Assembly: GCA_016202395.1 (NCBI GenBank)
Contig: JACQOV010000039.1
Coordinates: 1 to 45,931, forward strand
DNA length: 45,931 bases
Source of the DNA: Deltaproteobacteria bacterium
Lineage (GTDB): Bacteria; JACQOV01
Reading direction: 5' to 3'
In this document: positions 1 through 45,931 of the stretch, piece by piece
Position numbering within the stretch: the stretch's first letter is position 1
Layout of the letters: each line of letters begins with the position of its first letter
The notes under the pieces: model-generated
Seen by the model: the letters and a program-made list of their open reading frames with translations, nothing else
Told to the model about the DNA's origin: nothing
Database searches by the model: none
Position numbers and translations under genes: made by a program

Positions 1-128
1 GATTTGACAGAATGGTTGATTGAATATAACTTCCATCGACCCCATCAGGCCCTGGGATATCAAACCCCCATCGCCTTCCATTACCAACATCATCAAGTGT
101 TACCGATGTACCCGTCCAGTACAAAACC

Positions 129-158
129 TTGACTTTAGCGTGGACAAGTTTCTATAAT
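129..158 (+). promoter_or_regulatory. sigma70-type promoter upstream of xseB
   Basis: TTGACT (129-134), 18-bp spacer, TATAAT (153-158); SD AAGAGGA before ATG 203. Confidence 0.65.
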
Positions 159-202
159 CGAAACAAAGTGTTGGCTTATTTAAACTTATTTTAAGAGGAA
201 TC

Positions 203-472
203 ATGAACCCAGTTGAAAGTGGAACTAAGGCGCCGCCGTTTGAGGAGTCGCTCAAGAGGTTGGAGGCGACCGTGAAAAAACTCGAGAAAGGGGACCTCCC
301 TTTGGAGGAGTCGTTGCATCATTTTGAGGAAGGGATTCGTCTTTCTCGCCTCTGCATGGAACAACTGAATACGGCAGAGAAACGGGTGGAACTTTTGCTC
401 AAAGACAAAGAGAATCGGTTTTTAACACGAGCCTTTGAAGAAGTGGAGCCGAGTGGCAAAGACGTTGAGTAA
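203..472 (+). CDS. xseB: exodeoxyribonuclease VII small subunit
   Basis: FEESLKRLE...LEKGDLPLEESL..FEEGIRL...C...L..AEKRV signature; 89 aa. Confidence 0.95.
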   Translation: MNPVESGTKAPPFEESLKRLEATVKKLEKGDLPLEESLHHFEEGIRLSRLCMEQLNTAEKRVELLLKDKENRFLTRAFEEVEPSGKDVE

Positions 473-1022
473 ATCTGTTTCGCTCACGGGGATTCAGAAA
501 AGGTTTTTTGGAGTTTTGGCCGAAACCCTGGATTTGGGGAGCGCTTTAAAGGAGTTTCCAGGCCTGGATTCAGAAACTGTCCAAGAATGGTTTCGTCGGC
601 TGTCGGGGAAAAGAGAGGCCTCTTCACGGTTTAAGGCCTATGTGGATGGAGCCTCGCGCGGAAATCCAGGAAAAGCGGGGGCCGGTGTTTGGATTGAAGG
701 GGATCCTCCGAATGAGTTGACCTGCTATTTGGGAGAAGCAACCAATAACGAGGCTGAATATCAAGCTCTTCTGGTTGCATTGAAGGAGGCTCACCGACGA
801 GGGGTCGCAGGGGTTCAGATTTATTCAGACTCTGAACTTTTAGTTCGACAGGTTCAAGGGGGCTATCAGATTCGGAGCGAAAAGCTTCGTCCCCTTTATG
901 AGCAGGTTAAGGATTTGATAGAACGGTTTGCTGAGTTTGAGATTCAGCACGTTCCTCGTGAAAAGAATCGAGAAGCCGATCGACTTGCCAACAAAGCGAT
1001 CGATCAGGCGCGTGAAGCGTGA
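465..1022 (+). CDS. rnhA: ribonuclease HI family protein with N-terminal extension (start uncertain, TTG 465 or 435)
   Basis: YVDGASRGNPG, TNNEAEY, SDSEL, HVPREKNREADRLAN motifs of RNase HI. Confidence 0.9.
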   Translation: MSKSVSLTGIQKRFFGVLAETLDLGSALKEFPGLDSETVQEWFRRLSGKREASSRFKAYVDGASRGNPGKAGAGVWIEGDPPNELTCYLGEATNNEAEYQALLVALKEAHRRGVAGVQIYSDSELLVRQVQGGYQIRSEKLRPLYEQVKDLIERFAEFEIQHVPREKNREADRLANKAIDQAREA

Positions 1023-1027
1023 ATATT

Positions 1028-1457
1028 GGCAGTGACGGTGACGATGGTCGCTCCCCGCGAGAGTGGGGAGAGGAAAGTCCGAACTCCATAGGGTAGGGCG
1101 CTGGGTAACGCCCAGGCTTCCCAGATTGGGAAGACGGAAAAAGTGCCACAGAAACCATACCGCCCCCGCCAATGGCGAGGGTAAGGGTGAAACGGTGAGG
1201 TAAGATCTCACCCGCAATGGGCGTGAGTCCATTGCGTGGTAAACCCCGCCCGGAGAAAGGTCAAATAGATCCTTCCCGTCCCCCCGCCATTGGCGGGGGG
1301 TAAAAAGAGTGGCCCGCTCGAAATTTCGGTGAAAGCCGAAGGGGGAGGATGGGTAGACCGCTAGAGCTCCACAGTAATGCGGAGTCGAGAGGAATGACCA
1401 TCTCCTTATCGTGTTCTCACGGTAAGGAACAGAATTCGGCTTACGAACGTCACTGTC
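1028..1457 (+). ncRNA. rnpB: RNase P RNA, bacterial type A
   Basis: GAGGAAAGTCC, AGTGCCACAGAAA, GGGTGAAACGG, GGTAAACCCC and ACAGAATTCGGCTTAC conserved blocks; P1 helix GGCAGTGACG (1028-1037) / CGTCACTGTC (1448-1457). Confidence 0.97.
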
Positions 1458-1490
1458 CCTATTTGTAGGATGCTCCACGCAGGACGCACC

Positions 1491-3269
1491 ATGGTCGATC
1501 GGGAAAAAGAACTGTGGCTTAAGTTTCGTAGGCGAGCCACTGGGTGGTTCCTCTTTCTGAGCATTCCTCTTTTCTTTTTTCAATACACCTCACTGTCTCG
1601 CACACTCTTCTTTATTCTCATTGGGTTGGCTCTTGTTTTGTTCAATCGAGCTGTCCAACAGGGCTTGCAGCGAGGAGGTTCTCAGCGGGGTTGGGTTGCC
1701 TCGGCGGTCCTAGCCGATGTTCTTGCAATTACAGGAGCGGTTTATCTTACGAGTGGTTTGCAAAGCCCTTTTATTTTCCTTTACTTCATTGAACTGATTG
1801 TTGTTCATTTTTATGTGGGACGCAGCGCAGGTGTGGCAACAACTTTGCTCAGTTATCTCGCTCTTATTGCAGTTGGAGTTTTTGAATATCTTGGATTCTT
1901 GCCGCATCAACCTTTCTTTGCGGATGGGACCGATCCTGAACTCTACTTGGATGCTCAATATCTTTTGGGAGCTTCTGTCGGATTGGCCTTCTTCTTTCTA
2001 TTTGCTCTCTATGTCTCCGATTTTGTCCTCTCTTGGAATCGTCGCAAAGAAGAGGAACTTCGTCAGTCCAATGATCAAATCCAACGAGCCAATCAAGAGT
2101 TAGAGAAGGGTAATTCCCACCTGATAGAACTAACTCAAGCAATTCGCCGGCAAAACGAGCAGCTTCTTCAGGCCAACAAGAGCCTCGAAATTCTAAATCA
2201 CATGGGCCGCACCTTGGCTGAGATCCAAGATCTCGATGGCCTTCTTCAAACCATCGTTCGCGAGATGAAGCGTCATTTCCGATTCTCAGATATGGCTCTC
2301 TTTACTTTGAATGAACCTGGGGGGAAAGCGGAACTGACCTACTCTACGAGCCCCTTTGCGGAGGCCTCGATGGAGAGGATCCGGCCGATGATTCAACGTG
2401 TTGTCTATCGGAAGGTGATGGAAGTGGAGTTGGTCCACGTTTCCCCGAAAGGGAAAGCTCTTCCTTCCCCCAATGGGGGGACTGCCCAGCTTTCTCTCAA
2501 TGGCGCCTCCATTCGAAGACAGCGGATTATTCTGCCGATTCTGTCCCGAAATCGGTGCATTGCTGTGTTGATCGCTGAGAGAGATGCCGGAGAGGGGATT
2601 TTAGGAGAGGATTCACTCCATCTGTTAGTTTCCATCTCGCATCAGTTGGGAATCTCTCTTGCGAATGCGGAGCTTTATCGGGGAATGGAGACACTCTCTA
2701 TTACGGATGGACTCACTTCCCTCTACAACCATCGTTACTTCCATCAGCGTTTGGAGGAGGAGCTTCGAAGAACGACTCGTTACAAAGGGCTGTTGGGTTT
2801 GATCCTATCCGACCTTGATTTTTTCAAGCGGGTGAACGATACCTATGGGCATCAGATTGGAGATCGAGTGCTGGCGGAGATGGGAGAGGTGCTTCGGATC
2901 GTTTCTCGTGACATTGATATCCCCGTTCGTTATGGCGGTGAAGAGTTTGCCATCATTTTGCCTCACACCGATCTAGCAGGGGCGATGCATGTGGCCGAGC
3001 GTTTGCGGCGAGTGGTCGAACAACGGGCCTTCCAAGGCAATGAAGAGCTTCGTTTAACGATCAGTGTGGGGTTGGCCCATTTTACCTCGGCGATGGGGAT
3101 CAACATGAACGAGCTGATCCGACGCGCAGATGCGGCCCTTTACTATGCCAAGCAGGTGGGGAGAAATCGAGTCCACCCTTACGTGATTGAACCCCCTGGA
3201 ACTTATGTTGGTGAACCCCAGGTTCCTTCCATTGAAAGTGAAGAATACGTCGCAGAAACCGCCGAATAA
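1491..3269 (+). CDS. membrane-bound diguanylate cyclase (multi-TM sensor, coiled coil, GAF, GGDEF); start 1491 or 1470
   Basis: Several hydrophobic helices, heptad-rich linker, GAF-like segment, TDGLT, DLDFFK.VND.YGH..GD, RYGGEEF, and an RxxD I-site (RDID). Confidence 0.92.
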   Translation: MVDREKELWLKFRRRATGWFLFLSIPLFFFQYTSLSRTLFFILIGLALVLFNRAVQQGLQRGGSQRGWVASAVLADVLAITGAVYLTSGLQSPFIFLYFIELIVVHFYVGRSAGVATTLLSYLALIAVGVFEYLGFLPHQPFFADGTDPELYLDAQYLLGASVGLAFFFLFALYVSDFVLSWNRRKEEELRQSNDQIQRANQELEKGNSHLIELTQAIRRQNEQLLQANKSLEILNHMGRTLAEIQDLDGLLQTIVREMKRHFRFSDMALFTLNEPGGKAELTYSTSPFAEASMERIRPMIQRVVYRKVMEVELVHVSPKGKALPSPNGGTAQLSLNGASIRRQRIILPILSRNRCIAVLIAERDAGEGILGEDSLHLLVSISHQLGISLANAELYRGMETLSITDGLTSLYNHRYFHQRLEEELRRTTRYKGLLGLILSDLDFFKRVNDTYGHQIGDRVLAEMGEVLRIVSRDIDIPVRYGGEEFAIILPHTDLAGAMHVAERLRRVVEQRAFQGNEELRLTISVGLAHFTSAMGINMNELIRRADAALYYAKQVGRNRVHPYVIEPPGTYVGEPQVPSIESEEYVAETAE

Positions 3270-4068
3270 GGTTGTTACACTCACCACCGATTATGGCGAG
3301 CGAGATGGCTTTGTTGGCGCTGTAAAGGGCGTTCTCCTTTCTTTTTGTTCCGAGACGCAGCTCATCGATATCACTCATCAGATTTCCGCGTTTAACGTCG
3401 AGGAAGCAGCCTTTGTTTTTTATAGCGCCGCTCCGTTTTTCCCGAAAGGGACGATCCATTTAGTGGTGGTCGATCCGGGTGTGGGGGGGAAGCGTCGTCC
3501 TATTGCGGTTCGCACGACAAGAGGAATTTATGTAGGGCCGGATAACGGAGTTTTTAGTTGGGTCTATGCGAATGAGCAAAAGGTCGAGGTTTTGCATCTC
3601 AATCAGCGGCGGTTTTTTTTGAAGAGGGTGAGCGCTACCTTTCACGGCCGAGATCTTTTTGCTTCCGTGGTGGGGTATCTTTTGCAGGGGGTTTCTCTAG
3701 AGAAGATGGGGACCCCCATTCGAGATTACGTTCGCTTTCCTATCTCGAAGGTAAAACGTCGTGGTCGAAGTTTAAAAGGCGCAATTATTCACGTCGATCA
3801 TTTCGGCAATGCCATCACCAACATCACCGAAAAGGATCTTCAACACTTGGCCTCCCCTCGTCGAATGACGGTACGGGTCGGAGGGATAGAGATTCGCGGA
3901 ATTCAGAAAACCTTTAGCTCGGTCGAGCGTATGCAGCCGATCGTTTACATCGGTGGTTCAGGGAACTTAGAGATTGCCATTCGTGAAGGGAACGCCGCTC
4001 AAGAGATCGGAGTGCGTCTCGGAGATTCTATCAACGTTGAAACCAGTCCACTTTTCGGAGTTTGCTAA
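3238..4068 (+). CDS. SAM hydroxide adenosyltransferase / SAM hydrolase (DUF62, halogenase superfamily); start uncertain (3187-3238)
   Basis: TLTTDYG, DITH, VVDPGVG..R, GPDNG, SATFHGRDLF, HVDHFGNAITN motifs. Confidence 0.88.
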   Translation: MKNTSQKPPNKVVTLTTDYGERDGFVGAVKGVLLSFCSETQLIDITHQISAFNVEEAAFVFYSAAPFFPKGTIHLVVVDPGVGGKRRPIAVRTTRGIYVGPDNGVFSWVYANEQKVEVLHLNQRRFFLKRVSATFHGRDLFASVVGYLLQGVSLEKMGTPIRDYVRFPISKVKRRGRSLKGAIIHVDHFGNAITNITEKDLQHLASPRRMTVRVGGIEIRGIQKTFSSVERMQPIVYIGGSGNLEIAIREGNAAQEIGVRLGDSINVETSPLFGVC

Positions 4069-4245
4069 CATAGCGAGGCAAGGGTCTCGCTTACCCCATT
4101 TTCCCACTTATTTCCTATCGGCAAGGAAGATCATCAATCCGTAGAGCTTGGTAGAATCTCAAGTACAAAATCTGTTGAACTCAATGACCCTCACGGCTTA
4201 CGGAATGAAAAATGCCCAACTGGTTGAAAAATATTGAGCTTTTTC

Positions 4246-4274
4246 TTGACAGGGGAGAGAAATTCCCTTATCTT
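4246..4274 (+). promoter_or_regulatory. dcw (mraZ) promoter
   Basis: TTGACA (4246-4251), 17 bp, TATCTT (4269-4274). Confidence 0.7.
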
Positions 4275-4280
4275 ATAGAA

Positions 4281-4310
4281 AAGTGGGAAAAAGTGGTAAA
4301 TTTTGGTCTA
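4281..4310 (+). promoter_or_regulatory. MraZ binding repeats
   Basis: AAGTGGGAAA AAGTGGTAAA TTTTGGTCTA: TGG at 4284, 4294 and 4304 (10-bp period), just downstream of the promoter, as expected for MraZ operators. Confidence 0.75.
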
Positions 4311-4356
4311 TGTAGAGGTTTTGAAGAGTCAGGGGCTGGGTAGATGAGGAGACTGG

Positions 4357-4788
4357 ATGTTTTTAGGTCGGCACGAGCACACGATGGATTCGAAGGGAAG
4401 GGTCAGTGTCCCTGCCCGGTTTCGAGAGAGAATCGAGGAGGAGTACCGGAATCAGCTTATCCTCACCAATGAAGAACGCTGTCTCGTTCTCTATCCCCAA
4501 GATGAATGGAAAAGTCTGATGGAAAAATTAGCGACACTTCCTCAAATGAAATTGGATGTGAAATCGTTTCAACGATTTTTTGTTTCAGGGGCATGTGAAT
4601 GTTCCATCGATCGACAGGGGAGGATTTTGATTCCGCCCATACTTCGCGGCTACGCAGGGCTTCAGAAAGATCTCATTTTTGTGGGAATACAAAACAAGAT
4701 CGAGATCTGGGATAAAGAGCGCTGGAATGAGGAGCTCGAAAAGTCCAAAGCAAGTTTTGTGAAGTTCAGCGACTCCATTGGAGTGTGA
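4357..4788 (+). CDS. mraZ: division/cell wall cluster transcriptional repressor MraZ
   Basis: MFLGRHEHTMDSKGRVSVP and second DRQGRILIP repeat; 143 aa. Confidence 0.97.
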   Translation: MFLGRHEHTMDSKGRVSVPARFRERIEEEYRNQLILTNEERCLVLYPQDEWKSLMEKLATLPQMKLDVKSFQRFFVSGACECSIDRQGRILIPPILRGYAGLQKDLIFVGIQNKIEIWDKERWNEELEKSKASFVKFSDSIGV

Positions 4789-4789
4789 A

Positions 4790-5173
4790 ATGAAGGAGAT
4801 GAAAATGATGGATGAAATTTCAGTGTTGTCGGTCACGGGGGAGATGGATGGAGAGCAGATCCGTGAATTGCGGCAGGCCATTGAGCGAGCCCTTGAAAGG
4901 TCCTGCTTGAATATTATTCTCGATTTCCGGGGTATCTCTCATGTTCACTATTCGGTGTGGGGGAGACTGCTTATCTTAATCCAAGAAGCTAAAGATCGAG
5001 GAGGGGATCTCCGCATTGGCAGTGTGAATCCTTACGTCTCTCAGATCTTTCATTTTGTGGGACTGGAAAAGATCCTGCCCACTTATCCTTCGATTTCTGA
5101 AGCCATAGATAGTTTTAATTCTACAACCTGGTTTTATTCCACAGGGTTACAACAAGAGGCGCGCTATGAATGA
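4790..5173 (+). CDS. STAS-domain (anti-sigma factor antagonist-like) protein; start ATG 4790-4808
   Basis: VLSVTGEMD...IILDFRGISH...GGDLRI..VNP.V.QIFHFVGL pattern of SpoIIAA/RsbV; the DSSG motif is replaced by HYSV. Confidence 0.8.
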   Translation: MKEMKMMDEISVLSVTGEMDGEQIRELRQAIERALERSCLNIILDFRGISHVHYSVWGRLLILIQEAKDRGGDLRIGSVNPYVSQIFHFVGLEKILPTYPSISEAIDSFNSTTWFYSTGLQQEARYE

Positions 5174-6183
5174 CCCTGAGGATGAAGACATTGGTTTCAG
5201 GAGGCCACCAGCCGGTTTTGGTCGAAGAGGTCCTTCGGTTCCTGAATTTTCCGGGATCCCGATGCATTGTCGATGGAACGGTTGGCTCTGGCGGTCACGC
5301 AGCCGCACTTCTGCAAGCGACCCCATCGTCCGTACGTCTCATTGGGCTCGACCGCGACCCGGAGGCGTTGAAAGGGGCGGCCAAGAGGTTGGATCCTTAT
5401 GAAGGGCGATTCTCTCTCTATCAGGCCAGTTATAAAAACCTGGAGGAGATTTTGAATCAGAATCCTTTGTCCACTGTCGATGGAATTCTTCTCGACCTTG
5501 GACTTTCGTCGATGCAACTTGAGATCGCAGAGAGGGGATTTAGCTTTCAGAAAGAAGGTCCTCTCGATATGAGATTCGATCCTGATTCTTCAAAAACGGC
5601 CGCGGATCTGGTTGCCAAAGCCACCGAGAAAGAGCTCTCGGACCTCTTTTGGCGTTATGGAGAGGAGCGTCATTCTAGAAGGATTGCCCGAGCCATCGTT
5701 CAAGCGCGTCAGTTGCGTCCGATTACGACAACCCGACAGCTTGCCGAGTTGGCGCAACGGACCCTTCCTTGGCAGGGAGGGAGACGACTTCATCCGGCGA
5801 CACGCGTTTTTCAGGCCTTAAGGATTGCTGTCAACGAGGAGCTTTCCGCGCTGGAGCATTTTTTGGGGCATGCGCTAGATTTCTTATCTCCAGGGGGGAG
5901 ACTCTGCATTTTGTCGTATCATTCTCTGGAAGATCGACAGGTCAAAGAGGCTTTTCGGCGTTGGCAAAGAGAGGGTCAAGCGAGGATTTTAACAAAGAAG
6001 CCGATACAATCTTCCGAATCCGAAATTCGAAACAATCCGCGAGCCCGCAGCGCGAAACTGCGAGCTGCGGAGAAACTAGAGCCCCCTGCCCATGGGGACG
6101 CCATACTTATTTCGCATCGAAATAAATATCGTGTTCCCCCATTTGGCGGGGGGCAAGGAGGTGTGGATGGGGAGAGAAATTAG
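5170..6183 (+). CDS. rsmH: 16S rRNA m4C1402 methyltransferase
   Basis: HQPVL, DGTVGSGGH, DLGLSSMQL, PLDMR, HPATRVFQALRIAVN, SYHSLEDR, NPRARSAKLR. Confidence 0.97.
   Translation: MTLRMKTLVSGGHQPVLVEEVLRFLNFPGSRCIVDGTVGSGGHAAALLQATPSSVRLIGLDRDPEALKGAAKRLDPYEGRFSLYQASYKNLEEILNQNPLSTVDGILLDLGLSSMQLEIAERGFSFQKEGPLDMRFDPDSSKTAADLVAKATEKELSDLFWRYGEERHSRRIARAIVQARQLRPITTTRQLAELAQRTLPWQGGRRLHPATRVFQALRIAVNEELSALEHFLGHALDFLSPGGRLCILSYHSLEDRQVKEAFRRWQREGQARILTKKPIQSSESEIRNNPRARSAKLRAAEKLEPPAHGDAILISHRNKYRVPPFGGGQGGVDGERN
6081..6154. repeat. 74-bp imperfect palindrome inside the rsmH 3' end
   Basis: GCCCCCTGCCCATGGGGACGCCATACTTATTTCG-CAT-CGAAATAAATATCGTGTTCCCCCATTTGGCGGGGGGC. Confidence 0.8.
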
Positions 6184-6511
6184 TCGAGGGACGATGTCAC
6201 TTCCCCTTTGGGTTCGACCTCGGTCTCAGTCTCGTTATGCCACTTCTCGGATCTTGTTTGTCATTCTCGTTGCTATGGGATTGGCTTTCCTATTTGTTTG
6301 GTCCCGATCCGAGGTGGTTCAGATGGGATATCGAATTTCCGAGGCTCGAAAGGAGCAAGACAAGTTTCTCTCTGAGAAAGGTCAGTTGGAGTTGGAGAGG
6401 GCAAGCCTTCGAGATCCTCGGCGGATTGAGGAGATCGCCACCCAGCGACTTGGGATGCGTTTGCCTAAGCCCAATGAAAGGATTGTCTTGGGGGAGGAGG
6501 GGGATCGATGA
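6167..6511 (+). CDS. ftsL: cell division protein FtsL
   Basis: SD AAGGAGGT before ATG 6167; single TM, leucine heptads, LRDPRRIEEIATQRLGM; lies between rsmH and ftsI. Confidence 0.9.
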   Translation: MGREISRGTMSLPLWVRPRSQSRYATSRILFVILVAMGLAFLFVWSRSEVVQMGYRISEARKEQDKFLSEKGQLELERASLRDPRRIEEIATQRLGMRLPKPNERIVLGEEGDR

Positions 6512-8481
6512 ATCGATTCGTCCACGCCGGTCCTCGTCGGTTGAATCTGCGCTTTCAGTTTGTGAAGGCGATGATGACTTTGGGAGTGGCATTGCTTCTT
6601 CTGCGTTGCTTCGTTCTTCAGGTGGTGGAAGGGGATCGATTTCGCAAACAGGCTCTCCGTCAACACGAGGGGATGGTTACGATTTACCCTCCTCGAGCCA
6701 CCCTCACCGATCGGGAAGGCAATCCGCTTGCGTTTAGTCTTGAAACCCAATCGGCTTTTGTCCATCCTCGTGAAGTGCAGAACCCCCAAAAGCTGGCTAA
6801 GGATCTTTCCTCTTTTCTCTCTGTAGATTATCGAGCGATCCTCAAAAAATTGAATAGTGACAAGCCTTTCGTTTGGCTGGAGAGGCGCCTGCCGGAGCCC
6901 ATTGCTGAACAGATCCAGATCCGCAACCTGCCTGCAGTGGGGTTTGTGCGAGAGCATCGCCGATACTATCCCAAAAGAGATCTTGCAGGGCATCTTCTCG
7001 GTTTCGCCGGAATCGATTCTCAGGGATTGGAAGGGATTGAACTTCGCTATGATGAATGGATTCGGGGGGAGCCCCAACAAATGGCTGTGGAGCGAGATGC
7101 CTTGGGAAGAAGGCTAGAGCTTCGCCCCGTTTCTTTGGAGCCGACCCAACTCCCTAAAGAGATCCGACTTACCATCAATCAATCGATTCAGTATATCGCA
7201 GAGGTGGAGCTTGAAAAGGCTGTAAAATCAACGGATGCCAAGGGGGGTGTGGTAATTGCCATGGATCCGTGGTCCGGTGAGATCCTGGCGATGGCGGTTC
7301 AGCCGAGTTTCAATCCGAACATCTTCTGGGAATATCGGCCGGAGCAATGGCGCAACCGCGCTGTTGCCGATGCCTATGAGCCGGGATCCACTTTTAAGGT
7401 TTTTTTGGTGGCCGCGGCCCTTGAAGCCGGGGTTGTGCAACCGGAAGGGACTCTGTTTTGCGAGAATGGAAAGTATCGGGTTGGAGGTCGCACCATCCAC
7501 GATGTTCATCCTCATGGATGGTTGACTGTTCCAGAGGTTCTTAAACTTTCGAGCAACATTTGTGTTACCAAAATATCTCAGATGTTGGGGCGAAATCTTT
7601 GGCATCAATCGATCCGGCGATTTGGATTCGGTGGACTGACGGGGATTGATCTCCCTTTTGAAGCTTCTGGAATTGTGCGACCGGTGGAGCAATGGCATGC
7701 GATCGATGAAGCGACGACCGCCTTTGGTCAAGGGGTTTCAACCTCTCCCATTCAGCTGGTTCGAGCGATGGCCGCCATTGCCAATGGTGGGAATTTGATG
7801 CGCCCCTATGTGGTGCGGGAGATTCGAGATCATGAAGGAAAGCTCTTGGTTGAAAATGAACCGCAGGTTTCTGGAAAAGCAATTTCGGATCACACGGCCG
7901 CAGAGATGCGAAAGATGTTGCAAGAGGTTGTGGTTTCAGGGGGAACTGGCGTGGCTGCCCGGATCGAAGGGTATGCGGTGGCTGGAAAAACGGGAACAGC
8001 GCAGAAAGTGGACCCCAAAACCAAACGGTATTCTCAAGAAGACTATGTCTCCTCTTTCATTGGTTTTTTACCTGCGGAGGATCCGCGGATTGTGCTTTTG
8101 GTGTTGGTGGATGAGCCCCATGGGGTTCACTATGGGGGGACGGTGGCAGCCCCTGTTTTTAAGAGAATTGCTGAGCAAGCGATCGTCCATCTGAACCTTC
8201 CGCCGGTCCAAGATTTCTTGCATTCTCCCTCTTCTCTTGTTACTGTTACCGGTCCAGAAGCCGTTTCAAAGCCGGATCCGGAAGAAGGGGGTCTTGAAGG
8301 TGTTCCCAACTTGGCGGGGATGAGTTTAAGAGAGGTTTTAAACCGTTTCCAGGGGACAGGGCTCCAGGTCCGGTCGAAGGGTAATGGATTTGTTGTAGGT
8401 CAAGACCCTCCGCCGGGATCTCTTTTGGAAGGACTTAAAGAAATCCGAGTGGAGTTGGCCACTCAGATGCAAACGCAATAA
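6508..8481 (+). CDS. ftsI: class B penicillin-binding protein FtsI/PBP3 with C-terminal PASTA domain
   Basis: EPGSTFK (SxxK), SSN, KTGTAQK, RYYP, C-terminal VPNLAGMSLRE PASTA. Confidence 0.96.
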   Translation: MNRFVHAGPRRLNLRFQFVKAMMTLGVALLLLRCFVLQVVEGDRFRKQALRQHEGMVTIYPPRATLTDREGNPLAFSLETQSAFVHPREVQNPQKLAKDLSSFLSVDYRAILKKLNSDKPFVWLERRLPEPIAEQIQIRNLPAVGFVREHRRYYPKRDLAGHLLGFAGIDSQGLEGIELRYDEWIRGEPQQMAVERDALGRRLELRPVSLEPTQLPKEIRLTINQSIQYIAEVELEKAVKSTDAKGGVVIAMDPWSGEILAMAVQPSFNPNIFWEYRPEQWRNRAVADAYEPGSTFKVFLVAAALEAGVVQPEGTLFCENGKYRVGGRTIHDVHPHGWLTVPEVLKLSSNICVTKISQMLGRNLWHQSIRRFGFGGLTGIDLPFEASGIVRPVEQWHAIDEATTAFGQGVSTSPIQLVRAMAAIANGGNLMRPYVVREIRDHEGKLLVENEPQVSGKAISDHTAAEMRKMLQEVVVSGGTGVAARIEGYAVAGKTGTAQKVDPKTKRYSQEDYVSSFIGFLPAEDPRIVLLVLVDEPHGVHYGGTVAAPVFKRIAEQAIVHLNLPPVQDFLHSPSSLVTVTGPEAVSKPDPEEGGLEGVPNLAGMSLREVLNRFQGTGLQVRSKGNGFVVGQDPPPGSLLEGLKEIRVELATQMQTQ

Positions 8482-8592
8482 ATGCTGTTATACTTCGTTG
8501 GCCTCCTTCGGCACTCACTCAGCGTACACCCAAAGTACGCTTCGTTCGGCCTCGGTCGGCCGCCTCGTCTAACAGCACTTCTTGCGTTTGCA
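8468..8592. repeat. 125-bp palindromic MITE/REP-like element, copy 1
   Basis: Ends TGCAAACGCAATAAATGCTGTTA / TAACAGCACTTCTTGCGTTTGCA, central AGCGTAC-7nt-GTACGCT hairpin; near-identical copy at 21508-21634. Confidence 0.9.
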
Positions 8593-8612
8593 AAAATGTT
8601 GTTTTACTAAAA

Positions 8613-10088
8613 ATGAAATTGTCCCTCCTGCTATCGTCGCTTCCAGGTGCGCAAGCCTATGGGTCCGCCGACGTGGAAATTTGCGGCATAGCCTATGATT
8701 CTCGGAAAGTGGAGCCAGGGTTTCTTTTTGTTGCCATTCCAGGCTTCAAGGAGGAGGGGCTCCAGTTTGTGGGAGACGCTTTAAAAAGAGGGGCAACCGT
8801 TGTCGTTTCAGAAAAAAGGCCTTCTCAGGGAGGAATCCCTTGGGTTCAGGTTCCTGAGGCTCGCCGTGCCTTGTCGCATCTTTCTTCAGTTTTCTACGGT
8901 CATCCTTCGCGCGATCTTTGCTTAACCGGTGTCACAGGGACCAATGGGAAAACGACAACCTCTTTTCTTCTAGATTCGATTTTTTCAATGGCGGGGAAAA
9001 AAACCGGACTTCTAGGGACCGTGGAATACCGAGTCGGGGGGAAATCGATACCGGCAACCGCGACAACGCCGGAATCCCTTGATCTTCAACGGATGTTTCA
9101 TCAGATGATCAGGGAGGGGGTGAGTTTTGTTACGATGGAGGTCTCTTCTCATTCGATGGCCCTCCATCGCGTTTCTCACTGCCAGTTTGACGCCGCTATT
9201 TTTACCAATCTCACTCAGGACCATCTCGATTTTCACCGGACCCTGGAGGAGTACTTTTATTGCAAGCAGAAACTTTTTACCGAGGTTCTCGAAAAAAGTT
9301 CTAAAGAGAATCGATGGGCTATTCTGAATGCGGATGATCCTTGGTCGGAAAAGATCACTTTGGGAAAAGGGGTCCGGGTTGTGAGTTATGGAATTGAGAG
9401 TAGAAAAGCTCAGGTTCGAGGCGTGAAAGTGGAGTGTTGTCTCGATGGAGTCCGTTTTGAGATCGATTCTCCTCAGGGGAAACTTTCCATCTCCTCTCGA
9501 CTTCTGGGGCGTCATAATGTGTATAATATTCTAGCGGCTGTGGCGACCGCTCAGGCCTTAGGTTTTGCTTCCGATACGATATCGAAAGGGATTGCCTCTC
9601 TTCAGGCTGTTCCGGGTCGTCTGGAACCTGTCCCGAATGACCAGGGGATCACCGTGGTCGTCGATTATGCCCATACCCCCGATGCATTAGAAAAAGTTCT
9701 TCGGACTCTCCAAGAGACGAAGCCGTCCCGTTTAATCACTATTTTTGGGTGTGGTGGAGATCGTGATCGAGGAAAACGGCCATTAATGGCAAAAGCCGCC
9801 GCGTCTTACAGTGATACCACCATTGTTACCTCTGATAATCCTCGAAGCGAGGATCCCCAAAAGATCATCGACGAGGTCATTGTCGGCTTTGACGGAAACG
9901 ATTATACGGTTGTGGTGGATCGGGGTGAAGCGATCCGAAGGGGGATAGAGATGGCTCATCCCGGAGATGCCGTCCTCATCGCGGGGAAGGGACATGAAAC
10001 CTATCAAATTATTGGAGAGGAGCGTCATCCTTTCGATGATCGAGAAGAGGCTCGAATCGCATTAAACAAAAGGCCATGTTCACATTAG
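8613..10088 (+). CDS. murE: UDP-MurNAc-dipeptide:meso-DAP ligase
   Basis: GTNGKTT, TTPES, MEVSSH, DYAHTPD, GCGGDRD, DNPR (mDAP specificity), AGKGHE. Confidence 0.97.
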   Translation: MKLSLLLSSLPGAQAYGSADVEICGIAYDSRKVEPGFLFVAIPGFKEEGLQFVGDALKRGATVVVSEKRPSQGGIPWVQVPEARRALSHLSSVFYGHPSRDLCLTGVTGTNGKTTTSFLLDSIFSMAGKKTGLLGTVEYRVGGKSIPATATTPESLDLQRMFHQMIREGVSFVTMEVSSHSMALHRVSHCQFDAAIFTNLTQDHLDFHRTLEEYFYCKQKLFTEVLEKSSKENRWAILNADDPWSEKITLGKGVRVVSYGIESRKAQVRGVKVECCLDGVRFEIDSPQGKLSISSRLLGRHNVYNILAAVATAQALGFASDTISKGIASLQAVPGRLEPVPNDQGITVVVDYAHTPDALEKVLRTLQETKPSRLITIFGCGGDRDRGKRPLMAKAAASYSDTTIVTSDNPRSEDPQKIIDEVIVGFDGNDYTVVVDRGEAIRRGIEMAHPGDAVLIAGKGHETYQIIGEERHPFDDREEARIALNKRPCSH

Positions 10089-11482
10089 ACGACATTTTAG
10101 AAGCAACGCGTGGAGAATTGCTCCAGAAGAGCGAAACCTTTTTCACTGGAGTTTCAACCGACACGCGCACTTTAAAGCCAGGAGACCTTCTTGTCGCATT
10201 ACGGGGGGAGCGGTCGGATGGGCATCAGTTTTTGAAAGAGGCGGTCGCCAAGAAAACCTCTGCCTTAATTATTGCTCGTGATTTTGAGGGGGAGATCCTT
10301 CCATCGGTCACTGTCTTTGCGGTTCATGACACCTTGCAAGCTTTGGGGGATCTCGCTCACTTTTGGAGAGAGCGCCATACGGCCCGTGTGATTGCCGTTT
10401 CTGGGAGCAATGGAAAGACCACCACCAAGGAGTTGATCGCCGCTTTGTTGTCGCACCACTCTCCAACGCTCAAAAGCGAGGGGAATTATAATAATCTTAT
10501 CGGGCTTCCCTGGACGTTATTTCGGTTGGCCCCTCATCATCGTTTCGCCGTTTTGGAACTCGGCATTAATCAACCCGGGGAGATGGAACGTCTGGCTCAA
10601 ATTGCTTCTCCCGATATCGCGGTCCTCACCCATATTCACACGGCGCATCTCGAAGGATTAGGGAGTTTGGAAGAGGTGGCTCAGGAAAAAGGGAGGCTTT
10701 TGGAGGGGATTGAAGACGGTATCGCCGTTTTAAATAGGGATGATCCTTTTCTCCGAAAACTGTCAGAGAATTTTGGTGGAAAAATTATCTGGTATGGACT
10801 TCAAGAAGGGGCCGATGTTGTTGGAAAGGGACACAAGATTTGTGGAGTTGGGAAAGGGGAATTCCATCTGATTGCGGAGGGTAAAAAAATAGAGGTCACC
10901 TTGCCTTTGGTTGGAGAACACAACCTCTACAATCTTGCGGCGGCCGCGGCGGCTGGACTCTCTTGCGGAATCGATCTCCAATCGATGCCAGAGGCCTTGA
11001 AAGATTTTCAGCCCCCTCCCATGCGTTCCCGTTTGTTGGAGCTACCGGGTGAAATTTTTCTTGTGGATGATTCGTACAACGGAAATCCTGGATCGATGTC
11101 GGCCGCTCTTCATCTGTTGGGAGAACAACCCGTTCAAGGGAGGAGGATTGCGGTGCTTGGCGATATGCTCGAACTAGGAGAGTTTTCTTTAAAAGCCCAT
11201 GAAGATTTAGGGATGGAACTCGCCAACTCCAAAGTGGATCTCATTTATTATTATGGCAAGCATGTCGACGACGCGGAGAAGGGGCTTCGCCAATCAGGAA
11301 ACTTTTACGGAGAGTTCCATCCAATTCAAAATAAAGAGGAATCGGCCCAGCAGATCTTAACTGTTTTGCGCCCCAAGGATTGGGTTTTAGTGAAAGGATC
11401 GCGTGGCATGAGAATGGAAGAGATGGTTCAGTACCTATTGCGTTCATTGAAAGGAATCCATGCTGTATCATTTTCTATATAA
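10076..11482 (+). CDS. murF: UDP-MurNAc-tripeptide:D-Ala-D-Ala ligase
   Basis: [39 protein letters not shown]. Confidence 0.96.
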
Positions 11483-12536
11483 ACTTACGGAGGTGTGGTT
11501 TGGATTTAACGTTTTCCGTTACATCACTTTTCGCACCGCCATCGCCACACTGACCGCGTTGATCTTAAGTTTTGTTTTAGGGCCATGGTTGATCCGTCGG
11601 TTGACTCAGAATCAGATCGAACAATCGATCCGAACCGACGGGCCCAAGAGTCATCAGGTGAAAAAAGGAACCCCCACGATGGGGGGCACCTTGGTCCTTT
11701 GTTCCATCGTTACGGCGACCCTGCTTTGGGCTGATCTTAAAAGTCTCTACCTTGGATTAGTCTTGTTGGTTACGGTTGCTTTCGGCATGATCGGTTTCAT
11801 TGATGACTATTTAAAAGTCATCAAGAAAAATTCGAGAGGGCTTCCGGGTCGGTATAAATTGGGGGGACAATTCTTGATTGCGCTCGCTGTTGCGATCATT
11901 CTCTATGGGTATTCAGACTTTCCAACAACGCTCGATTTCCCTTTTTTCAAGAAGCTTCAGCTGGACCTCGGTCTCTTTTACATCCCTTTTGCGGCCCTCG
12001 TCATTGTGGGAGCCTCCAACGCGGTGAATTTAACCGATGGTTTAGACGGTCTCGCCATGGGTCCTATTATGATTGCGGGTGGAACTTATCTGATTTTTTC
12101 TTATGTGGCGGGGCATACGCAATTTGCCGATTATCTTCAGATTCGACACGTGGGGGGAGCTGGGGAACTGGCGGTTTTTTGTGGAGCATTAATTGGGGCG
12201 GGATTGGGTTTTCTCTGGTTTAATGCTTATCCGGCCCAGATGTTTATGGGGGACGTGGGAAGCCTCCCTTTGGGGGGGGCCTTAGGGACGATTGCGGTGG
12301 TCACCAAACAGGAACTTTTATTGGTGTTGGTAGGAGGGGTTTTCGTAGTGGAAGCATTGTCGGTGATTGTTCAGGTGGTTTCTTATCAGTGGAGAGGGAA
12401 AAGGGTTTTTCAAATGGCGCCGATCCATCACCATTTTGAGCTCAAGGGTTGGGCGGAACCTAAAATTGTAGTGCGCGTTTGGATCGTTTCGATTATTTTA
12501 AGTTTGCTGGCGTTGAGCGCTTTAAAACTGAGGTAA
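11460..12536 (+). CDS. mraY: phospho-MurNAc-pentapeptide transferase
   Basis: [40 protein letters not shown]. Confidence 0.98.
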
Positions 12537-12540
12537 ATCT

Positions 12541-13950
12541 GTGGATCTCAAAGGAAAAAAAGTGTTAGTCGTGGGGTTAGCCAAAACGGGGACAGCGGTC
12601 ATCCCGTTTCTTGTGGGGAGAGGGGCTCGTGTCATGGGGGTTGATGAAAAATCTCGAGAATCGCTCGAGAGCGATCTTAAATCTCTGGAGGGGATCTCTT
12701 GTGATCTGGAAGTTGGGCACCCTTTTCCATCCAAAATATTTGAGCAGGTCGATCTGATTGTGGTGAGCCCAGGTGTTCCCTTAGAGCGAGAACCTTTCGA
12801 TCGCGCTCGGGCCAAAGGGATTTCTATCGTTGGAGAGTTGGAGCTGGCCTCCCGTTTTTTGAAAAAGCCGATTCTGGCGATTACCGGGACTAATGGAAAA
12901 ACCACCACCACCACGTTGATCGGAGAGATGCTCCGAAAATCCAATATCCGCTGTTTTGTGGGGGGAAATATCGGAAATCCCTTAATCCATGCCATTGGTT
13001 CCGAGAGTGAGTTTGATTGGATTGTGGTGGAGGTGAGCTCATTCCAGTTGGAGTCGATCCAAACCTTTCGTCCGAAGATCGCGGTTTTACTCAATCTTGC
13101 CGAGGATCATTTAGATCGGTATCCCAGTGTTAAAGAGTATTTTGGAGCCAAGTTGCGTCTTTTTTCCAATCAGCAAGCCTCCGATGATGCCGTCTTGAAT
13201 GGCGATGAGCCGATCGTCCTCCAAGAGACGTCGCAGATTCCGTCGAGAAAATTCCTTTTCGGTTCTCAAGTCCCTTCTCATCTAGCTCTCTTGGAGGCTT
13301 TTTTCAGAGGGGAAAATATCGTTTTTCGGGGGCTTCAAGGAGAGGAGACGTACCCCTTAAAAGATTTTCGTTTAGTGGGAGAACATAATCGGAGCAACCT
13401 TATGGCTGCCATCGTGGCTTCTCGTTTAGCGGGGGCCACTCTCCCAGGGATTATTCAAGCGTATCAATCGTTTCAAGGATTGGAGCATCGGTTAGAGTAT
13501 GTGACGACCCTTTCTGGGATCGATTTTTATAACGATTCGAAGGCGACCACGGTCGATTCGGTCTTGCAGGCCCTTCGAAGTTTTGAAAGGCCGGTTCTTT
13601 GGATCGCGGGGGGAAAAGATAAAGGGTTGGACTATTCTTTGCTTCGAGAGATTGTGCGGAAGAGGGTCCGGAAAGCCATTTTAATGGGGGAGGCCGCTCC
13701 TCGAATTCGTGAAGAAATGGGCCCGATTGTTTCCACCGTGCTATGCTCTTCCTTAGAAGAGGCTGTAGTCAAAGCGTATGAGGAAGCTCACTCGGGGGAT
13801 GTCGTTCTACTTTCACCCGCTTGCTCGAGCTACGATATGTTCAAGAACTATGAAGAGCGAGGGGATATTTTTAAAAACATCGTTCGAAGACTAGGTCATC
13901 CTGACCCCCGCCATGAGCGGGGGGAAGGATCTCGACGTGTGAGGAAATGA
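12541..13950 (+). CDS. murD: UDP-MurNAc-L-Ala:D-Glu ligase
   Basis: VSPGVP, GTNGKTTT, GGNIG, EVSSFQL, DHLDRY, HRLE, NDSKAT, SPACSSYDMF. Confidence 0.97.
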   Translation: MDLKGKKVLVVGLAKTGTAVIPFLVGRGARVMGVDEKSRESLESDLKSLEGISCDLEVGHPFPSKIFEQVDLIVVSPGVPLEREPFDRARAKGISIVGELELASRFLKKPILAITGTNGKTTTTTLIGEMLRKSNIRCFVGGNIGNPLIHAIGSESEFDWIVVEVSSFQLESIQTFRPKIAVLLNLAEDHLDRYPSVKEYFGAKLRLFSNQQASDDAVLNGDEPIVLQETSQIPSRKFLFGSQVPSHLALLEAFFRGENIVFRGLQGEETYPLKDFRLVGEHNRSNLMAAIVASRLAGATLPGIIQAYQSFQGLEHRLEYVTTLSGIDFYNDSKATTVDSVLQALRSFERPVLWIAGGKDKGLDYSLLREIVRKRVRKAILMGEAAPRIREEMGPIVSTVLCSSLEEAVVKAYEEAHSGDVVLLSPACSSYDMFKNYEERGDIFKNIVRRLGHPDPRHERGEGSRRVRK

Positions 13951-13983
13951 CGACGGGATCCTTCGGCTGCGCCTCAGGATGAC
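13895..13983. repeat. REP-like multi-stem palindrome overlapping the murD stop
   Basis: GTCATCCTGA...TCAGGATGAC outer arms; inner GAAGGATCTCG/CGGGATCCTTC; side hairpin CCCCCGC-CATGA-GCGGGGG. Confidence 0.85.
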
Positions 13984-13994
13984 AAGGTGTGACC

Positions 13995-15089
13995 ATGGGA
14001 CAGCAAAATTTTCAGAAAGACCGGTTGCTTTTAATCTCCGTGCTAGGGTTGGTTTTGATGGGGGTTCTCATGGTTTACAGCACGACCTCTGTCATGGCGT
14101 TGCGGGAACATCACGATCAGACGTACTTTTTAAAAAGGCATGCGATCTTCGCCTTTCTGGGAATCCTTGTTTTAGGGGTGACTTCTCGAATCGACTATAA
14201 GATCTGGCAAAAATTTTCCTATCCATTATTGGGGCTTTCTCTGTTGCTGATGTTGCTTGTTTTTATCCCAGGCTTGGGGCGGAGCAGCGGAGGGGCGCAG
14301 CGGTGGCTTCAAATCGCTGGCTTTTCTTTTCAACCCGCGGAGCTTGCCAAAATTACACTGGTGATTTATCTGGCAGATTCCCTCTCACGGAAAGGGGAGA
14401 AGGTTAAACAATTTTTGTATGGTGTGGTTCCTCATTTGGTCGTTACCGGGGCTTTGGTTGGGGTCCTCCTTTTGCAGCCCGATTTCGGGACCGCCGTTGT
14501 TCTCCTCATGGTGATGGGGATCCTGCTCTTTGCCGCAGGGGTGCGACTTAAGCATCTCCTCCTATTAGTCCTTCCCGTTATTCCTGCGTTTTATTTTTTA
14601 CTTTGGTCGGTTCCTTACCGTCGCGCTCGTTGGACGACTTTTTTGGATCCTTGGAGTGATCCGCAAGGATCCGGTTTCCAGATCATTCAATCGTATCTTG
14701 CGTTTGGACAAGGAGGGCTTTTTGGACAAGGGTTAGGCAATGGCCATCAAAAACTCTTCTATCTTCCCGAGGCGCATACCGATTTCATCTTCTCAGTGAT
14801 TGCGGAAGAACTCGGATTTGTGGGGGTGGTGTTAATGTTGGGGTTGTTGTTCTGTTTCTTGTGGAGAGGTTTTTTGGTCGCCTCAACGCGGGGTTCGGTT
14901 TTTGGCCGTCTGTTGGGTTTTGGCCTCGTTTGTTCGATCGGGATTCAGGCGGTCTTAAATATCGCTGTTGTGGTGGGGGTGCTTCCCACGAAAGGTTTGC
15001 CATTGCCTTTTGTGAGCTATGGGGGGAGCGCGTTGCTCGCAAACCTTTTTGCTGTTGGAATTTTACGAAGTATCTCCTCGAGGGATTAA
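13995..15089 (+). CDS. ftsW: SEDS peptidoglycan polymerase FtsW (start 13989 or 13995)
   Basis: GAQRW, FQPAELAK, QPDFGT, GFQIIQS, LPEAHTDFIF, KGLPLPFVSYGGS. Confidence 0.96.
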   Translation: MGQQNFQKDRLLLISVLGLVLMGVLMVYSTTSVMALREHHDQTYFLKRHAIFAFLGILVLGVTSRIDYKIWQKFSYPLLGLSLLLMLLVFIPGLGRSSGGAQRWLQIAGFSFQPAELAKITLVIYLADSLSRKGEKVKQFLYGVVPHLVVTGALVGVLLLQPDFGTAVVLLMVMGILLFAAGVRLKHLLLLVLPVIPAFYFLLWSVPYRRARWTTFLDPWSDPQGSGFQIIQSYLAFGQGGLFGQGLGNGHQKLFYLPEAHTDFIFSVIAEELGFVGVVLMLGLLFCFLWRGFLVASTRGSVFGRLLGFGLVCSIGIQAVLNIAVVVGVLPTKGLPLPFVSYGGSALLANLFAVGILRSISSRD

Positions 15090-15091
15090 AT

Positions 15092-16204
15092 ATGAGATGG
15101 ATGATTGCCGGTGGCGGCACCGGCGGACATGTCTATCCCGGTATTGTCGTTGCGCAAGCTTTAAAAAAACTAGCTCCAGAGGTGGAGCCGATTTTTGTGG
15201 GGACCGCTCAAGGTTTGGAGAGTCGTATTATTCCCGAGCAAGGATTCCGTTTGCTCACACTGGAAGCCGGAAAATGGGTGGGGAGGAGATGGTCCGATCG
15301 CGTCAAGACTTTGGTGCAGCTGCCGAAGGCTTATCAACAAGTGAAAAAATGGATTCGAGAACTGGACATTCAATTTGTTTTAGGGGTTGGGGGCTACGCC
15401 TCGGTGAGTCCCCTCCTTGCTGCTTACCGCCTCAGGATCCCCTCGGGTCTTCTAGAGGTGAACTCTCGTCCGGGGGCTGCCAATAAGTTTCTGGCCCGTT
15501 TCGTCGATCGAGTTTTCTTGGGGTTGGAAGGAGGAAGGCCTTACTTCCCCGATGCCAAAGTTCGAATGAGCGGGATCCCCGTTCGGCAAGAATTTTTTCA
15601 GATTCCTTCGTGCACGACCGATTCCAAGCCTTTTTCGATCTTAGTTTTTGGCGGGAGTCAGGGGGCGCGAGCGCTGAACCGCGTTGTGATCGACTCTCTC
15701 AGTGAGTTGAAGGATCTGAAAGAGGATCTCTTCTGGATTCATCAGACCGGGCTGCGCGATCTTCACTGGGTTCAAGAGGCGTACGCTCGGCATGGTTTTC
15801 AATCGGAGGTGGCGGCTTTTTTCGATCCGATTGTGAAATATTATGAACGGGCCCACTTGGTGATCTCTCGCTCTGGGGCCTCTACCCTCGGGGAGCTATT
15901 GGCTTCAGGGCGTCCCAGTCTTCTGATCCCTTACCCCCATTCGGCGGGGGGGCATCAACGATTTAATGCTTTAGCCCTTCAAAGGTATGGAGCGTCGGAG
16001 GTGATCTCCTCGGACCAGTTGACCGGACGCCTATTAGCCCATAAGATATCCCGTTACTTTCAGAGTCGGTCGAAGCTTCAATATATGGCGGCTCAGGCTC
16101 GGGAGCTGGCCCGACCCCAGGCGGCAGAGAGGATCGTGGAGGAGGGATTCAAGTTGATTGCCGAGAGGAAACGGAAAGGCGCCCCAAAGAAAGAGGTCGC
16201 TTAG
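15092..16204 (+). CDS. murG: undecaprenyl-PP-MurNAc-pentapeptide GlcNAc transferase
   Basis: [35 protein letters not shown] 15092 follows the ftsW stop. Confidence 0.96.
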
Positions 16205-16206
16205 GA

Positions 16207-17595
16207 ATGTACAAAAGAATTCAGAAAATCCATTTTGTTGGAGTGGGTGGATCTGGAATGAGCGGAATCGCGGAGGTGCTTCTCAATCTGGGTTATCGCG
16301 TCAGCGGCTCCGACCTTAAAAGAACCTCGGTAACGGAACGGTTGGAAAAACTAGGAGCCCATGTCGTTTACGGCCATCGGTCTGAGAACGTTTTAGGGAC
16401 CGATGTTGTTGTCATCTCTTCGGCCGTTCGCCCCGACAATCCGGAGGTTGTGACAGCGAAACAAAAGTGGATACCGGTTATTCGTCGGGCGGAAATGCTT
16501 GCGGAGCTGATGCGCCTCAAATACGGCGTGGCGGTGGCCGGCTCTCACGGGAAGACGACAACGACCAGTATGATTGCCGCCGTTCTGGCTACGGGGAATT
16601 TAGATCCTACGGTGGTTCTCGGGGGCCGTTTTGGTCGTTTTGGAAGCGGAGCCAAGCTGGGGCAAGGGGATTTTTTGGTGGCGGAGGCGGACGAGAGCGA
16701 TGGATCCTTCTTAAATCTTTCGCCAACGATTGCGGTTGTTACGAATATTGATCGAGAACATCTCGATCACTATCATTCCTACGAGAATCTCGAAAGGGCC
16801 TTTGTCGATTTTATCCAGAAGATCCCTTTTTATGGATTAGCGGTTCTCTGCCATGATGCGGAAGGGGTTCAGGCCATTCTTCCTCGAGTCAACAAACGGG
16901 CTGTGACCTATGGGAGAAGCTCTCAGGCCGATTATCAAGCCAGAGAGATCCATCTCTCACAGATGGAAACCGATTTTATTGCGTTCCATCGAGACCATCG
17001 CCTGGGTCCTATTCGGCTTCGTGTTCCGGGGACCCATAATGCCCAAAATGCTTTGGCTGCCGTCGCTGTGGGGTTAGAGCTGGATCTCCCTTTTTCAACG
17101 ATTCAAAAAGGTTTGGAGGAATTTGAAGGGGTTGACCGGCGTTTCCAGATTAAAGGGGAGAAAAAAGGGATTCTGGTTGTCGATGATTATGGCCATCATC
17201 CTGCTGAGATTCGAGCCACCCTCTTGGCGGCCAAGCAAGGGTGGGGGCGACGGCTCGTTGTGGTGTTTCAGCCGCATCGCTACACGCGAACCCGTGATCT
17301 CTTTGAGGAGTTTCTTGCGGCATTTGATGAAGCGGATCTCTTGATTCTCGCTGGAATTTATTCGGCAGGAGAGGATCGCATTGCCGGCATTACCGCTGAG
17401 AGGTTGGCAGATGCCATTCGGAGTCACGGTCACAAATCGGTTTTCTATATGGAGAGAGCGGATGAGATCGTTGAGAAGTTGGAGGAAGTGGCGCAACCGG
17501 GGGATATTATTTTGACACTTGGAGCGGGGGATATATGGCAGGTTGGAGAAGCCTTCTTAAGACCGCAACAGAATCGGATGTTCGGAAGAGCGTGA
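16207..17595 (+). CDS. murC: UDP-MurNAc:L-Ala ligase
   Basis: [37 protein letters not shown]. Confidence 0.98.
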
Positions 17596-18515
17596 AAGAG
17601 CCTGAGGTTCGTGAAGCACTTCAGAAGATCTTTTCGGATCGGGTGGAGTTTGACGTCCCCATGTCTCGGTACACCTCTTTGCGCGTTGGGGGACCGGCCG
17701 ATGCCTTGGTGTTCCCTAAGGATCGGGAAGAGATCGTAGGACTTCTCCAATTTCTTTCAGATCATCGGATTCCTTATGGCGTTGTTGGAAAAGGGTCTAA
17801 CCTTATCGTTCGTGACGGTGGGATTCGAGGGGTGGTCCTTGATTTGAGCGAGGGATTTTCGGGGATGGAACGGGATTCGAGCGATCCTTCCCTTGTTATA
17901 GCGAATGCGGGGGAGAGCCTGCCGCGTTTGGTCCATTGGGCCAGCGATCAGGGTTTGTCGGGGATCGAAAGTTTAATTGGGATCCCTGGGATGGTTGGAG
18001 GGGCCTTGATGATGAATGCAGGGATTCGTGACGGGGAGATCGGGGATGTGGTTCAATCGGTGGAATGGATGGAGTCGAATGGAGAGATTCGTGATGTGTC
18101 TAAAGAGTCGCTTCGATTCGAGTATCGGCATTTTGAGATTCCTAAAGGGGCGATCCTTCTCAGCGCCAAACTGCGACTGAAGAAAGGGGATCCTATTGAG
18201 ATTCAAGAGCGGATGAAAAAGTGCCTTGAAAAACGGCATGAACCGAAGGGGTTCCCCAGCGCGGGATGTATTTTTAAGAATCCGCCCAACGATTTTGCAG
18301 GGCGTTTGATTGATCAAGCGGGTCTCAAAGGGGTTCGGATCCGAGGGGCCCAGGTCTCCGACGTTCACGCAAACTACATCGTGAATGTAGGTTCCGCGAC
18401 CGCCCGCGATATTTTATCGCTCATCGATCTCATTCGAGAGCGGATTCGAGAAGAGCATGGCATTTCATTAGAGCTTGAGGTTAAGGTGATGGGAGAAGCA
18501 AGTGGAAAAGACTAG
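17592..18515 (+). CDS. murB: UDP-N-acetylenolpyruvoylglucosamine reductase
   Basis: [47 protein letters not shown] 17592 overlaps the murC stop. Confidence 0.96.
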
Positions 18516-19422
18516 AGAGCAATTTCGAAATAAACGAGTTGGGGTGCTCATGGGAGGGCTTTCTTCGGAGCGGGAGATCTCGCTCCGATCGGGTCAGGCA
18601 GTGATTGCCGCTTTGGAAAAGCGGGGCTATCGGCCGATCTCAATCGATGCGGGTCGAGATCTTCCCACATCGTTGCGTCAGGGGAAAGTGGAGATCGCTT
18701 TCATCGCTTTGCACGGCAAGTATGGGGAGGATGGATCTGTTCAGGGACTTCTGGAGTGGCTCCAAATCCCTTACACCGGGTCCGGCGTTCTGGCCAGCGC
18801 TTTAGGAATGAATAAGATTGCCTCACGTCGTATTTTTGAGCAGGCTGGACTCCGAGTTCCAACAAGCGCGCTCCTTTTTAAAAAAGGGGAAGCCCCTCCT
18901 TTTCCATTTCCCGTTGTCGTGAAACCGATTGCCGAGGGATCCAGTGTTGGAGTCGGTTTAGTCCAAGAAGATTCGCAGTGGAATCCGGCTCTTTTCGAGG
19001 CTTTGAAATATGGATCTCCTGTTCTGGTTGAAAAATTTATCGAATCTCGGGAGGTTCATGTCGGGATTTTGGAGGATCAGGCTTTGGGGGGGATCGAGGT
19101 GGTCCCTCAGAGGGGGCTCTTTTACGATTACGAGTCCAAATATGCCGAAGGGGGTTCTGTTCATCGGTTTCCAGCCCCTCTTCCAGTGGATCGTTATCAA
19201 GAGGTCCTTCAAGTGGGGTTGCAGGCTCATCGGGCGCTGGGTTGCCAAGGGTACAGTCGTGTCGACTGTTTGATCGATCGATCGGATCAGGTCTTTGTTT
19301 TGGAAGTGAACACGCTCCCCGGTTTGACGTCGGTTAGCTTGCTCCCCGAGATCGCTCAAGGGGTTGGGATCTCTTTCGAAGAGTTAGTGGAAAGAATATT
19401 GCTCCAAGCGACTCTAGATTGA
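18502..19422 (+). CDS. ddl: D-alanine--D-alanine ligase
   Basis: GGLSSEREISL, LHGKYGEDG, GSSVG, YDYESKY, EVNTLPG. Confidence 0.97.
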   Translation: MEKTREQFRNKRVGVLMGGLSSEREISLRSGQAVIAALEKRGYRPISIDAGRDLPTSLRQGKVEIAFIALHGKYGEDGSVQGLLEWLQIPYTGSGVLASALGMNKIASRRIFEQAGLRVPTSALLFKKGEAPPFPFPVVVKPIAEGSSVGVGLVQEDSQWNPALFEALKYGSPVLVEKFIESREVHVGILEDQALGGIEVVPQRGLFYDYESKYAEGGSVHRFPAPLPVDRYQEVLQVGLQAHRALGCQGYSRVDCLIDRSDQVFVLEVNTLPGLTSVSLLPEIAQGVGISFEELVERILLQATLD

Positions 19423-19429
19423 GGGAGTT

Positions 19430-20275
19430 ATGGCCTCTTCGCCGAGAGAGAAAAAAAAGAGTGCGGCGCTGTTCCGTTCCCAAGCCAACCGAAGGAATAC
19501 CGACCCTTCTTGGTTTAAGGGTTTTTTGCGAGTCGCGTTTAAGTTTCTTTTTTGTTTTTTTATTGTTGTGGGGGCTTATGGTCTCTATGATTGGGGATCC
19601 CGATGGTTTCTCTCACTCGAATATTTTAAGCTGAAGAGTGTGACGATCGAGCCGAGCGCGCATGTTTCTCAGGAGGCGGTAGAAAAAGACCTTCAGCCCT
19701 ATTTAGGAAAAAGTATTTTTACGATTTCTTTAAAGGAACTTTGTAAACGTTGGGAGTCTAATCCGTGGGTCGAGGAGGTGATGGTTCGTCGGCATCTCCC
19801 TTCGCGTCTCTCTGTTCGATTTCTCGAATACCGGCCTGTCGCTCTTCTTCGCGACAAGGAGATTTATCACTACATTGATGGCCATGGGAGTGTTTTCAAA
19901 AAGGTGGGGAAGGGGGAGTTGATGGATTTTCCAATTTTCACTGGCGTCACTCAAAAAGCGATTCTCCATCAAGACGAAGAATCTCTTCTGCTCCTCCATC
20001 GAGGGTTGGAACTTCTGATCCTTTCTCAGGAGCGCTCTTTCCCAAGCATCAAAGAGATTTCAGAAATCCAACTGGAAAAAGGATTTGGTTTAACGCTTTA
20101 TCCCATGAAAACGCGTGTGGCTATCCGTTTTGGTTGGGGCCAATATGAAGAAAAGTGGCGTAGACTCGAGAGGATATGGCGCTATTTAGAAAAAGGGGGG
20201 CGCAAGGTGAAGTATATTGATCTGGATTATGGTAAAATAGCGGCTGTCGGTTTTTTTAGAGATGCTAGGAGGTAG
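19430..20275 (+). CDS. ftsQ: cell division protein FtsQ/DivIB
   Basis: N-terminal TM, POTRA-like NPWVEEVMVRRHLP, C-terminal YIDLDY; position between ddl and ftsA. Confidence 0.88.
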   Translation: MASSPREKKKSAALFRSQANRRNTDPSWFKGFLRVAFKFLFCFFIVVGAYGLYDWGSRWFLSLEYFKLKSVTIEPSAHVSQEAVEKDLQPYLGKSIFTISLKELCKRWESNPWVEEVMVRRHLPSRLSVRFLEYRPVALLRDKEIYHYIDGHGSVFKKVGKGELMDFPIFTGVTQKAILHQDEESLLLLHRGLELLILSQERSFPSIKEISEIQLEKGFGLTLYPMKTRVAIRFGWGQYEEKWRRLERIWRYLEKGGRKVKYIDLDYGKIAAVGFFRDARR

Positions 20276-20277
20276 AG

Positions 20278-21507
20278 GTGTTAGGAAAAAAAGATTCGTT
20301 GGTTGTTGGATTGGATATTGGAACAACAAAGATTTGCGCCATGGTGGGGCAGAGACGCGGGGAGGGTGTTGTTGAGATTGTTGGGATAGGCAATGCTCCT
20401 TCTAAAGGCTTGCGGAAGGGGGTCGTTGTCAATATCGAAAGCACCGTGCAGTCGATTCAAAAAGCGGTGGAGGAGGCGGAGATGATGGCGGGCTGCCAGA
20501 TCCGCTCTGTTTACGCGGGTATTTCTGGAGCTCACATCAAAGCCTTCAACAGTCACGGAATCGTTGCTGTCAAAGATGGAGAGGTCAAAGAAAGCGATGT
20601 GCAACGTGTGGTGGATGCGGCCCGCGCTGTGGCGATTCCCATGGATCGCGAGATCATTCATGTGTTCCCTCAGGAATTCATTTTGGATGACCAGGATGGA
20701 ATTAAAGAACCCCTCGGGATGTCCGGCGTGCGGTTAGAGGCCAAGGTTCATATCGTGACGGGAGCGGTTGCCTCCGCTCAGAATATTATCAAGTGCGCCA
20801 GTAAAACGGGTCTCTCAGTTCGTGATATTGTCCTCCAACAATATGCCTCTTCCGAGGCGGTGTTAACCCCGGATGAGAAAGAACTTGGGGTGACTTTAAT
20901 CGATATCGGCGGCGGAACAACGAATATTGCTATCTTCTTTGGCGGAGCGATTCGCCACACCGCAGTTCTCCCCATCGGAGGGAATCATATTACCAGTGAT
21001 GTGGCGGTAGGGCTTCGCACGCCGGTCGATCCAGCGGAAAAGATTAAACAACAGTACGGTTGCGCCTTAAGCTCCATGGTCTCAAAAGAGGAGACGATCG
21101 AGGTTATGAGTATTGGGGAAAGAAAACTGCGCCTCGTTTCACGGCAAGCTCTCACGGAGATCATTCAGCCCCGTGTTGAGGAGATCTTCCACCTGGTTCA
21201 TCGAGAGATTGTCCGATCCGGCTTTGAGGATCTGTTGGCAGCGGGGGTTGTTCTCACCGGGGGAACTGCTAGCCTTCATGGGATTGAAGAGATTGCGGAA
21301 AAGATGTTGAACGGTTCGGCTCGGCGTGGGATCCCTCAATCGGTTCAAGGGTTGGTGGATATTGTGGGGAGCCCTATTTACGCCACGGCGGTGGGATTGG
21401 TGTTATACGGGCTTCGTCAGGAGAGCGGAGGGTGGATTTCTACGAAGCGGGGGATGGTGGGGAAGGTTCGCACTAGAATGAGGGAATGGTTCTCAGAATT
21501 TTTTTGA
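20278..21507 (+). CDS. ftsA: cell division protein FtsA
   Basis: GLDIGTTKI, DIGGGTT, GGNHITSD, VLTGG, YATAVGL. Confidence 0.98.
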   Translation: MLGKKDSLVVGLDIGTTKICAMVGQRRGEGVVEIVGIGNAPSKGLRKGVVVNIESTVQSIQKAVEEAEMMAGCQIRSVYAGISGAHIKAFNSHGIVAVKDGEVKESDVQRVVDAARAVAIPMDREIIHVFPQEFILDDQDGIKEPLGMSGVRLEAKVHIVTGAVASAQNIIKCASKTGLSVRDIVLQQYASSEAVLTPDEKELGVTLIDIGGGTTNIAIFFGGAIRHTAVLPIGGNHITSDVAVGLRTPVDPAEKIKQQYGCALSSMVSKEETIEVMSIGERKLRLVSRQALTEIIQPRVEEIFHLVHREIVRSGFEDLLAAGVVLTGGTASLHGIEEIAEKMLNGSARRGIPQSVQGLVDIVGSPIYATAVGLVLYGLRQESGGWISTKRGMVGKVRTRMREWFSEFF

Positions 21508-21634
21508 TGCAAACGCAATAAATGTCGTTATACTTCGTTGGCCTCCTTCGGCACTCGCTCAGCGTACGCCACAAAGTACGCTTCGCTCGGCCTCAGTCGG
21601 CCGCCTCGTCTAACGGCCATTTCTTGCGTTTGCG
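21508..21634. repeat. 125-bp palindromic MITE/REP-like element, copy 2
   Basis: Near-identical to 8468-8592; begins on the base right after the ftsA TGA. Confidence 0.9.
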
Positions 21635-21661
21635 GAATTTCTTTTGAGGAGGAAAAATTTG

Positions 21662-22798
21662 ATGAAAGCGGTTCCAGTCCAAAAAATGGAGATGGCCCCG
21701 TTTGGAGCTCGGATCAAGGTGGTTGGGATAGGAGGCGGCGGTGGAAATGCGGTGAACACGATGATCCGGCTGGGTCTTCAAGGGGTGGAGTTCGCGGCGT
21801 CCAATACCGATTGCCAGGTTTTAAACATCTCGCTGGCTCCCACCAAGGTTGCGTTGGGGACGCGATTGACGCGTGGCCTAGGAGCCGGTGGGAATCCGGA
21901 AGTGGGGCGCAATGCCGCTTTGGAGGATCGGGACAGAATTGCAGAGGTCTTGACCGGAACCGACATGGTTTTTGTCACCGCAGGGATGGGGGGAGGGACT
22001 GGGACAGGGGCCGCTCCTGTCATTGCCGAGGTTTCTAAAGAGGTGGGGGCTTTGACGGTAGGGGTTGTCACCAAACCTTTTCTCTTTGAAGGGCGACGTC
22101 GGCAGATGCAAGCGGAGGAGGGAATCGAGGCTTTGAGAGAGCATGTCGATACCTTAATCACGGTTCCTAATCAAAGACTTCTTGCCATCGCAGGAAAAAA
22201 TACCTCGATGTTAGAGGCGTTCCGAAAGGCGGATGAGGTTTTGTACCACGCCGTCAAAGGGATCGCCGATCTTATCACGGTCACGGGGCTCATCAATCTC
22301 GATTTTGCCGATGTTCGGACGGTGATGAACGAGATGGGGATGGCTCTGATGGGGACCGGAATGGCTTCTGGAGAAAGACGGGCGCTGATTGCGGCGCAGC
22401 AAGCCATTGCCTCGCCACTCCTGGAGGATGTCTCCATTCGAGGGGCGCGTGGCATTCTTCTCAACGTCACCGGAGGGGAAGACCTCACGCTTCACGAGGT
22501 GAATGAGGCTGCAAGCCTTGTTCAAGAGGAGGCTCATCAAGAGGCTCATATTATTTTTGGAGCGGTGATCGACTCCGAACTTCGAAAGGAGATCCGAGTC
22601 ACGGTCATTGCGACTGGGTTTGGCGATTCTGTGGGTGAGGAGTCCACGGCAGGCCTTGCGACCCCCAAAGGGGATCGGTTGATGCCAATCCGCCGTCGTA
22701 AAAATCAAAGGATCGATTTGGGGGAGGTTCGCAATTTCTTGGGGACCTCCGAGAATGAGAACGACGAACTCGACATTCCAACGTTTTTAAGGAAATAA
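21662..22798 (+). CDS. ftsZ: cell division GTPase FtsZ
   Basis: [25 protein letters not shown]-terminal [17 protein letters not shown] before ATG 21662. Confidence 0.99.
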
Positions 22799-22818
22799 CA
22801 CGTCCGTCGAGAGGTTTT

Positions 22819-24774
22819 ATGATTGAAGCGATTATGAAAGAGATCGTGTGGCGACCGTACGGCGATTATCTGGAGAAGAGCAATATTGGCCGGTTCATGA
22901 ATCGCCATGGAATTAAAACCTACAAAGAACTCATCCACCGTTCCACCGAAGATATCGAATGGTTTTGGGATGCGGCCTTAAAAGACATCGGTGTGGAGTG
23001 GTTTGAGCCTTATCAAAAGATTTTGGATACCTCCCAAGGTTTTCCGTGGGCTCGATGGTTTGTCGGTGGAAAAATTAACATCGTTCACAATTGTATTGAT
23101 CGACATATTCGTGAAGGACGTGGCGATCGGGTTGCAATCCTTTGGGAAGGAGATCAGGGCGACACTCGCCAGCTCACCTATCGGGAGCTGGAGGAACAGG
23201 TTTGCAAAATCGCTAACTTCATGAAAGGGTTAGGACTTAAAAAAGGGGACACGGCCGGACTCTACATGCCAATGATTCCAGAGGTGGTCGTGGCGATGAT
23301 GGCCTGTTTCAAGATCGGTGTGGTGGTGGTTCCAATCTTCTCAGGCTTTGGCGCCTCTGCGTTGGCGGCCCGTTTGGCAGATGCCGAGGCGAAGATCCTC
23401 TTTACAGCCGATGGGGGTTTTCGGCGAGGCAAAGTGGTCCCGATCAAGGAGGAGGCCGATAAAGCGCTCGATCAAGTTCCCAGTGTTCGATATGTTTTTG
23501 TTGTGGATCATGCCAGGCGATGGGCCCCCATGCGTTTTGGAAGAGATCTTTGGTGGGAGGCGATGATGCAGGTGTCTCCGAAGAAGCCGTGCAAAACGGA
23601 GGAGCTAGAGGCGGAGGAGACGTCTCTGATCATCTATACTTCCGGAACCACTGGAAAGCCGAAAGGGACGGTTCACACCCATGCTGGGGCCTTAGCCCAA
23701 ATGGCCAAGGAGGTGGGTTACTATTTTGATTTAAAGCCCGAGATCGATCGTTTCTTTTGGGTGAGTGATATCGGTTGGATGATGGGGCCTTGGGAGATTA
23801 TTGGAGTGCAGCATTATGGCGGAACCTATCTCATGTACGAAGGGGTTCCCAACTACCCTCAGCCGGATCGACTTTGGTCTATCTTGGAAAAGCATGGGAT
23901 CACTATTTTAGGGATCTCTCCCACAGCGATCCGACTCTTGATGGGGACCGGAGACGAATGGGTAAAAAAACATGACTTGAGTCGGTTACGGATCTTGGGA
24001 TCCACGGGGGAGCCGTGGGATCCTACATCGTATTTGTGGTTTTTTGAGAAGGTGGGAGGAAGGCGTTGTCCGATCATCAATATCTCGGGTGGAACCGAGG
24101 TCGCCGGTTGTTTGCTGGCTCCGATGCCGATCACGGAACTCAAACCTTGTTCGCTGGGAGGCCCTGGCTTAGGGATGGATGTGGATGTTTTTGATGAGGA
24201 GGGAAAGCCGATCCGCGAAGGGATTGGACATCTCGTTTGTAAAAAACCGGCTCCATCGATGACCAAAGGATTCTTAAAAGACCCGGAGCGCTATCTCGAC
24301 ACCTATTTTTCCCGTTGGCCCAATATTTGGTATCACGGCGATTGGGCCTATGTGGATGACGACGGGCATTGGTTTTTATTCGGTCGTTCCGATGACACGA
24401 TCAAAATTGCCGGCAAGCGTGTGGGTCCTGCGGAGATTGAGGCGGCATTAATTCAACACCCCGCTGTCTCGGAGGCGGCCGCCATTGGAGTCCCTCACCC
24501 GATCAAGGGGGAAGGGGTCGTCTGTTTTGTCGTTCTCAAGCCTGATGTTCCACAAGACGAATCCCTTCGAGAAAAGCTCAAAAGTCAGGTGGTTGAGCTT
24601 TTAGGAAAGACGATGAAGCCGGAGGAGATTAAATTTGTGAAGGCTCTTCCCAAAACCCGCTCTGCTAAGATCGTTCGGGGCGTTATCAAGAAGAAATACC
24701 TTGGCCAAGAGATCGGTGACATTGCCTCTGTCGAGAATCCCGAGGCCCTCGACGCCATCACCCACGCTTTTTAA
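22819..24774 (+). CDS. acetyl-/acetoacetyl-CoA synthetase family AMP-forming ligase
   Basis: YTSGTTGKPKG, SDIGWMMG, STGEPW, SGGTE, GRSDD, LPKTRSAK. Confidence 0.88.
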   Translation: MIEAIMKEIVWRPYGDYLEKSNIGRFMNRHGIKTYKELIHRSTEDIEWFWDAALKDIGVEWFEPYQKILDTSQGFPWARWFVGGKINIVHNCIDRHIREGRGDRVAILWEGDQGDTRQLTYRELEEQVCKIANFMKGLGLKKGDTAGLYMPMIPEVVVAMMACFKIGVVVVPIFSGFGASALAARLADAEAKILFTADGGFRRGKVVPIKEEADKALDQVPSVRYVFVVDHARRWAPMRFGRDLWWEAMMQVSPKKPCKTEELEAEETSLIIYTSGTTGKPKGTVHTHAGALAQMAKEVGYYFDLKPEIDRFFWVSDIGWMMGPWEIIGVQHYGGTYLMYEGVPNYPQPDRLWSILEKHGITILGISPTAIRLLMGTGDEWVKKHDLSRLRILGSTGEPWDPTSYLWFFEKVGGRRCPIINISGGTEVAGCLLAPMPITELKPCSLGGPGLGMDVDVFDEEGKPIREGIGHLVCKKPAPSMTKGFLKDPERYLDTYFSRWPNIWYHGDWAYVDDDGHWFLFGRSDDTIKIAGKRVGPAEIEAALIQHPAVSEAAAIGVPHPIKGEGVVCFVVLKPDVPQDESLREKLKSQVVELLGKTMKPEEIKFVKALPKTRSAKIVRGVIKKKYLGQEIGDIASVENPEALDAITHAF

Positions 24775-24790
24775 AATAGGTTTTCAGGAT

Positions 24791-24819
24791 TTGCATTCAG
24801 TCTCTCTTTATGTTATCAA
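24791..24819 (+). promoter_or_regulatory. probable rpsB promoter
   Basis: TTGCAT (24791-24796), 17 bp, TG-n-TATCAA extended -10. Confidence 0.5.
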
Positions 24820-24844
24820 CTTCCGCTAGCGATAAGTCACCCTA

Positions 24845-24930
24845 AAACACACGCTTTGGGACTAGAAGAGGGGGTGCCGTTCAGCGGTCCTCTTCTGGAG
24901 AGATCGAAGCGGAGGCTAAACCCGAAAGGA
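24845..24930 (+). promoter_or_regulatory. probable rpsB (S2) autoregulatory leader RNA
   Basis: ACACACGC start; nested stems CGCTTTG/CGAAGCG and CTAGAAGAGG/CCTCTTCTGG; GGAGGC followed by a short hairpin before the SD. Confidence 0.6.
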
Positions 24931-24936
24931 AAACAG

Positions 24937-25707
24937 ATGAGCGTTATCGAAGTCAAGGAGCTGCTCGAAGCGGGGGTCCATTTTGGACATCAGACCAATC
25001 GATGGAACCCGAAAATGAAACCTTACCTTTTTGGATCTCGCAACGGCATCTATATTGTGGACCTTCAAAAGACCGCGGGCCTTTTTGAGCAAGCGTATCA
25101 GCGCGTTGTGAAGGTTGTTGCTGGAGGGGGGGCGATACTTTTTGTCGGGACCAAACATCAAGCTCAGCAACCGATCAAAGAGGCGGCAGAACGTTGCGGC
25201 ATGTTTTATGTTGTGAACCGATGGCTCGGAGGAACCCTCACGAACTTTCAGACGATCCGCAAAAGCATTGAGCGACTCAAAGAGATTGAGAAGATGGAGA
25301 CCGACGGAACCTTTTCAGCCCTCACTAAGAAAGAAGGGCTTTTGTTACTCAAGGAAAAAGAGAAGCTTGTGAGCTATCATTCCGGAATTCGAGAGATGAA
25401 AAAGCTCCCTGATTTGATCTTTATCGTTGACACTCAGAAGGAGAGAATTGCGGTGCATGAGGCGAAACGGTTAGGGATCGAAACCATTGCCGTTGTCGAT
25501 ACCAATTGTGATCCCGATGGAATTAGCTATGTGATTCCTGGGAATGACGATGCCATTCGCTCCATCCGACTTTTCACCTCGAAGATAGCCGATGCGTCTT
25601 TGGAAGGATTGAGCCAGCGTGAAAAAGAGGCTCGAGAAGAGAAGGCAGAATCGGTTAAGGATTCTGGCGAAGAGCTTAAAATAGAATCGAGAGTGGCACA
25701 GGGGTAG
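24937..25707 (+). CDS. rpsB: 30S ribosomal protein S2
   Basis: [43 protein letters not shown]. Confidence 0.99.
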
Positions 25708-25713
25708 AAGACC

Positions 25714-26310
25714 ATGGAGATTTCAGTAGAACTGGTCAAAAAATTGAGAGAACGGACCGGAGCGGGGATCGTTGATTGCCAGAAAGCGCTTCGAGACTCC
25801 GTGGGGGAATTGGAAAAAGCGATCGACCTCCTTCGTGAGCGTGGGGTGGTGAAGGCGGCCAAAAAGAGCGGCCGAGCGACCCAAGAAGGGGCGATTGCCT
25901 CCTACATTCATATGGGGGGAAAAATCGGTGTTTTGTTAGAGCTTAACTGCGAGACCGATTTCGTCGCTAAGACCCACCATTTCCAAGACTTGGCGAGGAA
26001 TTTGACTCTTCATGTCGCGGCGGCGGCTCCTCAGTGGGTGGGGCGAGAAGGGATTTCTGCGGAGACTATCGAAAAAGAAAAAGAGATCTATCGCGTTCAA
26101 GCCAAAGACTCGGGAAAATCTCCAACGGTGATTGAAAAGATCGCGGAAGGAAAACTGCAGAAGTTCTATGCCGAGACCTGTTTGCTGGAACAGCCCTATG
26201 TTCGGGATCCAAATCAAACGGTTCAACAACTCATTACCGAAGCGATCGCCAAATTGGGGGAGAATATCACCGTTCGGCGATTTGCTCGTTTCCAGGTGGG
26301 ACAGTCTTAA
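25714..26310 (+). CDS. tsf: elongation factor Ts (short, 198 aa)
   Basis: VKKLRERTGAG, ELNCETDFVA, LLEQ, GENITVRRFARF. Confidence 0.98.
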   Translation: MEISVELVKKLRERTGAGIVDCQKALRDSVGELEKAIDLLRERGVVKAAKKSGRATQEGAIASYIHMGGKIGVLLELNCETDFVAKTHHFQDLARNLTLHVAAAAPQWVGREGISAETIEKEKEIYRVQAKDSGKSPTVIEKIAEGKLQKFYAETCLLEQPYVRDPNQTVQQLITEAIAKLGENITVRRFARFQVGQS

Positions 26311-27051
<741 letters not shown>

Positions 27052-27070
27052 GGTTTAGGTGTAGAAAAAC

Positions 27071-27625
27071 ATGGAAGAAGTTATTCGAGAATTGCGAAGT
27101 CATATGGATCGATCCGTCGAGGCTTTTAAAAGGGACCTCGGACAGATTCGGACCGGTCGCGCCTCGATTTCTTTGTTGGATGGGGTTCGAGTCGATTATT
27201 ACGGGAATCCGACCCCTTTAAACCAATTGGCAACCCTTTCCGTTCCCGAGCCCCGTTCCATCCTTATTCAACCCTGGGATCCTTCAGTGGGGGAGTTGAT
27301 CGCAAAAGCGATTCTAACCTCGGATCTAGGATTAAACCCGACCCACGACGGAAAAATTATTCGTATAGCGATTCCTTCTCTTACCGAGGAGAGACGCAAG
27401 GAGCTTGTCAAGCGCGTCCACAAGATTGCCGAAGAGTCGCGTGTGGCCCTTCGAAACATTCGGCGGGATCTTCTCGAGAGATTAAAGAAGCGAGAAAAAG
27501 AAGAGAGTCTCTCGGAAGACGTCGTTCATCAGACGCAAGATCGAGTCCAGAAGGTGACCGACGAAGAGATGGGGAAGATTGAAAAAATTGTTGCGGCGAA
27601 AGAAAAAGAGATCCTTGAAGTTTGA
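27071..27625 (+). CDS. frr: ribosome recycling factor
   Basis: IRTGRA, VDYYG.PTPL, LTEERRKEL, RNIRR. Confidence 0.98.
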   Translation: MEEVIRELRSHMDRSVEAFKRDLGQIRTGRASISLLDGVRVDYYGNPTPLNQLATLSVPEPRSILIQPWDPSVGELIAKAILTSDLGLNPTHDGKIIRIAIPSLTEERRKELVKRVHKIAEESRVALRNIRRDLLERLKKREKEESLSEDVVHQTQDRVQKVTDEEMGKIEKIVAAKEKEILEV

Positions 27626-28331
27626 TTTGCCGCGGCATGTGGCCATCATCATGGATGGCAATGGCCGTTGGGCAAAGCGGCGCGGCTTAACCCGAGTGGA
27701 GGGGCATCGCCAAGGGGTGCAAGCGGCTCGCAAAATCGTCAATGCCGCTCGAGAAATCGGGATTCCGGTTCTAACCCTTTACACCTTTTCCAAAGAGAAT
27801 TGGAATCGGCCTCAGCAAGAGGTCCAAGCTTTGATGGGCTTGTTGGAGCACTATTTGGAGGAGGTTCACAAAGAGATTGAAGAGCACGACATCCGTGTGC
27901 AAGCGATTGGAGAGATGGAGGACCTTCCGGCCCCCGTCCAACAGTCCCTTCGGCGGTTGATCGATCGAACCCGTTCCAAAAAAGGGATGCTCGTCAATCT
28001 GGCTTTAAGCTATGGCGGACGAGCGGAGATTGTGCGCGCAGCTTCTCGTCTGCTAGAGGATTTTAAGCAAAATCGAATCTCTCCCAAAGAGATAACGCCC
28101 GATCTGTTTTCGAGCTATCTTTATACCCAAGGGCTCCCCGATCCCGACCTTTTAATCCGGACCGGCGGGGATTTTCGGATCAGCAATTTCCTTTTGTGGC
28201 AGATGGCCTACACCGAGATTGTTGTTACGCAGGTTCTTTGGCCCGATTTTCGGAAGCGACATTTTATTCGTTGTTTGCTAGACTATCAAAAGCGAGAAAG
28301 ACGATTTGGCGGGGTGCAGGAAGAAGCATGA
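27615..28331 (+). CDS. uppS: undecaprenyl diphosphate synthase (start approximate)
   Basis: HVAIIMDGNGRWA, FSKENW.RP, SYGGR, PDLLIRTGG..RISNFLLWQ. Confidence 0.97.
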   Translation: MKFDLPRHVAIIMDGNGRWAKRRGLTRVEGHRQGVQAARKIVNAAREIGIPVLTLYTFSKENWNRPQQEVQALMGLLEHYLEEVHKEIEEHDIRVQAIGEMEDLPAPVQQSLRRLIDRTRSKKGMLVNLALSYGGRAEIVRAASRLLEDFKQNRISPKEITPDLFSSYLYTQGLPDPDLLIRTGGDFRISNFLLWQMAYTEIVVTQVLWPDFRKRHFIRCLLDYQKRERRFGGVQEEA

Positions 28332-29551
28332 AACAAAAGCGAAGAATTTCTATTCTAGGTTCCACGGGATCGATTGGTGTCAACACCCTCGAGGTGATTG
28401 CCTCTCATCCCGATCGTTTTGAGGTGATTGCTTTGGCTGCGGGCGCCAATCTAGAGCGGCTTTTGGAACAGGCCCGTCGTTTTCGCCCTCTGTGGGTGGC
28501 GGTTCGAGAAAGAGAGGATGCGCGAAAACTTTCTCAGACTCTTCCTGCGGGGGTCCAAGTGGCCTTTGGCACCGAGGGGCTGAAGGCGATTGCGAGTCAC
28601 CCCAAGGCCGATTTTGTTGTTTCAGCCATTGTGGGAGCTTCAGGTTTGGAGCCCACGTTGGCTGCCCTTCAAGCCAAGAAAAACGTTGCGATTGCCAATA
28701 AAGAATCGCTGGTGATGGCGGGATCGTTGCTGACCGCGACCGCTAAAAAACAAGGAGTTTCCCTTTTGCCGATCGATAGTGAACATAGCGCCATCTTTCA
28801 GTTGCTCGAAGGGCAAGATCGCTCCGCCCTAGACAAAGTGATTCTCACGGCCTCGGGAGGGCCTTTTTTTAGAAAAACAAAGGGGGAGTTGAACGAGGTG
28901 TCTCTAGAGGAGGCTCTTCATCATCCTCGCTGGCAGATGGGGAGAAAGATCACCATCGATTCCGCAACGCTGACGAATAAAGCATTAGAGGTCATCGAGG
29001 GGCGTTGGCTCTTTGATTTAAGACCTTCGCAGATTGAGGTGGTGATCCATCCTCAAAGCATTGTCCATTCTTTAGTTGCTTTTCGGGACGGCTCGATGTT
29101 AGCCCAGATGGCTGTTGCCGACATGAAGATTCCGATCGCCTATGCTCTCTCTTATCCAGAGCGGATTTCCGTGAAGATCCCTCCTTTGAATTTGGTTGAA
29201 ATGGGAGCTCTAGAGTTCTATGCTCCCGACGTTGAGACGTTTCCGATCCTCTCTTTGGCCTATCGGGCTTTGGAGAGCAAAAGCTCTGCTGCCGTGGTGC
29301 TCAACGCCGCCAATGAGGTTGCGGTTCAAGCCTTCTTAGATCGGCAAATCCCGTTCTTAGAGATCTATACCCTGGTGCGAGAGGTCTTTGAAGCGCATCG
29401 CCCCGTTGAGGCACAATCGATCGAGGAGATGCTTTCGTGGGACGCGTGGGCCAGTGAGGAGGCTCATCGGATGTTGGAAGTGAAAAATTATAAAGTAGAT
29501 TTAGGACGTTCTTTTCGCAAAGCCGCCCATGGTTCGACAAGCTCACCATGA
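28328..29551 (+). CDS. dxr: 1-deoxy-D-xylulose-5-phosphate reductoisomerase
   Basis: LGSTGSIG, ANKESLV, PIDSEH, TASGGPF, W.MGRKITIDSAT, NAANEVAV; ATG overlaps the uppS TGA. Confidence 0.97.
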   Translation: MKQKRRISILGSTGSIGVNTLEVIASHPDRFEVIALAAGANLERLLEQARRFRPLWVAVREREDARKLSQTLPAGVQVAFGTEGLKAIASHPKADFVVSAIVGASGLEPTLAALQAKKNVAIANKESLVMAGSLLTATAKKQGVSLLPIDSEHSAIFQLLEGQDRSALDKVILTASGGPFFRKTKGELNEVSLEEALHHPRWQMGRKITIDSATLTNKALEVIEGRWLFDLRPSQIEVVIHPQSIVHSLVAFRDGSMLAQMAVADMKIPIAYALSYPERISVKIPPLNLVEMGALEFYAPDVETFPILSLAYRALESKSSAAVVLNAANEVAVQAFLDRQIPFLEIYTLVREVFEAHRPVEAQSIEEMLSWDAWASEEAHRMLEVKNYKVDLGRSFRKAAHGSTSSP

Positions 29552-29618
29552 ACGGTCTTTTAAGTTAACCATGAACGGTTTTAACCCGTTCGCCCTGAGC
29601 CTGTCGAAGGGTGAGCGG
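29523..29618. repeat. REP-like inverted pair overlapping the dxr stop
   Basis: CCGCCCATGGTTCGACAAGCTCACCATGAACGG and inverted CCGTTCGCCCTGAGCCTGTCGAAGGGTGAGCGG, with an extra ACCATGAACGGT between them. Confidence 0.85.
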
Positions 29619-29640
29619 GTAAAGTTATGGAGTTGACATT

Positions 29641-30984
29641 ATGACAACATTTCTGGCTTTTGTCGTTGTTTTGGGGGTTCTCGTGTTCATCCATGAATTC
29701 GGCCACTTTTTAGTGGCGAAAAAAGTGGGAGTTGCGGTCGAGAAGTTCTCACTCGGGTTTGGCCCTAAGATCTTTGGATTTGAACGCGGGGGGACGGAAT
29801 ATTGCGTATCGATCATCCCTTTAGGAGGCTATGTCAAACTCAAAGGGGAGGAGCATGAAGGCGAACAGGTGACGGGGAGTCCCGAAGAGTACAGCTCTCG
29901 GACCCTTGGGGAGAGAGCAGGCATTGTTGTTGCAGGTCCGGTGATGAATCTTCTCTTAGCTCTCCTCCTTTCTCCACTCCCGTTTTGGTTTGGAATGGAG
30001 GTTCCTTCGTATCTTTTTCAGCCGGCCCGGATCGGTTGGGTTGCGCCGGAGAGCCCTGCCGCGAAGGCCGGAATACAGTTTGATGATGAGATTGTTGGGA
30101 TCGATGGAAAGTCAGTGGATACTTGGAAGAAGGCTCAGACGGCATGGCTTTCTGATTCCAATCTGGAGGTCTCTTTAAAGGTTCGCCGAGGGGAGGAGAT
30201 CCTCTCTTTCAATCTCTCCGTTGAAGAAGGGATGGATGGGATGCGCAGTTTTGGAGGAATTCGCCCTCCTCTAGCCCCCATGGTGGGAGAGGTCGACCCG
30301 ATGCTCCCTGCGGCAAAGGCGGGGATCGTCTCGGGGGATCGCGTCGTTTCTGTGGAAGGGGTTCCAATCATCCATTGGGATCAGTTGACACAAGCGATTC
30401 GGTCCAACAAAGATCAGCCGATCTTGATGGAGGTGGAGCGCAAAGGGGAGAGATTCCAGTTCACGGTGACTCCTCAATGGAATGAGGAGTTTCAGATCCC
30501 ACAGGTTGGTATTTTGGTCGATCAAGAGATGTTCTTCCACCGGGAGGCTTTCTTTCCGGCGATTCGATCGGGAGTGGAGCGGACCGTCGACCTCGCGGGG
30601 CTCACGTTTGTGATTTTGGGAAAGCTCGTGACAGGGAATCTTTCGATTAAAGCGTTGGGTGGCCCTATTCTCATTGCTCAGGCCAGTGGGGAAGCGGCTC
30701 GGCAAGGGATTGCGCAGCTACTGGCTTTTATGGCTTTTTTGAGTTTGCAGTTGGGGGTTTTAAATCTTTTGCCTATCCCGGCCTTAGACGGAGGCCATCT
30801 TCTCTTCGTTGCCATTGAGGCGATTCGTCGAAGACCGCTTTCACTTCGAGCGCGCGCCATCGCCTCGCAAGCAGGTTTCTTCCTTCTGATCGGTTTCATC
30901 TTGATCATTTCGTATCAGGATTTGATGCGATTGGCCGGAATCCGTGATCTTTTTGAGCGCCTCGCCGGTTCTTTTTCAAAGTAG
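29641..30984 (+). CDS. rseP: RIP metalloprotease RseP with two PDZ domains
   Basis: HEFGH, PLGGYVK, AGP..N, NLLPIPALDGG. Confidence 0.97.
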   Translation: MTTFLAFVVVLGVLVFIHEFGHFLVAKKVGVAVEKFSLGFGPKIFGFERGGTEYCVSIIPLGGYVKLKGEEHEGEQVTGSPEEYSSRTLGERAGIVVAGPVMNLLLALLLSPLPFWFGMEVPSYLFQPARIGWVAPESPAAKAGIQFDDEIVGIDGKSVDTWKKAQTAWLSDSNLEVSLKVRRGEEILSFNLSVEEGMDGMRSFGGIRPPLAPMVGEVDPMLPAAKAGIVSGDRVVSVEGVPIIHWDQLTQAIRSNKDQPILMEVERKGERFQFTVTPQWNEEFQIPQVGILVDQEMFFHREAFFPAIRSGVERTVDLAGLTFVILGKLVTGNLSIKALGGPILIAQASGEAARQGIAQLLAFMAFLSLQLGVLNLLPIPALDGGHLLFVAIEAIRRRPLSLRARAIASQAGFFLLIGFILIISYQDLMRLAGIRDLFERLAGSFSK

Positions 30985-31007
30985 ATTTGGGTGTCCCTAG
31001 CGAACAT

Positions 31008-31046
31008 TTGACATTTTAAGATATTAAATGCTACAATTTAATAGCA
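31008..31046 (+). promoter_or_regulatory. toxin-antitoxin promoter with overlapping palindromic operators
   Basis: TTGACA (31008-31013), TG-C-TACAAT (31029-31037); inverted repeats TATTAAAT/ATTTAATA (31022-31043) and TGCTA/TAGCA (31029-31046). Confidence 0.75.
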
Positions 31047-31068
31047 AAAGGAGGGCTATCCGAATTCT

Positions 31069-31317
31069 ATGAGAATTGAAGAAGTATCTTTAGGTGTGCG
31101 TATTCCTATCTTGCTTAAAGAAAAATTAGATCATTTTTGTGAAGAGCATGGCTTAAAAATGAGTCATGTCGTTAAGACGGCTCTTATGGATAAGCTCAGG
31201 GAGTTCAAAGAAGAATTGGAAGACGTCCGAATGGCCAAAGAGCGGTTGCGGGATGGGGATTTCTTTTCCCAAGAGGAGTATGACCGTTATCTCAAGAAAC
31301 GGTTGCGGAAGAAGTGA
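31069..31317 (+). CDS. putative type II antitoxin (ribbon-helix-helix, RelB-like)
   Basis: SLGVRIP..LKEKLD.FC...GLKMS.VV..AL RHH pattern, acidic EELED segment; overlaps the toxin start (GTGA). Confidence 0.75.
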   Translation: MRIEEVSLGVRIPILLKEKLDHFCEEHGLKMSHVVKTALMDKLREFKEELEDVRMAKERLRDGDFFSQEEYDRYLKKRLRKK

Positions 31318-31571
31318 GCTATATCCTTCAGTATGAAAAGCGTGTTTTCAAAGATTTAGATCGAATTCCTAAAAGAGACCTGATTCGAATCGATAAAGCC
31401 ATCCAATCCCTTGCTGTCAATCCGCTTCCCATGGATGTGAAGAAATTGGTAGGGGAGACACAGCTTTTTAGGGTTCGTCAAGGAGATTATCGGATTATCT
31501 ATTCCATCGATCCCGTTTCTAAAATGGTTCAGATTATTGCGGTTCGACATCGAAAAGAGGCTTATCGCTAA
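31314..31571 (+). CDS. RelE/ParE family toxin (RelE-like mRNA interferase)
   Basis: 85 aa basic protein with KKL.G...FRVRQGDYRIIY and VRHRKEAYR. Confidence 0.9.
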   Translation: MSYILQYEKRVFKDLDRIPKRDLIRIDKAIQSLAVNPLPMDVKKLVGETQLFRVRQGDYRIIYSIDPVSKMVQIIAVRHRKEAYR

Positions 31572-32269
31572 TGAAATTATTGGCCATTGAGACAGCCACA
31601 CCGCAAGGGAGTGTTGCTTGGGTGGAAGAGGGGAGTGTCGTCGCGGAGGTGTGTGAGCTTCTGGATCAGAGGCTCTCGGAGCGTTTGATCGGGCTGATCG
31701 ATCGGCTTCTCCAAGAGAACCATCGAACGATTCAAGAGGTGGATGCCTTTGCGTTCTCTCATGGTCCTGGCTCTTACACCGGCTTAAGGATTGGTTTGGC
31801 GGCCATCCAAGGGCTGATTCTGGGAACAGGGAAAAAGGCGGTTGCCGTTTCAACGTTAGAGACATTGGCTCTCAATGCCAAAGGTCACCCAGGGTGGGTT
31901 ATTCCTTGGCTTGATGCGCGAATGAATCAGATCTATGGGGCGATCTATACATTCAATTCTCGTGGAGAGCCTGGGATCGTTCAGCCGGAAGTGGCTCTTC
32001 CCCCGGAGCAATTTTTGGAAAGGGTGACTCAGCCTGCCCTATTCATGGGGGAAGGATCTCTTCGTTATCAATCGTTGATCACCGAGCGACTAGGGAAGAG
32101 GGCTACCTTCGCTTCGCCCTCTTTGCAGTATCCACGGGCTTCCCTTGGGGCCCTTTTAGCCTGGGAAAAGGTGAAAAAAGGGGATTGGGTCGATTTCGGA
32201 ACCTTCTCTCTTCGCTATCTTCGTCCTTCCGCTGCAGAGATCCGCACGAAGTTTGCCTCTAACGCCTAG
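31571..32269 (+). CDS. tsaB: tRNA t6A biosynthesis protein TsaB
   Basis: LLAIETAT, GPGSYTGLRIG, DARM.QIY, YLRPS.AE. Confidence 0.95.
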   Translation: MKLLAIETATPQGSVAWVEEGSVVAEVCELLDQRLSERLIGLIDRLLQENHRTIQEVDAFAFSHGPGSYTGLRIGLAAIQGLILGTGKKAVAVSTLETLALNAKGHPGWVIPWLDARMNQIYGAIYTFNSRGEPGIVQPEVALPPEQFLERVTQPALFMGEGSLRYQSLITERLGKRATFASPSLQYPRASLGALLAWEKVKKGDWVDFGTFSLRYLRPSAAEIRTKFASNA

Positions 32270-32275
32270 AAACGA

Positions 32276-32304
32276 TTGACAATTTTTTGTTGCGCGACTA
32301 GTCT
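32276..32304 (+). promoter_or_regulatory. probable ilvB promoter
   Basis: TTGACA (32276-32281), 17 bp, TAGTCT (32299-32304). Confidence 0.6.
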
Positions 32305-32333
32305 TGGTCTCGTCGTTCGTTAAAGGGCAAACT

Positions 32334-34046
32334 ATGGCTGAAATGACCGGCGCACAGATCTTTATTGAGACTCTTCGCAGAGAAGGGGTGGATACTATCT
32401 TTGGCTATCCCGGCGGAGCGGTTCTCTATATTTACGATGAGCTCCTCAATTCCGATATCCGCCACATCCTGGTCCGCCATGAGCAGGGGGCGGTTCACAT
32501 GGCCGAAGGTTATGCAAAAGCTTCTGGCAAAGTGGGGGTTGCCTTGGTCACCTCAGGGCCTGGAGCGACGAATACAGTGACGGGCATTGCCGATGCCTAC
32601 ATGGATTCGGTTCCGATTGTGGTTTTCACAGGACAGGTTCCGTTGCCGTTGATTGGAAACGATGCCTTTCAAGAGGCCGACATTGTGGGTATCACGCGAC
32701 CTTGCACCAAGCATAATTATCTGGTCAAAGACATCAACGATTTGGCTCGAATTATTCGACAGGCGTTCTTCATCGCGAAAACGGGGCGTCCTGGGCCTGT
32801 GCTTGTGGATATTCCGAAAGACATTACGATTCAAAAGACCGAATACACCTATCCTGAAGAGGTTCGCCTGCGGAGCTACAATCCTACGGTGGAGGGGCAC
32901 ATGGGGCAGATCAAGCGGGGGCTTCGAGCGATCCTCCAGAGCAGACGCCCCATCTTCTATGTGGGGGGAGGGACGGTTTATTCCAGCGCGGAAGAAGAGG
33001 TGAGAGCGCTTGCCGAAAAGCTGAAGGTCCCTGTGGCTCTGACCTTGATGGGATTGGGAAGTTTTCCTGCGCATCATCCCCAATTTTTAGGGATGTTAGG
33101 TATGCACGGAACCTACACCGCCAACACCACGATGCAGAATGCCGATTTGATCTTTGCCATCGGTTCCCGTTTCGATGATCGTGTGACAGGGCGACTCAAA
33201 GATTTTGCTCCCCATGCCTCGTTTGTTCATGTCGATATCGATCCGAGCTCGATCGGAAAAAACGTGATTACCGATGTCCCGATTGTGGGGGATATACGGT
33301 CGGTGCTGCGTAGTCTGTGGAGGCTTGTGGAGGAGATGCCGAAATCGGAGGTTGCGGCGTTTCACAAACAGATTCAACCTTGGTGGGATCAGATCCATAC
33401 GTGGAATCAGCAGCATCCTTTAAAGTATGAAGACAGCGAGGAGGGGATTAAAGCCCAGTACGTGGTTGAGAGAATCTATGACGTTGCGGACGAGAATCTT
33501 CTCGTAACGACCGATGTGGGACAACATCAGATGTGGGCGGCCCAATATTTTCGTTCCAAACAAAAGAAGAGTTTTATCACCTCTGGGGGTTTGGGGACGA
33601 TGGGGTTCGGTTTTCCGGCGGCCATTGGCGCTAAAGTGGCTCGACCCGATGTCCCTGTTTTTTGCATCTCAGGAGATGGAAGTTTTCTAATGAACATGCA
33701 GGAGATTGGGACCGCGGTTCAATATAATGTTCCTGTCAAGGTGGCGATTCTTAATAACTTCTACTTAGGGATGGTTCGTCAGTGGCAAGAGCTTTTCTAC
33801 CAGAGGCGCTATTCGGAGGTGGTAATGAAAGCGATGCCTGACTTTTCGAAGCTCGCAGAGGCTTTTGGCGCCAAAGGGTTCACGATCAAAAAAAAGAAGG
33901 ATGTGGTTCCTGTGTTAAAAGAGGCGATGAAGATCGATGGGCCCGTGATCATGGACTTTCATGTTCTGAGGGAGGAGAATGTTTATCCGATGATTCCGGC
34001 GGGAGCCTCGCTCAGCGAGATTGTTGTCGGACCACCGGAGAAGTGA
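32334..34046 (+). CDS. ilvB: acetolactate synthase large subunit
   Basis: FGYPGGA, RHEQGA, TSGPGATN, GMLGMHG, DVGQHQMW, GDGSFLMN, LGMVRQWQ. Confidence 0.97.
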   Translation: MAEMTGAQIFIETLRREGVDTIFGYPGGAVLYIYDELLNSDIRHILVRHEQGAVHMAEGYAKASGKVGVALVTSGPGATNTVTGIADAYMDSVPIVVFTGQVPLPLIGNDAFQEADIVGITRPCTKHNYLVKDINDLARIIRQAFFIAKTGRPGPVLVDIPKDITIQKTEYTYPEEVRLRSYNPTVEGHMGQIKRGLRAILQSRRPIFYVGGGTVYSSAEEEVRALAEKLKVPVALTLMGLGSFPAHHPQFLGMLGMHGTYTANTTMQNADLIFAIGSRFDDRVTGRLKDFAPHASFVHVDIDPSSIGKNVITDVPIVGDIRSVLRSLWRLVEEMPKSEVAAFHKQIQPWWDQIHTWNQQHPLKYEDSEEGIKAQYVVERIYDVADENLLVTTDVGQHQMWAAQYFRSKQKKSFITSGGLGTMGFGFPAAIGAKVARPDVPVFCISGDGSFLMNMQEIGTAVQYNVPVKVAILNNFYLGMVRQWQELFYQRRYSEVVMKAMPDFSKLAEAFGAKGFTIKKKKDVVPVLKEAMKIDGPVIMDFHVLREENVYPMIPAGASLSEIVVGPPEK

Positions 34047-34079
34047 AAGAATTGTTAACTTACCATAAGGAGTTACGCG

Positions 34080-34658
34080 ATGAGACATACAATTTCAGTG
34101 TTAGTTGAGAACCAGTTTGGAGTGCTCGCCCGTATTTCGGGCCTGTTTAGCGGGCGAGGTTATAACATCGATTCCTTAACGGTCGCGGAAACGCTAGATC
34201 CCACGACCTCACGGATGACCATTGTGACTCGTGGAGAGGATCCGGTCATTGAGCAGATCATCAAACAGCTCAACCGCTTGATCGACGTTATCAAGGTTGT
34301 GGATCTTACGGGAGTCGACCATGTGGAACGAGAGATCGTTTTGGTGAAAGTGGTGGCTCAAGGTGAAAAGCGGGAGGAGGTTTTGAGGATCGTCGATATC
34401 TTTCGTGGGAAGATCATCGATGTGAGCCCGGAAGGTTTTGTCATTGAACTCACGGGGGATGAGGATAAGATCAATGCCTTTGTGAATTTGCTCAAGCCCT
34501 TGGGGGTTAAGGAGGTGGCTCGAGCGGGCAAGGTGGCGATGCCGCGCGGTTTGGGGAAATTAGGAAGCGTGGCTAAATCGGTTGAAAAAGAAAGAAAAGA
34601 AGGACCGGAACTAGCGGGAAGCTCTAAAGGAGAAGGGAGCGGCGCTTTACCGGCGTAA
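34080..34658 (+). CDS. ilvN: acetolactate synthase small (regulatory) subunit
   Basis: [31 protein letters not shown] domain. Confidence 0.96.
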
Positions 34659-34670
34659 ACAGGAGAAAAT

Positions 34671-35699
34671 ATGAAAATCTATTACGATAAAGATGCAGAT
34701 TTGGGTCGGTTAAAAAACAAAACGGTGGCCAAAACGGTGGCGATGATTGGTTATGGAAGCCAAGGGCATGCTCATGCTTTGAATCTGAAGGATAGCGGAA
34801 TCAAAGTGGTTGTAGGGCTTCGAAAAGGGGGAACGTCCTGGGACAAAGCCGTTCAAGCAGGCTTCGAGGTGAAATCAGTTGCTGAAGCGGTAAAATCCGC
34901 AGAGGTCGTGATGGTGGTGGTCCCCGATGAGCTGGCGGGGCCTCTTTATCAGAAGGAGATCGGCCCCAATCTCCAACCGGGGAGTTATCTTGCCTTTGCG
35001 CATGGCTTTAACATCCATTTTAAGGTGATTGTTCCCGATTCGAAGATCAATGTTTTTATGATTGCTCCGAAAGGGCCAGGTCATCTGGTTCGCTCCGAGT
35101 TTGTTCGAGGGGCGGGGGTGCCGGCGTTGGTTGCCATCCATCAAGATCCTTCCAAGGACACGCTCCAGGTGGCGCTCGCTTACGGCCGTGGGATTGGAGC
35201 GAGTCGAGCCGGGATTTTGGAGACCGATTTTCGAGAAGAGACAGAGACCGATCTCTTCGGAGAACAGAGTGTTTTGTGCGGAGGGCTCACTTCTCTCATG
35301 AAAGCGGGGTTTGAAACGTTGGTGGAGGCGGGCTATGCCCCCGAGGTCGCTTATTTCGAATGTGTTCATGAGATGAAGTTGATTGTGGATCTCATCTACG
35401 AGGGTGGAATCTCGAACATGCGCTATTCCATCAGCAACACCGCGGAGTATGGAGACATGACTCGCGGGCCTCGAGTGATCGACAAACAGGTTCGCGAGGA
35501 GATGAAAAAAATACTCCAGGAGATTCAAAGCGGTCGATTTGCTAAAGAGTGGATTGCCGAGAACAAGGATGGCTCCGTTAATTTTAATTCGCTTCGAAGG
35601 AAGGCGCGCGAGGAAAAGATTGAGAAAGTGGGGGAACAACTGAGGGGGATGATGCCGTGGCTGGAGAAGAATCGCCTCGTGGATAAAAGCAAAAATTGA
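34671..35699 (+). CDS. ilvC: ketol-acid reductoisomerase
   Basis: [42 protein letters not shown]. Confidence 0.98.
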
Positions 35700-35703
35700 C
35701 CCT

Positions 35704-36357
35704 ATGGAACCCAAAAGTTTACAGATGCCGATTGTGGGAGAGGCGATTCCCCTAGTCCTGGTTGGTTTATTCGTTTCCGTTGCCTCTTTTTTGATGGGAT
35801 GGAAAGTCCCCAGTGGATTGGTCTTTTTGCTAACGGTGGGAGTGGCTCTGTTTTTTCGGAATCCGAGGCGCTGCATTCCACAGGATAAGGAAGCCATTCT
35901 TTCTCCGGCAGACGGAAAGGTGATGCGAATCGAGCGGAGTTTTTCAGAGCCAGGGTTTGCAGAGAAGGTCACGCTTCTAAGCATTTTTCTTTCATTGGCC
36001 AATGTTCATGTAAACCGTCTGCCGGTTTCAGGGCGTGTGAAAGAGGTCCGTTATCGTAAAGGAAAATTCCGTTTTGCTTTTGACCCTAAGGCTGTTGGGG
36101 AGAACGAGAGGAACTTCCTTCGGGTAGCCATGGAAAACGGGAAGGAGATTGGATTTGCGCAGGTCGCTGGTTTCATTGCGCGTCGAATCCGATGTTTCAT
36201 AAAACCTGGGGATCCGGTTTGCGCTGGAGAACGATTTGGATTGATTCGATTTGGTTCGCGAGCCGATCTATTCCTTCCGGAATCGGTCGAGGTCTTGGTG
36301 AGAGAGGGGGAGAAGGTGCGAGGGGGAGAAACTATTTTAGCGAGGTTTAAATCATGA
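35704..36357 (+). CDS. psd: phosphatidylserine decarboxylase proenzyme (short type)
   Basis: FFRNP.R, SPADG, HVNR.P, ENERN, IRFGSR autocleavage motif. Confidence 0.93.
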   Translation: MEPKSLQMPIVGEAIPLVLVGLFVSVASFLMGWKVPSGLVFLLTVGVALFFRNPRRCIPQDKEAILSPADGKVMRIERSFSEPGFAEKVTLLSIFLSLANVHVNRLPVSGRVKEVRYRKGKFRFAFDPKAVGENERNFLRVAMENGKEIGFAQVAGFIARRIRCFIKPGDPVCAGERFGLIRFGSRADLFLPESVEVLVREGEKVRGGETILARFKS

Positions 36358-37115
36358 CGATAAAAAGAGAAAAGAAAAGGATCCGAGGGGTTCAGCTCCT
36401 TCCTAACTTGCTGACCACAGGGAGTTTGTTTGGAGGGTTTTACTCGATTGTGGCCACTCTTGAAGGGAGTTTTGAAAAAGCGGCCATTGCCATTATTGTC
36501 TCGATCTTCTTCGATGGAATCGATGGCAAAGTGGCCCGGATCACGCGAACCGAAAGTAGTTTTGGGATTGAGTACGACTCTCTTTCAGATCTGGTCGCAT
36601 TTGGCGTGGCCCCTGCCATTCTTGTTTACTCGTGGGCTCTGATCCCCTTTGGTCGGCTGGGGTGGCTTGCCGGATTTATCTACACGGCGTGTGTTGCTTT
36701 AAGATTAGCCCGATACAACGTTCAGTTCTCCTCCGTGGAATCGAAGAATTTTCGAGGTCTCCCTTGTCCTGCGGCGGCCGGTTTTACCGCCTCCACGGTT
36801 TTGCTCTATTTTCATTTGGGAGTGGCGGAGAATTTCTCCAAGCAGATTGCGTTGCTTTTGATGGTTTACCTTTTAGGCGTTTTGATGGTGAGCAGCATCC
36901 CGTACTATGGATTCAAAGAGCTGGATCTGTTGCGAAGGAAGCCGTTTGGAGTCCTTTTCTTGATGGTTTCGATCTTGGCGTTGGTGGTTGCTTTTCCGCC
37001 CGTGACCCTTTTCATCATGGGGTTTGTCTATGTTTTTTCAGGACCGATTCTTTATTTGTTGAAGCGAAGGCGAGTGGCTGTTGAGAAAACGGAATCGTCT
37101 GACTCGAAGGTTTAG
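36354..37115 (+). CDS. pssA: CDP-diacylglycerol--serine O-phosphatidyltransferase
   Basis: LPNLLT, DGIDGKVAR, DSLSDLVAFGVAP, RLARYN. Confidence 0.96.
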   Translation: MTIKREKKRIRGVQLLPNLLTTGSLFGGFYSIVATLEGSFEKAAIAIIVSIFFDGIDGKVARITRTESSFGIEYDSLSDLVAFGVAPAILVYSWALIPFGRLGWLAGFIYTACVALRLARYNVQFSSVESKNFRGLPCPAAAGFTASTVLLYFHLGVAENFSKQIALLLMVYLLGVLMVSSIPYYGFKELDLLRRKPFGVLFLMVSILALVVAFPPVTLFIMGFVYVFSGPILYLLKRRRVAVEKTESSDSKV

Positions 37116-37116
37116 T

Positions 37117-38661
37117 GTGACACAGCGAATCTACATCTTTGATACGACTTTGCGGGATGGAGAACAGTCTCCCGGAGCGAGCATGAATCCGGAAGAGAAG
37201 CTCCGGATCGCTAAGCAGCTTGAAAAGCTCAATGTCGATGTGATTGAAGCAGGCTTTCCCATTGCCTCGCAAGGGGATTTTGAGGCCGTTGCCACCATTG
37301 CTAAAGAGGTTCGCAAACCGATCATTGCAGGGCTGGCTCGAGCCCAAGATTCCGACATCGACCGCTGTTGGGAGGCGGTGAAGGGGGCCGCGCGTCCCAG
37401 GATTCACACTTTCATTGCCACCTCGGATATCCACTTAAAACATAAACTCCAAAAAACGCGGGACGAGGTTTTGAAAGAGATTGAACGGGCCGTGCGGCGA
37501 GCTAAAAAATATACCCCTGATGTGGAGTTTTCGGCGGAGGATGCCACACGCTCCAACTGGGATTATCTTTGCAAGGCCTTTGCCGTTGCCATTGAAAGCG
37601 GGGCCACCACCCTCAATGTGCCGGATACGGTGGGTTACACCGTCCCTTCGGAGTTTGGGGCTTTAATCCGCCATCTCCGCGAGAATGTCCCGGGGATGGA
37701 TCAGGTTGTGATCAGCGTTCACTGTCACAATGATCTTGGATTGGCGGTTCCTAATTCGATTGCCGCTATTGAAGCTGGGGCTCGGCAAATCGAATGCACC
37801 GTGAATGGGATTGGAGAGCGTGCCGGAAACGCTTCCATGGAAGAGATCGTGATGATCTTAAAGACGCGCAAAGATCAGCTCCCTTATGAGACCGGGATTG
37901 TAACGGAGCACATTTATCCGACGAGTCGACTCTTGTCTCAGATCACGGGGATGGTGGTGCAGCCGAACAAGGCTATTGTGGGGGCCAATGCCTTTGCGCA
38001 TGAGGCGGGAATCCATCAACACGGAGTTCTTCAAGAGAAACTGACCTATGAGATTATGAAGCCGGAAGATATTGGCCTGCTCTCCAATCTTTTGGTGATG
38101 GGAAAGCATTCCGGGCGCCATGCTTTTCGGGATCGACTGAAGGCGTTGGGATATGATCTCCCCGCAGGCGATCTCGACAAGGCGTTTCAACAATTTAAGG
38201 AGCTAGCGGACAAAAAGAAAGAGATCTACGATGAGGATCTGGAGGCCATTGTCAGTGAGGAGATCCTTCGCATCCCAGAGCAGTATCGACTCGTTTCGGT
38301 TCATGTGACCACAGGGACCGATACGCAACCCCAGGCCAAGATTGTGATGGAGGTCGAGGGGACTGCCATGGAGGGGACCCAAACGGGGGATGGTCCTGTA
38401 GACGCCGTGTACAAGACCATCGCCAAAATGACGAAGACAAAAAGCAAGTTGCTACGCTACTCTGTCAATGCGATCACTGGGGGGACGGAGGCTCAAGGAG
38501 AGGTCACCGTCCGTTTAGAAGAAGAGGGCCAGACGGTGATTGGCCAAGGAGCTCATACCGATATTTTAGTGGCTAGCGCCAAGGCTTATATTAATGGCTT
38601 AAACAAGATGGCGTACCGGAAGCATAGGCGGCGACCTCGCACAGGGATGGTTGGCCCGTAG
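37117..38661 (+). CDS. leuA: 2-isopropylmalate synthase
   Basis: [47 protein letters not shown]. Confidence 0.97.
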
Positions 38662-38687
38662 AACTCTTTGATGGAAATCATTATTTT

Positions 38688-39752
38688 ATGGAACAGATAC
38701 TCATTTTGCCGGGAGATGGAATCGGACCGGAAGTCGTTGAACAAGCGATTCGCGTATTAGAAAAGGTTTCAAAGCTTCAGAAGTTTCCTCTTTCGTTGGA
38801 AGAAGGGCTCATCGGTGGGGCCTCTTTAGATCGTCACGGCGTTCCCATTACGGAGGAGACTCTTCAAAAAGCAAAGCGATCTCGCGCTGTTTTGCTCGGC
38901 GCTGTCGGAGGTCCCCAATGGGATGATCTTCCTACCGACCGTCGCCCTGAGAAGGCTTTGCTTCGGATCCGAAAAGAGCTCGGTTGTTTTGCCAACTTAA
39001 GACCTGCCAAACTCTATGGCGCTTTGATCGATTCCTCTCCATTGCGTCCAGAGATTGTTTCGGGGGTGGATCTTTTAGTGGTTCGAGAATTGACCGGAGG
39101 GCTTTATTTTGGGGAGCCTCGTGGTGTTGAAAGGCGGGATGGGATTGAACGCGGGGTCAATACCTTGGTTTACACCACCCCTGAGATTGAGCGGGTTGCC
39201 CGCGTTGCCTTCGAGGCTGCCAGCCAGCGACGAAAGAAGGTGACCTCGGTGGACAAGGCCAATGTTTTGGAGACAACGGCTTTGTGGCGGCGAGTGGTCA
39301 CCGATTTGCATCAAGAGTACCGAGATGTCTCGCTTCATCATCTCTATGTGGACAATTGCGCGATGCAGTTGATCCAGAATCCGAAGCAGTTCGATGTCAT
39401 CCTCACGGAGAACCTCTTTGGAGATATCTTAAGTGATGAGGCCGCCATGTTGACAGGATCGATCGGGATGCTTCCCTCCGCCAGCATGGGAGGAGAACAC
39501 GCTATTTATGAGCCGGTTCACGGAAGCGCCCCGGATATTGCGGGACAAGGGAAGGCCAATCCTTTAGCCACGATCCTCTCAGTGGCGATGCTCCTCCGTT
39601 ACTCCTTGAGGCAGGAAGGGGTCGCGGATACGATTGAGAAGGCGGTTGAGAAGGTTTTAAACGAGGGGTATCGAACGGCCGATTTGGCCCGTCCGGGGGC
39701 AGCGGTTGTCGGGACAGCAAAGATGGGGGATCTGGTGTTAGGGCACCTCTAG
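38688..39752 (+). CDS. leuB: 3-isopropylmalate dehydrogenase
   Basis: [45 protein letters not shown]. Confidence 0.97.
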
Positions 39753-39778
39753 AACAGATAGAGGTTTCACGGGTCTAA

Positions 39779-40807
39779 ATGACAATGGAACGAAAGTATA
39801 AAGTAGCCGTCGTTGGAGCAACAGGGGCCGTAGGGACGGAGTTGCTTCGCCTCTTAGAAGAGAGGAATTTCCCTTTAAAGGAACTCCGCCTGTTTGCCTC
39901 CGATCGCTCCAAAGGAAAACAGCTCTCTTTTAAAGGCCGAGACCTTCCGGTGGAGTCTCTGGAGGGGGCTCGGTTTGAGGGGGTCGAGATCGCTCTATTT
40001 TCGGCGGGAGCCGCTCGGAGCTTGGAGTTCGCTCCCAAGGCCACCGCGGCGGGGGCCATTGTAATCGATAATAGCTCGGCTTATCGAAACGATCCCGATG
40101 TCCCTTTAGTGGTTCCTGAGATCAACAGCGATGCGATTCAGGGGTATCTGAAGAAGGGGATTATTGCGAATCCGAACTGCACCACCGCCGTGATGCTCAT
40201 GGGATTGTATCCATTGCATCGGAAGGCCCGTGTCCGCAGGATGATCGTGACGAGCTTTCAAGCCGCCTCGGGTGCGGGGGCTGCCGCCATGGAAGAGCTT
40301 CGCCAACAAAGTGAAAGGGTCTTGAGAGGAGAGGAGGCGGAGCCTAAGATTTTTCCTCATCCGATTGCGTTTAATCTCATCCCTCATATCGATCAATTTC
40401 TTGAAACAGGGTATACTCAGGAAGAGATGAAGCTTCTTTGGGAGACCCGAAAGATTTTGGGGGATCCTGAGATTGAGGTGAATGCGACCACGGTTCGTGT
40501 TCCTGTCTTTCGAGCCCATTCCGTTTCCGTTCACGCGGAGTTTGAAAAAAAGATTACGGTGGCAGAGGCGCGCGCGCTTTTGTTAAAGGCTCCGGGCGTT
40601 CGTTTGTGGGACGATCCTTCGAAGAAAGAGTATCCTATGCCGATTTTAGCCTCCGATCGGGAGGAGTGTTATGTGGGGCGGATTCGGCAAGATCTCTTTA
40701 ATCCCAAGGCCTTAAACCTTTGGGTGGTGGGAGATCAGCTCTTGAAAGGAGCGGCGTTGAATGCGGTACAAATCGCCGAGAAATTGATTGAGGGATATTT
40801 GCAGTGA
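39779..40807 (+). CDS. asd: aspartate-semialdehyde dehydrogenase
   Basis: GATGAVG, DNSSAYR, ANPNCTT, QAASGAG, RVPV..AH, KGAALNAVQI. Confidence 0.97.
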   Translation: MTMERKYKVAVVGATGAVGTELLRLLEERNFPLKELRLFASDRSKGKQLSFKGRDLPVESLEGARFEGVEIALFSAGAARSLEFAPKATAAGAIVIDNSSAYRNDPDVPLVVPEINSDAIQGYLKKGIIANPNCTTAVMLMGLYPLHRKARVRRMIVTSFQAASGAGAAAMEELRQQSERVLRGEEAEPKIFPHPIAFNLIPHIDQFLETGYTQEEMKLLWETRKILGDPEIEVNATTVRVPVFRAHSVSVHAEFEKKITVAEARALLLKAPGVRLWDDPSKKEYPMPILASDREECYVGRIRQDLFNPKALNLWVVGDQLLKGAALNAVQIAEKLIEGYLQ

Positions 40808-42306
40808 GAAAATCTTTTCTAATTGGCGTCGTTTTTCAGATGCTGCCCGCTTTGTTATCGGCTGCGATTCTAGGTTCAGAGAGTGTGGAGGTAACAGTTA
40901 CCGACGATTCCGTTTGCACGGAAGATGTGACACTGACCTGGACTGTTTCTCCTGCAGAGATTCCAACCTCTGACACAACGCTGGATTACACGGTTCGGGT
41001 GGACGGGGACGGCAGCCTGGATTCTGGAACCGAATGTACGGGAACAAACTGTAGCGGAGAATTGGAGCTTGTTTCGGGTGATGACGAAAGCGATTCCGTT
41101 ACCACAACCATTCTCAATGCCGATTTGAGTGAAGATGCGACCTACTCCGTTTACGTTATTGTCAATGTGGAAGGGGATGAAACGGATATTGATTTTGATG
41201 TCGTCTCCGTTACCAAAGATTGCCCTCCCAGCGCCCCGTCGAGTTTGAGCGCCTCCATTGGGGACGGCCGTCTTTTTCTCTCCTGGAGTGATCCTAATAC
41301 CGATACAGCGAGTGTCAATATTTTTTATGATACGGTTTCGCATCCCGCTTCGACCGATGGGAGCGATTACGCCTCGAGTACAACGGCGAGCGGCGGATCA
41401 GCCACCGTCGAGGGACTCACGAATGGAACGACCTATTTCTTCCGGGTTTCCGTGACAGACACCGGAGGCAATATCAGTGGAATCTCCAATGAAGCGAGCG
41501 GAATTCCTGAAGAGGTGATCGGGCTCGCGGATTTGAACGATGAGTTAGGGGGCTGCGGCGTTATTCCAAGCTCTGGCTCCAGATCCAACCTTATTTTTAT
41601 TGGAGTTGTCTCTCTTCTTGGGCTTATTATATGGAGAAAGAGGCGATTGGGGCCATGGGTTCTCCTTTTAGCTTTCTTCGGTGCGATGGGAGGGACCGCT
41701 TTTTCGCGAGAACACAGCCCACGCCATTACAGTTTTGAGCTTTCTGGAGGGCCGTTCTTCCCAGAAAAAGTGGATAATTTCTCGCTCGTGTATGAGGACA
41801 AGAATCGGCCGCAGTATCGTATCGGTTTGGGATGGGAGTTTTTGCAACTCTTTGGGACATTAGAGCTTCAGGCTTTAACAGGGTATTTTCAGGCGGATGG
41901 AAAAGGGGTGACGAAAACCACATTGCAATCAACAGGGGAGGAATTTACCTTTCGAATTATTCCAGCGCAACTCTCATTAGTGTATCGAGCCGATTTCTTG
42001 GAGCGGTTTTTCTTGGTCCCCTTTGGGGAGATCGGAGGGGATTACTTTTACTGGCGCGAGGATCAGAAAGACGGATCCCAAGATCATGAAGGATTGGTGA
42101 AGGGATATCATTACGGCGCCGGAATCCAGATCCCGATGGGTTGGATGGAGCCAAAGCACGCCTACAATCTCGAGTATGATTGGGGAATTAACCAGGTTTA
42201 TCTCATTGGCAAGTACGAGATCTCAAAGGTCGACGACTTTGGGAAAATAGAGAGCTTTGATTTGAGCAGCGAAACTTGGTTTGCCGGCCTTCTGTTTACC
42301 TTCTAA
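40804..42306 (+). CDS. secreted FN3-domain protein with internal CTERM-like anchor fused to a putative outer-membrane beta-barrel
   Basis: N-terminal signal peptide; Asp/Thr/Ser-rich region; FN3 (PPSAPSSL...LSW...GLTNGTTYFFRVSVTD..GN); GGC + TM + RKRR; second signal-like segment ending AFS; amphipathic strands ending WFAGLLFTF. Confidence 0.75.
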   Translation: MRKSFLIGVVFQMLPALLSAAILGSESVEVTVTDDSVCTEDVTLTWTVSPAEIPTSDTTLDYTVRVDGDGSLDSGTECTGTNCSGELELVSGDDESDSVTTTILNADLSEDATYSVYVIVNVEGDETDIDFDVVSVTKDCPPSAPSSLSASIGDGRLFLSWSDPNTDTASVNIFYDTVSHPASTDGSDYASSTTASGGSATVEGLTNGTTYFFRVSVTDTGGNISGISNEASGIPEEVIGLADLNDELGGCGVIPSSGSRSNLIFIGVVSLLGLIIWRKRRLGPWVLLLAFFGAMGGTAFSREHSPRHYSFELSGGPFFPEKVDNFSLVYEDKNRPQYRIGLGWEFLQLFGTLELQALTGYFQADGKGVTKTTLQSTGEEFTFRIIPAQLSLVYRADFLERFFLVPFGEIGGDYFYWREDQKDGSQDHEGLVKGYHYGAGIQIPMGWMEPKHAYNLEYDWGINQVYLIGKYEISKVDDFGKIESFDLSSETWFAGLLFTF

Positions 42307-42319
42307 GACAAACGCAAGC

Positions 42320-43093
42320 ATGCGGAAAATTAAGCTCATACTGGAATACGATGGGACGGCTTACCATGGCTGGCAGCGTCAAAAAAAGGGGTTAACGATT
42401 CAACAGATCGTTGAGGGTGCGCTGCGAAAGATGATCCGTGAAAAAATTCCTGTGGTTGCCGCCAGTCGCACCGACAGCGGAGTGCATGCCTTAGGTCAGG
42501 TCCTCCATTTTTCTACAAAAAGTTCAGTTTCCCTACGGGCTTTTCGCGAAGGACTCAACCCCCTTCTTCCACCCGATATCGTGGTGCGAGAGGCCCAAGA
42601 GGTCTCTCTCCAATTTCATGCCCGTCGCGATGCCAAACGAAAACATTATCGGTACCGCATCTGGAACGCCCCCTTTCGGTCCCCTTTGCTGCGAAATTTT
42701 TCATGGCACGTGCGTGGGCCTTTGGATGTGGAGCGGATGAATCAGGCCTCCTCTTGGGTGGTGGGGGAAAAGGACTTTTCCTCTTTTCGTTCGGCGGGTT
42801 GTGCCAGTCGTCAGGGTCGTCGCAGGGTTTATCTTGCGAAGTGGAACCGTTTCGAACAGGAGATTACTTTCGATATTGAGGCCAACGCTTTTCTTCGCCA
42901 TATGGTCCGCAGCCTTGTCGGCTCCATCGTTCAAGTCGGCTTGGGTCGATGGTCTGTTGATCGCTTTCAAAGAGCTTTAGAGGCCTGCGATCGCTCCCAG
43001 GCGGCAGTGACAGCGCCCCCCCAAGGTTTGTGCCTCATCTCTGTCCGTTACACTGTCGTAGATCAGTCAAAATGTCCTTTAATGGATCAGTGA
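42320..43093 (+). CDS. truA: tRNA pseudouridine(38-40) synthase; last 12 aa derive from the IS end
   Basis: YDGTAYHGWQ.Q, SRTDSGVHA.GQ, FHAR, FLRHMVR, APPQGL.L. Confidence 0.96.
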   Translation: MRKIKLILEYDGTAYHGWQRQKKGLTIQQIVEGALRKMIREKIPVVAASRTDSGVHALGQVLHFSTKSSVSLRAFREGLNPLLPPDIVVREAQEVSLQFHARRDAKRKHYRYRIWNAPFRSPLLRNFSWHVRGPLDVERMNQASSWVVGEKDFSSFRSAGCASRQGRRRVYLAKWNRFEQEITFDIEANAFLRHMVRSLVGSIVQVGLGRWSVDRFQRALEACDRSQAAVTAPPQGLCLISVRYTVVDQSKCPLMDQ

Positions 43094-44509
43094 AAATGTC
43101 CTGATCGTATTTTTTAGGTTAATGATTTTTTCATGTCTTTGAGGTTTAAAAAAGGCTTTCATCCATGGCCTATCAAAGGAGATCGGCAGTTGATTCGTAT
43201 TGGGAGCCATCCCTTTTTTATTTTTAGGCCGCCTGTTTTTTTAATTCACTCCTTCCAATCTTGTAAGTATTCATCATCCGTGTCACGGCCTCTGGACTGA
43301 AACGGGCCACTCGTTGTTGCTGGTAATGGATTTCAATGCTACCCTCCTTGAGTTGCAGGACTTCCACTTTTCTCCCAGCGATGGAATGAAATTTCTTCGA
43401 AGGGGGAATCTGTAAAATCAATCCTTCGAAAGAAACGGTATGATCCTGGGCGACCGTCCTTGTTTCTTTGATACAAAGAACACGGGACAGTTCAAAAGCA
43501 GAAGGCGATGGCCGGAAAACAGGCGTGCTTTGTTTGGGAGGCACCGCAAACTGTTTATTAAACTCTTTTAAAAAGCGGCCTAACACCTCATGGGCTTCCT
43601 CCAGTGTTTTAGCCTGAGCCAGTCTCAGTTCCACCACAAGGCGATCTTGAAAAGTCTGCCATAACCTTTCAACGCGGCCCTTGGCTTGAGGGGAATAGGC
43701 CGGAATAATCCTGATGCCCAATTCCTCCATGGCTCTCCCAAATTGGGTCAAGGGTCCTGTATTCTTTAATTGCTCGACAATCGTGGGCTTGCGGGGAGAG
43801 AAAAAGATGGTATGCCGATCGGAATAAAGACTCAAAGGCAGTCCTTGAGATAAAAGAATGTCTTCCATCAAACCCAAATATCCCCAAGTGGTCTCCCGAG
43901 GCTCAAAACCAGCCCATACGTGACTACAGGCATCATCAATACCCCCAACCAATGTCAGCCATGGACCCCGTCCTTCCAGCCAGTCATGGGGGGAAGCATC
44001 GATTTGTACCATCTGCCCAAAGGCCTCTTTTCTTTCCCGGCGAGAACGATAACGCGGCGATCTCCTTTTCCTCTTGGCCTCCCATCCTTCTTTCACCCGA
44101 ATTCTTCGAAGGGTTGATTTAGAAACAGAGATCTTTTCTTCCCTTTTTAAAAGCTCCATCAAATGGATGTCATTGATGTCTTTGTATTTCCCACGCATCC
44201 ATGCCTTTATCCTTTCCAGGATGGACTCCTGGGTCTTCCGGTGGCTTGCTTTGCCACGATTCCCATGGATAAGACCCCGAATGCCATCATCCCGAAACCT
44301 CATTAACAAACGATTGATCTGACGAACTGTAATTCCCAAAAGCTGGCCCCCTTCCACCAACGATATCTGCCCCCATTTTATCGATTGTATGATATGGATT
44401 CTCTGCTCATCTTTCATAGTGATTTTCATCCTTTCCTCCTGTTTGAAAACAGGATTATCAGGACAAAATCACTGATCTGTTAACAGGACATTTTCATTGG
44501 TCTACCACA
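43054..44509 (-). mobile_element. insertion sequence, IS1202/ISNCY-type, 1456 bp, 17-bp target site duplication
   Basis: TGT...ACA ends; ~52-bp imperfect IRs, each with two GATCAGTGAAAATGTCCT-like units; ATCTCTGTCCGTTACAC duplicated at 43037-43053 and 44510-44526. Confidence 0.93.
43224..44429 (-). CDS. DDE transposase (HTH + rve integrase core)
   Basis: N-terminal HTH, HGNRG, QIDASPHDW, YSDRH, PQAKGRVER...TFQDRL; intact 401 aa. Confidence 0.95.
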   Translation of the reverse strand: MKITMKDEQRIHIIQSIKWGQISLVEGGQLLGITVRQINRLLMRFRDDGIRGLIHGNRGKASHRKTQESILERIKAWMRGKYKDINDIHLMELLKREEKISVSKSTLRRIRVKEGWEAKRKRRSPRYRSRRERKEAFGQMVQIDASPHDWLEGRGPWLTLVGGIDDACSHVWAGFEPRETTWGYLGLMEDILLSQGLPLSLYSDRHTIFFSPRKPTIVEQLKNTGPLTQFGRAMEELGIRIIPAYSPQAKGRVERLWQTFQDRLVVELRLAQAKTLEEAHEVLGRFLKEFNKQFAVPPKQSTPVFRPSPSAFELSRVLCIKETRTVAQDHTVSFEGLILQIPPSKKFHSIAGRKVEVLQLKEGSIEIHYQQQRVARFSPEAVTRMMNTYKIGRSELKKQAA

Positions 44510-44526
44510 ATCTCTGTCCGTTACAC

Positions 44527-44556
44527 TTGACAAGCAGGATCTAGGGAAGCTAGACT
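44527..44556 (+). promoter_or_regulatory. probable rplM promoter
   Basis: TTGACA (44527-44532), 18 bp, TAGACT (44551-44556). Confidence 0.6.
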
Positions 44557-44566
44557 AGCACGGTTT

Positions 44567-45001
44567 ATGAAGAAAGCGACGCGTGTTTTTACCCCCGAGC
44601 AGGCAGAGCGGAAATGGCATTTAATCAATGCCGAAGGGAAGGTTTTGGGTCGTGTGGCCACTCTTGCAGCGGCGATTCTTCGCGGCAAGCAGAAGCCGAC
44701 CTATTCTCCTGCGTTCGATATGGGGGATTTTGTGGTTATTATCAACGCGGATAAAATTCGTGTTACCGGCAATAAATTGCAAGATAAGATTTATTATACC
44801 CACTCTGGCTATTTTGGGCATTTGAAAGAGACTTCTCTGAGGCAATTGATGGAGAAGAGGCCCACCGCGGTTCTTGAGGAAGCGGTGTGGGGGATGTTGC
44901 CCAAAAATAGGATTCGGAGAAAGATGTTCAATCATCTTCATGTTTATGTAGGGGCTGATCATCCTCATCAAGCTCAGTCCCCTCAACCGATTGAGGTTTA
45001 A
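44567..45001 (+). CDS. rplM: 50S ribosomal protein L13
   Basis: W.LINAEGKVLGR.A, LRGK.KP.YSP, GDFVVIINA, GMLPKN, HPHQAQ. Confidence 0.98.
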   Translation: MKKATRVFTPEQAERKWHLINAEGKVLGRVATLAAAILRGKQKPTYSPAFDMGDFVVIINADKIRVTGNKLQDKIYYTHSGYFGHLKETSLRQLMEKRPTAVLEEAVWGMLPKNRIRRKMFNHLHVYVGADHPHQAQSPQPIEV

Positions 45002-45004
45002 TCG

Positions 45005-45403
45005 ATGGAATCTAAAGAGTCTGTTATTGCCGCTACCGGAAAGAGGAAGACCTCGGTGGCCCGTGTTCTTTTAAAGGTTGGAGCTGGGGTTTGTCTTGTC
45101 AATGAGCGGCCTTTTGATAATTATTTTCCAACCGAGCTATTGCGGAGGCGGATTGAGAAGCCTCTTCATCTCACCCAAACACAGGGTAAATTCGATTTTC
45201 AGGTGAGTTTGTGTGGAGGCGGAATCTCCTCTCAAGCGGAGGCTTTGCGGCATGGGATTGCAAGAGCCATTTGCCAGTACGATCCGGAGCTTCGACCGTT
45301 GCTGCGAAAAGCGGGACTTCTCACACGGGATTCTCGAATCAAAGAGCGGAAAAAATACGGTCAGCCTGGCGCTAGAAAGCGGTTCCAGTACTCCAAACGT
45401 TAA
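45005..45403 (+). CDS. rpsI: 30S ribosomal protein S9
   Basis: [14 protein letters not shown]...[27 protein letters not shown]. Confidence 0.98.
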
Positions 45404-45447
45404 CGAATGTTGGTAAATGCTTTTCTGTTATGGAATCCTACCTTTTC

Positions 45448-45541
45448 TGTCATTGCGAGCCCGAAGGGCGAAGCAATCTCGGCAGGCTCCAGATAGACTG
45501 CGCAATCCCCTGGAGATTGCTTCGCTTCGCTCGCAATGACA
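45448..45541. repeat. REP-like multi-stem palindrome between rpsI and argC
   Basis: TGTCATTGCGAGC...GCTCGCAATGACA outer arms; GCGAAGCAATCTC/GAGATTGCTTCGC inner arms; side hairpin GCCC-GAA-GGGC. Confidence 0.87.
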
Positions 45542-45567
45542 ACTAACTTCTTAAAACGTTAACTGCT

Positions 45568-45931
45568 ATGCAACATCGTTCCAAAATTAAAGTCGCGATT
45601 GTAGGAGCCAGTGGTCACACCGGGTTGGAGCTGTTGCGTCTTCTCACTCGGCATCCTCATGTAGAGATTGTGGCCATCACTTCAGAGCGATATGCCGGAA
45701 AGACGGTTGGGGAGAGTTTTCCTTCTTTTCAGAAATGCGTGGATCTCACCTATCAAAAGCTGGATGTCGATCGAGTGGCTTCACGTTCGGAGGTTGTTTT
45801 TACGGGACTTCCGCATGGAGTCTCGATGGAGGTTGTTCCTCGACTTGTGGAACAGGGCAAAGTGGTGATCGACCTCAGCGCGGACTTTCGTTTAAAGTTA
45901 GAAACGACTTATTCCGAATGGTATGGGGAGA
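45568..45931 (+). CDS. argC: N-acetyl-gamma-glutamyl-phosphate reductase, 5' part (runs off the window)
   Basis: Manual translation MQHRSKIKVAIVGASGHTGLELLRLLTRHPHVEI...FTGLPHGVS...VIDLSADFRL; not in the ORF track because no stop is reached. Confidence 0.93.
   Translation, partial: MQHRSKIKVAIVGASGHTGLELLRLLTRHPHVEIVAITSERYAGKTVGESFPSFQKCVDLTYQKLDVDRVASRSEVVFTGLPHGVSMEVVPRLVEQGKVVIDLSADFRLKLETTYSEWYGE

Follow-up and report, generated by a model that had tools for sequence, protein, structure and literature searches.

A candidate envelope polyprotein: an FN3 protein with an internal MYXO-CTERM-like tag and an MXAN_2562-family outer-membrane barrel encoded in one deltaproteobacterial frame

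How could a single bacterial gene encode, one behind the other, a protein built like a tagged surface protein and an outer-membrane β-barrel preceded by an export signal of its own? Such a gene is found in contig JACQOV010000039.1 of a Deltaproteobacteria bacterium, whose 45,931 nucleotides are hereafter called the window. The frame stays open over 500 codons and its GTG start lies inside the stop of asd (GTGA). A sequence-only reading had interpreted it as a polyprotein that would be cut into a Cys-anchored surface protein and a cognate barrel, and all the features on which it relied, the terminal Phe included, were recovered at the positions it gave (Table 1).

Table 1. Features of the frame and of its two neighbours; positions are those of the window.
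Feature	Position	Strand	Basis or remark
Whole ORF	40804..42306	+	500 aa + stop
N-terminal signal peptide, aa 1-21 (RK, hydrophobic core, SAA)	40804..40866	+	sequence reading
Acidic Ig-like β-sandwich domain, aa 22-140	40867..41223	+	AF2 strands 28-137
Fibronectin type III domain, aa 141-235	41224..41508	+	Pfam fn3, NF045522, AF2
GGC motif, aa 249-251	41548..41556	+	sequence; Cys conservation
Ser/Gly-rich spacer, aa 252-262	41557..41589	+	pLDDT below 50 at aa 255-260
TM helix 1 LIFIGVVSLLGLIIW, aa 263-277, stop-transfer part of tag	41590..41634	+	AF2 helix 262-278
RKRR, aa 278-281, basic cluster	41635..41646	+	sequence
Internal signal-peptide-like segment LGPWVLLLAFFGAMGGTAFS, aa 282-301, ends A-F-S	41647..41706	+	AF2, homologues
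TTG, possible internal start codon	41647..41649	+	GGAG 10 nt upstream, GAGG 3 nt upstream, in Arg/Lys codons
MXAN_2562-family OM β-barrel, aa 302-500, ends LLFTF	41707..42303	+	NF040596, AF2, Foldseek
asd (aspartate-semialdehyde dehydrogenase), upstream neighbour	39779..40807	+	4-nt overlap with ORF
truA (tRNA pseudouridine synthase), downstream neighbour	42320..43093	+	starts 14 nt past ORF stop

Signal-peptide and transmembrane calls were made with in-house hydropathy rules. The N-terminal signal peptide has a low pLDDT in the full-length AF2 model and aligns with the signal peptides of the homologues. No Pfam family was found for the Ig-like domain that comes next, in which C38, C78, C83 and C140 are invariant columns among close homologues. 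The announced FN3 domain is supported by a Pfam fn3 match (aa 143-223, E 7.2e-9, 36.2 bits for a cut-off of 25) and by AF2 strands at 146-233 with a pLDDT of about 97. The N-terminal half had also been likened to Myxococcus xanthus MXAN_2561. The NCBIfam equivalog model MXAN_2561_fam (NF045522) does match aa 134-278 with an E of 1.2e-12, but the score of 47.9 bits is below the cut-off of 150 and the match covers profile positions 160-301 of 304, which is to say the FN3 domain and the tag only. The arrangement described by this model, FN3 followed by a Cys-containing membrane tag (GGC, TM, RKRR), is present.

[quoted passage not shown] However, TIGR03901 gave no match at E<=10 on the internal tag (aa 233-285) nor in a scan of the genome, whose best terminal tag scored 12.9 bits against this model (cut-off 20). 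The tag should thus be called MYXO-CTERM-like, since by HMM it is not a member. It is not at the extreme C-terminus either, as 219 residues follow RKRR. Cys251 is the predicted residue for lipidation and myxosortase cleavage; according to PMC11980579, lipidation of the tag Cys is still hypothetical even in M. xanthus. RKRR would be cytoplasmic and would act at once as the tail of the tag and as the n-region of an internal signal peptide. Judged by hydropathy, this putative internal export segment reads RKRR, then WVLLLAFFGAMGG, then A-F-S. AF2 gives a helix at 280-295 followed by a pLDDT below 50 at 295-302, and the segment lies where stand-alone barrels have their N-terminal signal peptide. 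Where A-F-S falls, homologues read TALA, TALA and TEA, with small-x-small sites present, and a signal peptidase I cut is predicted after S301.

The C-terminal half belongs where the sequence-only reading had placed it: the NCBIfam model MXAN_2562_fam (NF040596) matches aa 308-500 over profile positions 1-208 of 208 (E 9e-41, 139.8 bits for a cut-off of 100; 140.4 bits in the genome scan). This model is of the subfamily_domain type, and the RefSeq name derived from it is also carried by a 642-aa fused protein. The gene is a natural fusion of counterparts of the adjacent M. xanthus genes sgmI (MXAN_2561) and MXAN_2562. AF2 models the C-terminal half as a transmembrane β-barrel of 8 strands (pLDDT 95.8, pTM 0.88), for which Foldseek retrieved Ail (3qra, E 1.8e-8), OmpA (9fzc_A, TM 0.64/0.73), OmpX, OmpW and NspA. 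With 8 strands, the barrel would be a partner or an anchor rather than a conduit; the comparison with a TraA/TraB-type pair in one gene holds only as an analogy, and a role of the barrel as translocator of the passenger, as in autotransporters, was rejected. Strand 1 starts 8 residues past S301, so that an uncut chain could not get to the outer membrane. We also rejected an uncut protein bridging both membranes, as helix 2 and strand 1 are not separated by a linker.

Both fused and split forms, which the sequence-only reading had suggested to look for, exist among relatives. Three homologues (P0003, P0004 and P0005; 78%, 68% and 59% identity, 97-99% query coverage) display the same uninterrupted layout. 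Fused frames of 547 aa, 593 aa (followed by truA) and 572 aa (preceded by asd) are encoded in genomes G001, G024 and G038, respectively, and the cultured species Bradymonas sediminis has one of 642 aa (WP_111331037.1). In G018 (locus L005), by contrast with these, the form is split: the FN3 protein ends with GGVDC, a TM helix and RRRS, and its gene overlaps by 4 nt that of a barrel of 237 aa which has a signal peptide of its own; truA comes next. In G010 (L006), an FN3/Cys protein, a 214-aa barrel and truA are found in this order. The asd neighbour recurs at L004 and the truA neighbour at L003, L005 and L006. DNA of close homologues was searched for in genome contigs and metagenome scans, where nothing was found. 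For LeuA, the closest named relatives (66-68% identity) come from MAGs labelled Deltaproteobacteria, Proteobacteria or Thermodesulfobacteriota.

A profile built from four fused and two split sequences retrieved 2705 clusters at E<=1e-3, among which the best 150, together with P0001, P0003 and P0004, were examined. Fused proteins (barrel start beyond residue 150) account for 84 of these 153 barrel-family proteins, against 60 stand-alone and 9 intermediate ones. The layout is therefore no rarity of the window: it is common, concerning about half of the family members examined, and it is common in uncultured bacteria. The junction, defined as at least two hydrophobic segments with the last at most 25 aa from the barrel, is kept in 76 of the 84 fused proteins and its features are absent from the other 8. 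The loop between the last two hydrophobic segments has a net positive charge in all 76, with a median length of 9 aa; in 68 of them, a Cys lies no more than 40 aa upstream or a CFIATAA-type motif is present. When 73 of these 76 proteins are aligned, the Cys is invariant, C251 being one of three such columns. A complete N-terminal signal peptide precedes the barrel in 53 of 59 stand-alone forms checked.

Conservation along the chain is very uneven. Compared with P0005, identity is 78% in FN3, 82% in the linker with GGC (82-100% among close homologues) and 65% in the barrel; it is 22% in the spacer, 18% in TM1, 28% in the loop, 23% in the second hydrophobic segment and 19% in the N-terminal signal peptide. 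The low values at the junction indicate that it evolves like a discarded signal or anchor sequence. On a FastTree phylogeny of 152 barrel domains, which has many weak branches, the fused or alone label needs 27 changes, as compared with 44-49 in shuffled trials, and at least 17 changes are forced by the starred branches. Once 7 likely partial and 8 atypical rows are removed, 22 changes are needed (shuffled mean 40.4, minimum 32 of 300). On this tree, fused and split forms would have interconverted about 20 times, and such repeated changes suggest that the two states behave as equivalent.

The machinery that the proposed processing calls for is encoded in the genome. A myxosortase-family protease, whose presence had been anticipated, matches Mrt_core (NF040914) with 130.2/128.2 bits for a cut-off of 100; it is the sole PF02517 match of the genome, its EExxxR and HxxxN motifs are readable, and it stays under the cut-offs of the named subtypes (MrtP 196<250, MrtC 141<195, MrtX 122<180). 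LepB (173 bits), BamA (655 bits), Lgt (146 bits) and GspD (578 bits, cut-off 351), the latter with an adjoining GspE-like ATPase, are also encoded. Visual inspection of 27 loose candidates, drawn from 6988 frames, singled out at least five long frames that terminate in G-C/spacer/TM/Arg-cluster tags resembling the internal one. In a panel of 61 genomes, a strong barrel match was obtained in six, and Mrt_core reached at least 97 bits in all six; one genome (G049) has Mrt_core and no barrel match.

On this basis, we consider it probable that the frame encodes a polyprotein which signal peptidase I and a myxosortase would cut into a Cys-anchored surface protein and a barrel. In the pathway that we infer, the N-terminal signal peptide would direct the chain to Sec, and the Ig-like and FN3 domains would traverse the inner membrane until transfer is halted by helix 263-277, leaving RKRR in the cytoplasm. 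Segment 282-301 would then re-start export as an internal signal peptide. Cleavage by signal peptidase I after A-F-S301 would release the barrel, which could cross the periplasm to BAM by virtue of its C-terminal LLFTF, while the passenger would be kept in the inner membrane by the two-helix hairpin. Cys251 would be modified and the CPBP protease of the myxosortase family would cleave there, so that the Cys-anchored passenger may end up on the surface, probably together with the barrel. A single round of translation would thus yield two proteins in a 1:1 ratio and a discarded hairpin of about 50 aa. Structure prediction weakly suggests that the two products may bind each other: the passenger-barrel complex scored 0.58, the best of three controls 0.01, and the runs share at least 94% of contacts with a partner pLDDT of at least 80. 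The mark used is reached by 58 of 80 solved complexes and 2 of 110 mismatched pairs, and the range of 0.60 or under, in which our score falls, contains only 7 of those 80 solved complexes, yet both passing mismatches.

One would first wonder whether the fusion is real. Two genes could have been joined by a frameshift, by mis-assembly or through loss of a stop, and the source genome is indeed a fragmented metagenome bin (108 contigs, 89% complete). Nevertheless, the same frame is present in the three homologues, which come from other sources, and fused frames occur in three distant genomes as well as in cultured B. sediminis. Moreover, Logan contigs X2, X3 and X4, from three other runs of one study, each on its own sample, span 41451-42000, 41544-41943 and 41506-42000 and show neither a differing letter nor a gap; no stop or frameshift thus separates the halves in other assemblies. 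An assembly artefact is refuted as far as sequence data can go, and we give it practically no credit. It could also be that the barrel is mainly produced from the in-frame TTG at 41647, the full-length chain being the tolerated by-product of a lost stop. Some barrel could arise alone in this way, given the GGAG and GAGG upstream of this codon; the corresponding position of L004 is occupied by an ATG, and split forms with a 4-nt overlap, that is with coupled translation, exist. However, the Arg/Lys codons AGA AAG AGG by themselves impose the purine run, and a signal peptide begun at TTG would have no basic n-region. From the basic cluster to the cleavage site, L002 has no ATG, GTG or TTG, and the sole candidate in L003 is a TTG within the hydrophobic core. 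The complete basic loop and signal-like segment are kept in 76 fused proteins. As no stop codon lies between the halves, every ribosome that translates the passenger continues into the barrel; a full-length chain therefore arises anyway and has to be handled. A barrel made mainly from its own start is hence rather unlikely.

Processing could, on the other hand, be partial or missing. The Cys would then remain uncut and the FN3 part would stay periplasmic, anchored in the inner membrane by the hairpin, with either the barrel alone released or the whole chain left uncut. That the tag is not C-terminal and fails TIGR03901, and that the myxosortase belongs to no named subtype, speak in favor of this possibility. 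Against it, the Cys is invariant in the 73 aligned fused proteins and no part of the junction is better conserved than the linker with GGC, the genome retains both a protease passing the myxosortase core model and similarly built terminal tags, and the barrel family and the protease occur together in all six panel genomes with a strong barrel match. The frequent swaps between fused and split forms, and the fact that an uncut barrel only 8 residues away from a membrane helix cannot get to the outer membrane, argue in the same direction, and we regard incomplete processing as improbable. Cleavage by both enzymes accordingly remains our preferred interpretation.

Several known systems share part of this design. 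Classical autotransporters (type Va) likewise display an N-terminal signal, a passenger and a C-terminal outer-membrane barrel with an aromatic end, and their translocator barrel has 12 or 16 strands with the linker in its lumen. By contrast, the present protein has an inner-membrane hairpin with two predicted cleavage sites between passenger and barrel, and its 8-stranded, OmpA/OmpX-like barrel is too narrow for the passenger. No autotransporter family of Pfam or NCBIfam matched the frame, and the best AIDA-I match of the barrel in Foldseek ranked 34 (E 2.5e-3). A parallel can also be drawn with FbcH, the cytochrome b/c1 precursor of Bradyrhizobium japonicum, a membrane polyprotein in which cleavage at an internal signal peptide yields two proteins 1:1; these are however inner-membrane respiratory proteins that are not destined for the outer membrane, and neither a sorting tag nor a second protease is involved. 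In the RcsF pairs with OmpA, OmpC or OmpF, as presented in PMC4942254, a lipid-anchored, surface-exposed protein is associated with an outer-membrane barrel, but the genes are separate, the lipid is attached N-terminally through a lipobox, and there are no dedicated partners.

A close likeness is that with SgmI and MXAN_2562. According to a preprint (bioRxiv 10.64898/2026.08.28.747804), MXAN_2562 is a predicted outer-membrane barrel encoded downstream of sgmI and apparently co-transcribed with it, SgmI has two FN3 domains, and both proteins affect motility and development of M. xanthus. The order is the same as in our frame, namely an FN3 surface protein with a Cys/TM/Arg tag and then a barrel of about 200 aa, and split relatives also adjoin truA. 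The M. xanthus genes are separate, whereas here one frame contains both, with the tag and the signal peptide of the barrel internal, and the passenger has one FN3 and an unrelated Ig-like domain instead of the two FN3 domains given for SgmI in that preprint. With the MYXO-CTERM/myxosortase system (TraA, MXAN_4924; MrtX, MrtC, MrtP), for which a model of action is given in PMC11980579 and in a preprint (10.1101/2023.06.07.544157), the locus shares the tripartite Cys/TM/basic tag and the genome shares a CPBP protease passing the core model, a T2SS and Lgt; it differs in that the tag is internal and is not matched by TIGR03901, and the protease is of no named subtype. Fusion, internal tags and MXAN numbers are absent from the main text of these two documents, whose supplements could list such proteins. 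In the literature searched, we found no published description of a fused passenger-barrel polyprotein and no bacterial outer-membrane polyprotein with an internal signal peptide; on SgmI, MXAN_2561 and MXAN_2562, the bioRxiv preprint cited above was the one relevant document among those listed, and for Bd0486, Bd0487 and the CFI-box, nothing relevant appeared by title or abstract.

Current annotation names such proteins after the barrel only, which masks passenger and tag. The fusion itself is a Rosetta-stone link, meaning that SgmI-like FN3 proteins and MXAN_2562-like barrels, both uncharacterised, work together. A broader hypothesis, which we put forward tentatively, is that Cys-type "C-terminal" tags could be portable internal cleavage modules, the myxosortase needing no free C-terminus, so that one gene in which a signal peptide follows a tag would encode an envelope polyprotein giving two products. 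The FN3 lipoprotein and the 8-stranded barrel might then form an obligate 1:1 surface complex, among the oldest and most widespread myxosortase clients, residing in the housekeeping asd/truA neighbourhood of many deltaproteobacteria-like lineages and fused or split some twenty times without loss of function. If the cuts occur as proposed, bacteria would possess a natural polyprotein from which two products reach the outer membrane, each along its own route; a tag class that is C-terminal by definition would work mid-chain, and myxosortase recognition would be limited to the Cys motif and the helix rather than the end of the chain. The layout suggests a compact design for the stoichiometric co-display of two envelope proteins.

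The frame at 40804-42306 (+) stays open over 500 codons, beginning at the GTG of a GTGA whose TGA terminates asd; truA starts 14 nt downstream of the frame's stop. The coordinates proposed for its parts in the sequence-only reading were all correct when checked against the ORF sequence. They are listed here with the identity of each part to P0005, the most distant of three close homologues.

Parts of the 500-aa ORF product, and identity of each to the homologue P0005
Feature	Position	Strand	Identity to P0005	Remark
N-terminal signal peptide	aa 1-21	+	19%	
Acidic Ig-like beta-sandwich	aa 22-140	+		four conserved Cys
FN3 domain	aa 141-235	+	78%	Pfam fn3 143-223, E 7.2e-9
Linker	41548-41556 (end)	+	82%	ends in G249-G250-C251
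Ser/Gly spacer	aa 252-262	+	22%	
First hydrophobic helix	aa 263-277	+	18%	
Basic loop	aa 278-281 (41635-41646)	+	28%	RKRR
Second hydrophobic stretch	aa 282-301	+	23%	A-F-S at end
Strand-rich sequence (barrel)	aa 302-500	+	65%	LLFTF at end

Among the close homologues, the junction between the two halves keeps its hydrophobicity, its charge and a small-x-small site (AFS, ALA, ALA, TEA), and not its sequence. Judged on this conservation, it behaves like a topogenic segment that would be discarded.

The resemblance of the two halves to the adjacent MXAN_2561 and MXAN_2562 families of Myxococcus xanthus, put forward in the sequence-only reading, holds for the barrel but is confirmed just in part for the passenger. 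Indeed, with the NCBIfam models, residues 308-500 match the MXAN_2562 outer-membrane barrel family over the full profile (139.8 bits for a cut-off of 100, E 9e-41), whereas residues 134-278, comprising the FN3 domain and the tag, match the MXAN_2561 family at 47.9 bits, below its cut-off of 150. A preprint (bioRxiv 10.64898/2026.08.28.747804) describes MXAN_2561 as SgmI, which combines FN3 with a sorting tag and is implicated in pilus-dependent motility, and MXAN_2562 as a predicted barrel encoded downstream of sgmI and seemingly co-transcribed with it; insertions in either gene give similar fitness profiles in development.

Structure prediction agrees with the proposal that the C-terminal part is a transmembrane beta-barrel. 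Given 145 aligned family members as input, the last 199 residues are modelled as eight long strands (mean pLDDT 95.8, pTM 0.88), and Foldseek matches this model in the PDB to Ail (3qra, E 1.8e-8) and the OmpA membrane domain (9fzc_A, TM 0.64/0.73), as well as to OmpX, OmpW, OprG and NspA. The strand number and the Ail/OmpA/OmpX-type matches point to a small 8-stranded barrel, which on this model is a membrane anchor or a binding platform. A role as a pore passing the folded passenger is ruled out for a predicted barrel of this size. The full-length model (pLDDT 88, pTM 0.73, 73-row alignment) displays two beta-sandwich domains, helices at 262-278 and 280-295 and a barrel starting at residue 309; both predicted cut places, 255-260 and 295-302, coincide exactly with stretches where its confidence drops under 50. 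Since the first barrel strand begins only 8 residues past the second helix, an uncut chain with its helix in the inner membrane and its barrel in the outer membrane would be impossible.

Homologues were surveyed for split and fused forms, and both exist. In a panel of 61 genomes, one per family, the barrel lies inside a 504-594-aa frame in four (G000, the genome of the window, G001, G024 and G038) and in a separate gene of 214 or 237 aa, directly after an FN3 gene, in two (G010 and G018); the FN3 gene carries a Cys/TM/basic tag at its end, and in G018 the two genes share a 4-nt overlap. Only a weak barrel match (19.8 bits) was obtained in G029. The presence of truA 3' of the unit in G024, G018 and G010 and of asd 5' of it in G038 indicates that this neighbourhood is old. 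Around the unit, loci L003, L004, L005 and L006 keep neighbours of the kind seen in the window (39779-43093), with asd upstream or truA downstream; the genomes of these loci share only the taxonomic domain with G000, and conserved housekeeping neighbours are unusual for a surface-protein gene. Between truA and rplM, the window also contains a 401-aa ORF (43224-44429, -) with weak helix-turn-helix and integrase-core matches, all below the Pfam cut-offs (rve_3 23.8 vs 26.5). An IS transposase is the probable identity of this ORF, which would then interrupt a run of housekeeping genes.

On a larger scale, 1.84 billion representatives were searched with a profile of six barrel domains (E<=1e-3), which gave 2705 clusters; the best 150 of these, together with P0001, P0003 and P0004, were surveyed (n=153). 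The barrel follows residue 150 in 84 of them, stands alone in 60 and is intermediate in 9. In 76 of the 84 fused proteins the barrel is preceded by two or more hydrophobic segments, the final one lying no more than 25 residues from it, and the loop that joins the final two carries a net positive charge (median length 9 aa). A Cys lies within 40 residues upstream, or a CFIATAA-like motif is present, in 68 of these 76. When 73 of the 76 are aligned, the Cys occupies one of just three invariant columns; the Cys/TM/basic layout is conserved in homologues. A complete N-terminal signal peptide was found in 53 of 59 stand-alone barrels. On a FastTree phylogeny of 152 barrel domains the fused or stand-alone label changes 27 times, at least 17 of them forced by well-supported branches, and 22 times once 7 probable fragments and 8 atypical rows are removed, whereas 300 shuffles required 40.4 changes on average and never fewer than 32; these counts are rough, the tree being quick and many of its branches weak. 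Fusion or fission nevertheless clearly took place many times.

Three anchor types were distinguished, with the Cys aligned across all of them. According to a simple pattern, about a quarter of the fused proteins (24/84; P0014, P0038, P0051, P0065 and others, and loci L002, L003 and L006) carry a G-G-F/Y-C-F-I-A-T-A-A-Y-G-S motif, a conserved helical region of ~60-85 aa and then the TM helix, and a third group (24/84) has S-C-Q-Q-type motifs. In P0120, P0136 and P0140 (361-406 aa), an N-terminal signal peptide and ~150 residues of low-complexity or other sequence, devoid of Cys tag and second signal, precede the barrel.

A myxosortase-type protease was sought in G000 and is present. Its single CPBP protease (C62:27011-27775; L008:1060-1824) scores 128-130.2 bits with the myxosortase core model (cut-off 100), has readable EExxxR and HxxxN motifs, and falls below every cut-off of the MrtP, MrtC, MrtX, MrtS, MrtZ and MrtJ models; it thus looks like an unnamed myxosortase subtype. 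Its gene is flanked by mutS and an amidase-like gene, and gspD is found ~20 kb away, on C62 as well. The genome also encodes LepB, i.e. signal peptidase I (173 bits), BamA (655 bits), Lgt (146 bits) and the type II secretin GspD (578 bits, cut-off 351), with an adjoining GspE-like ATPase. At least five long frames, picked by eye on contigs C29, C42, C69, C79 and C95 (1792, 954, 649, 410 and 1836 aa), end like the internal tag with G-C, a 10-20-aa spacer, a TM helix and an Arg cluster. The MYXO-CTERM match anticipated for the internal tag was not reached, by it or by the terminal tags (best 12.9 bits, cut-off 20), and none of the five reaches any other CTERM model. These terminal tags may form a divergent Cys-CTERM class on which the unnamed myxosortase acts. 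Each of the six panel genomes that match the barrel strongly has a myxosortase core of at least 97 bits, and just one further genome, G049, has the protease (126.6 bits) without a barrel match; as G049 is 97% complete in ~270 contigs, its barrel may be missing, divergent or unassembled.

One would wonder whether the single frame is an artefact joining two genes. To the extent that sequence data allow, this is excluded: the same continuous layout occurs in three homologues (556, 515 and 509 aa; 78, 68 and 59% identity) that come from other sources, and contigs from three other runs, not fully independent as all come from one study, cross the junction with zero differences and zero gaps, hence with no stop or frameshift between the halves. 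The barrel could also possibly be translated from an internal start, TTG 41647, preceded by GGAG at 10 nt and GAGG at 3 nt, both inside Arg/Lys codons. The equivalent start is missing at L002, and such a start cannot replace processing, since the full chain, having no stop codon, is made anyway. Partial or absent cleavage is a less likely reading, in poor agreement with the invariance of the Cys, the co-occurrence of the protease and the free exchange between fused and split forms.

The best reading of these sequences is that the ORF product would be a polyprotein cut by signal peptidase I and myxosortase. The passenger would be exported by Sec until the first helix stops transfer, with RKRR kept inside; the second hydrophobic stretch would re-initiate export, and signal peptidase I would cut after S301, releasing the barrel to BAM. 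Cys251 of the passenger would then be modified before the myxosortase cut, and surface transport of the passenger could follow, as in the analogous MYXO-CTERM model, whose lipidation step is presented as still hypothetical (PMC11980579). We infer from the repeated fusion that passenger and barrel bind each other. Complex prediction gave a score of 0.58 (best of 3 controls, 0.01), with at least 94% contact agreement among runs and partner pLDDT of at least 80. Of 80 solved complexes, 58 reach the mark for such predictions, as do 2 of 110 mismatches; at scores <=0.60, just 7 of the 80 and both mismatches do so, and the prediction supports binding weakly.

The SgmI/MXAN_2562 pair, Cys-type tags with their myxosortases, Sec signal peptides and small OmpA-like barrels are already known. 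Unlike in known Cys-type sorting, the 'C-terminal' tag is here mid-chain and immediately followed by a second signal peptide, and we found no published description of this combination in the literature searched or in the main text of two myxosortase papers. Perhaps the nearest precedent is the cytochrome b/c1 precursor of Bradyrhizobium, a bacterial polyprotein that contains an internal signal peptide. Databases already hold fused proteins under the name of the barrel; for example, that of the cultured species Bradymonas sediminis (WP_111331037.1, 642 aa) is named in RefSeq only 'MXAN_2562 family outer membrane beta-barrel protein'. The lineage of G000 is poorly sampled: all 60 panel relatives share only the domain with this 1.9-Mb genome, and the closest named relatives of its LeuA are MAGs 66-68% identical, labelled Deltaproteobacteria or Thermodesulfobacteriota. 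The runs containing the stretch are labelled groundwater metagenomes. The fused arrangement is common and not unique to the window, and its interest is real but specialist; in the best reading, its products would be those of the split operons, supplied at a constant 1:1 ratio.
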